This document shows, one piece after another, positions 1 to 64,000 of a DNA stretch of 64,000 nucleotides. Source of the DNA: Bdellovibrionales bacterium (lineage in GTDB: Bacteria > Bdellovibrionota > Bdellovibrionia > Bdellovibrionales > UBA1609). The stretch lies in the NCBI GenBank assembly GCA_041690295.1, contig JAWLHR010000015.1, positions 15,102-79,101 on the forward strand, read 5' to 3'. Positions within the stretch are counted from its first letter, which is position 1. Every line of letters begins with the position of its first letter. The position numbers were made by a program, and so were the translations under genes. The notes beneath the pieces are model-generated. The model saw nothing but the letters and a program-made list of their open reading frames with translations. It was not told the DNA's origin and made no database searches.

Positions 1-2
1 TG

Positions 3-533
3 AACGCCCGCGGGGAACTGACGGGTGAGAGAGTGCGCGCGCTCACTCCGGAAATCCGCCGCCTCAGAGAAATCGACCAGCGGCTGCGTCGCGAATTTCT
101 GGCGATCAAGGAAGAGCTTGAAAAAGCCCGCCGTGATGAAACCCGAAACGGCCGGTTGCAAGGTCCGGAAGGGGCCGTGCAAGAAGCCCTGCGAGTTTTA
201 GAACTTGAGCGCTCGTTGGCCGCTGAGTTGCGCTCCGCCGAGACTCTTTTGGAGTCCCGCGCCCGCGCCTATTGGAAGCTTGAGGCCGAACTTAATCACG
301 AAAAATTCAGATATGTTCGTTTAATGGAAGCGAAAGAGCGGTTGCCGAAAACCATCGTGCCGGTCTCGATCTTGGCGCTGTTCAGTCGGCCCTATGACGA
401 ACTCATGCGTGAGTTGCGTGAAAATCCCGTGGCCTTGGAGGCGCTTCAACAGGCGCTCGCCAAATGGGAGCCGATCTTGACCTCCATTCGCCGGCAGAAT
501 CAGGTGAATCCCACGGACATGAGTTCTTACTGA
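3..533 (+). CDS. Hypothetical coiled-coil protein, probably 5'-truncated by the window edge
   Basis: Frame is open from base 3 to the stop at 533; E/R/L/A-rich helical sequence with no recognisable motif. Confidence 0.6.
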   Translation, partial: NARGELTGERVRALTPEIRRLREIDQRLRREFLAIKEELEKARRDETRNGRLQGPEGAVQEALRVLELERSLAAELRSAETLLESRARAYWKLEAELNHEKFRYVRLMEAKERLPKTIVPVSILALFSRPYDELMRELRENPVALEALQQALAKWEPILTSIRRQNQVNPTDMSSY

Positions 534-537
534 ACGT

Positions 538-1344
538 TCACCAGGTCTTTAAGGAAATAAAATCGTATTCGCCGAGCGGACGACCGTCGCGGAAAAATCG
601 CAGTTTCTTGGGCAGATAAGTGCCGTTGTCCAACGCGAGTTCGAAGGGCGGAAGGGTTTTTGGGACTTTTATCCGGTGTTCCTTCTTGCGATTAAAAAGC
701 GAGTGAAGATTGGGGAACAGGTGAGCGTTAATTTGCTGGATGTAAAACGCCACCGTGCCGAATTTTTCTTCCAGGGAAAAAATGGAATCACCCGGTTGAA
801 GCGTGATCTCCGAAAAATTTTGTTCCGGCGTGAATTTAATCAGACATTCGGATATCAGTGCGATCTCGCCGCCTTTTTCCGAGCGCCAATCGGGCAGATG
901 GAAACGAATGGCGTCCGCGAGAAGAAAGAAGCCGGCGCGGTTCAAAGTGATGAGTTCACCTTTCAACGCCCGTTCACTGGTTAAGTGAAGTTTATCTCCA
1001 ACCACCGAGCGGGCCGCCCGGTTGGCCAAGACGCCGATCCCGGTCGGCTCACCCCAACTCACGCTCATCATTTCGCCGCCGGTGTACACCAGAGTCATGC
1101 CGTTGTTTCGAATGCCCGTCGTTCCCTTTTTTAAAAATTTATATTTGATGTGGTTTTTGCCTTCCACCCAAAGTTCAACGGGTTCGAAATACTCCTTACC
1201 GTCCAACCACTCTCTCTTGTGAAGCGTGGCCGAATAGCCTTTGATCTTTTGCGCCTGCTCCACGAAACGCTCAAGGCAGTGCAGGGCTTCCGGTTGCACT
1301 TTGGCGAACGCCGCGGAAGTGAGGAGGAGAGCCAGCGCAATCAC
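538..1344 (-). CDS. Secreted protein, DUF1571/LolA-like N-terminal region plus a LysM-like module
   Basis: Signal peptide MIALALLLTSAAFA; YSATLHKREWLDGK resembles DUF1571; ITLQPGDSIFSLEEKFG...IQQIN...IKVP resembles LysM; 4-bp overlap with cobB. Confidence 0.55.
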   Translation of the reverse strand: MIALALLLTSAAFAKVQPEALHCLERFVEQAQKIKGYSATLHKREWLDGKEYFEPVELWVEGKNHIKYKFLKKGTTGIRNNGMTLVYTGGEMMSVSWGEPTGIGVLANRAARSVVGDKLHLTSERALKGELITLNRAGFFLLADAIRFHLPDWRSEKGGEIALISECLIKFTPEQNFSEITLQPGDSIFSLEEKFGTVAFYIQQINAHLFPNLHSLFNRKKEHRIKVPKTLPPFELALDNGTYLPKKLRFFRDGRPLGEYDFISLKTW

Positions 1345-2084
1345 GGCGTCCCCAATTCTTTTAAAAGGGCGGGCAAAATTTGAGCTGAAGTTCCGCTAAG
1401 GACTTCATCCACGAACGGGGAGATTTCCGTTCTCTCCGGATTGATTTCGACCACGTACGCGCCGGACTCGCGGGCCAGCAAAGGAAGCCCCGCCGCCGGA
1501 TAGACCACGCCCGAGGTGCCGATCGTGAAAAACAAATCACAGTCCCGCGCCGCAGCTTGGGCTTTCTCGTAAGCTTCCACCGGCAGCATTTCACCGAACC
1601 AAACCACATCCGGTCGAAGCCTTCCACCACAGGCATCGCAGATGGCTTGGTGCGCTTCAACCACGGATTCCAGGTGTTCAAAACTGGCGAACTTTCCGCA
1701 GGACACGCAAAAACTGCGCATGATATTGCCGTGAATCTCCACCACCCGATTTGAACCGGCCCTTTGGTGAAGACCATCGACGTTTTGGGTGATTAACGTG
1801 AAAGAAGGAAAAAGCTTTTCCATTTCCGCCAGCGCGTAATGACCCGGATTGGGTTCGATGTCCCTCAGCACTTGGCGCCGGTGCTCATACCAACCCCAGA
1901 CCAGATCCGGATTTCGCAAAAAAGCGTCCATGTTAGCGAGCTCTTCCGGTTTGAATTTTTGCCAAAGCCCGTCTTTGTCGCGAAAGGTGGGCACGCCGCT
2001 CTCACGGGAGACTCCGGCCCCCGTCAAGGCGCTGACCTTGGTGGAGCGATGCCATAATTCCCGCAGGCGGTCCGAAAACTTCAC
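1341..2084 (-). CDS. cobB: NAD-dependent protein deacylase (class III sirtuin)
   Basis: ALTGAGVS.ESG.PTFR, ITQNVDGLHQRAG, EIHG, CxxC...CxxC, RPDVVWFGE, GTSGVVYPAAG; the YxxR (YEHR) motif suggests desuccinylase preference. Confidence 0.95.
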   Translation of the reverse strand: MKFSDRLRELWHRSTKVSALTGAGVSRESGVPTFRDKDGLWQKFKPEELANMDAFLRNPDLVWGWYEHRRQVLRDIEPNPGHYALAEMEKLFPSFTLITQNVDGLHQRAGSNRVVEIHGNIMRSFCVSCGKFASFEHLESVVEAHQAICDACGGRLRPDVVWFGEMLPVEAYEKAQAAARDCDLFFTIGTSGVVYPAAGLPLLARESGAYVVEINPERTEISPFVDEVLSGTSAQILPALLKELGTP

Positions 2085-2130
2085 AATCGCTACTCCGTCT
2101 CAACTTGAGTCGGTTGAACCCGGTTTTAAC

Positions 2131-2165
2131 TGAGAACCACTCTCATGTGACAAATATGTGACAAA
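2131..2165. promoter_or_regulatory. Candidate operators in the cobB/hemA divergent promoter: TGAGA-N5-TCTCA inverted repeat and ATGTGACAAA x2 direct repeat (11-bp period)
   Basis: TGAGAACCACTCTCA at 2131-2145; ATGTGACAAA at 2145-2154 and 2156-2165. Confidence 0.55.
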
Positions 2166-2200
2166 CAAGAGGCGTTCTCACGCTAAAAATTATATCACGC

Positions 2201-3040
2201 ATGCTCAAGAATTTTCATTTAATTCATCGTCGAAAGCCGAGGACGTTTGTCTCTTTGGGGCATCCGGTGTGGGAGACCTGCCTTCGTTCCATCGCGATTG
2301 TTCCTGATCCGGCCGAAGTGAAGCTGAATGCCGACGATGAGGTCTTCGCCGAGGAACAAGCCTTCGGGTTTTTACTTGAGGTGATCTGCGGTCTTCATTC
2401 CCCGATCGTTGGGGAAACCGAAGTCTTCGGGCAGTTCAAGAAATTCGCCAAAGAATGGCAGAAGGCGGAACCACATAGAGCGGCGTTGATTCAGCGTTTT
2501 CTAACCGAGGCCAAGGATCTTCGGACTCGTTATTTAACCAATCTGGGAACGCAATCCTACGGTGGCTGGTTGAAGCGAAAAATCCAGTCGCGGCGTTTGC
2601 ATTTTCTGGGAGCCGGACAATTAGTGCGGGAGATCGTGCCGTATCTGCAAAAGTCGGCGGAAGACATTTTCGTGCATGCCAGAGACCCGCGCAAAGTGGA
2701 TTTTGCGGGCGTTCACCCGCAAGCGCTGGATGAACGAGCGTTCGATCACGGGGCTTTGATTATCGCGGCTCCCATTCCCGCTTTGGAGATTCAACGTTGG
2801 CTGGGCTCGCGTGTTCCTGATGAGATTTTTGACTTACGCGGAGAATCCGCGACGGACCCGCTTATCGTGGGGGATTCTCCGCATTGTGGATTGGCTGAAA
2901 TTTTCGCGGAGATTGAGAAAACCAAATCCCGTCTAATTCCCCTGGTGCAAAAGGTTCGGGGTGAAATCCGCGCACGCGGAGAACGTTTGACCGCGAAAGG
3001 CTTGGTTCGTCCCATGGGGTGGGACGATATATGCGCTTAA
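2201..3040 (+). CDS. hemA: Glutamyl-tRNA reductase, short form
   Basis: WETCLR (catalytic Cys), ICGLHSPIVGETEVFGQFK, LGAGQL NADPH motif; first gene of the heme cluster. Confidence 0.9.
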   Translation: MLKNFHLIHRRKPRTFVSLGHPVWETCLRSIAIVPDPAEVKLNADDEVFAEEQAFGFLLEVICGLHSPIVGETEVFGQFKKFAKEWQKAEPHRAALIQRFLTEAKDLRTRYLTNLGTQSYGGWLKRKIQSRRLHFLGAGQLVREIVPYLQKSAEDIFVHARDPRKVDFAGVHPQALDERAFDHGALIIAAPIPALEIQRWLGSRVPDEIFDLRGESATDPLIVGDSPHCGLAEIFAEIEKTKSRLIPLVQKVRGEIRARGERLTAKGLVRPMGWDDICA

Positions 3041-4512
3041 AAATTGCCTCGCGAAAAAGTGATCTGGCCCGGTGGCAGGCGGTGACCGTGGGCCGCGCCC
3101 TTGAATCATTGCCCGAAAAACCGGAAATCGAATACCTCTTCAAAGCTTCGCTGGGAGACCAGAATCTGGATCTCCCATTGGCGTCCATGGGTAAGGGTGT
3201 CTTTACCGAGGATTTTTATCAGGACCTCACCGGCGGAGAGTGTGATCTGGTGGTGCACTCCTGGAAAGACTTGCCGGTGGAAGAAAGGCCCGACACCCGA
3301 ATCGCATTCACCTTGGAGCGGGCCGATGTGAGGGACATTTTGCTAATCCCTGAATCCGTTTGGCGAAAAGCGGTTCAAGAAAAACGTCTGACGGTTTTCA
3401 CCAGTTCTCCTCGACGAATTTATAATCTTCAGGAATCGCTCGGCGAACTGCTGCCGGCCAAAATGGAAATCAAGTTTGAACCCGTGAGAGGCAATGTTCC
3501 CACCCGCGTCCGGAAAATGCGGGAGCAAGAAACGGCGCTGGTCCTGGCCAAGGCGGGATTGGACCGACTAATCGAGGCGGAGCGAAATGGGTTCTGCGAT
3601 AACGGTTTGATCGAGGCCGTAAAGGAATGCCGATTTCAAATTTTGCCGATCAGTTTAAATCCACCGGCGCCGGCGCAAGGCGCGTTGGCGGTGGAAGTCT
3701 CCGCTCGCCGAGAGGATCTTTTGCAACTCGGACGAAAGCTGAATTCGGATTCCGCCTATGCGGCCGTTCGCCGGGAACGTGAGGTCTTAAGTTCCTATGG
3801 CGGCGGCTGTCATCAAAAAATCGGCGTGGCGGTCTTACACCGAACCTTCGGAACTGTTTTCGCCCTGAAAGGTTTGACCGACGACGGTCGCGTTCTCAAT
3901 GATTTCCGGATTGAAAACGACACGCCTTGGTCGCGGGCCACAAGCGAAGATCGGGTTTTCCCCATCACTGCGGCTTCAAATTCCTGGTTTGAACGGGTGC
4001 CGCTCACGATCGATCCAAACACGCTCAACGGCAAAGATTTGTTTGTCGCGAGAGCCGACGCCTGGCCGGATGGATTCGCTCCGAAAGAGGGCTCGCGGAT
4101 CTGGACGGCCGGTGTAAAAACCTGGCGTAAGCTCGCGCGCAAAGGCATTTGGGTGAATGGCACCACGGACTCTCTGGGCGAGGATGACAAACCCTATTTG
4201 TCATGGCTTGAAGACGTGCGCTGGTGCAAATTAACGCATTCTCAAGCCGCGGGCCCAAATGATGTGGCTACTTATGAATTGAAGCCGGGGAGCGATCATC
4301 CGAACCTGTCCGGTAAAACGCATTTTTTCTGGTTGAGCGGCACCAGTTTCGAGCGGGCGCGGGAACTCTTTCCGCGCGAAATCAGCGAGGGTCGACACTC
4401 CTGCGGCCCGGGGAACACGTATCGTCATTTAGCCAATGTCAAAGGGTTGAAATACCCGGTTAAAGTTTTCTGGAATTTGGAGCAGTTTTGGCGGGAAACC
4501 CGCCCTTGCTAG
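3031..4512 (+). CDS. hemC: Hydroxymethylbilane synthase with a C-terminal HemD-like extension
   Basis: IASRKSDLARWQA, GKGVFT, DLVVHSWKDLP, TSSPRR, VRGNVPTR, PAPAQGALAVE, GGCH; about 200 extra C-terminal residues; ATG at 3031. Confidence 0.9.
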   Translation: MRLKIASRKSDLARWQAVTVGRALESLPEKPEIEYLFKASLGDQNLDLPLASMGKGVFTEDFYQDLTGGECDLVVHSWKDLPVEERPDTRIAFTLERADVRDILLIPESVWRKAVQEKRLTVFTSSPRRIYNLQESLGELLPAKMEIKFEPVRGNVPTRVRKMREQETALVLAKAGLDRLIEAERNGFCDNGLIEAVKECRFQILPISLNPPAPAQGALAVEVSARREDLLQLGRKLNSDSAYAAVRREREVLSSYGGGCHQKIGVAVLHRTFGTVFALKGLTDDGRVLNDFRIENDTPWSRATSEDRVFPITAASNSWFERVPLTIDPNTLNGKDLFVARADAWPDGFAPKEGSRIWTAGVKTWRKLARKGIWVNGTTDSLGEDDKPYLSWLEDVRWCKLTHSQAAGPNDVATYELKPGSDHPNLSGKTHFFWLSGTSFERARELFPREISEGRHSCGPGNTYRHLANVKGLKYPVKVFWNLEQFWRETRPC

Positions 4513-4542
4513 TGGGGTCGAATTGTGAAAGAAACACGAGTA

Positions 4543-5817
4543 ATGACGTCGGAAGAATTGTTTCAAAGGTCACTGAAGGTGGCACCGGGCGGCGTACATT
4601 CGCCGGTTCGGGCTTTCCGCAGCGTGGGCGGCACGCCCATCTTTTTCGCCAGGGGTGAAGGTCCATACCTTTATTCCGTTGAAGGCGAGCAATACATCGA
4701 CTTTTGCCAAAGCTTCGGGCCCAACATTCTTGGACATCGGGATCCCGATGTGGAGCGAGAGATGAAAAAAGCCGTCGAACTTGGTTGGTGCTTCGGCGCT
4801 TGCGAACCCTACTCATTGGAACTGGCCGAACTCATGCAACAGACTTTGCCGTGGGTGGAAAAAGTTCGCTTCGTTTGCTCGGGCACCGAAGCCGTGATGA
4901 GCGCCTTAAGGGTGGCGCGCGCGGCCACCGGACGTGATAAAATTTTGAAATTCGAAGGCTGTTACCACGGCCATGCGGACGCCTTGCTGGTCAAAGCCGG
5001 AAGCGGTCTGGCCGGTCCCTCGGCGTCGGACAGCGCTGGAGTGTCCGATCAATTGGCGCGGCAAACATTAATTTGTCCGCTGGATGATGAGGCCGCTTAC
5101 GCGAAAGTTCTGAACGAGCATGCCAGTGAGATCGCCGCCGTCATCATCGAACCCATGCCGGCCAATTACGGATTACTAAGACAGCGCGACGAGTTCCTGC
5201 GCGCGGTGGTTGAAGGGGCGCGCAAGATTGGCGCATTGGTGATTTTTGACGAAGTGATCTCCGGATTCCGCGTGGCTTGGGGTGGAATGGTGGAGCGAAC
5301 CGGACTCAAACCCGACCTGGTCACCTATGGTAAAGTGATTGGTGGTGGTTTGGCGGTCGGGGCTTACGCGGGCCGCAAGGATTTAATGGATATGGTGGCG
5401 CCCGCCGGCCGTGTTTACCAGGCGGGAACTTTAAGCGCGAATCCCTTGGCCATGATCACCGGTCGAGCGACGCTCAATAAAATCCGATCACAAAATATCT
5501 ATCCCGAACTTGAAAAGCGCACGGAGCGCTTCACCACGGAACTGAAATCCCTGTTGAAACCCGCCGAGTTCGACGCCTGTCACTTGGGCTCGGTGTTTTG
5601 GATTCATCCGCTCAGCCCGAAACCCGTTCGCAGCTTGAACGATCTGCCGGATGGATTGGGTGATCGTTTCAAAAAGCTTTTCCATTTACTGTTGAAAAAG
5701 AAAGTGTATTTGGCGCCCAGCGGGTATGAAGTTGGTTTTGTTTCGGCGGCCCATACCGACGACGTCCTTGATCAAACCTTAGGCCGCGTTCGAGAGGCCG
5801 TGGGTGAACTCAGCTAG
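4543..5817 (+). CDS. hemL: Glutamate-1-semialdehyde 2,1-aminomutase
   Basis: [53 protein letters not shown] 4543 (GTG 4525 alternative). Confidence 0.97.
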
Positions 5818-6685
5818 CCGTTCGGACAAGCTGCGTTTTTTCTGGATTATCTGCTGGCTGCTCTTCACGGTCAGTTTCGCTGTTTGGTGGATCATCTTCA
5901 GCACCGAACACATCGCTCTTTTGAACCGTCTCCAGCCGGAGATGGCGCAACATTGGCAGAGGCAAAAGCAGATGATTTTCTGGGAAGGCTTGGCCTGGAT
6001 CGTGTTGCTCGTGATCGGCGGCGTGGCTTTGATGATTCTCGTGCAAAAGGAAAAATCCCGTGTCAGGCAGATTCGTGAGTTCTTTGCCAGCTTTTCTCAT
6101 GAAATCAAAACTTCTCTCGCTTCCTTGCGTTTGCAGGCGGAAGCGCTCAAAGACGAATCCGAACAATCCTCGCCGATTCTCGATCGTTTGATCGGCGATA
6201 CGGTTCGGCTTCAGGTGCAGTTGGAAAATTCCCTGTTTTTCGCCAGTCAGGATAATCTGCAACTTTATTTGCAACCGGTGCGACTCAGTTCTTTGGTGGA
6301 GCGCATGCGGGAGCAATGGCCGAGTTTAGCCATCGAATTTAATCAGGATCTGGTGGTGCGCGGGGATGATCGGGCTTTGCGCACGATCTTCAGCAATCTT
6401 TTGCAAAACGCGCTGATTCACGGCCGCGCGGATCGCATTTCCATTGTCACGCAGGCCAACGGAGACGGCCGCGCGCGCATCACGATTCAAGATAATGGCA
6501 GCGGTTACGGCGGCGATCCCGATCGATTGGGCCAGCTTTTTTACCGGCCGACTCCAACCAGCGGCAGCGGGCTTGGCCTTTACATTTGTCGATTGCTCAT
6601 CGAGCGCATGGGCGGTGAGGTGAATGAAGTGACCGGGCAAGGCGGATTCCGGATCTCTTTCACATTGGCGGGGGAAGCGGCATGA
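5804..6685 (+). CDS. Sensor histidine kinase, two TM helices with a very short periplasmic loop
   Basis: Two hydrophobic segments; H-box [25 protein letters not shown]. Confidence 0.93.
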
Positions 6686-7350
6686 CGCGGATTCTGCTGG
6701 TCGAAGATGATTCCTCGCTCGGCGCCACTTTGCGTGAGCGTTTGATCAAAGAAGGTTACGACGTCAGCTTGGCGAGAACCCAAAAGGAAGCGCTCGAGCT
6801 GGTGGCGCGTCACGCGTTTGATCTTTACATTTTGGATGTGGGTTTACCCGATGGCAGCGGCTTTGATCTGGCGGGCACGATGCCGCGAAAGCCGTTGATT
6901 TTTCTCACCGCTCAAGGTGACGCCGAATCCCGCTTGAAAGGTTACGATTTGGGCGCGGAAGAATACATTCCCAAACCCTTTCATCTTCGCGAATTGCTCA
7001 TGCGGGTTCGCCACGTGCTTGAGAATCACATGCGCATCCCGGAATTGAAATTGGGAGATATTCGGGTGAATTTTGAAACCTTCGAGTTCTGGCGGGGCGA
7101 ACAAAAGGAAGCGCTCCCGCCCAAAGATTTACTTTTGCTCAAGTTGCTGGTCAGCGAGAGTCCGCGTCCGGTGACACGTGACCAGGCGTTGGATCTGGTG
7201 CGAGGCGAGGATAAATATCCTTCCAACCGCACCGTGGATAACATGATCCTTCGTTTGCGAACGGCACTGGGCCCCTTTGGTGAACGAATCGAATCCGTCC
7301 GCGGTGTTGGTTACCGCTGGACCCCTTCGCAGGAGGAGAAACTAGGATGA
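6682..7350 (+). CDS. OmpR/PhoB-family response regulator
   Basis: ILLVEDD, LDVGLPDGSG, FLTA, KPF; winged-helix C-terminus RTVDNMILRLR...IESVRGVGYR. Confidence 0.95.
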   Translation: MTRILLVEDDSSLGATLRERLIKEGYDVSLARTQKEALELVARHAFDLYILDVGLPDGSGFDLAGTMPRKPLIFLTAQGDAESRLKGYDLGAEEYIPKPFHLRELLMRVRHVLENHMRIPELKLGDIRVNFETFEFWRGEQKEALPPKDLLLLKLLVSESPRPVTRDQALDLVRGEDKYPSNRTVDNMILRLRTALGPFGERIESVRGVGYRWTPSQEEKLG

Positions 7351-8366
7351 ACACGCGCTTTCACAATGCTTTGCAGGGCATCGCCCAGCCGATTCCTCCG
7401 GTTTGGTTCATGCGGCAGGCGGGCCGGTACCACAAACATTACCAAGCCCTGCGCCGAGAGCACTCCTTCATGGAGCTTTGTAAAAATCCGGAACTGGCGG
7501 CCGAAGTCGCGCTGGGACCGATTCGCGACTTCGATTTTGACGTGGCCATTCTGTTCAGTGACTTGCTCTTTCCCTTGGAAGCGTTGGGCATGGGTCTCAA
7601 GTATGATCCCGCGCCCGAGCTGGGTTGGCATCTGACCAGTGAGCGTCTCAAAGACCTCGCACCGGAATCAGAGGCCATCGAACGCTTGGCGTTTCAAAAA
7701 GAAGCCTTGATCGCCACGCGAAAAGTTTTGCCCAAAGAGAAAAGTCTGATTGGTTTTGTCGGTGGTCCATGGACCTTGTTCACCTACGCCACCGAAGGAG
7801 CGCACAAGGGAAATCTGATTCAAGCCAAAAACCATTGGGGATTGTATCATAAGTTTTCCGAGCGCCTGCTTTCTCTGCTTGAGGCCAACATTCGGCTGCA
7901 ACTCGAAGGTGGCGCGGAAGTGGTGATGATTTTCGACACGGCGGCCGGCGAATTGAGCCCTCAGCTTTTTGCCAAGCATGTGGAGCCGCAGCTTCGTGAT
8001 CTCGCCGGACGATTCCCTCTGAAATTGGGTTACTACGCCAAAGGCGTGACTCACGCCCACTTGCAAAACCTCAAGGGCTGCACCGATTTCGCCGGCTTCG
8101 GAATTGATCATCGCTTCGATATGGCCGAGGAACTGAAAAATCACCGATATGGTTTCCTGCAGGGAAATTTCGACCAGGCCTTGCTCTTCGCCAAGCCCGC
8201 GGATTTTGAAGCGCAGCTTGAGACATACTTTACGCAGCTCCGCCTTTTAACTCCGGAGCAGAGACGATTTTGGGTCTGCGGCCTCGGTCACGGCGTTTTA
8301 CCCGAAACGCCCGAAGAAAATGTGAAGCTTTTCGTGAAACGTGTACGTGAGGTGTTCGCGCTATGA
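7347..8366 (+). CDS. hemE: Uroporphyrinogen decarboxylase
   Basis: PVWFMRQAGRY, AILFSDLL, LIGFVGGPWTL, LGHGVLPETP. Confidence 0.97.
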   Translation: MNTRFHNALQGIAQPIPPVWFMRQAGRYHKHYQALRREHSFMELCKNPELAAEVALGPIRDFDFDVAILFSDLLFPLEALGMGLKYDPAPELGWHLTSERLKDLAPESEAIERLAFQKEALIATRKVLPKEKSLIGFVGGPWTLFTYATEGAHKGNLIQAKNHWGLYHKFSERLLSLLEANIRLQLEGGAEVVMIFDTAAGELSPQLFAKHVEPQLRDLAGRFPLKLGYYAKGVTHAHLQNLKGCTDFAGFGIDHRFDMAEELKNHRYGFLQGNFDQALLFAKPADFEAQLETYFTQLRLLTPEQRRFWVCGLGHGVLPETPEENVKLFVKRVREVFAL

Positions 8367-9715
8367 ACCGGACGCAACTTTTACGCAAATATGATGTTCC
8401 TGTTCCCCGTTACACAAGTTATCCGACGGTTCCTTATTGGTCCGATTCGCCAACTTCTCAGGAATGGGTGGACTCATTTAAACGGGCGTTGGTGAAGGCG
8501 GAAACCGAGTGGGCGCTTTATCTTCATATTCCTTTTTGTGAATCGCTCTGCACGTTCTGCGGATGCAATACGGTGATCGGCAAAAATCATCAGCGGGAAG
8601 TGCCCTATGTGAAAAACCTGCTTAAAGAGTTCTCGTTGTATTTGGACGCCTTGCCGGAATTGCGATCAAAACCACTGAGGCAGTTGCATCTTGGTGGCGG
8701 TACACCGACATTTCTTTCGGCGGAAAATCTGCGGCATCTGGTGGCCTCACTTCTTGAAAAATGCCAGCTCGATAGCTCACGCTTTGACGCGAGTGTGGAA
8801 GTGGATCCTCGTCGAACCACCCGCGAGCAACTGGCCGTGCTGCGGGATTTGGGATTTCGGCGGGTCAGTATGGGCGTTCAGGATTTCAATCCCGAAGTTC
8901 AACGCCTGGTGAATCGCATTCAACCCTTGGAGGTCACGAAGTCACTGACGGAAGCGGCCCGCGGTCTCGGATACGATTCGGTGAATTACGATCTCATTTA
9001 TGGTCTGCCCAGCCAGACGCTCGATTCCTTCCGTGATTCCATTCAAAAGACCATTGAACTGCGGCCGGATCGTATCGCGCTTTATTCCTTCGCGCTAGTG
9101 CCTTGGATCAAACCCGCGCAACGCCTGTTCAAGGATGAGGATCTGCCCGTCGGTGACGCCAAAAGGGATCTTTACGAAATGGCCTATGAAAACCTCACGC
9201 AAGCCGGATACATTGAAATCGGGATGGATCATTTCGCCTTAAGCGGCGATGCCCTGGCGAAATCCCAACGTGAAGGAACCCTTCACCGCAATTTCATGGG
9301 TTACACCGAGTACCGCACGCAAGTGCTTCTCGGATTAGGTGTGAGCAGCATTTCCGAAACGCCGGATTGTTTTCACCAGAACGAAAAAGTCCTGCCCAAT
9401 TACGAGCGCAAGATCCAGGCTGGCGAGATTCCCACGTTGCGCGGACACAAACTGACCGCCGAGGATCAAATGTACCGGGAACAGATTTTGGCTTTCATGA
9501 CCAAGGGTGAATGTCGGTTAAATTCCGGGGAGCAGGAAAAAGACATCAAAGAATTTCTTTCGGACATGATTCAGGATGGTTTGGTTGAAGTGGAAAATCA
9601 GATATTCCGTCTGACGGAAGCGGGTCGGCCCTTTTTGCGCAACGCCTGTGTCGCGCTTGATCGCCGCCTGCGTGACAACGAGCCAACGAAACGCATCTTC
9701 TCCTCGGCCCTATGA
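8363..9715 (+). CDS. hemN: Oxygen-independent coproporphyrinogen III oxidase (radical SAM)
   Basis: PRYTSYPT, YLHIPFCESLCTFCGC, GGGTPT, IGMDHFAL, LHRNFMGY. Confidence 0.97.
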   Translation: MNRTQLLRKYDVPVPRYTSYPTVPYWSDSPTSQEWVDSFKRALVKAETEWALYLHIPFCESLCTFCGCNTVIGKNHQREVPYVKNLLKEFSLYLDALPELRSKPLRQLHLGGGTPTFLSAENLRHLVASLLEKCQLDSSRFDASVEVDPRRTTREQLAVLRDLGFRRVSMGVQDFNPEVQRLVNRIQPLEVTKSLTEAARGLGYDSVNYDLIYGLPSQTLDSFRDSIQKTIELRPDRIALYSFALVPWIKPAQRLFKDEDLPVGDAKRDLYEMAYENLTQAGYIEIGMDHFALSGDALAKSQREGTLHRNFMGYTEYRTQVLLGLGVSSISETPDCFHQNEKVLPNYERKIQAGEIPTLRGHKLTAEDQMYREQILAFMTKGECRLNSGEQEKDIKEFLSDMIQDGLVEVENQIFRLTEAGRPFLRNACVALDRRLRDNEPTKRIFSSAL

Positions 9716-10917
9716 CAAAGGTGACCGTCGTCGGCGCGGGATTCGCCGGATTGAGTTTGGCCCATGAACTTCTCAAACGCGGCATCGCGGTGGAAGTTCT
9801 GGAAAAATCGGATCGGGTTGGCGGTTTGATCCGCACCGATCAAGTCGAGCACGGCCTGGTGGAGTCCGCCGCCAACGCTCTTTTGGCCGATCGGAATGTG
9901 GAATCACTTTTCGCGGATCTGAATCTGTCGTTCGCCCGCCGGGGCCGTGCGCGGGGTCGCCGTTTTATATTTCGCGATCGTCCGTCCCGTTGGCCGTTAA
10001 GCTGGTCGACCACCGCCCGACTCATGTCGCGGGCGGTGGAGTGGGGCGTGCGGGGTCCGTCTCGACTGTGGCCGAATCCCGGCGAAGCGGTTGCCACGTG
10101 GTGTGAACGCATCATGAATCAGGAATTCAACGATCATTTTATCGCGCCGGCCCTTCAAGGCATTTACGCGGGCGATGTCGGTCGATTGAGCGCCAACTTG
10201 ATTTTATCGGGAATGGCGTCGCGCCTGCCGAAAGGGCGGCTTAAAGGAAGTGTGGCGCCTGAAGGTGGAATGGGTGAACTGGTGACCGCGTTCGCGCGCG
10301 CGATTGGGGATCGAGGCGGTGAAATTCGATTGAATACGAAATTCGAAATGCCGCGTGAATTGAGCCATCCACTGGTTATCGCCACGAACGTGGCCACGGC
10401 CGCTGAATTGCTCAGCGAAAGTCATCCGGAAGTGGCGAGAATCCTTCGCCGGTGTGAAATGCTGCCCCTCATCCGCGTGACGGCGTTTTTCCCGCCGCAA
10501 AAGAGCGATCTTGAGGGATTTGGTTGCTTGTTTCCCGAGTCTCAGCGATTTAATGCATTGGGCGTTTTGTTCAATAGTTCGATTTTTCCAGGATTTTCAC
10601 AGGTGCGATCGGAAAGTTGGATCTTCGGCGGCGCCCGAAATCCCGAGGTCCTCAATTGGAGTGACGAAGAGGTGAAAGAAAAGATTCTTCAAGATCGCGC
10701 GCGTCTTGGCGGCAACGCCGAAGCGCTTTCCATCCATATTCGCCGATGGCCGAAAGCTTTGCCCCATTACACAACCGAATGGGAAGAGCTGTTGCCGCAA
10801 CTCAATCCCCCGGCGCCGCTTTATTTACACGGAAATTACCTGGGTGCACTGGGATTGAGCCGCATCCTCAAACGTTCCAAGGATTTAGCAAAGACCATTC
10901 AGGAGAGATATGCTTAA
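9712..10917 (+). CDS. hemY: FAD-dependent protoporphyrinogen oxidase (HemY type)
   Basis: VVGAGFAGLS...LEKSDRVGG, GIYAGD, GFGCL, RWPKALPHY; lies between hemN and hemH. Confidence 0.88.
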   Translation: MTKVTVVGAGFAGLSLAHELLKRGIAVEVLEKSDRVGGLIRTDQVEHGLVESAANALLADRNVESLFADLNLSFARRGRARGRRFIFRDRPSRWPLSWSTTARLMSRAVEWGVRGPSRLWPNPGEAVATWCERIMNQEFNDHFIAPALQGIYAGDVGRLSANLILSGMASRLPKGRLKGSVAPEGGMGELVTAFARAIGDRGGEIRLNTKFEMPRELSHPLVIATNVATAAELLSESHPEVARILRRCEMLPLIRVTAFFPPQKSDLEGFGCLFPESQRFNALGVLFNSSIFPGFSQVRSESWIFGGARNPEVLNWSDEEVKEKILQDRARLGGNAEALSIHIRRWPKALPHYTTEWEELLPQLNPPAPLYLHGNYLGALGLSRILKRSKDLAKTIQERYA

Positions 10918-11932
10918 GAAACCCGGCTTGCTTTTGATTCAACTTGGATCCCCTCGCGAACCCACTCCCGCCGCGGTGAAAGAGTTTCTCATTGAGTTTC
11001 TGACGGATTCGCGCGTGATCGACATGCCTTATCTTCCACGCCAGCTTTTGGTTCGCGGAATCATCGCGCCTTCCCGTTGCCGCTCGGGAGCGGCGGCTTA
11101 CAAAAAGATCTGGACCGCCGAAGGTTCTCCACTCGTGGTGAACACCTTGGAGTTCGCGAATAAGGTGAAAAAGGAATTGTCGTCCCGCTTTGACGTGCGT
11201 TTGGCGTTTCGCTACGGAAGTCCGAACATCGCTTCCCAGATCAATGATTGGGACATCAACGAACTTTTCGTGGTTCCGCTATATCCGCAGTACGCGCTTT
11301 CCTCCACCCAATCGGCGATTGATGCGGTTCATGCCGCGCTTAATGGGCGGGGGATCAAATTGAATATCCTTATGGACTTCTTCAACGAGGCGGAGTTCAT
11401 TCACAGCCAGTCTCAGCTGATTCGGCGGGTGGCGGATGAGTTCATGCCCGACCACTACCTACTGAGCTTTCATGGTTTGCCGGTGAACCAGGTGCAAAGG
11501 CTTCATCCCACCCGCTGCCTGATTAAACCGGGCTGCTGTGAAAAGGTGGGTGACCGGAATCGCTGGTGTTACCGCGCGCAGTGCATGGCCACCGCGCGAG
11601 CCCTGAAGTCGGCGTTGGATATTTCGGCGGAGAATCTGACGGTTTCATTTCAATCGCGGCTCGGGAGAAAACCGTGGATCGAACCCTACACTGACAAAGT
11701 TTTGGGAACTCTGATCGAAGATGGGGTGCGCCGGCTTTTGGTCAGTTGTCCTTCCTTTGTGGTGGACTGTTTGGAAACCCTCGAAGAAATTCAAATCCGC
11801 TTGCGCGATCAATTCATCAAAATGGGGGGCGCGGATTTGCGTCTGGTGCCCGCGCTAAACGCGGAAGACATTTGGATTCAGGATTTTTGCCAGATGGTCA
11901 CCCGGCACAATCTGAAATGGCGGTCCGAGTAG
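10910..11932 (+). CDS. hemH: Ferrochelatase
   Basis: LLLIQLGSP, PLYPQY, LLSFHGLP, FQSRLG..PW.EPYT, FVVDCLETLEEI. Confidence 0.97.
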   Translation: MLKKPGLLLIQLGSPREPTPAAVKEFLIEFLTDSRVIDMPYLPRQLLVRGIIAPSRCRSGAAAYKKIWTAEGSPLVVNTLEFANKVKKELSSRFDVRLAFRYGSPNIASQINDWDINELFVVPLYPQYALSSTQSAIDAVHAALNGRGIKLNILMDFFNEAEFIHSQSQLIRRVADEFMPDHYLLSFHGLPVNQVQRLHPTRCLIKPGCCEKVGDRNRWCYRAQCMATARALKSALDISAENLTVSFQSRLGRKPWIEPYTDKVLGTLIEDGVRRLLVSCPSFVVDCLETLEEIQIRLRDQFIKMGGADLRLVPALNAEDIWIQDFCQMVTRHNLKWRSE

Positions 11933-11934
11933 CC

Positions 11935-12747
11935 ATGCAAGTGATCGTGGTCGATCGATTTTATAAACGAGCGGCGGAACTTCGCCGCATCTTCGATCGA
12001 AAATTTGAAAATCCATTAAAAGCGCGCCCCGAACGCTTCGTTTGGGATTTTTGGCATGTGCCGGGCGAGTACACCCATCTGCGAACACCCGCGTTTCATT
12101 ATTTTCCCAAAAAACAATATGAGGCCTTTCACCAGTTTCTGGTGAAATGGGGACGTGAACATCTCGGTTGCCATGATGTTTCTCCACCCTGGCTCAGTTG
12201 TTACATCAACGGTTGTCGGCAGGAGTTCCATCAAGATGTCCCCCATGGACCGCTGGCTTTCGTGTTTTCACTGACCCGCCATTATGGCCACGCCTTCACC
12301 GGCGGCGAAACTTTCATTCGTAGAGGCCGAAGGCGAATCGCACCCTTGTTTAATCGCTTGGTTCTTTTTAATCCCGCGTTGGTTCATGGAGTGCGTGAAG
12401 TGAAAGGCGTGATGGATCCCCGTCAGGGACGTTTGGTGATTCACGGTTGGTTCGTTCAGCCGCGCGCCTTTTGGGTGGGTCCGCTTCGCGCCGAAGATGT
12501 GGATGAAAGCATCGCCACCGGCTTGCGCGGTTTTCATCTACGAAAAGCGGTTCGCACGCCGGGGCTGACCTCATTTCGGCTCAGCATCTCGCCAAAAGGA
12601 ACGGTGCGATCGCTCCGTCCCTTGGTTGAAACCGCGGAGCTGGCCGCTCCCGATAGGACTCAATTGCATCTCAGGCTTACAGGCTTACGTTTTCCCGCCC
12701 GGTCCTCAGGAAGCCAATTAACGCTTCCCATTATGTGGTCCCTCTAA
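11935..12747 (+). CDS. 2-oxoglutarate/Fe(II)-dependent oxygenase
   Basis: HxD (FHQDVPHG), FTGGET, FNRLVLF..ALVHGV, GRLVIHGWF; ATG 11935 directly after the hemH stop. Confidence 0.8.
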   Translation: MQVIVVDRFYKRAAELRRIFDRKFENPLKARPERFVWDFWHVPGEYTHLRTPAFHYFPKKQYEAFHQFLVKWGREHLGCHDVSPPWLSCYINGCRQEFHQDVPHGPLAFVFSLTRHYGHAFTGGETFIRRGRRRIAPLFNRLVLFNPALVHGVREVKGVMDPRQGRLVIHGWFVQPRAFWVGPLRAEDVDESIATGLRGFHLRKAVRTPGLTSFRLSISPKGTVRSLRPLVETAELAAPDRTQLHLRLTGLRFPARSSGSQLTLPIMWSL

Positions 12748-12881
12748 ATCGCTTATGGGTTCGTGAAATAATTACCTAACTACCTGCATTTACTAATATT
12801 ATGCATCGTGTTATGAATGCCTCATCGAAAAATATCTGGTAACCAAGTTAGCGTTTTCCAAGGGTAAGGGTAATCACCAGC

Positions 12882-15800
12882 ATGAAAAGAAAATGGCGCC
12901 GGTCGATATGTGTTTTTCTATCGTTTCTCCTGTGTCTTCAAACTCCGGCTTTTGGTCATGATCAGCAATTGGCCGAACGTGCCGTTGAAGCTCATGAGTT
13001 CGACGCCTTAGTTAAAAATAGCGAACAGATGCCGGCTGGGCAGCCAAGGGGGTCTTTCGCGCCTGACCGCTTCTTGCTCCTTGAGCAAGAAGTGGTGGCG
13101 CGAAATTATGTCGGGCGTTCGTTCTCATTTTTTTCCAATGTGATCGAACGGGAACTGGAAGAGCACTACGCCCGTCTGAATCGCGGGCGAAAGGTGATCG
13201 CGCAGATTCAAGCGCTCCGCAAAGCGCTCAATGACGAATCCGCGCCCGCGCGCCTTAGGGATGTCTCCGCTCAAAAAGTCGAAGCCGATTTATTGGACCA
13301 TATCGATAATGGCCGAGTGGCGGATCATCCTGTTTTTATTTGGGATGGAAAGGCCGACGCGGAACTCTTATCGACTTATGAATATCTGATTCAGGAAATC
13401 GTAACGGGTTGGGAAACGCAGCTCCACTCACTCAGTGAAGTGAAGGAGTCGCTCACCGAAGTTCCCAACGTGACCAAAGCGCCCACGCACCGCCGCGACC
13501 GGCTTTATAACTGGTGGGATGTTTCGGTGAATGTTTTGGAAAAGGACGGCTCCGTGGCCGACGTGATCGAGTTGCATAAGTTCGCCGATCATCGTTCGGC
13601 TGTGGGGTTGGGGGAAGGTTACTCTTGTTCGGACGGCGACACTTGCCGGTTCACGCTCAAATCCAACAAAGGTTTGGAGCTCAACCGCTTCCACATTCCG
13701 ACCAAGGCCATCGCGGCTCTTGGGCCCTATGTGGTTTTCGTGCATGAAAATTCCTATAGTGCGGAAGAGGGGATTCAGTACCTTTCCTTTTTGGACCTTT
13801 CCAATTATGGCCCCTCATTGGGCTCGGCGGAAATTCCGGTGTTCCGTTTGCCGGTGTTGATGGATGAGCCGGTCAGCTCGCTTGAGGTCAGACCCGACGG
13901 GCTCAAGCTCAACGGTAAGGACACGATTCCGGTTGAAACTTTCGTGGCCGCCTCGGAGATGCAGCAAGCCGCGTTTAATATCACCGCGAACTTCGTGGAT
14001 CCGGAGTCCATCGCCGATCTTCATCCCTACATCACCTCCATCGAAACTTTATTCGAGAAAATCATCAAACACGAAGTCACCGACGCCTTGGGTGAAAAGC
14101 AGGCGACGGAATCCGCCCGGGTTTTATTGCAGAAACTGGGGCAGGACATCGTCAGCCAACTCAAGCAGAATAAATCTCTGGCCGAGTTCGCGGCTGGCAA
14201 AAAGACCCAGGTCTCGGACGAAGAGATGGCGGAATTTCCCGAGGAAGTTCGCAAGAACCTTGAGCGCTACGGTGATCAGATCGCGAAATCCGAAGAACTC
14301 AATAAACGTTTGGAAACCGTTTCCAAGCGGATCAGTTATTCGCGTCTGCTCCGAGCCAAAGTGAAGGCGTTCTTTAATCGCATCACCAGCCCGGTTCCCA
14401 ATGCCAGTCTGAAAATCAAGCGGGCGCTGGTTCTAGTCGGAGCCAAGAAAGACATTGAACAGGGCCGGATCTGGAGCTTTTTGCTGGATCGTCCGTTTCT
14501 GCAGTCCTCTTTCATTCTGGCGAGCATGCTTTCTTTCATGGCGCCGGAATCCGCTTACGCCCTCATGCAAGGCGGACTCGCGATCGGTAACGGAATTTTC
14601 GATTATTTGAAATTCGCGCTCTTGGGAATCAGTGAGGCGGCTTACGTGGGAACCAAGGCCACGCTCTCACCTTTTCTTGATTTGGCGGCGCCCTTCACCG
14701 AGCACATCGATTCCAAGATCTACAAACAGTACATCGCGGACGGCAACTTATTTAAGACTCTGGTCGGCATGAGCACTTATGTGCCGTTTGTCCTGGGGAT
14801 CTACTACATCTTTCACCTCATCTTTAACGCGCACAAGATTTTCATCGACTACCGCGAACCCGATTGGAACGGTTTTGTGGACCATCAAAAGAAATTCTTC
14901 GAGGAGTATTATCAACGTTTGGCCAATGACGAGGCCAAACGCCGCAAGTTGACCGAGGAAAAAGAAGTCCAGGTCAAATATTCCGACGAGGAAATTGAGG
15001 AGATCAAACAGTGGGTGGAGCAACGTAAGAGCACGAGCCCCGCTTACAATCCGGGCTTCCTTACCCGCGCCTGGCGATCCACCAAGGATGCGCTCGGAAA
15101 GTTGGTGGGCAAGCGTTGGAAATTGCGTGATGACGGACTGTGGAAGGCGCTTCTTGGCGTGACGTTCTCGTTCCCGGCGATGGAGTTGACGCTGTCCCGG
15201 TGGGCGAGGTTTTGGAACTGGTTCGCGGGAATGCGGTTCAATACGGTCGGCTTCCTCACGCTCAAGGATCTGGGACTTAAATACAACATGCCCATCTTCG
15301 TGCGCTTGAAGCCGATCACCGCTTCGGTGCGATTGGCCTTTCCGGACTTTTTCAACACGGTCGTGGCCAAAAGAGGTCCTAAACTCACTTTGCCCACTCA
15401 ACTGAACGGCGGAACCCGGTTTTGGGGAGTTCGCGACGGCATCTGGTTAAAAGAGGCGCTCCTTGGCCGATCTTCCGCTCAAGTTCAGATGGAACAGGAA
15501 GTTGAGCGCGAGTTGACCCGCTCGGAATTGAAGGCGGTCACGGAGAATTTCGAAGACTCCATCATTGATGTGGAAAACGCCGTTTATCAGGTGGCGTTCC
15601 GCGCGGCCCTGAAACGCTTGCCGGAGTTCATCGCGAACAAAGATGAAATCCTCGCCATCTTCAAAGACAAACCGTTGAAGAGTGTCGTGGAGAAAAGAGT
15701 TGGCGAATTGCCGGTGAAGGTGCGCACGTTCCTGCGGTTGTTCTTTGAGGAAGTCTACATCGCCACCATGACGGATTATCTCGATCAGATGATCGCTCGT

Positions 15801-17024
15801 GATGAGAACGACGAGGCGGCGGTTAAGATGACACCGGCTCAAATGAAGAAGTGGATTCTCGAGATGCGCCGGCGCACGGGCGATAAATCTCCGTTCGCTT
15901 TTGATCCCGCGCAGGCCGCCGCGATCGCGGCCCGGCACGGTGAGCGCCAGGACATTTTTGAACGGGTATCCAAGCAAGCGAAGAAGGGAGAATTTTCGCT
16001 CAAGAATTGGCTCACGAACCGGAAGTTCAATGTCGTGGCTGATATGGATCCGGAACAAAACGGTTCGATGAAACGCTTTTCCGTGGTGCAGGAGCGATTG
16101 AAATCGCCCAACGCGCTTTCGCGCGCCGTGAGGGCGGAAATTTCCAAACTGCTTGTCACCTTTCCGCTGGATATGGCGTTTAAATTATTCTTCGCCGCGG
16201 GAATTTTTGAAGGCGCTTACAAGCCCATTCAGGATGAACTCTGGGGACCGAACTCCGTTTTCTATTTGTCCCGCGACTCGTTCTACATGATCACGGCGAG
16301 CGGATTCGCCATGAGCATGATGGCTGACGTGTGGGTCAAACTGCAGCAGGATCAGCGTCAGGACGACATGGGTGATTTCGGCTTGGTGCCCAAGGGTGAA
16401 GACGCGGAGAAATCATTCGTCCGTTGGTACGCGAAACAGTTCAACGCCAAGAACAATTCTTTGCTCGCCAACTGGGTGTTCGCCAACAAGATCGCGTTCT
16501 GGAACATTCCGGCCGCTTTGGCGAACATCGGACTTTTTAATTACATGTTCTCCGGCCGTTTGGATTTAAGTTATCTGCTGGGGATTTACGTGGTCGGGTT
16601 CGGAACGCCGTTCTCCGCGCTTTACTACAAAGTCGATCAGGCCTTTGAACGATCAGCCGAGTACGCGGCCCGCGGAATTCCGGATGAAAAGTGGCTGGCT
16701 CATCCTTTGGTGAGAGAAGTCGTGACTCACGAGTCGCAGTATTATCGCAACCGCTTTCAGCTTTTGAGTGATGCTTACCAAAACATGCAAAACAATTGGC
16801 TGCTCAACGTGCAGATGATTCCCACCTCCTACGGCACCAAAGGATTCTTGCGATCGGTTTTCGGCGGTCCGCTGGTGGAAGAAGCCATCGTGGAAAAAGT
16901 GCTCATGCCGCTCAAGGGCATAACCCATAACATTCCGGTTGTGGGACCAACCGTGGAGTGGGCCGCGGGTCTCTGCGAGCATGTTTTAACCAACAACAAT
17001 ACCGATTTACGTATAAAGCGATAA
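12882..17024 (+). CDS. Giant hypothetical secreted/membrane protein (1380 aa)
   Basis: 4.1-kb ORF; signal peptide MKRKWRRSICVFLSFLLCLQTPAFG; central and C-terminal hydrophobic helices. Confidence 0.85.
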   Translation: MKRKWRRSICVFLSFLLCLQTPAFGHDQQLAERAVEAHEFDALVKNSEQMPAGQPRGSFAPDRFLLLEQEVVARNYVGRSFSFFSNVIERELEEHYARLNRGRKVIAQIQALRKALNDESAPARLRDVSAQKVEADLLDHIDNGRVADHPVFIWDGKADAELLSTYEYLIQEIVTGWETQLHSLSEVKESLTEVPNVTKAPTHRRDRLYNWWDVSVNVLEKDGSVADVIELHKFADHRSAVGLGEGYSCSDGDTCRFTLKSNKGLELNRFHIPTKAIAALGPYVVFVHENSYSAEEGIQYLSFLDLSNYGPSLGSAEIPVFRLPVLMDEPVSSLEVRPDGLKLNGKDTIPVETFVAASEMQQAAFNITANFVDPESIADLHPYITSIETLFEKIIKHEVTDALGEKQATESARVLLQKLGQDIVSQLKQNKSLAEFAAGKKTQVSDEEMAEFPEEVRKNLERYGDQIAKSEELNKRLETVSKRISYSRLLRAKVKAFFNRITSPVPNASLKIKRALVLVGAKKDIEQGRIWSFLLDRPFLQSSFILASMLSFMAPESAYALMQGGLAIGNGIFDYLKFALLGISEAAYVGTKATLSPFLDLAAPFTEHIDSKIYKQYIADGNLFKTLVGMSTYVPFVLGIYYIFHLIFNAHKIFIDYREPDWNGFVDHQKKFFEEYYQRLANDEAKRRKLTEEKEVQVKYSDEEIEEIKQWVEQRKSTSPAYNPGFLTRAWRSTKDALGKLVGKRWKLRDDGLWKALLGVTFSFPAMELTLSRWARFWNWFAGMRFNTVGFLTLKDLGLKYNMPIFVRLKPITASVRLAFPDFFNTVVAKRGPKLTLPTQLNGGTRFWGVRDGIWLKEALLGRSSAQVQMEQEVERELTRSELKAVTENFEDSIIDVENAVYQVAFRAALKRLPEFIANKDEILAIFKDKPLKSVVEKRVGELPVKVRTFLRLFFEEVYIATMTDYLDQMIARDENDEAAVKMTPAQMKKWILEMRRRTGDKSPFAFDPAQAAAIAARHGERQDIFERVSKQAKKGEFSLKNWLTNRKFNVVADMDPEQNGSMKRFSVVQERLKSPNALSRAVRAEISKLLVTFPLDMAFKLFFAAGIFEGAYKPIQDELWGPNSVFYLSRDSFYMITASGFAMSMMADVWVKLQQDQRQDDMGDFGLVPKGEDAEKSFVRWYAKQFNAKNNSLLANWVFANKIAFWNIPAALANIGLFNYMFSGRLDLSYLLGIYVVGFGTPFSALYYKVDQAFERSAEYAARGIPDEKWLAHPLVREVVTHESQYYRNRFQLLSDAYQNMQNNWLLNVQMIPTSYGTKGFLRSVFGGPLVEEAIVEKVLMPLKGITHNIPVVGPTVEWAAGLCEHVLTNNNTDLRIKR

Positions 17025-17109
17025 AATTTAGTCTTGACACGCCTGGGGCGGTTTTCGCCCCCACGTCGATATATTGACAAATATGTCGGTTCGGTAAGAT
17101 GTCACACGC

Positions 17110-20100
17110 ATGATATCTCGCCGAACCTTCAAAAGATGGGTGAGTGCGATTGTTGCCGTCGCTATTTCTGTCATTACTCCGGCTCCCTTAAACGCCACCA
17201 ATTCCTTCACCGAATTCACTCCGGATTTTAATTTCAAAGGCCTTCAAGCCCGTGATCCTCTTTTTAAGGAATTCGCCAACGCGCCATGGGCGCCGCCCCG
17301 GATAGGGCCGTTTGAGGCGAGTGATCCGATCCTCGATGCGGATCCGTTCTTCATGCGCTCGCAGAGTTTTGGCGCGGCGATCAGCCCCAGGGATGAAACC
17401 TCTTTCTCCTTCGATGGGCGATCCCTTCGCATTCAGTTGGCCGGAACGGATCAATCGTTAATCATTCATCAACCGCTGAAGCCTCTTTTTCAATTGGATC
17501 CGTTCTTGTTCTTCCAGGTGACGGATAAACGCTTGTTCGAGGAAAGAGGAACAGGGGATGATTACGGCGAGGGAATATTTTTTCTCGATTCGCGATACCT
17601 TCGGACCGAATTGGCGAAGCCAAATGACCGCCGCCCGGTGCCTGTGTTCTTTATCCCCTTGGATGGAACCGGATGGACCGGGCCGATTCAGATGATCGGG
17701 GTGGACCTGTTCAACACGGTGGCCATTCGCAATGCCAATGGTGAAACGGCGAGTTTCGATCTTCAACACATCGCCGAGTTGGCTAAAGCGCTTCACAATA
17801 ACGTCATTCTCGCCACCGTCATGGCTTTGAAACATGATCCGCGGGCCGCTCAAGAATTACGACGTGGTGCTCAAAGAGGACTGCCGGGCACACTGGAATT
17901 GCCTTTCGCCTTGCCACCACGCGGGAGCACGGCGGCTTTCGGTTTGTTTTTCACCGGTGTGAATTTGGATAATCCCGCCCACGGTGTGAGACCTGTGATT
18001 GCCCGCGCCGGTTTCGATTTCTCGCTGCTGCCGCGGGCGCACGCAAGCGATCTTCTTTCGCCGGACGTTCTCGACCGGTTGCTGATCGTGGGGCAGGTGA
18101 CGGGAGTTACTTTCATCCTCAGTTGGCTCGCGCAACACACGATTTTGAGACAGACCATGAGAGATCGGCGTGACTTTGTCGAGGCCCGCGAGGATCGGGC
18201 CCGCGCGCGAAAAGGAGAACCGCCCCCGGATCGCAGCACGGTCTTTTATAAAATCAAAAGGTACGGCGCTGAAACGGTGGATGTCTTCTCCCACAGTTTG
18301 TCGGCGCTGGCTTCGGGACCGGTCGCGGCCACGGGTTATGCGCTGGAGTATATCGCGGATCGATATTTGGGGAAAACCGGGCGCTCTCCGAATGGATTGA
18401 TCCGGAGATTTCTGGATAAGACACTTCTTTATTCCCGCCGCCAGAACGAAATGATTCTGGTGAATTGGAATACTTTTTTCCTCGGTGTGGTGATCCTTGG
18501 CGGTATTGATTCGCTGGGCGTGGTGATTCAGCTTCTTTACGCCAGTCCGATTTTCTTCCCTTGGGTGGGTAGCCTGATCAGCCCCGAGATGGAACAAAAG
18601 GCCCTGCAGCAGTTTTCAGGGCAGGATATCGAAGCCAATAACATTATCACTTCCGAAGTGATGCGCAATCTGACCGCGTATTTCGTGACCGGTGCTTATT
18701 CCTACTCGGCCAATCAGAGAAACATCTTGCTGGAGATCGTTCGGCCAGAGGTCGAACGGCAAATGGCCCTTGAGGGAAAAGACTTCAATGATCCGCGTTT
18801 TTTGGGCGAGTACAATCACCGGATCGAGACGAGGCTGGAACTCATGTTGGTCGAGCGCGGCTTGCCGACCAATAAGGAATTTCTCTTCAGCGGCCCGTCA
18901 CTTATGCGGTCGATCGCTCATCTGATGGGCTACAAGGTGGATCGCGAGAAACTTTATCAAAGCCGCGACTTCAAACCGGATATGGATTTAAGCGGGATTC
19001 CTGAAAATGAAAGGCGGGAACTCCTGCAAAAGGCCGAACGGGAACGGCGGATCTCGAGCCAAATCGACCGGCTCTTGCGCGAAGCGGCCCAGTTTCCCGA
19101 AAACGCGACGGAATATGAACAGCTCAAACGTTCGGCCGAAACTTTTAAAACGGCGTTAGTGAGAAATCTCGAGGCTCAGTTTGACCGCGAAACCTTCGCG
19201 CTGGAAAGGGCGCGATGGGGATTGGCCGGGCACGCTCTTAAACGTGCGCTTTTCGCCGCGATCGAAATGAGCGAGCGGCATCCCGAGAATGAAAACCTGC
19301 GAAACGCCGTGGCGCTATTGCGTGAAACACGACGAAAGTTTCATGTCTTTTGGAATCTGCTGCGTAATCCGTTAAGGGCTCCATCCGCATTCAAGGAGGC
19401 CTATCGAATCCGGAAAATTCTCGCGCTTCTCAGTTATGAAGGGCCGGTGTTGATCCTTGAAGCGGTTAAATACTTGGACCTTTGGGAGGAAGCCAAGGCG
19501 TCACCTGGAGGCGCGCAATGGGCGGCGCGCCTTTACCGCCAAGCCTTATTCGGCTTGATCGAAAACCGACCCGGTTACTTGCAACCCAGTGAATCGGATT
19601 TGCGGGAGAAATTGCCGGCCGCGCTCCAAGAAGCGGATGAAGTGATCCGAAATCTTCCGCCGGAACTGGAGATGGACGAGACTGATCGGGAAATCATCGC
19701 GGTTGAAATCGTAAAACAGAAAGCCATTGAAGAGCAGTTGCGCCGCCGCAGGGAAAGCTGGCGTCCGCGCGAGCCGGACAACTTGGATTTCATCATGACC
19801 CGGGCCCAGCGCGGTCATGCTCACCGGGAAGCGATGATCGCCGTCGTGCGGGCGTCGGGCAAACCAATGCCCCGTGATCCCATGATTGAAGCGGCGTTGG
19901 CCTCGGGTCACTCGGAGTGGATCATGCAGTTCACGGGTTCCGACACCCGAGTGGCGCGATTCGCGGAGCCTCTCTTGGTTGAGAATCCGGAATTGGTGCC
20001 GGTTTACCGCGAGGCCTTCCGGCGGGCGATGGCGGAAACCTTGAGTCTTGAGGTCCTTCCCCCGGAGCAAAGCGCTCTGGTTCGCGAAGTTCAAGAGATG

Positions 20101-20838
20101 GCGGAAAAGGAACTGGAGTTGAATCTGGCCGAGAACGCCGAATGGCGGAGTTACATGAGTGGATTGGACGAGATTGATCGCATCCGTTTCATGACTCATC
20201 AGTATGCCGACTCCTTTCTGACGAAGTACGCCGATTTGACCGTGAGCCGGTCGGACAAGGTGCCTCTCGATTCGCCGGAACAGCCGGGCTTTTTTCAGAA
20301 ATTGCGCAAACTGCGCGTCGCCCAAGGCGAAGGCTTTTGGGCGCAAAGGATGCGCACCCTTCTTCGCGCTTTGGAATCACCCATGGACACTTCGGCGTAC
20401 AAACCCGGATTCACCAATTGGTGCCGCCGCAATATTCCCTGGTTTCAGGACTTCAGAGCGCAAGGAACCATGATCGCTCGGAACGTTTGGACCGCTCTGA
20501 CCGTCACTTACCTGGTTCAGTATTACGTTTGGCAGGTGAAATTCGCCTGGCCGACTTGGATCTTCTTCTACTTTACCGGCGCATTGACCAGTATTTTAAG
20601 TTATTGGCTGGATCGATTGATGATCAACACCGGCGTTCGGCCCATGGAAGATATCGTTTCCAAAATCAGGTACAGCGTGATTTACACATGGCTCACTTAC
20701 CCGAGCTACATTCCGTTTTTCCTTTTTTACGACCGCTTCAACAGCTTTTGGGCGAAATGGGTCGCCACACCCTTCGGGCAATATGTGGTCCGTCCCCTTG
20801 GGCGGACCTGCGAGCAATTGTTGCAGAATCTGTTTTAG
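17110..20838 (+). CDS. Giant hypothetical secreted/membrane protein (1242 aa)
   Basis: 3.7-kb ORF; signal peptide MISRRTFKRWVSAIVAVAISVITPAPLNA; several central and C-terminal TM-like segments. Confidence 0.85.
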   Translation: MISRRTFKRWVSAIVAVAISVITPAPLNATNSFTEFTPDFNFKGLQARDPLFKEFANAPWAPPRIGPFEASDPILDADPFFMRSQSFGAAISPRDETSFSFDGRSLRIQLAGTDQSLIIHQPLKPLFQLDPFLFFQVTDKRLFEERGTGDDYGEGIFFLDSRYLRTELAKPNDRRPVPVFFIPLDGTGWTGPIQMIGVDLFNTVAIRNANGETASFDLQHIAELAKALHNNVILATVMALKHDPRAAQELRRGAQRGLPGTLELPFALPPRGSTAAFGLFFTGVNLDNPAHGVRPVIARAGFDFSLLPRAHASDLLSPDVLDRLLIVGQVTGVTFILSWLAQHTILRQTMRDRRDFVEAREDRARARKGEPPPDRSTVFYKIKRYGAETVDVFSHSLSALASGPVAATGYALEYIADRYLGKTGRSPNGLIRRFLDKTLLYSRRQNEMILVNWNTFFLGVVILGGIDSLGVVIQLLYASPIFFPWVGSLISPEMEQKALQQFSGQDIEANNIITSEVMRNLTAYFVTGAYSYSANQRNILLEIVRPEVERQMALEGKDFNDPRFLGEYNHRIETRLELMLVERGLPTNKEFLFSGPSLMRSIAHLMGYKVDREKLYQSRDFKPDMDLSGIPENERRELLQKAERERRISSQIDRLLREAAQFPENATEYEQLKRSAETFKTALVRNLEAQFDRETFALERARWGLAGHALKRALFAAIEMSERHPENENLRNAVALLRETRRKFHVFWNLLRNPLRAPSAFKEAYRIRKILALLSYEGPVLILEAVKYLDLWEEAKASPGGAQWAARLYRQALFGLIENRPGYLQPSESDLREKLPAALQEADEVIRNLPPELEMDETDREIIAVEIVKQKAIEEQLRRRRESWRPREPDNLDFIMTRAQRGHAHREAMIAVVRASGKPMPRDPMIEAALASGHSEWIMQFTGSDTRVARFAEPLLVENPELVPVYREAFRRAMAETLSLEVLPPEQSALVREVQEMAEKELELNLAENAEWRSYMSGLDEIDRIRFMTHQYADSFLTKYADLTVSRSDKVPLDSPEQPGFFQKLRKLRVAQGEGFWAQRMRTLLRALESPMDTSAYKPGFTNWCRRNIPWFQDFRAQGTMIARNVWTALTVTYLVQYYVWQVKFAWPTWIFFYFTGALTSILSYWLDRLMINTGVRPMEDIVSKIRYSVIYTWLTYPSYIPFFLFYDRFNSFWAKWVATPFGQYVVRPLGRTCEQLLQNLF

Positions 20839-20875
20839 CCTGAATTTACGCTAATTTAGGCCGGAAAAATGCCTA

Positions 20876-20904
20876 TTGACGCTCGTCGGGCGTACCCTTA
20901 TCTT
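20876..20904 (+). promoter_or_regulatory. Sigma70 promoter of tRNA-Leu
   Basis: TTGACG-17 bp-TATCTT, ending 9 bp before the tRNA. Confidence 0.7.
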
Positions 20905-20913
20905 TGTGCCAAT

Positions 20914-21000
20914 CCCCAGGTGGCGAAATTGGTAAACGCACCAGCTTGAGGGGCTGGCGCCCGCAAGGGTTTGCTGGTTCAAGTCCAGTCCTGGGGACCA
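20914..21000 (+). tRNA. tRNA-Leu(GAG)
   Basis: Acceptor CCCCAGG/CCTGGGG, discriminator A, encoded CCA; anticodon arm CCAGC-TTGAGGG-GCTGG; long variable arm; GGTTCAAGTCC. Confidence 0.97.
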
Positions 21001-21098
21001 TTTTCCTTTCGGCCTCCCTCAGGTCGTCGGCTTCCCTGCTTCCTTGTGACGTGAATCATATCTTCCGCTAGATTGAAAAGGTTAAAACTAAACTTCGC

Positions 21099-21515
21099 AT
21101 GTACCACATCACCAAGAAGTTTCGGTTTGAGGCCGCGCACCGCTTGATCGCGCCTTATTCGGGCAAGTGTTCCAATTTGCATGGCCATTGCTGGGTCGTG
21201 AAAGTCCATGTTCGTGCCCCTCACCTTGATGAGCGGGGTTTTGTGAAAGATTTCGTCGAGCTAAAACCGCTCGAGCAGTGGATACGAGAGAACCTTGATC
21301 ATGGGACTCTGGTTTCCGAACGTGATTTACGATTGCTGGAATGGCTCGAGGAAAATTCGCAAAAGCATTATCTTTTTCCGGTGAATCCCACCTCGGAGGC
21401 GATCGCGAAATTGCTTTTCGATGTGGGTCGAAATCTGAGTCTGGAAATCGATCGGGTGGAAATCCGGGAGACCTCGACCGCCTCGGCCGGGTTCATCGGC
21501 GTCGGGGAGTGTTGA
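21099..21515 (+). CDS. queD: 6-carboxy-5,6,7,8-tetrahydropterin synthase
   Basis: FEAAHRL, CSNLHGH, LDH, NPTSEAIA, RETS. Confidence 0.92.
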   Translation: MYHITKKFRFEAAHRLIAPYSGKCSNLHGHCWVVKVHVRAPHLDERGFVKDFVELKPLEQWIRENLDHGTLVSERDLRLLEWLEENSQKHYLFPVNPTSEAIAKLLFDVGRNLSLEIDRVEIRETSTASAGFIGVGEC

Positions 21516-21519
21516 ACTA

Positions 21520-22107
21520 TCACTTCCGGTCGTTCGCCATGAAAGCCACCAGATCTTTATGATCGGCTTTCACTCCGTCGAGCGCTTTGCGCGGCACACC
21601 TTCCTTATCCAGATAGACCAATCGATTGGAATGCGCGAAACCGCCTTCCTTTTCTTTGGCGTAGGTGATGCCCAGAACCGCGGCGAGTTCACGAACATCG
21701 GCGGCGGATCGCGGTGAAAGCATGGTCCAAGGTTCACGGTTTATTTTTCTTTCCTTGAGATATTCCGCCACCCGGCGCGGATTGTCGCGTTCGTGGTCAA
21801 ACGAGGCCAGTACGATTTTGTAATTCCTTACGCCTTTCTTTTTCAGATCGGTTTCAATCTCCTTAAGCTTGGCGATCATCAGCGGGCAAGTGTACTGGCA
21901 ATGAGTGTAGATCATCGTCATGAGGATTTTCTTGCCGTGGAAATCGGCCAAGCGGATTTCTTTGCCGGAGGGATCAAGCCAGATCGTTTCGATGTTATAA
22001 ACCGATTCACCTTTGAACTCGGGCGCGCTCGCTTTGTTTTTTTGATCGGCCCCACAGGTCACGGCAAGCACGAGGGCGAGCGCCAATAATGATTTTCTTT
22101 TACTCAT
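21520..22107 (-). CDS. SCO1/SenC copper chaperone (probable lipoprotein)
   Basis: YTHCQYTCP (CxxxC), SFDHERD, FAHS; N-terminal hydrophobic segment ending in AVTC. Confidence 0.9.
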   Translation of the reverse strand: MSKRKSLLALALVLAVTCGADQKNKASAPEFKGESVYNIETIWLDPSGKEIRLADFHGKKILMTMIYTHCQYTCPLMIAKLKEIETDLKKKGVRNYKIVLASFDHERDNPRRVAEYLKERKINREPWTMLSPRSAADVRELAAVLGITYAKEKEGGFAHSNRLVYLDKEGVPRKALDGVKADHKDLVAFMANDRK

Positions 22108-22891
22108 TTCTTTCTCCTTTCACGCACCGAAACCCCAAGTTTCTGATCGTGGAGGTTCCCTTCAAAGAGGAGCGGAACGCGAACCGCATAAACGCCGGAT
22201 AATTTTCCTTATTGCCGCCCGCCAATGACCCCGCGGCGCACACCAACTCACGCTCAATCGAACCGTTGGTTCGGCTCTCGCCGGAGATTAAACTGGAGTT
22301 GAAATCTTCAATCCATTCCCAAATCAATCCATGAAGATCGTAAAGGCCGTAGTAGTTGGGTTTGCCGCGGCCGACTGGGGGCACAGGTCCGCTCCCCGGT
22401 GGCTTGTTGTACCATTCGATCAGGCGGGCGAGATAATCCGGATCTTCGCTGGCATCGGCTTTCGTTTCACTGGCGGCGCCCAAATATTCCCACTCCGCAA
22501 GTGAGGGGAGCCTGAGCCCATGGCTTTCACAATAGGCCCGGGCGGCGAACCACGATACGTAGGTCACCGGTGCCCGGGGGTGGATCTCTTTTTTTAAGCG
22601 CAAGTCGGACGCGAACTGCTCAAGATAGGACGGGTCGGCGAATATCCTTTTGATTTTCGATTTGCGCCATTTTGGATTGGCGCGAACGAAGTCGACATAC
22701 TCCGAATTGGTGACAGGAAGATTCATGGCATGAAAAGGTGGAATTCTGATTTTCTCCTGCTCGCCGGTGATGTCCGTCGGCGCGATCCAAAACGGCTTAA
22801 GTTCACCGCCCGGAATTTGAACCAAACGCGGCTTGATCTGGTTGGCGTGAGCCGTGAAAAAAATGAAGGCCAGCGTGAGAACATGAAGCAT
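22100..22891 (-). CDS. FGE-sulfatase/SUMF1-domain protein (NirV-like)
   Basis: PVTNSEY, PVTYVSWFAARAYC, RLPSLAEWE, PNYYGLYDLHGLIWEW, NLGFRC; downstream of nirK. Confidence 0.88.
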   Translation of the reverse strand: MLHVLTLAFIFFTAHANQIKPRLVQIPGGELKPFWIAPTDITGEQEKIRIPPFHAMNLPVTNSEYVDFVRANPKWRKSKIKRIFADPSYLEQFASDLRLKKEIHPRAPVTYVSWFAARAYCESHGLRLPSLAEWEYLGAASETKADASEDPDYLARLIEWYNKPPGSGPVPPVGRGKPNYYGLYDLHGLIWEWIEDFNSSLISGESRTNGSIERELVCAAGSLAGGNKENYPAFMRFAFRSSLKGTSTIRNLGFRCVKGERNE

Positions 22892-22899
22892 TTCCTATC

Positions 22900-24333
22900 C
22901 TATTGCCCGATTCCGACCACGCCGCTGGGTTTGACCTTGGCGGCTTCCTCGGGCGTGACGGTCTGCTTGGAGTTGCCCCAAGCGCTGTAAACGTAGGTCA
23001 GAACATTGGCGACTTCTTCATCGGTCAGACTCAAAGCGGGCATGACGCCGTTATAAGACTCTCCATTGACAACAATGGGCCCGGAGAGACCGCCTTTCAC
23101 GATGCCGATGGCGCGGGTCTTGTCGGCGTTTAAAAAATCCGAGTTCGCCAGTGGGGGAAAGGCGTGGGGCACTCCGCGTCCGTCCGCCTGATGGCAAGCG
23201 GTGCAGTTTTGTTCGTAAATCGTTTGCCCCATCCGGATGCGCTCCTCCAGTGATTTCGCGATTCTGACTTCAGCTTCGGGAGTTTTGGGGAGCGCGCCGC
23301 CCTCGGGCAGGTAAACTCTCTCGGAGATCAATCCCGAATAGATAATTTTGTCTTCCGGCCCTTCGGCCTTGATCATGCCCAAGGCGCCCTTGTTGAAAGC
23401 GCGCAATATCGCGTGGTCCACCATGATGTAGGTTCCGGGGACATCGATCTTGAATTCCACGATCGCGGCGCCGCCGGCGGGAACCGTCGTGGTGGCGAGA
23501 TTCCGATTAACCGACGTTCCACCCTCAACATAAACTTTCTCAAAAATCTCACCAATCAGATGAAAAGACGAAGTCAGATTGGGGCCACCGTTACCCACGT
23601 ACAAACGAACGGTCTCGCCGACTTTGGCGGGCAGAGCCTTATCGCCGTTCAACGCGCCGACGGATCCGTTGAACAGCACGTAAGTGGGCTTTTCCTCGAT
23701 CGCCTTTTCCATGCTGAAGGGTTGATAACCCTGTTCTCCGTATTTCCCCTTCGTGTAGAAATCGCCTTGCATGACGTAATGCTCGCGATCGACTTTCGGT
23801 AATCCCTCTTTGGGTTCGACCAAAATCAGACCGTACATGCCGTTGCCAACATGCATACCGATCGGCGCGGCCGCGCAATGATAGACAAAAAGTCCATGAT
23901 TGAGGGCTTTGAATGAAAATATGGTTTCCCGTCCCGGCGCGGTCATCGACGCGGAAGCGCCTCCTCCGGGACCGGTGACCGCGTGCAAGTCAATGTTATG
24001 GGGCATTTTACTGGTTGGATGGTTGCTCAGATGAAATTCGACAAGATCACCTTCCTTGATCCGGATGAAACTGCCAGGCACGGTTCCGCCGAATGTCCAA
24101 AAGGTGTAGTCCACGCCGTCAGCGATTTTCATGCGCTTCTCGAGAACTTCGAGATGAACGATCACTTTCGTGTTGTGTTTTCTCGTGATCGGCGGTGGCA
24201 CTTCAGGCGGCGCGGTGAGTTTCGCCACCTCTTCGCCGATGATCTTGTCGGATTTCGGACAGCCGGTGATGAGCAAGGAAATCGCTAAAATCGCCTTCGT
24301 TTTGAAATCGCCCACGCTTGAAGGGCGGAGCAA
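22900..24333 (-). CDS. nirK: Copper nitrite reductase, lipoprotein, fused to a C-terminal cytochrome c
   Basis: [13 protein letters not shown].....[22 protein letters not shown] copper ligands; CTACH heme motif and GVMP; lipobox LITGC; TTG start with GAGGGG 8 nt upstream. Confidence 0.95.
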
Positions 24334-24393
24334 GGCTCATGCCCCTCAGGATGACGCTGGTGTATTCGCAACGTCTCGGATCAACTCCGCTCT

Positions 24394-24606
24394 TTAAGCC
24401 GCCGGACGGAATGTTGTTTTGGATGCTAAGATGTACTGAGTTCGGGTTCGCACTTCCAATGTGTTTCGGCAATGATTGCATTGGCAGGTGATCTGCGTTT
24501 CCTTATCCCTGAAGGAAACATTCATCATCACCGAGAAATTGCCCTTCTTATGACAACATGGGCATTCGGCGTTCTTCGCCATCATTTCAACTTCAGATAA
24601 TCTCAT
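24394..24606 (-). CDS. Small zinc-ribbon-like protein (70 aa)
   Basis: CPCC...CQCNHC; ATG 24606 follows a G-rich RBS and lies just downstream of a sigma54 promoter. Confidence 0.7.
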   Translation of the reverse strand: MRLSEVEMMAKNAECPCCHKKGNFSVMMNVSFRDKETQITCQCNHCRNTLEVRTRTQYILASKTTFRPAA

Positions 24607-24631
24607 CAAAAAAACCCCCCACTTTAAAGAT

Positions 24632-24647
24632 TGCAAGGGGTTTGCCA
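24632..24647 (-). promoter_or_regulatory. Sigma54 (-24/-12) promoter for the zinc-ribbon/nirK operon
   Basis: Minus strand TGGCAAACCCCTTGCA = TGGCA-N6-TTGCA with exact GG-N10-GC spacing. Confidence 0.75.
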
Positions 24648-24663
24648 TGACCAATCCCTCGAA

Positions 24664-24707
24664 TTTCAATAATTTGCATCGAAAACGACTGTCGAATCGC
24701 GATTCGA
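24664..24707. promoter_or_regulatory. IHF-like site plus a perfect 16-bp palindrome (candidate enhancer)
   Basis: TTTCAATAATTTG (24664-24676) is one mismatch from WATCAANNNNTTR; TCGAATCGCGATTCGA (24692-24707) is self-complementary. Confidence 0.5.
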
Positions 24708-24730
24708 TGTCTAAAGGCTGACCAGGTTAA

Positions 24731-24892
24731 CCAAACGGGATCTGTTTTGGGTCCCATACACGGGCGGCAGGACGCTGCCGGCAATAATCCACATGGACGG
24801 AGGCAGGACGCCTCCACAGGGTTGTTGCCTGAAACGAGGTCGGAACGAAGCTGCGGCGGACGGCTAGCAGCGGAAATGGAGAACACCATGGA
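24731..24892 (+). ncRNA. Putative CsrA/RsmA-binding structured RNA (sRNA or 5' leader)
   Basis: 10 GGA motifs in about 160 nt; hairpins GGCGGC-AGGAC-GCTGCC and GGAGGC-AGGAC-GCCTCC display CAGGACG; enclosing stem GCAATAATCC/GGGTTGTTGC. Confidence 0.5.
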
Positions 24893-25022
24893 CGAAGCGA
24901 TCTTTCTCTACGGGTTCGCGGCCTTGATGATGGTCAATCTTCTCGCCTCGGTCCTCTATTACACGGGAATCAGCCGGTTTCGCTCTCACATGCGCCGGCG
25001 GAGCCCCACGAATACCAAGTGA
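24888..25022 (+). CDS. Small single-pass membrane protein (44 aa)
   Basis: MDEAIFLYGFAALMMVNLLASVLYYTGISRFRSHMRRR...; GGAGA RBS; hydrophobic helix followed by a basic tail. Confidence 0.5.
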   Translation: MDEAIFLYGFAALMMVNLLASVLYYTGISRFRSHMRRRSPTNTK

Positions 25023-25072
25023 ATTTGCTCTCAATGCTGGACAGCGGCAATCCCGGCGGCTACTAATCGCCT

Positions 25073-27186
<2,114 letters not shown>

Positions 27187-27245
27187 GTCGTCATTGCCTT
27201 TTCGCGGCGTCAGAGGTCATAAAGAGACTCCAGATTTTTGAGGAG

Positions 27246-27575
27246 TTGATCGATATGTTTTCAACCATTGCTTGGGCTCAGAATGCCGCGCCCGCCGCTC
27301 CGTCTTTGATGGAGCAATTGTTTCCGTTTGCCGTCATTTTACTCATTTTCTTTTTTCTCGTGATTCGGCCCCAACAACGCCGCATGAAAGAACGGGATAA
27401 GTTTCGGAGTTCATTGAAAAAAGGCGATTCGGTTTTGACATCGGGTGGGATTCTCGGAACGATTGAAGGCCTGACTGATCAGGTGGTGACTTTGCAGGTC
27501 GCTAACGGCGTTAAAATCAAAGTTTTGCGGTCGGCCATTGCCGGCGGAGCCAACGAGGAGCTGGAGAAGAAATGA
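27246..27575 (+). CDS. yajC: Preprotein translocase subunit YajC
   Basis: TM helix then IRPQQRR, LKKGDSVLTSGGILG; tgt-yajC-secD synteny. Confidence 0.95.
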   Translation: MIDMFSTIAWAQNAAPAAPSLMEQLFPFAVILLIFFFLVIRPQQRRMKERDKFRSSLKKGDSVLTSGGILGTIEGLTDQVVTLQVANGVKIKVLRSAIAGGANEELEKK

Positions 27576-29260
27576 TCGAGGGGTTTAAGGGGCGAACGGT
27601 TCTTGTCCTTTTGTTTTTATTATTCTGTGGGATTTATCTGCTTCCCAATTTTGTGACCCTGCCCGAGGGCTGGTGGTTTCATAAAAAGAAACTGAACTAC
27701 GGTTTGGACATCCAAGGCGGCTCCCATTTGGTTTATGGCGTGGATGTTAAAGGCGTGATGCGCGAGCGCACCGAGCGGACCGCCCGTGCGCTGACCGCCG
27801 AATTTAAAGATCGCTCGATTCAAGCCACCGCCACCGTCATCGGTGAAAATCATGACATCATAAAAATCGAGGGAGCCAGCGAAGCGGATCGTGACAAGGC
27901 CGAAGCCTACTTGAATTCCGATTACTCCACGCTCTTACAAATTCTTGGCAAGTCGGGCTCGACGCTCGAAGCGCGCTACCTTGATGCGAAAATTGAGGAG
28001 TACCGCCAGCAAGTGGTCGGTCAGGCGATCGAAGTGATTCGGAACCGGGTCGATGAATTTGGCGTGGCCGAACCGGTGATCGCGGCGCAAGGGCGGGATC
28101 GGATCTTGGTGCAACTTCCCGGGATCAGTGATCCGGGGCGCGCCAAAGAGTTGATCAATAAAACCGCTCGCCTTGAGTTTCGCTTGGTGGACGAATCCAA
28201 AACGCCTGACCAGGTAGCACAGATGGTGGCCGAGGCGGAAAAAGCCGGTGGATTCGCGCTAGGACAGGACGGGCTGACGTACGGAGCGTACGTTAAAAAA
28301 GTGAATGAAGCTCTTAAAGACAAACTTCCACCCAACACCATGATCGCGTTTGAAAAAGATCCGAATGCGCGGACGATGGAGGCCGGTAAGACGGCTTTTC
28401 TGCTTCGCACCGATACCGATGTGAGCGGCGATCAGCTTGAGGACGCCTTCATGACCTTCGGTGAATATGGTGAGCCCAAAGTGGGTTTTCGCTTCGGCAC
28501 GGATGGTCGCCGTAAATTCGCGCAAGTGACAGGGGCGAATATCGGTAAACAACTCGCTATCGTTCTGGACGAAGTTGTGTATTCCGCGCCTGTCATTCGC
28601 GACCGGATCGATGGACAGGGTGAAATCTCCCTCGGCGGTAACCGCGAGAATATGCAAAAAGAGGGTCAGTTGATCGCCACGGCCCTTCGCGCGGGAGCGC
28701 TTCCCGCGTCTTTGCAGCAGCTTGAAGAACGAACGGTTGGTCCTTCACTGGGTGCGGACTCAGTGCAAAAGGGTCAGATGGCCGGTATCGTAGGGTTCAT
28801 TCTCATCGTCGCCTTTGTTCTTATTTATTATAAAATCTCGGGCGTTGTCGCATCGGTCAGTCTTTTTCTCAACGTGGCTTGTTTGTTGGCGATCCTAAGT
28901 GCTTTGGGTGCGACTCTCACACTGCCGGGTATCGCGGGTATCGCTTTGACCGTGGGTATGGCGATTGACGCGAACGTGATTATTTTTGAACGCATCAAAG
29001 AGGAGCTCGCGCGGGGAGCCAGTATGAAAGCCGCGATTGAAGATGGTTTTCGTAATGCCTGGTCGGCGATTTTGGACTCCAATCTGACCACCGCCATCGC
29101 GGCGGCGGTTTTGATTTACTTCGGCTCCGGTCCGGTTCGTGGTTTCGGCGTCACCCTGATCGCCGGTATCGCATCGACGATGATCACGGCGGTGTTTATC
29201 AGTCATTGGATGATGGACGGGTTATTGGGCATTTTTAAAGGTAAGAAGTTCGCGATTTAA
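27572..29260 (+). CDS. secD: Protein translocase subunit SecD
   Basis: GLDIQGG, IRNRVDEFGVAEP, LTLPGIAG, GMAIDANVIIFERIKEE. Confidence 0.97.
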   Translation: MIEGFKGRTVLVLLFLLFCGIYLLPNFVTLPEGWWFHKKKLNYGLDIQGGSHLVYGVDVKGVMRERTERTARALTAEFKDRSIQATATVIGENHDIIKIEGASEADRDKAEAYLNSDYSTLLQILGKSGSTLEARYLDAKIEEYRQQVVGQAIEVIRNRVDEFGVAEPVIAAQGRDRILVQLPGISDPGRAKELINKTARLEFRLVDESKTPDQVAQMVAEAEKAGGFALGQDGLTYGAYVKKVNEALKDKLPPNTMIAFEKDPNARTMEAGKTAFLLRTDTDVSGDQLEDAFMTFGEYGEPKVGFRFGTDGRRKFAQVTGANIGKQLAIVLDEVVYSAPVIRDRIDGQGEISLGGNRENMQKEGQLIATALRAGALPASLQQLEERTVGPSLGADSVQKGQMAGIVGFILIVAFVLIYYKISGVVASVSLFLNVACLLAILSALGATLTLPGIAGIALTVGMAIDANVIIFERIKEELARGASMKAAIEDGFRNAWSAILDSNLTTAIAAAVLIYFGSGPVRGFGVTLIAGIASTMITAVFISHWMMDGLLGIFKGKKFAI

Positions 29261-29272
29261 AGGGTGGATGGG

Positions 29273-30235
29273 ATGACAAAAGACAATCGCAGTGGGAAGG
29301 ACTGGGGACGTTTTGACTTTCTCCGTTGGTCTAATTTTTTCACCGTCGTTACGGGATTGATCGTCGCGGCGTCTTTGGCTCTCATGGCTGTGAAAGGCCT
29401 TAAGTACGGCGTGGATTTCGCCGGCGGCATCGAGTTGCAGGTGCACTTTGAAAACCCGGTCGAGGCGGGCCGCGTTCGCCAGTTCATGGAACAGTCCGGA
29501 CACCCGCAAGCCAACGTGCAGGCACTGGGAAGTGAAAACGAGTATTTGATTTACATCCAGTCGGTGGAGAATGCCCACGAAAAATCGGACGCCCAAGAAA
29601 ATGAGGAAATCCAAGCGATCGTGCAGAAGCTGAAATCGGAAATGACCACCCATTTCGCCGCGGAAAAAGCGGATGTCGTGCGGGTGGATACGGTAGGACC
29701 TCAAATCGGCGCCGAGCTCAAACGCAACGGAATATTGGCGGGGTTTTACTGTTTCTTGCTGATCTTGATTTATATCGGACTTCGTTTTGACTACCGGTAT
29801 GCGCCGGCCGCGGTTTTCTGTTTGTTTCACGACGCCATCGTCACCATGGGAATTTACTCGCTTTTCCAATGGGAATTCACCGTGCAAACGCTGGCGGCGG
29901 TTCTCACCATCATCGGTTACTCTTTGAACGACACCATCGTGATTTTCGACCGGATTCGCGAAAATGTCGTCGTTCATCGGGACAAAAACCTTTATTGGAT
30001 TTCGAATCGGTCCATCAATGAAACATTATCGCGCACCATTTTGACGACTTTGACGACGGGATTCATGGTGGTTGCCATGTACGTTTTGGCGGACGGCGCG
30101 ATTCAAGACTTCTCGCGGGCAATGTTGATCGGAATGGTGCTTGGCGTGTTCTCAACGGTCTATGTGGCAACGCCGTTGATGCTCATGGCGGATAAATACC
30201 AGAAGAGCAAACGCAAAAGTCTTCAGGCGGCCTGA
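29273..30235 (+). CDS. secF: Protein translocase subunit SecF
   Basis: YGVDFAGG, VGPQIGAEL, FHD, IGYSLNDTIVIFDRIRE; exact start uncertain (29264 or 29273). Confidence 0.97.
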   Translation: MTKDNRSGKDWGRFDFLRWSNFFTVVTGLIVAASLALMAVKGLKYGVDFAGGIELQVHFENPVEAGRVRQFMEQSGHPQANVQALGSENEYLIYIQSVENAHEKSDAQENEEIQAIVQKLKSEMTTHFAAEKADVVRVDTVGPQIGAELKRNGILAGFYCFLLILIYIGLRFDYRYAPAAVFCLFHDAIVTMGIYSLFQWEFTVQTLAAVLTIIGYSLNDTIVIFDRIRENVVVHRDKNLYWISNRSINETLSRTILTTLTTGFMVVAMYVLADGAIQDFSRAMLIGMVLGVFSTVYVATPLMLMADKYQKSKRKSLQAA

Positions 30236-30247
30236 AGAGGAGTTGTA

Positions 30248-30433
30248 ATGACGGAGATTTCCGGGGTGATTCGTTGGAACGGAAAGTTCATTCGTGGACT
30301 GGCCGAAACCATATTGGAGCGCGCCCGGACGGTGAGATCGTCGTTAAAACTCTCTTCGTATAAACGAAAATCAAAATCCAAAAAGCGGCCGGCCCGTAAA
30401 AACCGGATCACCAAGCCGCGAATGTCCAAATGA
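30248..30433 (+). CDS. Small basic hypothetical protein (61 aa)
   Basis: GAGGAG RBS; fills the secF-queC gap; stop overlaps the queC ATG (ATGA); K/R-rich C-terminal half. Confidence 0.55.
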   Translation: MTEISGVIRWNGKFIRGLAETILERARTVRSSLKLSSYKRKSKSKKRPARKNRITKPRMSK

Positions 30434-31116
30434 AAGCCGACGCCGTCGTTCTTCTTTCCGCCGGATTGGATTCCACATTTAATCTGCTGAAAGCCCTTCA
30501 GCAGTTCCGCTCCATCACGGCTTTGACCTTCGACTACGGCCAAAAAGCCGCCGAACGGGAAAAGGCTCAGTCCAAGAGACTGGCCGAGCATTTTAAGATC
30601 AATCACAAAATTATCGAGGTGCCCTGGTTTCGGGACTTCACCAACACCTCATTGGTGGCGGACGCGAAAGTGCCGACGGGCGGCGATGTGAACATCGAAG
30701 ACTCGGCCCGCTCCCAGGCCACGGCTCAGTCGGTTTGGGTTCCCAATCGCAACGGTATTTTTTTGAATATCGCCGCCGGATTCGCTGAAGGTATCGGCGC
30801 CGGGTTTGTCATCCCCGGGTTCAACCTTGAAGAGGCGCAAACCTTTCCCGACAATAGCGCGGCATTTTTAAAAGCGCTGGATGAATCATTCGCCTATTCC
30901 ACCCAGGGCCGCGTCCGCACACTTTGTTACTCCGCCCATCTGACAAAAACCCAAATCGTCAGCGAAGGCCTAAAATTAAAATTGCCGTTTGAACTGTTGT
31001 GGCCCTGTTACCTTCCGGGCGACGTTTGGTGTGGATCCTGCGAGTCCTGCCAACGCTTCAAGCGGGCCTTACAGGCCAATGATTTGGATTTTGAAAAGGT
31101 ACGGGACAAAAAATGA
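30430..31116 (+). CDS. queC: 7-cyano-7-deazaguanine synthase
   Basis: LLSAGLDS, FDYGQ, WVPNRNGIFL, FPD, C....CGSCESC. Confidence 0.95.
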   Translation: MKADAVVLLSAGLDSTFNLLKALQQFRSITALTFDYGQKAAEREKAQSKRLAEHFKINHKIIEVPWFRDFTNTSLVADAKVPTGGDVNIEDSARSQATAQSVWVPNRNGIFLNIAAGFAEGIGAGFVIPGFNLEEAQTFPDNSAAFLKALDESFAYSTQGRVRTLCYSAHLTKTQIVSEGLKLKLPFELLWPCYLPGDVWCGSCESCQRFKRALQANDLDFEKVRDKK

Positions 31117-31682
31117 AGTCCCTGTACCTTGAATCCTCGGAAAAATACGACGGTTCGCAGTTGGTCTCTTTGCGAAACTACCTGAAGCATGGACTTCTTG
31201 GTGATTCGATCGTCGCTTGGAGAGGGCCATGTGATGTGGGTGGAGAACATATGGTTGATGGCGAGGACCTGCTCGCCGGGGCGGCGATCCGGGGCGATGA
31301 TATGCTTCACTTCATTGTTGAGCTTTTCGACTGCTCGCTTTTCGCGGCCGTGGGATGGCAGCGCCTTTTGGCCTCGATCGCTAAGGATGTGATTGCCAAG
31401 AAATCAAGTGAGGCGGGTTTGACCAAAGAGCTTCGCCAAGACGGGGATGATTTGTATTGCGGGGATCGTAAGCTCAGTATCTCCATTGCTACTTTAAGTC
31501 CGGTGAGCGCCTTGATACACTTCGCTATGAACGTGAGAAATGAGGGGACGCCGGTGAAAACCATTTCGCTTTCCGATTTCCAACTTGGGCCCGAAACGGT
31601 GGCCAGGGAAATCATGGAGCGGTTCACTCGCGAAGTGGACTCCGGCCGATGGGCCACGCAAAAGGTGCGCTGGGTCCGCTGA
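31113..31682 (+). CDS. DUF366-family protein
   Basis: YDGSQL, GDSIVAWRGPCDV, MVDGEDL, MLHFIVE, GDDLY..DRKLSISIAT. Confidence 0.8.
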   Translation: MKSLYLESSEKYDGSQLVSLRNYLKHGLLGDSIVAWRGPCDVGGEHMVDGEDLLAGAAIRGDDMLHFIVELFDCSLFAAVGWQRLLASIAKDVIAKKSSEAGLTKELRQDGDDLYCGDRKLSISIATLSPVSALIHFAMNVRNEGTPVKTISLSDFQLGPETVAREIMERFTREVDSGRWATQKVRWVR

Positions 31683-31707
31683 TTCAGGTCTAAAAAAGGA
31701 GGGGGGA

Positions 31708-32988
31708 ATGAGCCAACGACTTCAACGGAGTTTCGTGCTCGTATTTTTGGCCGTGTCGATGATACGAGCGGGTGAGCTTGGTGCCCATCAATCTCCCTTT
31801 GGCGACCTGCCGCCCGATGCCTCAAGCGAACAATTAATCCAGGCTTTGCGTCGTCAAGAGGGCGCGGGGCTTTTCGAGCGGGGTGATCGTTGGCGCAATA
31901 CTCCCATCGAAGAAGCGATTCGGGTGGGTGTTCGCAACATGAAGTGGGTGGAGTTTATTAATGAAAGCCGAGATGAAGAAGACCGGATTTCACTCTCCTC
32001 GCCGGAAAACACCAAATCTTATCCGATCGAGAGTCCGTCGGAATATTCTCCGCGAACAATCCGCGCGGATTTGAACCGCTTAAGAAGTGAGCTCCCCGAA
32101 CCTTTGCTCAACGTGCTCTTCAATGAGCAACCGTTCACCAATGAACCGCCGATTCCCGAAGACGAGTTCATTGAATGGGGCTTAAGGACGGACCGGATTT
32201 TTCAGACCGCGCTTCGCTGGCGCGGTTTGGAGCCTTGGTTGGATCATTACGAAGGGTATCGAAGGCGGGATATCCGCGGCCATTACTTTTTCAGCCGTAT
32301 GAATCCCAAAGAGCGGGATGTTCTTTTGGAAAACTCATCCAAGTGGTCGGACCCGCAGAAAACCGAAGTGGCCGGCTGGCTGGTGAGCCTTTGCATGAAC
32401 AGCGGTGGTTATCTGAGTTCATGCCGCGGCGAAGTCAATCGCACGTTGAATGCCGGTGGCGATGCGAGGCCGCTTTACGAAAAATGGCGCAGAGGGGGCG
32501 TGGCCATGTGGAATTACTTTTTTCGCATCACGAACGCCCGAACGGACGTGGAATTTCGTGACGAAAACCGGGTTCGCATGCCGTTTCGCGATCCGGGCCA
32601 TGCGCTCGTTCGCGCTTTTCTCAAAGACAATATCGAAGATGAGTGGCGGTTTGGTGATTGGGCGTTGAGGTTGGTCTTCTCATCCTATGCGCGGGCCCAT
32701 GTGGAATTTCGGCGTAATGTGGTTCCCCATGTGGATCGCCTGGGCGGAGACAAGATCGTGATGAATGCCGATCAACCCCTCAGCGAATACGATGCCCAGT
32801 GGACGATCCGCCACGAGTTCGGTCATGTCCTTGGACTGCCCGATTGCTACGTGGAGTATTACGACCGGGAGCGCGCGGTGATGGTGAACTACCAGATTGA
32901 TGTGAAAAATCTGATGTGCAGCCGGACCGGGCGGATCCAGAAAATTCACGTGGATGAACTTCGCCGGACCTACTATCGGCCGAATTAG
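31708..32988 (+). CDS. Secreted metzincin-like zinc metallopeptidase
   Basis: HEFGHVLGLPD (HExxHxxGxxD) and a Met-turn-like NLMC; N-terminal signal; AGGAGG RBS before ATG 31708. Confidence 0.8.
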   Translation: MSQRLQRSFVLVFLAVSMIRAGELGAHQSPFGDLPPDASSEQLIQALRRQEGAGLFERGDRWRNTPIEEAIRVGVRNMKWVEFINESRDEEDRISLSSPENTKSYPIESPSEYSPRTIRADLNRLRSELPEPLLNVLFNEQPFTNEPPIPEDEFIEWGLRTDRIFQTALRWRGLEPWLDHYEGYRRRDIRGHYFFSRMNPKERDVLLENSSKWSDPQKTEVAGWLVSLCMNSGGYLSSCRGEVNRTLNAGGDARPLYEKWRRGGVAMWNYFFRITNARTDVEFRDENRVRMPFRDPGHALVRAFLKDNIEDEWRFGDWALRLVFSSYARAHVEFRRNVVPHVDRLGGDKIVMNADQPLSEYDAQWTIRHEFGHVLGLPDCYVEYYDRERAVMVNYQIDVKNLMCSRTGRIQKIHVDELRRTYYRPN

Positions 32989-33470
32989 CCGATCTTTAAG
33001 AACTGAAACGTTTTTTGCGGAATAAAATCCTGCTCCATGTCCTTGCCGCATTTGGTGCAGGGGAGCGTTTCGGGGCAATTCAAGCTTCCATCCGAGTCCG
33101 TGGAGCCATAGGTAAAATCTTTTCCCTGAGTCGCGAGATAAAATTTTTCAGCTCCGCAACTGGGACAATTGTAGGGGATCTTCAAGGATTCAATGAAGAT
33201 ATGGGGCGTGACGAATCCCACCACGGTGCTCGCTTGATTTCCAAAAACAAACGGGCAGTTTCGCAGATGCACTTTACAAGTGCTCGGGATTTTTCCGGTC
33301 CAAATGATCCACTCTTTGATGCCGACGGAGTTGATGAAGGTCACTTCATCCAGATTCAGAAAAATTTCTTTGAGTCCGTCGATGGGAACCTTGAATAGGG
33401 GTGTCGTTTCCCCGATCGGACCGCTTAATGCAATTTCCAATGTCGATGGCGTACGATTGACGATCTTCAC
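32985..33470 (-). CDS. STAS-like domain protein with a C-terminal zinc ribbon
   Basis: LNLDEVTFINSVGI (STAS phospho-Ser motif); CPSC...CTKC. Confidence 0.7.
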   Translation of the reverse strand: MKIVNRTPSTLEIALSGPIGETTPLFKVPIDGLKEIFLNLDEVTFINSVGIKEWIIWTGKIPSTCKVHLRNCPFVFGNQASTVVGFVTPHIFIESLKIPYNCPSCGAEKFYLATQGKDFTYGSTDSDGSLNCPETLPCTKCGKDMEQDFIPQKTFQFLKIG

Positions 33471-33501
33471 ATTCTAAGAATGTGAGATTCCGCCGCGGAG
33501 G

Positions 33502-34053
33502 TCAAACCTGAACCACTTCTTCGATTTCAGGTAAGCTGGCTTTCAGCCTGGACTCGATTCCTTCCTTTAAAGTGAAGGTGGAGCTGGGGCAACCGGAGCA
33601 AGCACCGTGCATCATAAGATAGACTCGGCCGTTCTCATATTTATGGAAAGTGATCTCACCACCGTCCATCGCCACCGCGGGCGCGATTTCTTCCCTTAGA
33701 ATTCGTTTGATCTCCCGCACGGTTGGAGAATCTTCTTCAGAGTTATCGTTAACTGGTGTCGCTTCCACAATCACCGGTTGTCCACTCGTCAAAAATTCTT
33801 GAATCAAATCCGAGAGAGGGTCGGCCAAGATTTCCCATTCCACCCAGTTTTGCTTGGTGACGGTGACAAAGTTAGGTCCGATGAAAACTCCCGCCGCCCA
33901 GGGAAAGGCCAGGATTTTCCTCGCCAAGGGGCTTTTGCCCGCTTCGGCTTCCGAAGCGAAATTCATGCTTGTGGACGCGATCTGCGTGGAAATCATGAAT
34001 TTCAAAGAGTCGGGGTTGGGCGTTGACTGATAAAAAACTTCGATTTTTGACAT
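33502..34053 (-). CDS. Nfu/NifU-like Fe-S carrier
   Basis: TPNPDSLKF (Nfu_N), PAVAMDGG, GACSGCPSST.TLK.GIE. Confidence 0.93.
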   Translation of the reverse strand: MSKIEVFYQSTPNPDSLKFMISTQIASTSMNFASEAEAGKSPLARKILAFPWAAGVFIGPNFVTVTKQNWVEWEILADPLSDLIQEFLTSGQPVIVEATPVNDNSEEDSPTVREIKRILREEIAPAVAMDGGEITFHKYENGRVYLMMHGACSGCPSSTFTLKEGIESRLKASLPEIEEVVQV

Positions 34054-34062
34054 GGCCCTGTT

Positions 34063-35277
34063 CTAGCCCTCTATGCCGCGGTTGGCAATCCCCAGAATCG
34101 CCGAGAAAAGGCCGAAAAATACAGCTGAGATCCAAATGGTTTGAGGGGAGCCGATGAAGTCCGCCAAGTGACCCCAGGGCCAGCTCATCAGTGGGCCGAT
34201 CGATGTGAAATTAAGACCGATCACCGAACTCATCCGGCCGCGGTAGGTTTCTTCAACTTCGAGGTGCATGGATACGGTGAGCGAGGCGAAGGTGAGATAA
34301 AGTCCGAAACCGGCCAGAGACATGGCGGCCACGGTCCACCACAGGTCAGGTATCAATGGCAGTAGAATCAGCATGATAAAAACCAGGGGAATGCCGAATC
34401 GTATGGCTCGAAACGGTTGCTTGGGTTGAATGACCGCAAAACTCAGAGCGCCGAACGTGGATCCTAGAGCGGGAAAGGTGAACACCGTACCGAACTGTGT
34501 TTGATTCAGGGAGAATTTCTGCTGCACATAAACGCGGAAAACCGAAACCATCAGCGGGTAAACGCAGGAGACCGTCAGAATGAGCTGTAAAATGCGATAG
34601 CGCAAAGTGGGGTGCCGGGCCATGTACCCAAGCCCGGCCAAAAGCCCCTGAAACGAACTTTGTTTCACCGTGGCCCGCGGCAGATCCTTGAGGTGAACTT
34701 TGGCTAAGACAAAAGTGACGCCAAGATAGGTCAATCCGTCGAACAAAAAGACCAGTGACGGTCCGTGAAGTGCCATGAGCCAGGCGGCGACAATGGGGCC
34801 AAGCATGCGCGACACGTGGAAATTGGTGGAGTTGATGGCGATGGCCTGCTGAAAGTCAGCGCGCGGCACCATTCGCACGATAACGGCCTGAAAAGCCGGC
34901 GAATCAAATGAGACCACAATGCCCTCGACCAAACCGAAAACCAATAAGTGCCAGATTTCCAGTTGGGAAAATTCAGTGAGCGCCGCCAGAGCCAGTGAAA
35001 TCACCGCCAGCAGGGATTTGGTCCACTGAATCAATCGCCGCACGTTCGCGCGATCGACGATCACACCCGCTTGCAAAATCAAAAACAGGCACGGCACGGC
35101 GATCATGGTGTTCAAGTTGCCGAGGGCGCCGCTACTTCCGGTCGCTTCCACGATAATCCAGGAGCGCGCCAGATCGTGGGACCAGGAACCGATCATGGAT
35201 AAGCTTTGCGCCACGAAAAATCGCCGAAAACTGGAATTACGGAAGGGCGCGAGTCGCGCTTTGAGTATTTCTCCCAT
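34063..35277 (-). CDS. MFS transporter
   Basis: About 12 hydrophobic helices; GVIVDRANVRR, FDSPAFQA, RMLGP, YRGRMSS. Confidence 0.9.
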   Translation of the reverse strand: MGEILKARLAPFRNSSFRRFFVAQSLSMIGSWSHDLARSWIIVEATGSSGALGNLNTMIAVPCLFLILQAGVIVDRANVRRLIQWTKSLLAVISLALAALTEFSQLEIWHLLVFGLVEGIVVSFDSPAFQAVIVRMVPRADFQQAIAINSTNFHVSRMLGPIVAAWLMALHGPSLVFLFDGLTYLGVTFVLAKVHLKDLPRATVKQSSFQGLLAGLGYMARHPTLRYRILQLILTVSCVYPLMVSVFRVYVQQKFSLNQTQFGTVFTFPALGSTFGALSFAVIQPKQPFRAIRFGIPLVFIMLILLPLIPDLWWTVAAMSLAGFGLYLTFASLTVSMHLEVEETYRGRMSSVIGLNFTSIGPLMSWPWGHLADFIGSPQTIWISAVFFGLFSAILGIANRGIEG

Positions 35278-35375
35278 GGACCTGGCCGGCACTATAATCC
35301 CTTGATTTCGGATGTGTGACTGAATACTTTTGGGCCTTCAAATTGACGTTTCCGTCATACGAGGAGAAGCGCCAC

Positions 35376-36299
35376 ATGACGCCAAGAGTTAGAGAGATCT
35401 TAAGTTGGTATGGTTCGGACAATCCGGGAGTTTTAACCAATCTCGCCCGGATGTTAAATCACGGCACCTTGGCCGGAACCGGCAAGATGGTGATTCTGCC
35501 GGTGGACCAGGGATTCGAACATGGACCCGCGCGAAGTTTCGCGGTCAATCCCGATGCCTACGATCCGACTTATCATTATTCGCTGGCGATTGAAGCCGGT
35601 TGTAATGCCTATGCGGCCCCGCTTGGTTTTATCGAAGCCGCCGCTCGGGAATTCGCCGGTGAAATTCCGCTGATTCTCAAAGTCAACAATTCGGATTCGC
35701 TCTACAAACCCAAAGGCAATCCGGTCTCCGCGCTGACTTCCAGTGTGGAAGATGCGCTTCGTCTCGGCTGCTGCGCCATCGGTTTCACGATTTATCCGGG
35801 ATCGAGCGAACGCAAACAACAGTACGAAGAAATCCGTGCGGCGGCGGCGGAAGCCAAAAAAGCCGGCTTGGCGGTGGTGATTTGGTCCTATGCCCGAGGT
35901 GAAGGGTTGTCGAAGGACGGTGAGACCGCGATCGACGTCATCGCTTACTGCGCGCAAATCGCCGCGCAACTCGGCGCGCACATCATCAAAGTGAAACCGC
36001 CCACACCGTACATCGAACAACCCGAAGCCGAGAAAGTGTATAAAGCGCAAAACATCAAAACCGAACGCCTGAGCGACCGCACCCGTCACGTGATCGAATC
36101 GGCCTTCAACGGCCGTCGGATCGTGATTTTCAGCGGCGGCGAAGCCAAAGGTACGGAAGACGTTTTGAACGAGGTTAAAGAGCTCGCTCATGGCGGCGCG
36201 TTCGGCAGCATCATGGGCCGAAACGCGTTCCAGCGGCCGCGCAAGGAAGCCGTGGAGTTACTCAAGCAAGTCATGACGATTTACCGGGGCGATCTTTAA
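35376..36299 (+). CDS. fbaB: Class I fructose-bisphosphate aldolase (DhnA/FbaB)
   Basis: ILPVDQGFEHGP, AIGFTIYPGS, AAQLGAHIIKVK, GSIMGRNAFQRP; GAGGAG RBS. Confidence 0.95.
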   Translation: MTPRVREILSWYGSDNPGVLTNLARMLNHGTLAGTGKMVILPVDQGFEHGPARSFAVNPDAYDPTYHYSLAIEAGCNAYAAPLGFIEAAAREFAGEIPLILKVNNSDSLYKPKGNPVSALTSSVEDALRLGCCAIGFTIYPGSSERKQQYEEIRAAAAEAKKAGLAVVIWSYARGEGLSKDGETAIDVIAYCAQIAAQLGAHIIKVKPPTPYIEQPEAEKVYKAQNIKTERLSDRTRHVIESAFNGRRIVIFSGGEAKGTEDVLNEVKELAHGGAFGSIMGRNAFQRPRKEAVELLKQVMTIYRGDL

Positions 36300-37769
36300 T
36301 TGGAACCTAGAGAAAATCCCTTACGGGCCGAAAAAAGGAGAAAGCTGACCGCTTTACGTGAATTGGGCTTGAATCCCTATCCGCATAACTTCAAGCCCAC
36401 TCACAAGGCGGCTGAAATTATCGAACGCCATTCGGGAATTCAGACCGGCGAGCAAGTGCCGGGAGAAATCCAGATGGCGGGCCGGTTGATGACCCGCCGG
36501 GATATGGGCAAGGCGGCGTTTTTCAATTTTCAGGATCAAACCGGAACTCTGCAGGGATATGTTCGTCTGGAAGAGCTTTCCGATACCGACCGTAAGTTCT
36601 TTGATCATGTCGACATTGGCGATTGGGTCGGCCTTCGCGGTTTTATTTTCAAGACCAAAAAAGGCGAGTTGTCGATCCACTGCAAGGGATTTCAGATTAT
36701 CAGCAAGAGCCTTGAGCCGTTGCCGGAGAAGTTCCACGGCTTAACCGACGTGGAGTTGAAGTACCGGCATCGGCACTTGGACCTGATTACCGATGTCGAA
36801 TCCCGCAAAGTTTTTGAAACGCGCTCGAAGATCATTCGCGAAGTTCGTCGCTTTCTGGATGAGCGTGGATTTCTCGAAGTGGAAACACCGGTTCTGCAAC
36901 CGATTTATGGTGGCGCCGCCGCTTATCCGTTTTCCACCCATCATCGCGCGCTGGACATGAAGCTCTTTTTAAAGATTTCGCCCGAGCTTTATCTCAAGCG
37001 CTTGATCGTTGGCGGTTTTGAAAAAGTGTACGAGATCGGGAAGAACTTCCGTAACGAAGGCATCGATCGTTCGCACAATCCGGAATTCACCATGCTCGAG
37101 TATTACGAGGCTTATACGGATTATAACGATCAGATGAAACAATTCGAGGAACTGGTCTCGCACGTGGTGAAAGCGGTCACGGGTGGTTACAAAGTGAATT
37201 ACCTCGATAAAGAACTTGATTTCACTCCCCCGTGGCGCCGCCTGACGGTTCTGGACGGAATTCGCGAATACGGGAAATTCGATCCCGAGAAAATGTCGGA
37301 TGCCGAACTTTTCGACAAGATCAAGTCCCTCGGTTCGGACATGAAGAAGCCCGAATCTCGTGGACAAATGATCATGGAAGCCTTTGAGCTCGTGGCCGAA
37401 AAACACCTGTGGCAGCCGACCTTCGTGGTCGATTTCCCGGTGGAAGTTTCGCCTTTGACCAAAACCCATCGTTCGAAGCCTGGACTGGTTGAACGGTTCG
37501 AGCCGATCGTGGCGAACATGGAATTCGGCAACGCTTATACCGAATTGAATGATCCGGAAGATCAAAGGCGCCGACTTGAAGAACAAGAGGCGCAGCGGGT
37601 GGTTGATGAAGAAGCGCAACCGATGGATGAAGACTTCCTTCACGCCATTGAAACCGGAATGCCGCCCACCGGAGGCGTCGGTTTGGGGATTGATCGTTTG
37701 GTCATGATCCTCACCAATCGGCCGTCGATCCGCGACATCATTCTGTTCCCCACGATGAGGTTTAAATAA
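36300..37769 (+). CDS. lysS: Lysine-tRNA ligase (class II)
   Basis: PLPEKFHGL, FRNEGID.SHNPEFT, YTELNDP, GMPPTGG.GLGIDRL. Confidence 0.98.
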   Translation: MEPRENPLRAEKRRKLTALRELGLNPYPHNFKPTHKAAEIIERHSGIQTGEQVPGEIQMAGRLMTRRDMGKAAFFNFQDQTGTLQGYVRLEELSDTDRKFFDHVDIGDWVGLRGFIFKTKKGELSIHCKGFQIISKSLEPLPEKFHGLTDVELKYRHRHLDLITDVESRKVFETRSKIIREVRRFLDERGFLEVETPVLQPIYGGAAAYPFSTHHRALDMKLFLKISPELYLKRLIVGGFEKVYEIGKNFRNEGIDRSHNPEFTMLEYYEAYTDYNDQMKQFEELVSHVVKAVTGGYKVNYLDKELDFTPPWRRLTVLDGIREYGKFDPEKMSDAELFDKIKSLGSDMKKPESRGQMIMEAFELVAEKHLWQPTFVVDFPVEVSPLTKTHRSKPGLVERFEPIVANMEFGNAYTELNDPEDQRRRLEEQEAQRVVDEEAQPMDEDFLHAIETGMPPTGGVGLGIDRLVMILTNRPSIRDIILFPTMRFK

Positions 37770-38612
37770 GTGATCGCTCGGAACCTCTGTTTGGTTCTTG
37801 TCTTCGGTGTCACCGCCTGCCAAATGAAGCCCACCAAGGTGACCACGAGAATTCAACGGCCGTTCACTTTAATCACCGATAAAAGCCGGCGACCGATCGT
37901 TCTCACCGAGAACACGGTGATTTTGGACGCGAGATCCGCCTTTGATTATGGGCTGAACCGCGTGGAAGGCTCCCTGCATTTTCCCTGGGATTCGATCGCC
38001 GAGCCCACGGGCGAGCTGCTGCGTGACCGGCGAAAACTCTCCCAGCGTTTGGCCCTCTTAGGGATTACTCCCACAAAGCCCGTCGTTGTTGTTGGTTATG
38101 GACGAGCGGGCGGCGGTGAGGAAGGCCGCCTGGCGTGGACACTGGTTCATCTCGGCTTTAGCGATGTGCAAGTGGCGTCGACCGAATATTTTCGGAAACA
38201 CCTCACCCAGAATCCCACGCCGCAGCCGATGAATGTGGACCCGATCGAATTTGAATTCAATCAAGCGATGCTCGTGGATGAAAGCGAGTTCAATAAAATC
38301 GCCGCCGATCCCAAGGATCGGTTGGATAAACGTATTTTTCTGATCGATGTGCGAAGCCAGAAGGAATATTTTAATCGCGACAAAAACGTGAAAGCGCGGC
38401 CGGACGTTCAGGCTCTGCACATCGAGTGGAAAGAATTTTTCTCCGCCAAAGACGGCCGCCCGAATGGGGAATTGAAAAAACGCTTAAAGAGCCTGGGTAT
38501 TTCCGATTCCGATCGGATCATTGTTTTCAGTAATCGCGGAGCCCGCGCCGCCGCCGCAGCCTTTGCTTTGATTTCGTTGGGCTTTCATCGAACTCAGATT
38601 CCCAGCCTTTAG
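37770..38612 (+). CDS. Tandem rhodanese-domain lipoprotein
   Basis: Lipobox VTAC; ILDARS, VVVVGYG...EGRLAWTL..LG, LIDVRS..EY; the active-site Cys position reads FSNRG. Confidence 0.75.
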   Translation: MIARNLCLVLVFGVTACQMKPTKVTTRIQRPFTLITDKSRRPIVLTENTVILDARSAFDYGLNRVEGSLHFPWDSIAEPTGELLRDRRKLSQRLALLGITPTKPVVVVGYGRAGGGEEGRLAWTLVHLGFSDVQVASTEYFRKHLTQNPTPQPMNVDPIEFEFNQAMLVDESEFNKIAADPKDRLDKRIFLIDVRSQKEYFNRDKNVKARPDVQALHIEWKEFFSAKDGRPNGELKKRLKSLGISDSDRIIVFSNRGARAAAAAFALISLGFHRTQIPSL

Positions 38613-38701
38613 TCGGGAGTCGCGGCGAGTCTTGTGGCTAAATTCACAGTTCAAGAAGTTGTGAGTTGAGTCCCTTCGGATGGCTGCTCAAAATAATATA
38701 G

Positions 38702-41221
38702 ATGCGAGCAAAAGTTGCGGATCCGAATCGAAGATTCAACGGGGGAATTCGGAATCAGCGCGGTAACCTGCCGATCATATTGAGTTCTTTAATGGGCGCG
38801 GTTGTGATTTTGTTCGCTGGAATCAATAATCTCGCCCATATAACTCGCGATCTGAACCGCCGGACCAGTATTCAACAAAGCTATCAAGCCGCTTTGAACA
38901 GTGTTCTGAATTATGTTCGATCGGCTCTTAAGATGCGATGGTGTTTCAGGCCCGACTTCGATCAAGACAGTCCAGCTCAATGTCATTTGGCGCATCCCCG
39001 GTCCACCGAGCGATTGCTGGTGACCACCGATCAGATGGCTTATTTCGATGCGATGAAAGCGATCGATCCTTCCATGCCGCTGGGAAACCCGATCCGCTTG
39101 GACCGGATTCACGGCGTGCTCAAGGTGAGCGACCTTCCCGATGCGCACCCGCTTAAACCCATGTTTTCAACCGTTGAACTTACCGCGATCGAATCCATTG
39201 AAATCGATATTCAGCGGGATGAGACCGCTAACAGCGAAGCGGCGGGAACGGAAACCCACTTGCGAGTTTCCGTGACATTCAAGCCCGCGGATGGCCAAGC
39301 CTTCGCTGATGGTCGCACGATTCTCAAGGCCACTGACCAACTCGCCGTGTACCCCCGCGAACTCAGCATTTTTGGGCTGATCGTGCCGGGCGATTTGATT
39401 TTGGATGGATCGGGCGCGCAGGCCGGAGATGTTTCGATTCCGAACGTGCAAGGTCGGGGTTTGGTGTTTTCCAGTCCCGTTTTTGTCAATCGCAATTTGC
39501 GCTTGCCCGAAGGTCCGCTAAGAGGCGTTCATTTCGGTGATCAGATTGTGATGGGGCGGGGAATTGTGTTTCAGGGCGGTCGGCCCGCGGGCACGACGCT
39601 CAAGGGATCGGTTGAAGATCGCACCTACGCGGCACTTGGGTTGCAGAGGGGAATCAAGATCGATGGCGAGTTGGATATGGGACTCGAGGTTTTCTCGGGC
39701 CGGTCTCCGAGTGAACAATTGGACACTCAGAATTTTCAAAGTTGTTTGAAAGTGAACGCGGCTCGGTTCGAACTTGAAGCCACCAAAGACGCGACGCTGT
39801 TAGTGAAAAGTTTAAGTGAAGGACAATTCCGTTTGGCGTGGAGTCACATGGACTACTTCGAGCCGCAAAACGTGAAGGCGTCGGCCAGCGCGAGCGGGAA
39901 CTTCTTGAAGCAGCCGAAGTTGGACGCGAAAGGTAACGATAAACCCATCGTGCGGGTGTTGGTGAAGTACGATATTGGACCCACGGTGACCGCCTACATG
40001 GCCCGAGGGAACACGCTTACGATTTCACAACCCAACATTTCCTTCGGTAAAGGCAACCAAGGGCAAGGCAACCAAGGTCAGGGAAATCAGGGACAGGGTA
40101 ATCAAGGGCAGGGCAATCAAGGCCAAGGCCAGGGTAATCAAGGTCAAGGTAACCAGGGTGATGATGAAGCCAAGGAGGCCGAGAAGCAGTTCAAGGAGAA
40201 CGCCGGCGAATTGATCATTCAATTAAAAGAAGTGGTTGAGAATGGAAACGCACAGTCCAATCAAGCCGATTTGGAAATTGAACTGAAGAACAGGGATTTT
40301 TTCGCCTCGGCCGTCACGGTTGAAGTGATGGGATATGATATCGGCTACATGAACGCGAGCCAACTGCGGGCCGCCCCTGTCACCTTGGGGAAGTTCGCTA
40401 ATGTGGCCACGCTACGCTATGGCATCACGATGGGAAAATTCTTCGGTAGTGTCTCCCTTGAACTGTCTTATCCAAATACCTTCACCCGTGCCGACCGGGC
40501 GAATCCAGGTCCGGAGGATCTGGAGGTCAACACCGATTGGGAAGGCCTCTCCCAAAAATGCGACGCCGATGAAACGGATCAGGGATATGCGTTCCAGCCG
40601 GTCAACTGGAGCGGTGCCTTCACCGGGTCCACCCGGTTCTCCTGGTCGGTGCGCGAGCCCGCCGCCCTGCCCACGGGATTTCTCTTGGATCAGAACAACG
40701 CCCGCTCGCAAGGCGCGGTGAAACCCCAGTTTCATGTGCGCTCCATCGAACCCCGGTGCACGGTCCAATCGAGCGCCAATTTCGTCGCCGGATTTTTTGT
40801 TTGTGATCAATTCATCATTCAACCCCGCACACAACCCCTGCGCATCACGGGCACGGTGATCGCCAAACAAATGTTCATCGACGCCAGCGCGATTCGCGCG
40901 GGAATCCGCTGGTCCAATATTTATGATCCCGCGGCGGTTTTGGATCTGCGCCAGGCGGGCATTCTGGCGTCCAGATTTTCGGCCAATGCGCCGAGCTGCA
41001 ATCCCACGTTCGATAATCCCTTGTGGCATCCCGTGGCCACCATCGCCATGCGGGATGACCGGTACAGCTGCAACTCCGTTTCCTTGCGCGATCAATTCGA
41101 CAATATCCGATGGACGACCGTGGATCCCGACTGCGGTTTAATCTCCGGCGCTTACACCACCACCTGTAAACGTCGGGCGAATCGCTATGTGATTAAGGAG
41201 CTGGAACGGTACTATGAATGA
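38702..41221 (+). CDS. Large PilX/GspK-like prepilin-type protein (839 aa)
   Basis: NQRG^NLPIILSSLMGAVVILF class III signal without Glu5; Cys-rich C-terminus; coupled to two pilin genes. Confidence 0.65.
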   Translation: MRAKVADPNRRFNGGIRNQRGNLPIILSSLMGAVVILFAGINNLAHITRDLNRRTSIQQSYQAALNSVLNYVRSALKMRWCFRPDFDQDSPAQCHLAHPRSTERLLVTTDQMAYFDAMKAIDPSMPLGNPIRLDRIHGVLKVSDLPDAHPLKPMFSTVELTAIESIEIDIQRDETANSEAAGTETHLRVSVTFKPADGQAFADGRTILKATDQLAVYPRELSIFGLIVPGDLILDGSGAQAGDVSIPNVQGRGLVFSSPVFVNRNLRLPEGPLRGVHFGDQIVMGRGIVFQGGRPAGTTLKGSVEDRTYAALGLQRGIKIDGELDMGLEVFSGRSPSEQLDTQNFQSCLKVNAARFELEATKDATLLVKSLSEGQFRLAWSHMDYFEPQNVKASASASGNFLKQPKLDAKGNDKPIVRVLVKYDIGPTVTAYMARGNTLTISQPNISFGKGNQGQGNQGQGNQGQGNQGQGNQGQGQGNQGQGNQGDDEAKEAEKQFKENAGELIIQLKEVVENGNAQSNQADLEIELKNRDFFASAVTVEVMGYDIGYMNASQLRAAPVTLGKFANVATLRYGITMGKFFGSVSLELSYPNTFTRADRANPGPEDLEVNTDWEGLSQKCDADETDQGYAFQPVNWSGAFTGSTRFSWSVREPAALPTGFLLDQNNARSQGAVKPQFHVRSIEPRCTVQSSANFVAGFFVCDQFIIQPRTQPLRITGTVIAKQMFIDASAIRAGIRWSNIYDPAAVLDLRQAGILASRFSANAPSCNPTFDNPLWHPVATIAMRDDRYSCNSVSLRDQFDNIRWTTVDPDCGLISGAYTTTCKRRANRYVIKELERYYE
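40052..40159 (+). repeat. Coding tandem repeat, (GNQGQ) x about 7
   Basis: GNQGQGNQGQGNQGQGNQGQGNQGQGQGNQGQGNQG; 15-nt units differ at synonymous positions. Confidence 0.9.
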
Positions 41222-41651
41222 TCAAAAAGGTTTCACCTTGGTCGGCGTTTTAATCGCCAGCGTGATTATCTGCACGATCGCCTTCGGTGCGACCGAACTC
41301 ATTCGCGTCAACGCGGCATTGTTGGCCAAAACCAAACAGCAGCGTGAAATGGCCCGGGTGATCGGCAATGTCCTTAACCACGTGATTGAAAATCTCGCGA
41401 GCCTTCAGCGCACGTTCGAGACCTCGGTTTCGACTCGCGAAGCGTTGTTGCGCGAAGACCGGCTGCCGTTCGCCTGGGACCAGTCCAGCGTGGTTCCCGC
41501 CGAACAATGTCCCACCTGTCCGGGACGGATGGGCTACATCATTGAACCGCTTCCGGGCCGACCCAGTTTCAGCCGGCTCACGATTCGCATCACCAACGCG
41601 TATTTGTTTCAGGGATACAGGGATTATGTGTACATCCTCGCCGACGATTAA
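41214..41651 (+). CDS. Minor pilin/pseudopilin (PilV/GspI-like)
   Basis: MNDQKG^FTLVGVLIASVII; Gly instead of Glu at +5; CPTC. Confidence 0.8.
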   Translation: MNDQKGFTLVGVLIASVIICTIAFGATELIRVNAALLAKTKQQREMARVIGNVLNHVIENLASLQRTFETSVSTREALLREDRLPFAWDQSSVVPAEQCPTCPGRMGYIIEPLPGRPSFSRLTIRITNAYLFQGYRDYVYILADD

Positions 41652-42606
41652 AAACCGCAACGGATGGACGATCATGGAGATCGTCATCGCCACGGCCATT
41701 TTTTGTGGGATCGTGTTCTTGACCATGTCGGTGAACATGATGGTTCAGAAAAACGCCGCGCGGTTGAGCAAAGGAGTGGACGCGCAGCTTGATCTGGCGC
41801 TTTTGGATCGTGATTTATCCGCCGATCTGGATAGCATCACGCCCTCACTGGGCAACTTGAAAGTGAAGGATCTCAACGGCAACGACTTTTTTGAGTACTT
41901 CGGCGGACCAACCTCACCCAACTCCCCCAACGCTAATCGCGAAACCGTCCTTGAGCTGAGCGCGACGGGGACAATGGTTTTTGAATTCATCATGGAACTC
42001 GCGACGGCGGGTTCAGCCCGGAATTTTGCGCCGGCGCAAGCTTACTCTTACGCGCTCAATCCGGGAAGCCTGATCACGCCGGCGAGCTTGTCTTATAACG
42101 GGGTCAACGCGAAAAGCTTTTTCACCAACCATTTTTCCAACCATTGGGAGGCCAAGGGGCATTTCCTTTTGTATTCGCCGGGCCTGGTTCCGGATCTCGC
42201 CTCGGGGAAACCCATCGAAGACGCGCCCTCTCGTTTCTACTCCATTCTTGGGATCAGCACGGGAACGGACCTCACGCCCGATACGTTGAGCGGCCTTTTC
42301 AACGACTCTCATCCCACCATCACCGGGAAAACAATCAGATCCATTGACGAATACCTTCGGTTTCTTCCGGCCCTTGGCGGAGCCATGACCCAAGTGGTGG
42401 TCGTTCCCGTCCAAGTGGTGAGGTATCGCTTCGAACCTGATCAAAGCGGAGTCACGGGACGTCTGTTTCGAGGTGTGCGATCGGCCAACGGTTATGAGCA
42501 GGAACGGCTGATCGGGGCCAACATAAGACAGGTCCGGTTCCGCAGGCCTCGCGTGAGTTCGCGTCGACTCGAATTTCAAATCCAACTAGGGGGAGCTACA
42601 AATTGA
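41626..42606 (+). CDS. Minor pilin/pseudopilin (PilW/GspJ-like)
   Basis: KNRNG^WTIMEIVIATAIFCGIV with Glu5; ATG 41626 overlaps the upstream pilin gene. Confidence 0.8.
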   Translation: MCTSSPTIKNRNGWTIMEIVIATAIFCGIVFLTMSVNMMVQKNAARLSKGVDAQLDLALLDRDLSADLDSITPSLGNLKVKDLNGNDFFEYFGGPTSPNSPNANRETVLELSATGTMVFEFIMELATAGSARNFAPAQAYSYALNPGSLITPASLSYNGVNAKSFFTNHFSNHWEAKGHFLLYSPGLVPDLASGKPIEDAPSRFYSILGISTGTDLTPDTLSGLFNDSHPTITGKTIRSIDEYLRFLPALGGAMTQVVVVPVQVVRYRFEPDQSGVTGRLFRGVRSANGYEQERLIGANIRQVRFRRPRVSSRRLEFQIQLGGATN

Positions 42607-43703
42607 AAGCCTTATTATTTTTCTTCGTACTTCCCGCCTTCGCGGGACAACCCGTTTCCATCACTTCAAAAGATCTTCTCATGTTGAACGACGTCAGCTT
42701 CTCGGGTCAGCCTATCGATAGTGACGCCTTTTCCATCGACATGAAGGTTTCGTGCTTCGGCACGAACCTACGGGCGGTTTCCAATCCACTGGTTCTGAGT
42801 TCGAACGTGAAAACGACACTTGTCCTGGCCAAGAAAGACGGATCGACGGGGCAGGTGAATTTTCAGTGGAAAGCGGTCGCGGTTCGCGACGGCGTCCAAC
42901 CGGCCGAGTCCGTCGCGGTCACCGTGAGCCCGCCGGGATTCCTAGGTAGCGCGGTCGGGGCGGCCCAAGGGAATTCAATCGTATTGGCCTTCGGCCAGAG
43001 TGCGGGCATTCAGTCGCTGAAGAAGGCGACGTTCGAACAAATTCCCGTTCCTCCGCAAGCCGGTTCAAAGCCGCTGGTGATCGGAAAAGAGGGGCCGCTT
43101 AAAGCCAATCTCACGTACAATTTCAGCGCGAGCGGACGAACGCTCTATATCGCGGCCTCATTCCCCGGCGCGATTGGTTCGTGCGATGGAGCCTTTTATT
43201 CGCCCCTCATGGTGTTCTTCAGTTCGAAGAGGCCGCAACTTGGAGCCAAGGTCGAGTTTCCTCTGCATCCGCACGAGAAGAAATTCTACTGGCCGGAAGG
43301 ATCACCGGATTGGGCGTTCCTGGTCTTGGACCGCAACGGTAACGGCAAAATCGATTCCGGTGAGGAGATGTTCGGAGAAAGCAATCGGTTCAAAAACGGC
43401 TTTGAGGCCCTGAAGGAGTTCGATATGAACAAGGACGGAAAGATCGACAAGAAAGACGCCGTGTTTTCCAAGCTCCGGCTTTGGTTCGATCGAAACGCCA
43501 ACGGCAAGACCGACTCCGGCGAGTTGGTGCCGCTTGAGGAAAAGACGATCGTCGAAATTGATTTGAAATATTCCAAATCCAAAGAAAGCTACCTCGGAAA
43601 ACGGGGCGAGTTGCGCGAACACTCGACGGTCAAGCTGGCGTCGGGCCAAGCGGATATCGTGGACGTTTGGTTAGGGTCCGTTAAAGAAAAGGGGGAGAAA
43701 TGA
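42603..43703 (+). CDS. Secreted Ca-binding protein with an FrpC self-processing-module-like C-terminal domain
   Basis: Sec signal; YSPL..., FLVLDRNGNGKIDSGEEMFG, NGFEALKEFDMNKDGKID..DAVFSKLRLWFDRNANG....GEL. Confidence 0.75.
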   Translation: MKALLFFFVLPAFAGQPVSITSKDLLMLNDVSFSGQPIDSDAFSIDMKVSCFGTNLRAVSNPLVLSSNVKTTLVLAKKDGSTGQVNFQWKAVAVRDGVQPAESVAVTVSPPGFLGSAVGAAQGNSIVLAFGQSAGIQSLKKATFEQIPVPPQAGSKPLVIGKEGPLKANLTYNFSASGRTLYIAASFPGAIGSCDGAFYSPLMVFFSSKRPQLGAKVEFPLHPHEKKFYWPEGSPDWAFLVLDRNGNGKIDSGEEMFGESNRFKNGFEALKEFDMNKDGKIDKKDAVFSKLRLWFDRNANGKTDSGELVPLEEKTIVEIDLKYSKSKESYLGKRGELREHSTVKLASGQADIVDVWLGSVKEKGEK

Positions 43704-44104
43704 GCGAGCGAAGGAGTAAAATCAAAAGCGTCTTTATTGATCCCAAACTTCAGGTCCGTTATGGCGCCTTGTTCATGGCGGTTTCCATCTTGGTCCATTC
43801 GGTGGTGACGGTGATCATCGTTACCCTTTATAGCGCGAATATGAACTCCGCCACCCCCATTCCCTTTCCCATCATGGTCGCGATTCTGGTGGTGTTATAT
43901 CTCGTGATTTACGGATTTTCGTTCGTTCTCGGTTTTTTGATCACGCACCAACTTTACGGACCGCTGATTCGCATCGAAAATTATCTGACGAGCTGGAAAA
44001 ACGGGGAGAACCCCGGGGAACTCGCGCTTCGGGCGGGAGATGATAAGCGCGTGCAATCAATCGTCCAGCTACTCAATGATATTCTAAAAACACGGTCCCA
44101 TTAG
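43700..44104 (+). CDS. Small two-TM membrane protein with a HAMP-like tail
   Basis: FIDPKLQVRY, two TM helices, ITHQLYGPLIRI...LALRAGD. Confidence 0.7.
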   Translation: MSERRSKIKSVFIDPKLQVRYGALFMAVSILVHSVVTVIIVTLYSANMNSATPIPFPIMVAILVVLYLVIYGFSFVLGFLITHQLYGPLIRIENYLTSWKNGENPGELALRAGDDKRVQSIVQLLNDILKTRSH

Positions 44105-44125
44105 CTCCGGAGAGTGGGGCGGTTC

Positions 44126-44650
44126 TTAAGGCTTCTCTTTTGGCGGCCAGTTCGGACCCAGATCGAGCGGCCAACCCGGCAGATCGTCGCTAAAGCGCAG
44201 AGTTTCGCGCTTCATCGTTCCACCTGACGGGCGCTCTTGGGGTTCGGCGGAGTTTACGGCTCCCGCCATCAACTTCGCCACGGTGATCGTGTTGACGACA
44301 TCCGGGCGCGAAATCTTAACTAACTCTTCCAATTGGGTGAGCTTTTGCTCCACGATCTCCGCCGAAACTCTGTAGTTCGCGCGGATCTCGGCCACGAGGG
44401 TCTCCAAAGTCTCAAGAAGTTCATAAACCGGCAGCACGCCGGGATTGATCTGACCCGAGGGGCTTGCGACTTCATTGAGGTCAGCCCGCCACTCCGCGAT
44501 TTGCAGGGCCAGTTCATTCACCTTATCTTCCACCATCGGATTTATAAGATAGGGCTCGCAAGATTTTGAATGACCGGATCGTTTGGGTGGAACGGCCAAT
44601 GCGGGTGCGCTAAACGTAAACAGAAGTATAATTAATACAACTCTTTGCAT
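44126..44650 (-). CDS. Hypothetical secreted helical protein
   Basis: Signal peptide ending APALA; GAGGAG RBS; SCEPYL shortly after the signal. Confidence 0.7.
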   Translation of the reverse strand: MQRVVLIILLFTFSAPALAVPPKRSGHSKSCEPYLINPMVEDKVNELALQIAEWRADLNEVASPSGQINPGVLPVYELLETLETLVAEIRANYRVSAEIVEQKLTQLEELVKISRPDVVNTITVAKLMAGAVNSAEPQERPSGGTMKRETLRFSDDLPGWPLDLGPNWPPKEKP

Positions 44651-44713
44651 ATTCTCGGCTCCTCGCGGACTTGGGGAACCTTACTACAATTTATATGCCT
44701 TTTGGGGAAAAAA

Positions 44714-45655
44714 TCAGGCCGCCGACTTGAGCTTCTGGAATATGGCGACCAAGGCCTTTAAAACTTCCGGATCATAGCGGCCACCCAGCTTTCCAGTCAT
44801 CAGATCGATGGCGTCAGTCGGTAGCATGGGATCATTGTATGAACGCTTCGTTGTTAAAGCATCGTATGTGTCCGCCACCGAAACCACGCGCGCCATCGGG
44901 TGAATTTCGTCGGCGGTGAGCTGCTGAGGATAGCCATTGCCTTGCATGCTCTCGTGGTGTTCAAAGGCGCAGGCCATGATGTTCTGAGTGGAGTTATGTT
45001 CGGCGAGAATTTGCAGCCCATACTGGGGATGCTTCTGCATTTCACTCCATTCCTCGTCGGTGAGCGGTCCCGCTTTACAAATGATATCCAAAGAGATGTA
45101 GCGTTTGCCGATGTCGTGAAAAAGGCCACCAAGCCCAAGTTCTTTAAGATCGTTTCCGCTAAAGCCCACGAATTGACCAAGACCCAATGAATAGATGCTC
45201 ACATCGATGGAGTGATTGTAGGTGTAAAAGTCGTGGCTCGAAAGTCCGATCAAATTCACCATGGCCGCGGCGTCCGAATCCATGAAGGCCACGAAATCGT
45301 CCACCACTTGACGGGCGTCGCGCAGGGCGTTTTCGATGTCCGGCCGCTCGAAAAGTTCCTCCACCAAAACCATCGTGCTTTCGCGAAGCAGTGTGGCTTT
45401 TTGTTTGGTGTCCAGTTCGTCGGACATCAGTCCGTCACGGACAAAATTCTGATAATTGGCGCGCTCGGAAGCGAGGATATAAAACTGCTCGGGGGCTTTC
45501 TTTTCGAAGTGATCGATCTTGGAAGCGCTGAGTTTATCGCCCGCACGGAGATAGTGGATCAGTCGTCCGCCGATGGAAATAAACAAATCGAACGGTAGGC
45601 TCCGGTGCGGCGGCAAACTTTGGAGCCGGATCTTCATGTACTTCTCGAGACCCAT
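44714..45655 (-). CDS. HD-GYP domain c-di-GMP phosphodiesterase
   Basis: YTYNHS, HDIGK, HHE..QGNGYP, VADTYDALTT.RSY; start 45655 or 45637. Confidence 0.92.
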   Translation of the reverse strand: MGLEKYMKIRLQSLPPHRSLPFDLFISIGGRLIHYLRAGDKLSASKIDHFEKKAPEQFYILASERANYQNFVRDGLMSDELDTKQKATLLRESTMVLVEELFERPDIENALRDARQVVDDFVAFMDSDAAAMVNLIGLSSHDFYTYNHSIDVSIYSLGLGQFVGFSGNDLKELGLGGLFHDIGKRYISLDIICKAGPLTDEEWSEMQKHPQYGLQILAEHNSTQNIMACAFEHHESMQGNGYPQQLTADEIHPMARVVSVADTYDALTTKRSYNDPMLPTDAIDLMTGKLGGRYDPEVLKALVAIFQKLKSAA

Positions 45656-45718
45656 GAGCAAATTGTGCCATGCTTTTATTGACTCTCCAATCAAAGATGG
45701 CATGTTAAAAAATCCGAA

Positions 45719-47785
45719 ATGGCCGTGCAATTTGACACTGACATTCAATTCGTCAAAGGGGTTGGCCCAAAGTTGGGTGATCTCTTCCGCCGTAAAGGCA
45801 TTTCGCGGGTTCAGGATTTAATCGAGTTTTATCCAAGAACTTACGAGGATCGCCGTGCGGTCCGGCACATCCAGTCTTTGGTCCCGGACCAGCTGGTGAG
45901 TATCAAGGCCCGCATCTTAAAAGTCCGCTCGATCCCGATGGGACGATCCCATCGGCGGATTTATGAAGTGGTGGTTGGTGACACCACGGGACGGATTTCG
46001 TGCAAATTCTTTCGCGTGCCGTACCGTGGCTATTTCGAAAGGTTCGAGCCGAACCAGGAAGTCCGGGTGATCGGTAAAGTGACTTTTTATCGGGGCGCTA
46101 AAGAATTCCATCATCCCGAAATTCATCCGATCCAGGCCGATGAGGAAAACGAGAATGATCTGATTCCGGTTTACACCGAAATCGAAGGATTGAGTTCGTC
46201 ACGCATCGGACGGCTCGTGCAGACGGTGATTGATAAGCCCATTCCCGAAACACTTCCGGCGTGGGTGAGGGAGAAATACGGACTTTTAAGTTTAAGTCAG
46301 GCGCTCAAGGAGATTCACGACCCGCCGCTGGATCAAGCGGATCTTTATTTGAAAATGCAGGCGCCGGCGCAACGGCGGATCATTTTCGACGAGTTCTTCA
46401 CCGTGGAACTTCACTTGGCCTTGAAGCGAGCGGGGATCGAGCGCGAAAAAGCGGAACCGATTTTATCAAACGGTGAATTCGCCAAGCGTCTTTCGGAAAG
46501 TTTGGAGTTCCAACTGACCGGCGCGCAACAACGGGCCTACTCGGAAATTGTCAGTGATTTGCGAAAACCCCATCCCATGCACCGTCTGGTGCAAGGCGAT
46601 GTGGGTAGCGGTAAAACCTTAGTGGCTTTGATGGCCACGGCTTTCGTGGCGGAAGCCGGCCGTCAAACCGCGCTGATGGTTCCGACGGAAATCCTGGCGG
46701 AACAACATTACCAGAATGCCAAAAATCGTTTGGGCCCGCTTGGCATCAAGAGCGCGCTTCTCACCAGTCAGATCAAGGGCAAAGAGCGCCAGAAAGTGAT
46801 CGAAGCGCTGCAAAGCGGGGAAATTCATTTATGTGTCGGCACTCACGCCTTGATTCAAGATGATGTGGCTTTCAAGAATTTAGGACTTGTGATCGTTGAT
46901 GAGCAGCACCGATTCGGCGTCGAGCAACGGAATAAACTCAAGCATAAGGGCATTTCACCACATTTTTTGGTAATGACCGCCACGCCCATTCCGCGCACGC
47001 TCGCCATGACGGTTTATGGAGACCTCGACGTATCCATCATCGACGAAATGCCAAAGGGTCGTCAGCCGATCGTCACGCGTAAGACGTTCCAAAGCAAACG
47101 TCCGTTGGTGATGAATTTCGTTCGCGATCAGCTCAAAGCCGGACGCCAAGCTTATATCGTTTATCCGTTGGTCGAAGAAAGCGAGACCATGGATTACAAA
47201 AACGCGGTGGAAGAATTCGAAAAAGTGAAACAGGAATTTCCCGAATATCAGGTGGGGCTCCTTCACGGGCGCATGAAACCGGCCGAAAAAGAAGAAATCA
47301 TGAATCGCTTCCGTCGCAACGAGATTCAGATTCTGGTGGCGACGACGGTGATCGAAGTGGGCGTGGATGTGCCCAATGCCAACATCATGGTGATCGAGCA
47401 CGCGGAACGGTTCGGACTCTCACAGCTTCATCAATTGCGTGGTCGCGTGGGCCGAGGATCTTACAAAAGCTATTGCGTGTTGGTGCTGGGATACGCGCTG
47501 ACCGATGAAGCCACTCAACGCGCGGAAATTATGGAGCGCACCAATGATGGATTCAAAATCGCCGAGGCCGATTTGGAAATGCGCGGCCCTGGTGAGTTTC
47601 TGGGCACACGACAAAGCGGACTTCCGGGATTTCGCATGGCCAACCTGGTGCGTGACGCACAAATTCTGAAAGAGGCCCGCGAAGCGGCGTTCACTTTGAT
47701 CGATCGCGATCCCACACTCAGCCACCCCGAACACCAACTTTTGAAAGTGAAATTGGACGACCTTTATAAGCACTGGGTCGGGTAG
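45719..47785 (+). CDS. recG: ATP-dependent DNA helicase RecG
   Basis: VQGDVGSGKT, DEQHRFG, MTATPIPR, QLHQLRGRVGRG, DLEMRGPGE. Confidence 0.98.
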   Translation: MAVQFDTDIQFVKGVGPKLGDLFRRKGISRVQDLIEFYPRTYEDRRAVRHIQSLVPDQLVSIKARILKVRSIPMGRSHRRIYEVVVGDTTGRISCKFFRVPYRGYFERFEPNQEVRVIGKVTFYRGAKEFHHPEIHPIQADEENENDLIPVYTEIEGLSSSRIGRLVQTVIDKPIPETLPAWVREKYGLLSLSQALKEIHDPPLDQADLYLKMQAPAQRRIIFDEFFTVELHLALKRAGIEREKAEPILSNGEFAKRLSESLEFQLTGAQQRAYSEIVSDLRKPHPMHRLVQGDVGSGKTLVALMATAFVAEAGRQTALMVPTEILAEQHYQNAKNRLGPLGIKSALLTSQIKGKERQKVIEALQSGEIHLCVGTHALIQDDVAFKNLGLVIVDEQHRFGVEQRNKLKHKGISPHFLVMTATPIPRTLAMTVYGDLDVSIIDEMPKGRQPIVTRKTFQSKRPLVMNFVRDQLKAGRQAYIVYPLVEESETMDYKNAVEEFEKVKQEFPEYQVGLLHGRMKPAEKEEIMNRFRRNEIQILVATTVIEVGVDVPNANIMVIEHAERFGLSQLHQLRGRVGRGSYKSYCVLVLGYALTDEATQRAEIMERTNDGFKIAEADLEMRGPGEFLGTRQSGLPGFRMANLVRDAQILKEAREAAFTLIDRDPTLSHPEHQLLKVKLDDLYKHWVG

Positions 47786-47936
47786 GTCTCCCACACGGTG
47801 TTTTGAAAAAAATTCAAAGATGGTGCCGAAAATTGTGAATTTGCCCCTGCTTAATTGATTATACGTGTCAAAAATGATAAACAACCTTTCTCAGTGGGGA
47901 CAACCCTTTCAGGGTTTAGGCAATTTGGAGGCGTTC

Positions 47937-48425
47937 ATGGTTTCATTTAAGGTCGGGGATAACGCTGTTTACCCGGGTCACGGGGTCGGTCGTGTTACGG
48001 CGATTGAGACCAAAGAGATCCTCGGCACAAAACACGTCTTCTACAGCATCAACATTCTCGATTCTGGAATGAAAATCATGGTCCCTAAGAATCGCGTGGA
48101 AACCGTGGGCCTCAGACCGATCATTTCGCGCGAAGAAGCCAAAAAAGTGATCGAAATTCTCAAAGAGACCAATGTTAAAATCGACAATCAGACCTGGAAC
48201 CGGCGCTATCGTGAATACATGGAAAAAATCAAAACCGGCTCGGTCTATCAAATTGCCGAAGTTCTGCGCGATCTGTTTTTGCTGAAAGTGGAAAAAGAGC
48301 TGAGTTTCGGCGAACGCAAGATGCTCGACAATGCCCGTCAGCTGCTGTTGCGGGAACTTTCGTTGGCCACGAGCACCGAAGAATTGAAAGCCCAGGAAGA
48401 AGTCCGGGCCATTTTCAATTTGTAA
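47937..48425 (+). CDS. carD: CarD/CdnL family transcription factor
   Basis: FKVGDNAVYPGHGVG, VGLRPII, WNRRYR, LSFGERKML; GGAGG RBS. Confidence 0.95.
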   Translation: MVSFKVGDNAVYPGHGVGRVTAIETKEILGTKHVFYSINILDSGMKIMVPKNRVETVGLRPIISREEAKKVIEILKETNVKIDNQTWNRRYREYMEKIKTGSVYQIAEVLRDLFLLKVEKELSFGERKMLDNARQLLLRELSLATSTEELKAQEEVRAIFNL

Positions 48426-48484
48426 GTCCTTTTTCCCGCCGGGAATTCATTGTAAGATAACGCATTTAATTTCGAGGTCGTCCT

Positions 48485-49963
48485 ATGGCCACATCGTCCA
48501 TTCGTGTCCGCTTCGCTCCGTCGCCTACGGGATATCTGCACGTGGGTGGAGCGCGAACGGCGCTTTACAACTACTTATTCGCCAAACGCCATGGCGGTCA
48601 GTTCATTCTTCGTATCGAAGACACGGATGAAGAGCGAAGCTCCGAGGAATTCATCCGCATGCAAATGGAAGATTTGAAGTGGCTGGGTCTTGATTGGGAT
48701 GAAGGACCTGAGTTTCCCTCATTGGAGGACCGGGGCGACTATGGCCCTTACCGGCAGAGCCGGCGGCTGGATTTGTATAAGAAATACGCCGATCAACTGA
48801 TTGACGCCGGCCGCGCTTACTTTTGCTTTTTGACCGATGAGGAAATCGAAGTGCAACGGCAAGCGGCGCTGAAAGCCGGGCGCCCGCCGCAAGTGAATTC
48901 ACCTTATCGTGATTGGCCCAAAGAAAAAGCTCTCGAAAGAATCGCCAAGGGCGATAAGGCCGTCGTCCGGTTTAAAGTCAAAGATGAGGAAAAGCGCGAT
49001 TACGTTTTGAACGATCTCGTGCGTGGAGAAGTGCGGTTTCCTTCGGACATGGTGGGAGACTTTGTTCTTCTTCGCTCGGGCGGAATGCCGGTTTATAACT
49101 TCTGCTGCGTGGTCGATGACGCGCTTATGAAGATCTCTCACGTCTTTCGCGCCGAGGACCATCTGAGCAACACCTTACGGCAGATGATGCTTTATGATGA
49201 GTTGGGATTCAAACAGCCCCAGTTCGGGCACATCTCATTGATTCTCGGGGCCGACCGGCAAAAGCTTTCCAAGCGCCATGGGGCGAGCAGTTGCCATGAG
49301 TACAAAGTGAACGGCTACCTGCCTGAGGCTCTGAACAACTTCATCGCTTTGCTCGGTTGGAGTTCGCCGGAAGGGCAAGAGATCATGTCCATGGACGATA
49401 TGATCCGGTTGTTCAGTCCGGAAAGACTCCATTCGGCGCCGGCGGTTTTTGATCCGCAAAAACTCACTTGGGTGAATTCCATGCATTTAAGGGCGCTTGC
49501 GCCCAAAGAGCTGTGGGCGCGGGTCGAGCCGTTTTTAAAAGAGGCGGGATTGAAACTTCCCCAGGATGAAAGCTGGCGCATGCGCGCTTTGGAAGTTTTA
49601 AAAACCGGGATGAGCACGCTCAAAGATGCGGTGGACGCTTTTCGCCTGTTGAGTGACGAGCCCCTCGAAATCTCCGAGGAAGCCAACGAAACGTTAAGTT
49701 GGCCGAGCACGAAGGCCGTGATCCAAGCTTGGCGCGACGGAATTCAAAGTTTCGCCGGCGATTATTTAAGTGAAGAGGACTTTTTAAAGCTGCAAGACCG
49801 GATCAAGGATGAACAGAAAGTGAAGGGTAAACATCTCTTCATGCCCATTCGCGTGGCGGTGATCGGTAAACCGCACGGAACGGAATTGAAGATGTTGGTG
49901 CCGCTCCTCAATAAGAAAATTCTTATTGATCGGGCGGATGCCGTTTTGAAGAAATTGGGATAA
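48485..49963 (+). CDS. gltX: Glutamate-tRNA ligase
   Basis: RFAPSPTGYLHVGG, LRIEDTD, KLSKRHG. Confidence 0.97.
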   Translation: MATSSIRVRFAPSPTGYLHVGGARTALYNYLFAKRHGGQFILRIEDTDEERSSEEFIRMQMEDLKWLGLDWDEGPEFPSLEDRGDYGPYRQSRRLDLYKKYADQLIDAGRAYFCFLTDEEIEVQRQAALKAGRPPQVNSPYRDWPKEKALERIAKGDKAVVRFKVKDEEKRDYVLNDLVRGEVRFPSDMVGDFVLLRSGGMPVYNFCCVVDDALMKISHVFRAEDHLSNTLRQMMLYDELGFKQPQFGHISLILGADRQKLSKRHGASSCHEYKVNGYLPEALNNFIALLGWSSPEGQEIMSMDDMIRLFSPERLHSAPAVFDPQKLTWVNSMHLRALAPKELWARVEPFLKEAGLKLPQDESWRMRALEVLKTGMSTLKDAVDAFRLLSDEPLEISEEANETLSWPSTKAVIQAWRDGIQSFAGDYLSEEDFLKLQDRIKDEQKVKGKHLFMPIRVAVIGKPHGTELKMLVPLLNKKILIDRADAVLKKLG

Positions 49964-49974
49964 AGGGAAGATTC

Positions 49975-51429
49975 GTGGGGATCGTCGTCTATAATTCACA
50001 GTCGCAGAAAAAAGAAGAATTCAAGCCCCTTGAAGACAAGAAGGTCAAAATGTATGTGTGCGGGCCCACCGTTTATGACCTTTTACACGTGGGCAACTTC
50101 CGGGGCGCGATTTTCTTTAATCTCGTCCGTAACTGGCTCGAGTACCGCGGTTACGACGTGACCTTTGTTTATAACTACACCGACGTCGACGATAAGATCA
50201 TCAATCGGGCCAATGAGGAAGGTGTTCCCGCCGGAGAGATCTCCAAAAAATACATCGAGGAATTCGAAAAAGATTTCGCCGCCCTCAAGCTGCGCAAGCA
50301 CTCGCACAATCCCAAAGTCACCGAGTTCATGGGTCAGATCATCGATCTGATTCAGAAGTTGGTGGAAAACGGCAAAGCCTACGTGGTGGATGGCGATGTT
50401 TACTACGATGTGCACACCTTTCCCGAATACGGCAAGCTCTCACACAAAAAACTGGAAGATCTGGAAGCGGGATTTCGTATTGAAGTGGATTCGCGCAAGA
50501 AACATCCGGCGGATTTCGCATTGTGGAAAAAGTCAAAGCCCAACGAGCCGAGTTGGGAATCGCCTTGGGGACCTGGCCGTCCGGGATGGCATATCGAGTG
50601 TTCGGCCATGGCGCGAGCCCTTTTGGGTGAACAGATCGATATCCATGGCGGCGGGCTGGATTTGATTTTCCCGCACCATGAAAATGAAATCGCCCAAAGT
50701 GAAGGAGCGACCGGAAAGCCCTTCGCCAAGTACTGGATGCATAACAATATGCTGAACTTCGGTTCGCAGAAAATGTCCAAATCCCTGGGCAATGTGCGAT
50801 CCGCCCGCTCGTTCATGCAGGAATACCATCCGGAAATTCTTAAATACCTGATGCTCTCGGCCCATTACCGAAGCGTTTTGGATTTTTCTCCCGTGGCGAT
50901 AGAAAACGTCATCTCAGCTTTGGCGCGGATTTATTCCGCTTTGGCGCTGGCGGAAAAAACCGCCAAGGCCCACGAGGCGACCGAAGTTCCGGAAGATTTC
51001 CAAAAACTATTGGATATGGCCCGTAAGGGCGTTGAGGAAAGTCTCGACGACGATTTCAACACGCCCGAAATGTGGGCGCGGCTTTTTGACGTGATCCGCG
51101 CGTTCAATAATATCGTCCGCGCACCCGGGCCAGTTACGCCCAAGAAGGCCGCGGTGTCCAAAGCCTTCTTGTCTTTTGCCCATTGGTTGGGTGATCTAAC
51201 AGGATTGTTTAGTGAACCTCCGGGAGAATTCTTACGTTTTCTCGATGATATGTTGCTGAGGAAGAAGTCCTTGGATCGGAGCGAGATTGATCGCATTGTC
51301 GCTGAGCGGGCCCAGGCCCGGGCGGAAAAGAATTTCGCCAAGGCCGATGAGCTTCGCGCCCGTTTGCAGGAAATGGGCATTCTCGTCCAAGACAGCGCCC
51401 AAGGAAGTGAGTGGGAAGTCGCCAAATGA
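49975..51429 (+). CDS. cysS: Cysteine-tRNA ligase
   Basis: [37 protein letters not shown]. Confidence 0.98.
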
Positions 51430-53513
51430 ACGGCCCAAGACGGCCTCGTGGATTATTTCAATTAGTTACTGATTTCAAACCGGCGGGCGATCAACCCAAT
51501 GCCATTCGCGAGCTGGTGGACAATGTCCGGCGGGGCCTGCAACACCAAACTTTGCTGGGGGTGACAGGTTCGGGCAAGACCTTCACCATGGCCCACGCCA
51601 TTGCCGAGCTGAATCTTCCGACTTTGATTCTCGCGCCCAATAAAACTTTGGCGGCGCAGCTTTTCGCCGAGTTTAAATCGCTGTTTCCGCACAACGCGGT
51701 CGAGTACTTCGTGAGCTACTACGACTATTATCAACCCGAGGCCTACATTCCGGGATCGGACACGTACATCGAGAAAGATTCGGCGATTAATGAGCAAATC
51801 GATCGCATGCGCCACTCGGCCACACGCTCCCTCTTTGAGCGCCGGGACGTGATCATCGTCAGTAGCGTATCTTGTATTTATGGTTTGGGAAGTCCGGAAG
51901 CCTACGAAGGCATGATGATTCACCTGGTGTCGAACAAGGAAATCCGCCGGGATATTTTTCTGCGGGAGCTGGTGCGGATCATGTACCGGCGCAATGACAT
52001 TGATTTTCACCGGGGAACGTTCCGCGTGCGTGGCGACGTGGTGGAAATTTTCCCGTCTTATGAAGAAGAGCGGGCGATCCGCGTGGAGTTCTTCGGGGAT
52101 TTCGTGGACCGAATCTCGTGGATTGATCCGCTCCGCGGGCAGGTGATTGAGGAACTGGATCAAGTGCCGATTTATCCGGGAAGCCACTATGTCAGCTCCG
52201 ATGAGCGAAACCGGCTGGCGGTGGAGTCGATCCGCAATGAACTCCGGGAGAGGCTGAATTACCTGCAAAAGGAAATGAAGTTCATTGAAAAGGAGCGGCT
52301 TGAACAACGCACAAGTTACGATCTGGAGATGATCCAGGAGATGGGCACTTGCCCGGGGATTGAGAACTATTCCCGTCACTTCACGGGTCGGGCTCCCGGT
52401 GAGCCGCCGCCCACTTTGCTTGAATATTTCCCGGATGAATTTTTAACCTTCATTGATGAAAGCCACGTCACTGTTCCTCAGATCGGCGGAATGTATCGCG
52501 GCGACCGGGCCCGAAAGCTGACCCTGGTGGAGTATGGGTTCCGTCTCCCATCGGCCCTTGATAACCGCCCACTCAACTTTCAAGAGTTTGAAGCGCTGGT
52601 GGATAAGGTGGTCTTTGTGTCCGCCACGCCGGGCGAATATGAATTGAAGAAGAGCGAAGGTGTGGTGGTGGAGCAGATCATCCGGCCCACGGGACTGGTC
52701 GATCCGGAAGTGGTCGTTCGCCCGGTTCGCCATCAGGTGGACGATTTGCTCGGTGAAATCCGTGAGCGATCGGCGCGGGGTGAGCGAGTTTTGGTCACCA
52801 CTCTCACCAAACGTTCGGCCGAGGATCTTTGCTCCTATTATGAAAATCTCGGGATCAAGGTGCGCTATCTTCACAGTGATATCGCCACACTGGAGCGGAC
52901 GGATCTCATCCGCGATTTAAGGCTTGGGATATTTGATGTCTTGATCGGGATCAACCTTCTCAGAGAGGGACTCGATATTCCCGAGGTTTCACTGGTGGCG
53001 ATCACGGACGCGGATAAAGAAGGATTTTTGCGCTCGGAGCGCTCGCTCATCCAAACCATCGGGCGGGCCGCGCGGAACATCAACGGTCGCGTGATCCTTT
53101 ACGCGGACTCCATCACCGGCTCCATGAAAAAGGCCATCGACGAAACCAATCGTCGTCGGGAAAAGCAGCTGGCCTATAATAAGTCGCATGGCATTACCCC
53201 GCAGACCATCAAAAAGCGGGTGAGCGAAGGGCTGACCGATCTTTACGGCATGGAAGTGGTCACGAAGGATGCGAAAAAGAAAAATCAGGTGCTTCGTGAT
53301 AAACTTTCGGCCTATGAGGAGAACCCAAGCAAATTGGGTAAGGAGATCGCGAAGCTGCGCAAGCAGATGAAAAAGGCCTCGGACAAGTTGGAATTCGAAG
53401 AGGCGGCGCGGATCCGCAATGAAATCCGTCGCCTGGAAATGCTTGAGCTCTCCTTGAGGAGCGGATCGGTGGATCAGGAATTCGTCGAGACGCTCGAAGG
53501 GAAAAAAGCTTAA
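51426..53513 (+). CDS. uvrB: Excinuclease ABC subunit B
   Basis: [44 protein letters not shown]. Confidence 0.98.
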
Positions 53514-55367
53514 ATGGATTTGGAAAACCTGAAAACCCGGGTGGCCTCGTTTCCGACGAGTCCCGGTGTTTACTTAATGAAAAACGATAAGGGCAAGGTG
53601 GTTTACGTCGGCAAGGCGAAAAACCTCAGGGCCCGCGTACGCACTTACCTGGGTTCGCTCAACGACCAATCCATTAAGACAAAGTATTTAATGACCCATG
53701 TGGTGCTCATTGATTACATCATCACCAAAACCGAAGTAGAGGCCTTTTTGCTTGAGGCCTCGCTCATCAAGAAGCACCGGCCCCGCTACAATGTCCGGCT
53801 GAAAGATGACAAAGCGTATCCTTATATCCGGTGCGGCCTGGAACATGATTATCCCCGGTTTTATCTTGCGCGCCGGGTGCAGCACGACGGCGGCATTTAC
53901 TTCGGTCCGTTTTCATCGAGCTTGTCGGTTCGCGAAACCATTCGCTTTTTGAATCGCACGTTTAAAATTCGCGATTGCACGGACAGCTTTTTCAAAACGC
54001 GAACCCGGCCTTGCATCTCCTATCAGATCGGCGCTTGCTCCGCGCCCTGTGTGAAATTGATCGATAAGGCGGAATACCGGCGGGATGTGGACTCGGCCCT
54101 GGAGTTTTTGCGCGGGCGAAGCACGAAAGTTTTAAAAACGCTCACCGACAAAATGAAAAAAGCCGCGGAAGAGGAATTGTTCGAACAGGCCGCGAAACTT
54201 CGCGATTCCATCCAAGCCATCGAGCGCATTTGGGAGCGCCAGACCGTGGTGAGCGCGAACAAAGATCACGATCTTGACGTGGTGGCGTTTCATGGCAATG
54301 AAAAGGGCACTTTGATCGAAACCCTTCACGTGCGCGGTGGCCGGGTGATCGGTTCCCGTCCTCATTTCATGAACCGCTTCGATTGTACCAGTGACGGTGA
54401 GGAAGTGAAGGATTGGCTCACTTCCTTTTTGAACCAGTACTACTCGGACAATATGGTGCCCGACGAGATCATTCTTCCCGTGGACCTCGGGCTCGATATG
54501 ATCAAGCTTTTGCAAGCGGTGTTTGAAGAGCGGCAGAACAAAAAGCCCAAGATCACGGTGGGGACGGGTCGCGAGGGTAAAAAATTATTGGATCTCGCCC
54601 ATGCCAACGCCGAAAGCCATTTCAAGGACGCGATCACCAAAGCCAATCGCCAGGCCCAGGGCTTGGAGCAGATTCAACAGAAATTCGGACTTAAAAACCT
54701 GCCTCGCCGGATTGAATGCTATGACATCTCCAACTTTCAAGGATCGGAGTCGGTGGCGTCGCAGGTGGTGTTCGAGGACGGCGCGCCGGCGAGCGATCAT
54801 TACCGCCGGTACAAAATCAAAACCGTGGTGGGGGCCAATGACTTCGCGTCCATGAAAGAAGTTTTGTCCCGCCGGTTTAAACATGAAGAATATGAAGACC
54901 CCGATCTGCTGGTGGTGGACGGCGGTAAAGGCCAGTTGAACATGGCGGTTGAGGTTTTAAAGGAAATCGGTCGCACGGACATTCCGGTGGTGGGGATCGC
55001 CAAAGCGCGCACCACCGGCGATTTCACCGATGTCGAGGTGACCAGTTCCGCCGAGCGCTTCTTTCTCCCCGGACGGCAAAATCCCGTGGTGTTTCCCGAG
55101 GGCTCGGAAGCTTTGCAAATTCTGACGGGGATTCGCGATGAAGCCCATCGCTTCGCCATCACTTACCATCGCAAACTTCGCGAAGAAACCTCGCTCGAAA
55201 GTGAATTGGATGCGATCGTGGGACTTGGCGAAAAAAGAAAGAAGGCTTTGCTCAAAGCCTTCACCAGTATCGAGGAACTGAGATCGGCGCCGCTTGAGCG
55301 CTTGGTGGAAATCCCCGGCATGAACCGGGTGGTCGCCGAACGCGTCCTTCTCCATCTGAAAAAGTAG
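53514..55367 (+). CDS. uvrC: Excinuclease ABC subunit C
   Basis: PGVY...YVGKAKNLR (GIY-YIG), IECYDIS, DGGKGQ, RDEAHRFA, HhH. Confidence 0.98.
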   Translation: MDLENLKTRVASFPTSPGVYLMKNDKGKVVYVGKAKNLRARVRTYLGSLNDQSIKTKYLMTHVVLIDYIITKTEVEAFLLEASLIKKHRPRYNVRLKDDKAYPYIRCGLEHDYPRFYLARRVQHDGGIYFGPFSSSLSVRETIRFLNRTFKIRDCTDSFFKTRTRPCISYQIGACSAPCVKLIDKAEYRRDVDSALEFLRGRSTKVLKTLTDKMKKAAEEELFEQAAKLRDSIQAIERIWERQTVVSANKDHDLDVVAFHGNEKGTLIETLHVRGGRVIGSRPHFMNRFDCTSDGEEVKDWLTSFLNQYYSDNMVPDEIILPVDLGLDMIKLLQAVFEERQNKKPKITVGTGREGKKLLDLAHANAESHFKDAITKANRQAQGLEQIQQKFGLKNLPRRIECYDISNFQGSESVASQVVFEDGAPASDHYRRYKIKTVVGANDFASMKEVLSRRFKHEEYEDPDLLVVDGGKGQLNMAVEVLKEIGRTDIPVVGIAKARTTGDFTDVEVTSSAERFFLPGRQNPVVFPEGSEALQILTGIRDEAHRFAITYHRKLREETSLESELDAIVGLGEKRKKALLKAFTSIEELRSAPLERLVEIPGMNRVVAERVLLHLKK

Positions 55368-55414
55368 GCCGTTCCTTTTCAGGATGCCACGCATCCTGAA
55401 AAGGAACGGCCTAC
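55364..55414. repeat. Perfect 24-bp inverted repeat (REPIN-like GTAG...CTAC) between convergent genes; could also act as a terminator
   Basis: GTAGGCCGTTCCTTTTCAGGATGC-CAC-GCATCCTGAAAAGGAACGGCCTAC. Confidence 0.85.
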
Positions 55415-55654
55415 CGTGTACTGCAGTTTGTATTTGGCTTGGCGGGTGCGAACGCCGCAGCTCGGACAATGGGCGTTTTCAATCACCTGCTGTTCAATAA
55501 AATTGGTTTTAAAGCGGAAGAGCAAGCGATCGCCACAAAGAACGCAATTCAGATGATCTTCGATCATTTCCGAAATCCATTCACTCTGGCTGATTTTCGG
55601 TATGTGAACGTTGACATCGATTGAAGCGACGACTTTGGATTTGCGGGTATCCAT
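55379..55654 (-). CDS. Small zinc-ribbon protein
   Basis: CVLC...CPSC; AGGAG RBS; the 3' end runs into the inverted repeat. Confidence 0.75.
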   Translation of the reverse strand: MDTRKSKVVASIDVNVHIPKISQSEWISEMIEDHLNCVLCGDRLLFRFKTNFIEQQVIENAHCPSCGVRTRQAKYKLQYTVGRSFSGCVAS

Positions 55655-55779
55655 CCTGGACTCCTTTTTTACCTGACAGGGAACTCATCGATGGAAATTC
55701 GTTTCAACTTGAGATCCCGAATCTGAAATTCATACCAAGGTCGCTGTATTACGCGCCGCAAGACGCGAAAGAGGATGAC

Positions 55780-56172
55780 GTGACGCGGCCCATGCCCCTA
55801 CATTGGTCCCGCATGTTCACCGAAGTGCAGCGCCAATATATGGAGGAGGTTCTCGGTGTCGCGCCGCCACCGTACGTGGAGGCCGAGCCACCCAATCAGG
55901 ACCAATCGATAGTGGTCTTGCGTGATTGGACGGAACCCGAACTTCAATTACTTAAGAAAATCTTGGCCAGCGTGCAGCTGACCCTTGAAACCCAAAGTGA
56001 TCGTCATCGCCTTGATTTCTGTGGTGGTGTTTCGGGTCGCTTCGAAGTGGATGGTTACATTCATTGGCGTTTGCCGACCCTTGAGGAAATGCTCGGCCCG
56101 CAAGCACAAGAGAAAAAGAAAGAAGCTTGGCAGCTGCTTCAGGAGTTCACCCGGGAGTATCGCGCTTCATGA
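55780..56172 (+). CDS. Hypothetical protein (weak resemblance to DNA Pol III psi / degenerate UDG-like proteins)
   Basis: QYMEEVLG, QLLKKILASV, KKKEAWQLLQ; stop overlaps the nfeD ATG; start 55780 or 55813. Confidence 0.55.
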   Translation: MTRPMPLHWSRMFTEVQRQYMEEVLGVAPPPYVEAEPPNQDQSIVVLRDWTEPELQLLKKILASVQLTLETQSDRHRLDFCGGVSGRFEVDGYIHWRLPTLEEMLGPQAQEKKKEAWQLLQEFTREYRAS

Positions 56173-57458
56173 TCAGAATTATCCTGGTGCTTCTGACCAT
56201 GATCTCCATCACAGCCGTGGGCCAAAGCGAAGAAAAGCCCGACTGCACGGTGGAAGTGCCCATCACGGATGTGATCGGGCCCGCGACCCATGATCTGCTT
56301 CATCGGGTTGAAGCGTTCGCCGCTGAACGTAAGTGTTCTTCGATTCTACTATTGATCAATACGCCCGGCGGAAGTTTGGACAGTACGAGACGAATTGTTG
56401 AGACCATTCTCAATTCGGAGTTTCCCTATTTATGCCTGATTTCTCCCGGTGGCGGCCATGCGGGAAGTGCCGGCGCGATTATCCTCCAGGCCTGTCACGT
56501 GAACGGCGCCATTAACGGCACGCGCTTGGGAGCCGCCACACCGGTGATGATCGGCGGCGAAATTCCCGAGGACCTTCGCAAGAAAATCATGAACGACACC
56601 CGCAGTTGGCTGGAGAGCCTCACGCGACTGCGTGGGCGCAATGAGAAATTCGGTCAGGACATCATTCTCAAAGCCACGGCTGTCACGTCCGAGGAAGCTT
56701 ATAAATTAAAAGCCATTGATTTCGTGGGTGGCACCAAGAATGAATTTTTGGAATTCGCCAAAAACCGTACGGTCAAAATGCCGGGCAATAAAACCACCGA
56801 CGTGGTGGTCGGCGAGACGATCCCGTTTGACCTTGATCTGCGATACAAAGTGGTTTCTCTCCTGACCGATCCGGAGCTGGCTTACGTTCTTCTTTTGGGA
56901 AGTCTCGGTCTTCTTTATTTCGAGATCACCCATCCCGGAATGATTTTACCCGGCGTGATCGGCGCGATCGGATTCGTGATCTCCATGGTGGCCATGCACA
57001 AGCTGGAAGTGGAGTGGGGCGGGTTGGCCTTGATTTTTCTCGGCATTGCCATGCTCATCGCGGAAATGTTCGTGCCGTCCTTTGGCGCGCTCGGCATCGG
57101 CGGGATTGTGGCTTTCATTTTCGGCAGCATATTCCTGTTTGATCCCGCGAAAACGGGAGGCTTCCAGTTGCCACTCAGCTTGATTCTGTCGGTGGCCTTC
57201 GCGCTTGGTGTGATTTTTCTTGGCATCGGCTACATGCTGCTCTCCACGCGAAAATTAAAAAAAGCCGGCGGCTTTGATGATCTGATGGGACAGAAAGCGC
57301 GGGTCGTGACGGTTGAAGAGTCCTCAGGACAGCGCGGAACCATTGAGGTGCGCGGTGAAATTTGGAAGTTTGAATCGCCGGTGGCCGTGTCCGTCGGCGA
57401 TCAAGTCAGGATCCGGGGCCACGAAGGTCTGGTTTTAAAAGTCGAAAAGGAGACGTAA
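56169..57458 (+). CDS. nfeD: NfeD membrane-bound serine protease (long form)
   Basis: [22 protein letters not shown] bundle, C-terminal OB fold (VRGEIW). Confidence 0.92.
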
Positions 57459-57459
57459 A

Positions 57460-58230
57460 ATGTTTGAACTCATCGGTCCAAGTTTGATTTGGATATTTAT
57501 CATTCTCGCCTTCCTAGGTTCGGCGATCAAAATTCTGCCCGAATGGGAACGGGGCGTGGTGCTTCGTCTCGGCCGCTCGAAAGGGATTCGCGGACCCGGT
57601 GTGATCATTCTCATCCCGGGGATCGAGCGTTTGGTTCGAGTCGACACCCGAACCGTCACCATGGACATCCCGCCGCAGGATGTGATCACCCAGGATAATA
57701 TTAGTCTTAAAGTGAACGCGGTTCTTTACTTTCGCGTGGTGGATCCGGAAGGTGCCGTCACCCGGGTGATGGATTATCTCTTCGCCACCTCACAATTGGC
57801 GCAAACCACTTTGCGTTCCGTGCTCGGTCAATATCAAATGGACGAGGTTCTCGCGCAACGGGATAAGATCAATCATTCCTTGCAGGCGATTTTGGATAAA
57901 GCCACCGAGGCTTGGGGAATCAAAGTTTCCAACGTGGAAATCAAAAACGTCGATTTGCCCAAGGAAATGCAACTGGCGATGGCCCGCCAAGCCGAGGCCG
58001 AACGGGAACGTCGGGCGAAAGTCATCAGCGCCGATGGTGAATATCAGCGGGCGGAAAAACTTCGGGACGCGTCCAACATTTTGGCATCGTCTCCGACCGC
58101 TCTGCAGTTGGCTTATTTGCAAACCATGTCCGAACTTGGCGGCGAGGGAACACGAACGATTATTCTGCCCCTGCCGATGGAACTGGTTCGTCCTTTAATG
58201 GATTTGGGTCAGAGTAAAAAAGAAGAATGA
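57460..58230 (+). CDS. Slipin/stomatin (SPFH) protein
   Basis: [39 protein letters not shown]; nfeD partner. Confidence 0.95.
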
Positions 58231-59381
58231 TGTTCCGCCTTTTTATTCTAGCCGCCGTTTTTTCGGCTTCAGTTTCGGCTGCAGCTGACGGTCCGATCAT
58301 TCGGGTGCGTACGCTGAAATCCGTGAAGGAGTTCGAACTCCGCGGCGTTTCGCTCCATTTGAAAGCCGGTGAGGCCCAGTGGTCCACCGCGGGTCTCACC
58401 CGCTTGAAGATCGCCTGGAAAAACGATCTTTGGCGTTTGCAGGGCGGAGAGGTGCCGTTAACGGCGAAACTGAAAGGCCGCTCACTCGTGGTGCGTGGAG
58501 CCTTTTTGCAACTTGGTGGAAAACGCATCGCCGATGAGCTTCAGGTGCACGCGCGCGACAACGGGCGTTTGGATGTGGTGGTTTCCTGGCCGCTCGAAAG
58601 GTATTTGGCAGGTGTGATTCCCAGTGAAATGCCCCTTTATTGGCCGGATGAAGCGCTCAAAGCGCAAGCGGTCGCGGCGCGCTCCTATGCGATTCGCATG
58701 GCTTCGATCCGAAAACATCTTCATTTCGATGTGGACGGCTCCGTGTACGATCAGGTTCACCGCACTCTCGATGAAATGGGTTTACAGCCGCGAATTGAAT
58801 CCAAACTGCACGAGGTGATCAGGGAAACCCGCGGCCAAATCTTACGCGATCCTTCCGACCGCGTCCTCATGGCCTTTTATTCCGCCGATTGTGGTTGCCG
58901 GTCCGAAGATCCCAAATACGTTTGGGGTGAAAGCGGAAGCTTCCGATCCGTTAAAGATCCCACCTGCGGAAAACGCCGGCCGAAAGAGTGGAAGCTTGAA
59001 ATTCAGCGGGCGGCATTAAAACCCAAATTGCTTCGCGACTTGAAACTTTCGGATTCAGCGGTCATTAAAACCATCCAGATCGCCGCGCGCTCTCCGTCGG
59101 GACGGGTCAGCCAAGTCGCCATTCTCGTGGAGGACGGCGGCGAGAGTCGGATCCATAAGATCAGTTCGCAACGGTTTCGCCGTTTGATCGGTTTCAACAA
59201 AGTGCGGAGCACGGATTTTTCCTTACAATGGATTGGTGATGATCTCGTGATCCGTGGGCAGGGCTTCGGGCATGGTGTGGGCTTATGCCAGACTGGCGCC
59301 CGTCACTTGGCCCAATCCGGATCCAGTTACGAGGAAATTCTTAAAGTTTATTACCCGCAGGCCAAAGTCAGCAGTCTTTAA
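58227..59381 (+). CDS. SpoIID/LytB-domain lytic transglycosylase
   Basis: [47 protein letters not shown]. Confidence 0.93.
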
Positions 59382-60448
59382 GCGCGACCGTGATAAGCTT
59401 TATATTCCCGCCACTTGTCTTCGCCGAAATAGCGGATGCCGATGTTTTCCGGAACTTCGGGAATGTTCAGCCAAATCAATCCGTCGATGGAGTTGAAATC
59501 ATCGTCGCGGTTGAAGGCGAGGAAGCGCACACCCAACTCCAAATAGAGTTTAATCAGTTGCGGAATCTGCGCTTTCGGGTTGCCTTCAGCCATGCGGACG
59601 AACTCCTGAAGGCTGGCGAGATCCATGCTGGAGTCCACGATGGACATCAGCTCTTCGGGCGTCAGCTCGGACTCGAACGTCGGCGGATTTTTTGATGTCA
59701 CCAACGACGATTTCTCATGGGTGTAATGCTTCATGAGATAGTTGATCATCAAATGTTTGGAATTGTCCTGGAACTCGTTGGAAATACTGACCGGCCCCAT
59801 CAGGTATTTGTATTCGGGATGGGCCGAAAGAAAACGCGCAAGCCCCGTCCAGATATAAAGGAGCGAAAGGCCCCGTTGAAATTCCGGGCGCACGAAGCTG
59901 CGGCCGGCCTCAAGGGTTCCCTCTTTAAAATCCGAATTGAGGATCGGCTCCATGTTAAAGAGCGTATTGGAATAAACGCCACTGGTTCCGTATTTCTTTA
60001 AAATTTCATCCACGCGGCCGATGCGGTAGGCGCCGGTGATTTCGTTGCGTGATTTATCCCAGGCCCAAAAATGATCGTAATATTCATCAAAGGGATCATT
60101 GTCGCGACTGTTACCCGTTCCTTCACCAACGGTGCGGAAGGTTTCCTCACGCAGGCGCCCGAGCTCCCGCACGATATTGGGAATTTCACTTCCAAGGGCG
60201 CGGTAGATGGCGAACCCCTTTTCCGGTTTGTCGGGATGTGTGTCCAACAGCAGCTCGGCCGCTTCCAAATCCCGTTTAATCAGGATCATTTCCACTGGCG
60301 GCGCCAAAGGTTCGAGTTGGCGATAACTCGGCGGGCGCCGGTTAACCGTTTGCAATTTTTGAAGAATATCGGCGAGGTTGGTTTCTTTTTCTGGCATATA
60401 AGCATCTAGTAACACAGAGACGGGTAGGGAGCCAATTTCCGGCTTCAT
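59378..60448 (-). CDS. GNAT-family lipid N-acyltransferase (OlsB/hemolysin-like)
   Basis: ELGRLREETFR.VGEG, D.D.FD.YY.H, GAYRIG, LEAGRSFV.PEFQR, GPVSIS, IP.LIK.Y, F.SIDGL; start uncertain (60448 or 60397). Confidence 0.85.
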   Translation of the reverse strand: MKPEIGSLPVSVLLDAYMPEKETNLADILQKLQTVNRRPPSYRQLEPLAPPVEMILIKRDLEAAELLLDTHPDKPEKGFAIYRALGSEIPNIVRELGRLREETFRTVGEGTGNSRDNDPFDEYYDHFWAWDKSRNEITGAYRIGRVDEILKKYGTSGVYSNTLFNMEPILNSDFKEGTLEAGRSFVRPEFQRGLSLLYIWTGLARFLSAHPEYKYLMGPVSISNEFQDNSKHLMINYLMKHYTHEKSSLVTSKNPPTFESELTPEELMSIVDSSMDLASLQEFVRMAEGNPKAQIPQLIKLYLELGVRFLAFNRDDDFNSIDGLIWLNIPEVPENIGIRYFGEDKWREYKAYHGRA

Positions 60449-60512
60449 ACGGGCGGTTTGACAGCCCGCTAATTCATCAAATCGATTCGCTATATCAAGA
60501 AAAACCAAGTCA

Positions 60513-60558
60513 TAACAATATGTTAGCTGATGCTCTTTGGCTCGGCATGCCGGTGGCA
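60513..60558 (+). promoter_or_regulatory. Candidate IHF site plus sigma54 promoter
   Basis: TAACAATATGTTA (one mismatch to the IHF consensus) at 60513-60525; CGGCATGCCGGTGGCA with GG-N10-GC at 60543-60558. Confidence 0.4.
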
Positions 60559-60572
60559 ATACTGAATACCAT

Positions 60573-61193
60573 ATGAATTTAAAGAGCCTGAGCTTAAAAA
60601 TCGGCTTACTCGCTGTCAGCGTTTTAGTCGGCTGTTCAAACCACTTCCGCGAATCGGATTCATTGCTGATTGGTGATGATGTGGATCAGCTATTGAATGA
60701 CATTGAGTTCGCTCAAGCCAATTCACCGAGTTCCGGGCCGGTGACTCAGGTGTTGGCGATGAAAAACGAACCGGATGTTACGGTTTATGTGGCTCAGGCA
60801 CCCACACCCACGGTGCGTGTGGCGAATCTGATCGGCTTTTATGATTTCTCGATTTTTGGCGATACGTCCGGCCAGCTTGGTTACAAAAGTTTCTCGGAAG
60901 TGCTGATTCTGTTCTTCGATGTTCCCCGAGATTCCGGCAGAGATGCGGGAATTATTTTTGGACTCAAGAAAGTCGGCAGCGATACGATGGAATATCACGC
61001 GTTTTCTGGCACGGCTTCAATCGATGATGACACCTATGTGGCGGAACTGAATGGCGCCAGCGGACAAACCGAATTGTTTCTCGAAAGCTACGATGTGGCG
61101 GGTGATGATTTAACCGGCGTCATCCAATTGCTTGTATTTGACGGCAATAATAATTATCTCGGAAAAGTTTTTTCGCTAACCGGCTTCCGGTAA
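60573..61193 (+). CDS. Hypothetical acidic lipoprotein
   Basis: MNLKSLSLKIGLLAVSVLVGC lipobox; beta-rich mature part. Confidence 0.75.
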   Translation: MNLKSLSLKIGLLAVSVLVGCSNHFRESDSLLIGDDVDQLLNDIEFAQANSPSSGPVTQVLAMKNEPDVTVYVAQAPTPTVRVANLIGFYDFSIFGDTSGQLGYKSFSEVLILFFDVPRDSGRDAGIIFGLKKVGSDTMEYHAFSGTASIDDDTYVAELNGASGQTELFLESYDVAGDDLTGVIQLLVFDGNNNYLGKVFSLTGFR

Positions 61194-61239
61194 CACACAA
61201 GTCCTTGCATTTCTAAAAAAAACTCTTCGTAATAAAAGA

Positions 61240-62118
61240 ATGCTCAAGCTCTGGGTGGAGTTCTTCGAAGATTTGCAGCATGTCCGGGGCCGCTCGCAAA
61301 ACACAGTGATGGCTTATCGGCGCGATTTGGAACTTTTCAGTGAGTTCCGTAAAACCGGCAAGGAATTATCCGCGCTCTTCGATTTCATGAAACAAAAGAA
61401 ACTCTCCACCCGCTCGCAGGCGAGGGTGATCAGCAGCTTGCGAACTTATTTCCGCTTTCTGGAAGCTTCCGGCGAAAGCGCGCCGGAACTGCGCGAGTTG
61501 CGTCCGCCGCGGGTGAAGCCCAATCTCCCGAAGCCCATCACGATGGAAGAGTTTCAGCGGTTGTTGGATGCGTCCGTGGTGGAAGACGTGCATCGCACGG
61601 CTCGAAATCAAGTGACCTTGCTGCTTCTATTCGGGCTCGGTTGCCGGGTGAGCGAATTGGTCGCGCTGAACCTTTTTGATTTCAACGCCACCGATGCCTG
61701 GCTTAAGGTGGTTGGCAAGGGGGGTAAGGAACGACTTCTCCCGTTGTCGGCGAACCTGTTGGAAGCGCTTAAAAACTATTTAAAAGATGTGAGACCCCAT
61801 TTAGTGAAAGACGAAACCCGGGCGATATTGATCAATGACCGGGGGCATCGTCCTTCGCGGGTGGATGTATGGCGTTGGCTGGCCGCTTGGTCGGCGAAGG
61901 CGGGATTTGAGGAATCGATCAGTCCCCATCAATTCCGCCACGGATGTGCCACGACATTACTGGAAAACGGGGCCGACCTTCGCACCATTCAAATGTTACT
62001 CGGACATTCAAGCCTTCAGACCACGCAGATTTACACCACGGTAACGGCGCACAAAATGCGCGAGGAAGTCGATCGGAATCATCCGCTGTCCGGTATTCGG
62101 TCGCTCGACGATTTGTAA
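61240..62118 (+). CDS. xerD: XerC/XerD-family tyrosine recombinase
   Basis: SQNTVMAYRRDL, GCRVSEL, GKGGKER, SPHQFRH, GADLRTIQMLLGHSS..TTQIYT; XerC versus XerD not certain. Confidence 0.85.
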   Translation: MLKLWVEFFEDLQHVRGRSQNTVMAYRRDLELFSEFRKTGKELSALFDFMKQKKLSTRSQARVISSLRTYFRFLEASGESAPELRELRPPRVKPNLPKPITMEEFQRLLDASVVEDVHRTARNQVTLLLLFGLGCRVSELVALNLFDFNATDAWLKVVGKGGKERLLPLSANLLEALKNYLKDVRPHLVKDETRAILINDRGHRPSRVDVWRWLAAWSAKAGFEESISPHQFRHGCATTLLENGADLRTIQMLLGHSSLQTTQIYTTVTAHKMREEVDRNHPLSGIRSLDDL

Positions 62119-62171
62119 TTCCCTTGAGTTCGCTTTGAAGCGTGGACCTTCACTTGCATTCCCGGTCGGGA

Positions 62172-63557
62172 ATGCTGATTAAAACATTATTTCATCATGA
62201 GGGCCGCTGGGAAAAAGGCGAGGTGGAGCTTCACGCTTTACCTGGTGTTCCCAATTTGCATTTTGTGGGGCTTCCGGATTCGCAGATTCGCGAGTCGGGG
62301 ATCAAACTGAAAGCGGCGCTCAAATCCTGCGGATGGTATTGGCCGCGTGGCAGCCAGATCGTGGTGAATCTTCGTCCCAACTATTTTCGAAAGTCGAGCG
62401 CGGGTGTGGAGCTCGCGATCGCCATGGGAATTCTCGCTTTGACCGGGCAATTATCTGAGGCTTTGCGCGAGGTTTTGGTTAAGAATTTCGTTTACGGTGA
62501 GGTGACTCTCGATGGCCGGGTGCTCGCGCCTCACGATATAAGCGGCGCCCTTCGCTTCGCCGATCAGGAAGTGCTCACGGGCACTGTGGGCGAAGAGCTG
62601 CGCTCCGGCCGCTGGGCGGAGATCGAATCACTGAAAGATCTTGAACCTCGCCGTAAGGAAAGATTTTTCGATTGGGAAAATTACTTTGTTCCGCCGGAAA
62701 GGCTTCCTTATGAACTTCACGAGGACGCGGCAAAAATTCTTTGCCTGGCCGTTCACATGAATCTTCATGTGCTTCTCGCGGGCCCGCAGGGTTCAGGAAA
62801 ATCCACTTGGGCGCGCGTGCTTTTCTCATTAACCGAGGCGCCGGATCCAGAAATGTATTTGGAACGGGAAGAACTGGTTGGCCGCGAGGATTTACGTTGG
62901 CGTCCCTTTGAGCAGCCCCATCATTCAATCACGGCTTTAGGGTTGATTGGCGGCGGCGTCCCCATCCGGCCGGGTGTGATCACGCGGGCCCATGGCGGCC
63001 TTTTGGTCATGGATGAGTTCTTGGAATTCAATCAAATGGCGCTAGAGAGTCTGCGGGAGCCGCTGGAGTGCGGACATATTGAGATCGCGCGCAAAGGTTT
63101 GAGGGATCGATTGCCGGCGCGGTTTCAATTGATCGGCACCACCAATCTCTGCCCCTGCGGCAAACTTAGTCCGGGCAAGTTTCCCGAATGCCCGATGTAT
63201 TTGAATCGCTGCCGTTCGGTGGTGAGAAGGCTCAGCGGACCTTTGCTTGATCGCTTTGACGTGCTTGTTTTCACCCACCGCTGGAACGCGAAGGGGCGGC
63301 GCGTGGGGTGGTGGGAAATGCGGGAGCAGCTCGACGATTTACGTCAGTTCCGGGCTCAGCGTGGTGAGGTGGAAAGCGCGGTGCCCAATTGGGTGGCGGA
63401 TTTGAATCTGAATCATCGGCGCCTCCGCTCTTTGCTGCGGGTCGCCAGAGGCCTGGCGGATCTAGATCACTCAAAGAATATCCAGTCCAAGCACTTCCAA
63501 GGCGCGCTCCACTACGTGGTTGACCCGGTTCAGGAACTGGCTCAACTTTTCGCTTGA
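62172..63557 (+). CDS. comM: ComM/YifB Mg-chelatase-like AAA+ ATPase
   Basis: VGLPD..IRES, GPQGSGKS, RPFEQPHHS, AHGGLLVMDE, LREPLE, NLCPCG, SGPLLDRFD. Confidence 0.9.
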   Translation: MLIKTLFHHEGRWEKGEVELHALPGVPNLHFVGLPDSQIRESGIKLKAALKSCGWYWPRGSQIVVNLRPNYFRKSSAGVELAIAMGILALTGQLSEALREVLVKNFVYGEVTLDGRVLAPHDISGALRFADQEVLTGTVGEELRSGRWAEIESLKDLEPRRKERFFDWENYFVPPERLPYELHEDAAKILCLAVHMNLHVLLAGPQGSGKSTWARVLFSLTEAPDPEMYLEREELVGREDLRWRPFEQPHHSITALGLIGGGVPIRPGVITRAHGGLLVMDEFLEFNQMALESLREPLECGHIEIARKGLRDRLPARFQLIGTTNLCPCGKLSPGKFPECPMYLNRCRSVVRRLSGPLLDRFDVLVFTHRWNAKGRRVGWWEMREQLDDLRQFRAQRGEVESAVPNWVADLNLNHRRLRSLLRVARGLADLDHSKNIQSKHFQGALHYVVDPVQELAQLFA

Positions 63558-63616
63558 AGCTCAAGGTTTACAAGTCCTTGGGAATCTGGTTCACTGCGCT
63601 TTTCTTCCCCTTACGT

Positions 63617-63690
63617 GGTGGCATGGCCGAGTAGTTAGGCAGCGCTCTGCAAAAGCGTGCACCCCGGTGCGATTCCGGGTGCCACCTCCA
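63617..63690 (+). tRNA. tRNA-Cys(GCA)
   Basis: Acceptor GGTGGCA/TGCCACC, discriminator T, encoded CCA; anticodon arm GCGCT-CTGCAAA-AGCGT. Confidence 0.96.
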
Positions 63691-63908
63691 ATCACGCTTA
63701 ATCCCAAGGTAGTTTGATCGAGCCGGTATTCTCTCCGAATGACTTCATGGCCGTCAGCTCCGCTACATTGGGAAGGAGCTTATCGGTCACGAGAAGTAAA
63801 TCGTGTTTATCCAGTTCCCTTTCCATTTTTGAGTTCGCGTTTCATGCTTGCCACCAACGATTAAAATTTAGTCGCACCTTTGTTTAGAGAGCGCTCGAAC
63901 CGTGCCCG

Positions 63909-64000
63909 TATATGGACCCGCCCCGGTGCAACAAAAAGTTTCCTGGCCAAGTGAGTCGCGCAATCGATCGTATATTCGGCTCTCATGGTTTTTGCCACGG
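63909..64000 (-). mobile_element. Probable right end of an IS110-family (IS1111-type) element; the transposase would lie beyond the window
   Basis: Minus strand ...GAGAGCCGAATATACG...TTGCACCGGGGCGGGTCCATATA resembles, from recall, IS1111-group 3' non-coding ends and their ATGGAC-type subterminal IR. Confidence 0.45.

Follow-up and report, generated by a model that had tools for sequence, protein, structure and literature searches.

A predicted CsrA-controlled leader of a short membrane-peptide mRNA in a Bdellovibrionales genome, with a promoter motif shared by fliW and an ECF sigma factor gene

The element described here, at positions 24728-25022 of the window (the 64,000-nucleotide stretch of a Bdellovibrionales contig that was analyzed, to which plain coordinates refer), reads as the 5′ leader and coding sequence of a short membrane-peptide mRNA. 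The leader would be repressed by CsrA and would form part of a feed-forward loop with a Bd0743-type ECF sigma factor and FliW, a reading whose chances of being right we put at about even. An earlier note on this DNA had seen a GGA-rich, multi-hairpin RNA and offered three options for it: a Csr-type sponge, a dual-function sRNA/mRNA, or a CsrA-repressed leader. The last of these is the best fit. It is more compact and more sharply delimited than was then proposed: two hairpin loops are conserved, as is, in most copies, a GGA at the ribosome site, and a promoter motif that the note had not included likely links it both to fliW and to an ECF sigma factor.

Results

Structure of the element

All parts of the element lie on the plus strand. 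A predicted ECF-sigma (Bd0743-type) promoter at 24728-24753 has the -35 box TAACC (24728-24732), a variable 16-nt spacer and the -10 box GGGTC (24749-24753), from which we infer a transcription start near 24758-24760. Hairpin 1 (24763-24779) carries the loop AGGAC at 24769-24773 and is the predicted high-affinity CsrA site; hairpin 2 (24780-24829), with basal (24780-24790/24819-24829) and apical (24799-24804/24810-24815) stems, presents the same loop at 24805-24809 as a second predicted CsrA site, the two loops being near-duplicates in this genome. The predicted fold also has a third hairpin, with a GGAC loop (24850-24871), which is a lineage-specific insertion in the linker. It is followed by a ribosome-binding region (24872-24892) with three GGAs: one at 24872, one in the Shine-Dalgarno sequence GGAG (24878-24881), and one at 24890 overlapping the start codon. 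The ORF (24888-25022) encodes 44 aa, predicted to form a single-pass membrane peptide that is hydrophobic at about residues 4-27 and has a basic C-terminal tail; a start at another in-frame ATG, at 24876, would lengthen it to 48 aa.

Much of what the earlier note read from the letters is borne out. Both CAGGACG hairpins and their enclosing stem form in the predicted fold, as does the GCTGC/GCAGC hairpin around a further GGAC; the GGAs at 24878 and 24890 do lie over the ribosome-binding site and start of the 44-aa ORF. The ten GGAs it counted are exactly where it placed them, and its chance expectation of about three agrees with the 2.9 per 160 nt computed genome-wide. As a cluster of ten they hold up less well: the GGA at 24738 is inside the predicted promoter spacer and so would not be transcribed, that at 24799 is base-paired within a stem, and hairpin 3 was not seen in the copies of 16 relatives. 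The count itself is weak evidence, since at least ten GGAs occur in 31 of the 36,022 non-overlapping 160-nt windows of the genome (110 places by sliding windows). Stronger evidence comes from the folding, which is strand-specific: the plus strand gives z = -3.5, with none of 200 shuffles equally stable, and the minus strand z = -0.46, with 72 of 200 equally stable.

In this genome the predicted fold leaves all three hairpins intact and there is no U-run; a terminator scan between the hairpins and the ORF found none, and a sigma-70 promoter scan was empty. In the suggested comparison with CsrB, RsmY and RsmZ in Rfam, the element matched no Csr/Rsm model at the gathering score or at E <= 10, nor did it match any other Rfam family; its counterparts in other families (below) were likewise without a match.

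The peptide has 27 database homologues, all unnamed or "hypothetical." It matched no Pfam or NCBIfam family above cut-off, and the ESM Atlas yielded nothing usable (best score 0.85). Its single hydrophobic helix and basic tail suggest, as a guess guided by what ECF regulons generally do, that it sits in the inner membrane and modulates a membrane protein as part of an envelope-type response.

Conservation within the genus

The region upstream of queA was read in 17 genus relatives, and a covariance model was trained on 14 copies of the element. The model finds one copy in this genome and one in each of 16 of the 17 relatives, three of them outside the training set; the sole relative without a match is a 77%-complete genome. 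BLASTN against 40 relatives did not detect the element. A second BLASTN match in its own genome (on contig C17) was set aside: it spans 25 nt within a coding gene and is due to chance.

Two-sided changes occur in the stems of both main hairpins, bearing out the covariation that had been proposed as a check. The GGA of the hairpin 1 loop is present in all 17 copies and stays invariant while the stem letters vary freely; in 14 copies, 84% of cells are paired (slid controls of the 14 sequences, 30-56%), eight of nine pairs show two-sided change, and the covariation score is reached by 0/500 shuffles, these controls taking no account of kinship among the copies. The apical GGA of hairpin 2 is found in 13 copies and missing in four; with G005, G007, G013, G014 and G015 left out of the alignment, the other 12 of 17 copies are 88% paired, with two-sided change at 8/10 pairs and, under shuffles equally blind to kinship, none of 500 reaching the score. 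Two relatives have hairpin 1 only. No hairpin 3 was found in the 16 relatives' copies, and the non-conserved GGAs are likewise particular to this genome.

Of the 17 genomes holding the RNA, 16 keep the ORF, hydrophobic and 40-50 aa long (one copy spans an assembly gap), and RNA and ORF stay linked in these even where other genes have been inserted before queA. The residues Y, F, L, M, N, A, S, Y and G are invariant among nine aligned peptides. Thirteen of the 16 ORF-bearing copies have a GGA no more than about 16 nt from the start codon, and the other three have none at the ribosome site. The exceptional genome, G014, retains the promoter and both hairpins and has no ORF.

A promoter motif shared with an ECF sigma gene and fliW

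The motif TAACC-N16-NNGTC stands exactly before 16 of the 17 copies of the element, the remaining one having a 17-nt spacer. Across the order, 22 of 30 loci of the Bd0743-type ECF sigma gene also have it, no more than about 70 nt upstream of the gene's start, and so do 20 of 30 fliW loci, upstream of fliW (16/17 within the genus); a motif of eight bases would be expected by chance about once per thousand such windows. In this genome it lies just upstream of the ECF sigma gene (L034:369-394, plus strand, 20 nt ahead of the gene), of fliW (L001:1384-1409, minus strand, as TAACC-N16-GTGTC, within the csrA-fliW pair), and of a further ORF that we take to be DksA-like. fliW thus likely has an ECF promoter of its own. 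A Bdellovibrio bacteriovorus-like genome has the exact motif before bd0743 and the variant TCACC-N16-GTGTC before fliW.

The bare motif is not enriched over a whole genome (37 matches, vs. 86 for a reversed control), and weight is therefore given only to matches whose position is conserved. An ECF sigma factor usually transcribes its own gene, and because the motif precedes both this sigma gene and fliW it is likely that sigma's promoter, an assignment whose one basis is its position before the sigma gene. The gene is the orthologue of bd0743 (56% identity); a genome of the same order matches exactly a B. bacteriovorus bd0743 primer published in PMC3464611. Bd0743 of B. bacteriovorus is described in that paper as constitutive and dispensable, with -35-binding residues that differ from those of RpoE; the accessible text of that paper gives no promoter consensus, and the motif and the link to fliW are proposed here. 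A FliA promoter was considered and rejected: the consensus quoted in PMC3627812, TTAAG-N16-CCGATA, does not match the element's motif.

Beyond the sigma gene and fliW, candidate regulon members in this genome, all on minus strands, are at C3:131788, C11:52477 and C22:34190. At the first of these sites we take the gene to be a DksA-like ORF and at the second, behind rsmE, one for an RDD-like membrane protein, and at the third is a 373-aa ORF; sequences similar to the motif-bearing RDD-like/rsmE site are found in several other genomes. In genome G079, by comparison with G086, a short tandem duplication doubles the -10 box of the promoter (L322:1575-1625, minus strand).

Genomic neighborhood

The earlier note had the element divergent from the nirK operon. 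It is not directly so: between nirK and the element lies a small, unannotated, Cys-rich and zinc-finger-like ORF (24394-24627, minus strand; CPCC ... CxCxxC), of which one of the 17 relatives has a 61%-identical homologue, in another neighborhood, flanked by GGDEF and subtilisin genes. Nor is a tie to nirK supported, which is not among the upstream neighbors in the genus loci listed; these neighbors vary between relatives, and the link was dismissed as incidental.

The usual downstream neighbor is queA (25073-26089, plus strand; Pfam PF02547). It likely has a sigma-70-type promoter of its own, with TAGACA-N17/18-TAAGAT just before it in three of four relatives scanned. That promoter (25035-25075) ends 6-9 nt before the start codon here and in relatives, so the queA mRNA appears to be near-leaderless. 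The idea that the element is a leader peptide or attenuator of queA was rejected, given this promoter-like motif and the other genes that intervene in G011, G012 and G013.

tRNA-Leu(GAG) serves as a positional marker across the order, and adjoins the element in 6/8 genus loci scanned. Here it was found by ARAGORN at 20914-21000 on the plus strand, 3.7 kb from the element and in the opposite orientation to that in relatives, likely through a local rearrangement or insertion. The intervening stretch (20914-24627) holds a PTPS/queD-like gene, a nirK-FGE-SCO operon and the Cys-rich ORF. In G014 and G011 (L147, L155), the stretch upstream of the element is near-identical and contains a partial tRNA-Leu copy, and the elements themselves are quite diverged; the two genomes may share an element that integrated at the tRNA. 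Elsewhere in the window, ARAGORN calls a tRNA with anticodon TTA ("tRNA-Stop") at 41216-41306 (plus strand), where Rfam gives no tRNA, so the call may be spurious or may mark a pseudo-tRNA.

Counterparts in other families

The genus covariance model matched none of 19 other genera of the family and gave one weak match in 25 genomes of other families, and the peptide profile did not reach other families. Counterparts were found instead by sequence pattern and position. A loose pattern search of 251 genomes gave matches in 124, many of them inside genes, and controls matched as well; because of this noise, only matches read by eye were used (one, in G028, proved on reading not to be of this kind).

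Among these, the layout of promoter, two to five GGA hairpins and small ORF recurs beside tRNA-Leu(GAG), and divergent from it, in three other families. All six Bdellovibrio-type genomes searched, and G086, have the promoter, three GGA hairpins and further GGAs, a Shine-Dalgarno sequence and a hydrophobic ORF of 39-42 aa; in five of six Bdellovibrio-type copies read, the last hairpin runs directly into the Shine-Dalgarno sequence. In family f12 (four loci read), the promoter and two GGA hairpins precede a helical ORF of 60-75 aa and then a hydrophobic peptide, with queA next in both of the loci checked for it. In one genome of family f3, a 57-aa ORF comes after the promoter and four GGA motifs. 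The peptides of the three families have no detectable homology to each other (hhalign, 0.3% and 22%), and orthology is therefore argued from position and layout.

In family f10, five among the 30 loci listed have the motif before genes whose start codon is inside a GGA hairpin, a layout that reads as repression. These leaders (L046, L049, L052, L055 and L064, at ~1501-1560) are short, and their ORFs include short exported-looking proteins and one that is presumably a LuxR-like helix-turn-helix protein. In two Bdellovibrio-type loci (L050 and L242), a conserved acidic protein of 68-69 aa, for which no NCBIfam family was found, is preceded by the motif and by a GGA hairpin or two. Also in Bdellovibrio-type genomes, a highly conserved two-hairpin element ending in a U-run lies 3′ of the peptide ORF (L322:1255-1325, minus strand; also L319, L320, L323 and L315); it has no Rfam match, and its conservation exceeds that of a plain terminator.

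CsrA, FliW and other GGA hairpins in the host

The genome (2.88 Mb, 99.9% complete) contains both csrA and fliW, whose presence the earlier note had left to be checked; they are adjacent, next to flgL, in a flagellar cluster. csrA is found in 16/17 relatives, the exception falling in an assembly gap. There are seven flagellin-like genes in addition to flgL, and several of their leaders carry GGA hairpins of the same kind. Together with the hairpin 1 GGA loop, kept in 17/17 copies on covarying stems, this leaves the reading of the element as a CsrA ligand well supported.

A scan of the genome with a strict, paired, GC-rich GGA-hairpin pattern, a version of a check that the earlier note had proposed, found the element to be the sole cluster among 226 single matches. 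This is no proof of uniqueness, since the scan missed an RNA in the gap between flgI and flgJ (L079:1275-1500, minus strand, contig C11). That stretch of about 200 nt has five GGA motifs, of which four fall in predicted hairpin loops, folds with z = -4.5, ends in a long U-run and has no Rfam match. It shares its loop motif with the element but differs in locus, number of motifs and U-rich end; a TAACC-type promoter was sought there and none was found. The flgI-flgJ RNA is the better candidate for a multi-site CsrA sponge in this genome.

Discussion

If CsrA represses the leader, the parts could work together as follows. A Bd0743-type ECF sigma factor would transcribe the leader and peptide mRNA from about 24759. 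A CsrA dimer would dock on a hairpin loop and bridge to a GGA at the Shine-Dalgarno sequence or start codon, as at E. coli glgC, and so bridged would block ribosomes on the peptide mRNA. The active sigma would also make FliW, from the promoter between csrA and fliW; FliW would inactivate CsrA, and only then would the peptide be made. This would be a coherent feed-forward loop, coupling the peptide also to levels of free flagellin, and an abundant leader could soak up some CsrA as well. Both the glgC bridging model and the antagonism of CsrA by FliW are described in PMC7652899, and the element's loops fit the CsrB repeat and the SELEX consensus quoted there; the variants found ahead of the loop GGA (A, AU, AA, AC, UA) follow that consensus.

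How much of the function lies in the RNA itself? One possibility is that it mainly titrates CsrA in trans, as a sigma-induced sponge acting beside FliW, either a short RNA ending after hairpin 2 or a dual-function mRNA. In its favor, G014 has promoter, both hairpins and a U-run but no ORF; hairpin 2 and its U-run score as a terminator there and in G006 and G003, though not in G004, the fourth relative scanned, or in this genome. Bdellovibrio-type and family f3 versions have four or five GGA motifs (one with a run of seven U before the ORF), four families share the RNA layout while their downstream peptides lack detectable homology, and co-induction with FliW would hit CsrA twice. The loss of the ORF in G014, the terminator-like hairpin 2 and the additional Bdellovibrio-type motifs keep a sponge or dual role in consideration, but we regard it as unlikely: within the genus only one or two loops are conserved, two relatives make do with hairpin 1, the ORF is retained in 16/17 copies, and the same genome has in the flgI-flgJ gap a better multi-site candidate. 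fliW is, moreover, reported to be anti-correlated with genes driving Csr sRNAs (PMC7652899). For this copy, a CsrB/RsmZ-like multi-site sponge is the weakest of the three options first offered, with two conserved loops, no terminator before the ORF and no Rfam match.

CsrA could also act in the opposite sense, activating translation by fixing the GGA hairpins and so pulling their C-rich strands off the Shine-Dalgarno sequence, or attenuating transcription by stabilizing hairpin 2 as a terminator. Refolding of the first kind is described for moaA and ymdA (PMC7652899), and in six of 15 ORF-bearing leaders folded (G006, G004, G003, G008, G009 and G016) the best or centroid fold does pair a hairpin strand with the Shine-Dalgarno sequence, in several of them with matching beyond the G-run; the terminator-like form of hairpin 2 in three of four relatives would suit the second. 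It is for the Shine-Dalgarno pairing that we keep this alternative, at a distinctly lower probability than a sponge. The pairing partner differs between genomes (hairpin 1, or the tip or base of hairpin 2), G/C-rich strands pair easily with a G-rich Shine-Dalgarno sequence, and the fold in this genome keeps its three hairpins intact and has no U-run. Least probable of all, in our estimation, is that the GGA match is incidental, and that the hairpins bind some other protein, merely stabilize the mRNA, or are REP-like remnants. The two loops here do look repeat-like, and GGA-rich windows are not rare; but the fold is strand-specific, the GGA is invariant on stems whose letters are free, the loop variants follow the CsrA consensus (as quoted in PMC7652899), and flagellin leaders carry the same loops. 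A REP/BIME repeat proper was rejected, there being one copy per genome and not many dispersed copies.

Read as a CsrA-repressed leader, the element is predicted to work like those of E. coli glgC and B. subtilis hag, which likewise have GGA hairpin loops upstream of a ribosome-site GGA (PMC7652899, PMC13443453); like the element's host, B. subtilis has a CsrA-FliW pair in its genome. It differs from both in its target, a 44-aa predicted membrane peptide rather than a flagellin or an enzyme, in its two long covarying stems, and in the predicted ECF promoter that it shares with fliW. With CsrB/CsrC and RsmX/Y/Z it has in common CAGGA(U/C/A)G-type loops on short stems. Unlike them, with their many sites, it has two that are conserved, continues into an ORF, matches no Rfam model, and is under predicted ECF rather than BarA-UvrY/GacA control in a host that has FliW; by many loops and by Rfam match it would not be placed in the CsrB/Rsm family. 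Closer in one respect is the Campylobacter jejuni flaA mRNA, which is described as dual-function in the CsrA-FliW network (PMC4894983): there too an mRNA with CsrA sites is potentially both target and decoy, but the element is not a flagellin message, and its role as a decoy is putative.

These parts are of known kinds; their combination was not found in print. A literature search of mainly open-access papers turned up no account of a CsrA-targeted leader or a CsrA sponge in Bdellovibrio, or of a promoter for Bd0743. None of the eight attack-phase sRNAs listed in the accessible part of PMC3627812 is near 2.16 Mb, the position of the counterpart in G086, if the coordinates are comparable. In B. 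bacteriovorus, CsrA has been implicated in predation, with little known of its regulation there, and represses a hag reporter with a GGA hairpin (PMC13443453).

The analysis names a candidate non-flagellar target of CsrA and a candidate promoter for Bd0743, an uncharacterized sigma factor, and predicts a wiring in which the sigma makes FliW, FliW inhibits CsrA, and CsrA inhibits mRNAs made by the sigma. Target, promoter and wiring all have counterparts in B. bacteriovorus-like genomes, and since a bd0743 deletion strain has been published, each of these claims is directly testable. A bolder and more doubtful proposal, no more probable in our view than the sponge, is an undescribed anti-CsrA regulon in which Bd0743 would make both FliW and a dual-function RNA beside tRNA-Leu(GAG), with hairpins that sponge CsrA and a 3′ half that encodes the membrane peptide. 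If this were true, a single promoter would command antagonism of CsrA both by RNA and by protein, usually found in different lineages, and would do so in a predatory bacterium in which CsrA has been linked to predation.

What the first reader, a model, noticed from the sequence alone, without database searches (positions are those of the whole stretch)
38702..44104. Minor-pilin operon encoding an FrpC self-processing-module-like protein: possible pilus-tip adhesin/processing system
Seen: five genes with overlapping ends: a large PilX-like protein, two prepilin-type proteins, a Sec-secreted 366-aa protein and a two-TM protein. The C-terminal 170 aa of 42603-43703 follow, motif by motif as I recall it, the Neisseria FrpC self-processing module (YDPL..., LVRDLNGNGIIDNGAELFG, GYAALAELDSNGD, AFQTLRVWQDLNQDG, ELRTLEE). 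Established: that module performs Ca2+-triggered Asp-Pro cleavage and covalent clip-and-link in RTX proteins. PilV/W/X-type pilins plus a non-pilin adhesin (PilY1) form type IV pilus tip complexes, and type IV pili are needed for Bdellovibrio prey invasion. Inference: a non-RTX SPM-like protein occupies the PilY1 slot of a distinct tip complex.
Basis: partly seen in the sequence, partly recalled or inferred. Interest (0 to 1): 0.78.

Follow-up and report, generated by a model that had tools for sequence, protein, structure and literature searches.

The report
Predator pilus tip with disarmed self-cutter
Four linked genes of a predatory bacterium encode three pilin-type subunits and a protein that has the fold of the Neisseria self-cutting module but carries serine where the cutting aspartate sits, so it likely forms a non-cutting, calcium-binding cap on a predicted pilus tip that would help catch free-swimming prey.

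Summary
The operon and the SPM likeness are real. The 366-aa protein matches the FrpC self-processing module by sequence (E 1e-15) and fold (Z 19.3). But the scissile Asp-Pro is Ser-Pro here and in 120 of 120 homologues, and in FrpC loss of that Asp abolishes cutting and linking. So 'processing system' is not supported. Four of the five genes form a cassette conserved across Bdellovibrionota; the two-TM gene is not part of it. The 839-aa protein is a giant PilX/GspK-type pilin with an inserted beta-solenoid, like ComZ, and closes its own pilin sheet, so the SPM-like protein probably does not do PilY1's licensing job. The cassette is already in print for B. bacteriovorus HD100 (Bd2723-26, Bd2209-12): Tn-seq predation defects and a predicted four-protein complex, but not read as a pilus tip or a disarmed SPM in what I could search. 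Best reading: a type IVa pilus tip trimer capped by a non-cleaving Ca2+-binding SPM-fold accessory (about 0.68). New variant of a known kind.

The parts
38702..41221 (+). Giant PilX/GspK-type minor pilin, 839 aa (homologue of Bd2726/Bd2212): class III-like leader ending at Gly21, no Glu+5, helix 23-78, pilin sheet closed by its own C-terminal strand 829-838, beta-solenoid insert about 219-749 with a hypervariable distal insert about 346-620
   Evidence: Gly21 in 55 of 56 rows; AF2 pLDDT 80.3; VIA hits S. sanguinis PilA Z 7.6, GspK 7.5, ice-binding solenoid 7.5, ComZ 7.4, tapirin-like 6.8; segment conservation
40046..40159 (+). Gly/Gln/Asn-rich low-complexity linker inside the giant pilin's variable insert
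   Evidence: Sequence; pLDDT under 50 at residues 449-483
41214..41651 (+). Small PilV/GspI-type minor pilin, 145 aa (homologue of Bd2725/Bd2211); this copy has Gly, not Glu, at +5
   Evidence: PF07963 24.6 bits, cut-off 21.2; BLASTP hits to 69 of 147 cassette pilin ORFs, best E 9e-28
41626..42606 (+). PilW/GspJ-type minor pilin, about 326 aa, Glu at +5 (homologue of Bd2724/Bd2210); start codon inferred
   Evidence: Sequence; ComGE model E 0.001, below cut-off; BLASTP hits to 68 of 147 cassette pilin ORFs, best E 8e-37
42603..43703 (+). Secreted SPM-like protein, 366 aa (homologue of Bd2723/Bd2209): Sec-type leader (judged by eye), beta-sandwich domain about 38-190, Cys51/Cys194 pair, Ser200-Pro201 junction, SPM-fold domain
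   Evidence: homologue P0027 = WP_011165116.1 = Bd2723, 37% identity
43200..43205 (+). Ser200-Pro201: the place of FrpC's scissile Asp414-Pro415
   Evidence: Register; Ser-Pro in 120 of 120 homologues
43203..43691 (+). SPM-fold domain: three EF-hand-like loops, the Trp pair (W230, W294) and the D579 equivalent (D354) kept; fourth Ca2+ site of FrpC lost
   Evidence: FrpC residues from PMC7078468
43700..44104 (+). Small two-TM protein, 134 aa; overlaps the cassette here but is not a conserved part of it
   Evidence: Its family is near the cassette in 3 of 78 loci; two weak paralogues elsewhere in the genome

Best explanation
Three pilin-type subunits and a Ser-Pro SPM-fold protein are encoded together and likely assemble into the tip of a type IVa pilus, where the SPM-fold protein would act as a non-cutting, calcium-folded cap on the giant pilin and likely helps the predator hold free-swimming prey. 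Steps: (1, inferred) PilD cleaves the three prepilins; the giant pilin, lacking Glu+5, goes on first and, with its own terminal strand, primes assembly with the PilV- and PilW-type subunits. (2, inferred) The fourth protein goes out by Sec, forms its Cys51-Cys194 disulfide and folds its SPM domain around Ca2+ in three EF-hand-like loops. (3, predicted in a published model of the HD100 homologues) It docks on the distal face of the giant pilin's solenoid. (4, shown in sequence) Asp is replaced by Ser; (inferred) no anhydride forms, so the protein stays whole. (5, inferred) The variable insert of the giant pilin and the variable loops of the beta-sandwich give the surface that meets prey; genomes with several cassettes would swap tips.
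For: Cassette order giant-small-medium-SPM in 60 of 75 loci, SPM-first in 5 more; the other 10 are cut by contig ends or have one ORF unclustered. Whole cassettes duplicated in tandem (L067, L074, L076-78). All 32 giant-pilin-positive genomes that I tested (32 of the 49 non-own positives) have a cassette-type SPM gene, E 8e-67 or better, on the same contig within a few kb in 30; 0 of 15 giant-pilin-negative genomes do. Pilin and solenoid folds match the ComZ and cyanobacterial PilX design. PilB over cut-off, with pilT- and pilC-like neighbours; the T2SS locus has its own pseudopilin set. Ser-Pro in 120 of 120 homologues; D419 column Phe in 119 of 120; D414A kills FrpC cleavage and coupling; an uncleavable FrpC SPM still folds with Ca2+. 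HD100: four-protein models ipTM 0.84 and 0.85, with the Cys pair at 2.0 and 2.4 A and the SPM domain distal to the small pilins. Full Tn-seq, six genes read: fitness 0.04-0.14 on planktonic Vibrio, 0.26-0.77 on planktonic E. coli, 0.77-1.2 on biofilms; Bd2210::tn fails to attach or kill.
Against: No pilus association, Ca2+ binding or lack of cleavage has been measured. Pilin and solenoid Z-scores (6.8-7.6) are in the range that the tool calls common. The mini Tn-seq disagrees with the full screen: Bd2209 1.56 and Bd2723 0.84 on planktonic Vibrio, Bd2723-26 mutants 5-6 on planktonic E. coli, and Bd2209::tn still kills E. coli (survival 0.12%) with attachment score 1.5; only Bd2210 and Bd2211 stay dead. 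The cassette is patchy: giant pilin in 50 of 251 phylum genomes, 0 of 17 others in the window's family. G261 has a second three-pilin set with no SPM gene of its own. Alignment A2 was built from neighbours of SPM hits, so the co-occurrence is partly circular, and kin are not independent. The published models had no negative controls that I saw. The window's small pilin lacks Glu+5.
Confidence: 0.68

Rival explanations
1. The module still self-processes, by another route: the invariant Ser attacks the preceding peptide bond (N-to-O acyl shift at Tyr199-Ser200), giving an ester that is hydrolysed or passed to a prey-surface amine, so the tip sheds or hooks covalently.
For: Ser is invariant (120 of 120) while the residue before it varies; non-Asp SPM homologues carry almost only Ser or Thr (22 Ser and 2 Thr of 29 other Bdellovibrionota rows; 6 Ser and 3 Thr of 30 long proteins); Pro415, both Trp and D579 equivalents are kept. 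N-to-O shifts at X-Ser/Thr bonds are known in SEA, GAIN and Nup98 domains (recalled, no call).
Against: In FrpC the strain lies on the bond after residue 414, not before it; Ser attacking its own carbonyl would need a four-membered ring (chemistry, inference). Asp, Ser and Thr before Pro are interchangeable in Asx/ST turns (recalled), which explains the pattern without chemistry. No conserved His or other base is seen near the junction.
Confidence: 0.08
2. The protein is a true functional stand-in for PilY1: it licenses pilus assembly and is the main adhesin.
For: Non-pilin, Sec-type, disulfide- and Ca2+-loop-bearing protein in a minor-pilin operon, distal in the published model; no PF05567 match in 35 genomes; weak likeness of the N-domain to Gram-positive pilus adhesin domains, Z 5.7.
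Against: No propeller; its last strand (348-357) is part of the SPM core; the giant pilin has its own terminal strand, as GspK does where PilY1 is absent; Bd2209::tn still attaches and kills. The PF05567 search rang in 0 of 14 controls, so it shows nothing about absence.
Confidence: 0.1
3. The four proteins form a complex that stays in the periplasm or serves another type IV filament machine (T2SS or Tad) rather than the tip of the PilA pilus.
For: No machine genes flank the cassette in any context seen; PilD is shared between systems in HD100; the complex is large (about 1,700 residues).
Against: The T2SS locus has its own four pseudopilins and a GspK-like gene; the leaders are type IVa/T2SS-like, not Flp-like; bulky solenoid PilX subunits tip type IV pili elsewhere; an attachment defect fits surface display.
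Confidence: 0.14

Closest known systems
B. bacteriovorus HD100 operons Bd2723-Bd2726 and Bd2209-Bd2212 (Abulude 2025, PMC12034629; Duncan 2019, PMC6561027)
   Same: Same four genes, order and sizes; Bd2723 is 37% identical to the window's protein; attack-phase expression, Tn-seq defects and a predicted four-protein complex are in print; Bd2209 is labelled frpC in a table.
   Different: The window's copy lies in another family of the order, in another gene context (lysS, rhodanese), and groups apart from Bd2723 in a quick tree. The paper's main text has no 'pilin', 'self-processing', 'calcium' or 'EF-hand' and one 'pilus': it does not read the complex as a pilus tip or note the lost Asp.
FrpC/ApxIVA self-processing module (PDB 6sjw, 6sjx; Kuban 2020, PMC7078468)
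   Same: Fold, Pro at the start of strand 1, three EF-hand-like loops, Trp pair, D579 equivalent.
   Different: Ser for the scissile Asp; fourth Ca2+ site lost; no RTX repeats; Sec-type leader; C-terminal domain of a 366-aa protein; tied to pilins. The paper calls the SPM exclusive to RTX proteins.
Thermus ComZ/PilA2 and cyanobacterial solenoid PilX tip sets (PMC6561018, PMC13759059)
   Same: K-type pilin with a beta-solenoid inserted before the last strand; encoded with smaller core pilins; proposed to cap the pilus without PilY1.
   Different: The giant pilin is larger, has a second, hypervariable insert and five likely disulfides, and comes with a dedicated non-pilin partner; the passages read describe none for those systems.
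PilC/PilY1 with PilI/J/K (PilV/W/X) tip complexes (PMC12918778)
   Same: A Sec-exported, disulfide-bearing non-pilin encoded with three core minor pilins; multiple sets per genome, as in Myxococcus.
   Different: No beta-propeller, a third of the size, and no need for a donated strand; no FimU-type gene in the cassette.

Membership tests
FrpC-type self-processing module | SPM fold | tested here: met
   Foldseek E 1.6e-9; VIA Z 19.3, rmsd 3.0, 155 aligned
FrpC-type self-processing module | Scissile Asp before the N-terminal Pro | tested here: not met
   Ser200-Pro201; Ser in 120 of 120 homologues; the same column is Asp in 21 of 30 long homologues, which confirms the register
FrpC-type self-processing module | Three EF-hand-like Ca2+ loops and the Trp451/Trp519 pair | tested here: met
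   D243 116, D274 120, D296 120, E307 117, W230 120, W294 120 of 120; alignment; binding itself not measured
FrpC-type self-processing module | Fourth Ca2+ site (D419, D421, D423, D456) | tested here: not met
   D419 column Phe in 119 of 120, Asp in 30 of 30 long homologues; D456 aligns with W237
FrpC-type self-processing module | Part of an RTX protein exported by a type I system | tested here: not met
   No RTX repeat family on the protein; PF00353 in 0 of 1 genome, 2 of 14 controls rang
FrpC-type self-processing module | Ca2+-triggered cleavage and isopeptide linking | not testable with these tools
   Needs purified protein; D414A abolishes both in FrpC
PilC/PilY1 | C-terminal beta-propeller | tested here: not met
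   The C-terminal domain is the SPM fold and the rest a 150-aa beta-sandwich; no PF05567 hit
PilC/PilY1 | C-terminal strand donated to the PilK/PilX sheet | tested here: inconclusive
   The giant pilin model closes its sheet with its own strand 829-838; no complex model of the window's proteins is in hand
PilC/PilY1 | Non-pilin encoded with the core minor pilins | tested here: met
   Sec leader judged by eye only
PilC/PilY1 | Tip location and adhesion | not testable with these tools
   Only sparse coordinates of a published model were read
PilI/J/K (PilV/W/X, GspI/J/K) core minor pilins | Class III leader with Gly at -1 and a hydrophobic helix | tested here: met
   PF07963 on the small pilin; Gly in 55 of 56 giant pilins; helix 23-78
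PilI/J/K (PilV/W/X, GspI/J/K) core minor pilins | K subunit lacks Glu+5; I and J keep it | tested here: met
   Giant: Glu not among the six commonest residues, which cover 51 of 56 rows. Small: Glu in 55 of 56 rows that fit the leader pattern (of 71). Medium: 62 of 66 (of 76). The window's own small pilin is an exception (Gly)
PilI/J/K (PilV/W/X, GspI/J/K) core minor pilins | Pilin fold | tested here: inconclusive
   Giant pilin: top VIA rows are mostly pilins and solenoids, but Z 7.6 at best, none at 8; Foldseek best E 0.055, ComZ. The two smaller pilins were not folded
ComZ / solenoid PilX | [quoted passage not shown] | tested here: met
   Pilin hits span 49-839 with about 100-120 aligned residues; solenoid hits span 219-749; ComZ aligns 296 residues, Z 7.4, rmsd 13; moderate scores

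The most novel reading that the evidence does not exclude
Predatory Bdellovibrionota have replaced PilY1 with interchangeable pilus tips whose SPM-fold cap is still a Ca2+-triggered reactive device: the invariant Ser drives an acyl shift in place of the Asp anhydride and hooks the pilus tip covalently to prey, or sheds it after capture. This would be a new self-processing chemistry and the first covalent harpoon on a type IV pilus.
Probability: 0.08. Interest if true: 0.9.

Novelty: new variant of a known kind. Interest (0 to 1): 0.5.

Why it matters
How Bdellovibrio type IVa pili first grip prey is open; a 2026 preprint names the T4aP as a candidate for early contact. This work gives two HD100 operons of hypothetical genes with existing transposon mutants a concrete identity (core minor-pilin tip sets) and testable roles. 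It also shows that the SPM fold, described as exclusive to RTX proteins, is widespread without its cutting Asp: in this cassette, in Bdellovibrionota lipoproteins and in 9 of 30 long homologues. 'frpC' labels on such genes should not be read as clip-and-link activity.

Tried and rejected
Single-protein scan of genome contigs found nothing; the alignment scan worked, but its pattern contains Ser-Pro, so its 83 rows were not used as evidence for Ser invariance. Word-based homologue search with the giant pilin found only itself; homology came from neighbours in loci. Profile search of the giant pilin against PDB sequences gave only coiled-coil noise. PilY1 absence: 0 of 35 genomes but 0 of 14 controls, so inconclusive. 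The N-terminal beta-sandwich has no assigned family: best Z 5.7 in a whole-model search, not folded alone, and the protein atlas gave no answer. No complex prediction with controls for the window's own proteins is in hand, so binding rests on synteny and the published HD100 models. Promoter and terminator scans were at chance level. The D478 column does not separate cassette members from cleaving-type ones, since it varies in both; I do not use it. A near-invariant Asp-Pro near the giant pilin's C-terminus (52 and 54 of 56) was considered as a target in trans and set aside: an SPM cuts the bond at the start of its own first strand, and Asn, Thr and Ser occur there. The careful tree did not finish; the quick tree is cited. 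Earlier scan findings: none returned.
Full report
Observation. The five ORFs are there with overlapping ends. The genome belongs to the same order as Bdellovibrio but another family (kinship columns). The 366-aa protein matches the solved FrpC SPM by sequence (E 9.5e-16). Its AF2 model (76-row alignment, pLDDT 87.1) has two domains: a beta-sandwich (about 38-190; best Z 5.7, unassigned) and an SPM fold (Foldseek E 1.6e-9; Z 19.3 over 201-363).

The cutting residue is gone. The structural alignment starts at P201 = first residue of the cleaved SPM, so S200 is in the place of Asp414. Among the 120 listed homologues (of 215 found) this column is Ser in 120, Pro follows in 120, and a Cys six residues before is invariant. 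The same column is Asp in 21 of 30 long homologues, most with RTX repeats, so the register is right; the other 9 have Ser or Thr. Three EF-hand-like loops, the Trp pair and the D579 equivalent are kept; the fourth Ca2+ site is lost (D419 column Phe in 119 of 120). In FrpC the Asp side chain is the nucleophile (PMC7078468), D414A abolishes cleavage and coupling (PMC7846742), and an uncleavable mutant still folds with Ca2+. The plain inference is a Ca2+-folded, non-cutting domain. Ser may be kept because it holds the same turn without reacting (inference). In a quick tree of 91 SPM domains, junction column left out, the 35 cassette rows form one side of a branch, support 99 (a sample of cassette rows; short and identical rows dropped).

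The cassette. In 75 loci from GTDB genomes the order giant pilin, small pilin, medium pilin, SPM-like holds in 60, and SPM-first in 5; 6 are cut by contig ends, 3 have one pilin-sized ORF unclustered, and in 1 the ORF was not called. Flanking genes differ between lineages, and whole cassettes are duplicated. The giant pilin profile hits 50 of 251 phylum genomes, 17 of 17 in the genus with the strongest hits, 0 of 17 others in the window's family; among 40 relatives only 2 have a real match, the same 2 that have the full-length SPM-like protein. Of 32 positive genomes tested, all have the cassette-type SPM gene, 30 beside the pilins; 0 of 15 negative genomes do. Caveats: A2 came from neighbours of SPM hits, kin are not independent, and G261 holds a second pilin trio without an SPM gene. 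The two-TM gene is a passenger (3 of 78 loci).

The giant pilin. It has a prepilin-like leader (Gly in 55 of 56), no Glu+5, a 56-residue helix and a last strand at 829-838. VIA matches pilins over 49-839 and ice-binding or tapirin solenoids over 219-749; ComZ aligns over both. Scores are moderate (Z 7.6 at most) but agree with one another and with the design described for ComZ (PMC6561018) and cyanobacterial PilX (PMC13759059). PilC/PilY1 license assembly by giving their last strand to PilK; GspK supplies its own (PMC12918778). This pilin looks self-sufficient, so the SPM-like protein is more likely an accessory cap than a PilY1. The most variable part is the insert at 346-620 (majority fraction 0.28; 267-791 aa), while the SPM domain is the most constant domain (0.62; 158-169 aa): the SPM domain looks structural, the insert looks like the specificity part (inference). 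The genome has PilB over cut-off with pilT- and pilC-like neighbours, a pilA-like gene, and a separate T2SS pseudopilin set.

What is in print. Homologue P0027 is Bd2723. Abulude 2025 predicted four-protein complexes for Bd2723-26 and Bd2209-12 (ipTM 0.837, 0.852) with the large protein as hub, and left them without a function. In their deposited coordinates the conserved Cys pair is 2.0 and 2.4 A apart. Along the long axis of the Bd2209-12 model the first residue of the giant pilin lies at -96, Trp of the small pilins at -21 to -55, Trp of the giant core at -23 to +6, Trp of the SPM domain at +25 to +39 and one insert Trp at +63; I read these few atoms only and computed no contacts. Duncan 2019: in the full screen the six genes looked up cost fitness on planktonic prey and little on biofilms; Bd2210::tn is attachment-negative. 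Against a simple story, the mini screen left only Bd2210 and Bd2211 dead; Bd2209 and Bd2212 moved together (1.56/0.52/0.22/2.45 and 1.20/0.42/0.14/1.46 on the four prey states), Bd2723-26 mutants were favoured on E. coli, and Bd2209::tn still killed. So the cap is conditional, not essential.

What I saw of each paper. PMC7078468: parts 1-4 of 9. PMC12034629: parts 1-4 of 6, a term search, supplement rows and atom lines. PMC6561027: parts 2-3 of 5 and supplement rows. PMC12918778: part 1 of 7 and passages. Passages only: PMC7846742, PMC12538545, PMC13759059, PMC6561018, PMC5430801, PMC13190605, PMC6060248, PMC3034196, bioRxiv 10.64898/2026.07.08.737194 and 10.1101/2025.05.17.654431. I found no paper that reads these operons as a pilus tip or notes Ser-Pro SPM domains (searches; listings only for papers not named above). 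Subscription papers and bioRxiv supplements were not searched and may bear on this. The precomputed Pfam family on all homologues is PF26745; I could not see its name. Asx/ST turns and N-to-O shifts are recalled, from no call.

Verdict. A real, conserved four-gene unit. Most likely a type IVa pilus tip set with a solenoid PilX and a disarmed SPM-fold cap (0.68). Rivals: periplasmic or other machine (0.14), true PilY1 stand-in (0.10), Ser-based self-processing (0.08). It works like a minor-pilin tip complex; the fourth protein is neither an active FrpC SPM nor a PilY1 by the tests above. New variant of a known kind; interest 0.5.

Noticed in passing
G000:C17:6761-8095, C17:17335-18849, C12:70434-71483, C12:75189-76406 (outside the window): Four more SPM-like genes in this genome, each apparently a lipoprotein with a Gly/Asn-rich linker and Cys-Asp-x3-Ser-Pro at the junction; none is next to pilins. 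They group with other Bdellovibrionota copies, apart from the cassette. One lies just before a 2188-aa fibre-like gene cluster.
   Followed up: partly
L136:7182-9422 and L137:972-3386: In G137 and G090 a second Ser-Pro SPM-like lipoprotein (746 and 804 aa, long Ser/Gly-rich stalk) lies directly upstream of the cassette.
   Followed up: no
P0128, P0136, P0138: RTX-repeat proteins whose SPM-like domain has Ser-Pro, nested among Asp-Pro ones in the quick tree: the Asp seems to have been lost or gained more than once.
   Followed up: partly
window 41214-41651: The small pilin has Gly at +5 where its family has Glu; two other pilin-like genes of this genome (C7:111384-112517, C2:81251-82117) also have Gly there.
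   Followed up: no
G000:C5:118722-121950 and C11:39143-41094: Two further minor-pilin clusters (531+267+293 aa; 333+323 aa) with Cys-rich C-termini and no SPM-like gene: possible alternative tip sets.
   Followed up: no
window 41111-41137 (giant pilin residues 804-812): A near-invariant W-T-x-V-D-P-D-C-G motif near the C-terminus of the giant pilin; role unexplained.
   Followed up: partly
L138:4550-16648 (G261): Two divergent giant-pilin trios close together share one SPM-like gene; pairs of genes that look like toxin-antitoxin (nucleotidyltransferase-type, by eye) lie between and after them.
   Followed up: no
L079 (first 2.5 kb): The SPM-like gene is split into two ORFs (192 and 175 aa) in this assembly while the pilins are whole.
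   Followed up: no
G090:C183 and G137:C12: SPM-like domains inside open frames of about 5,800-6,000 aa; junction residue not checked.
   Followed up: no
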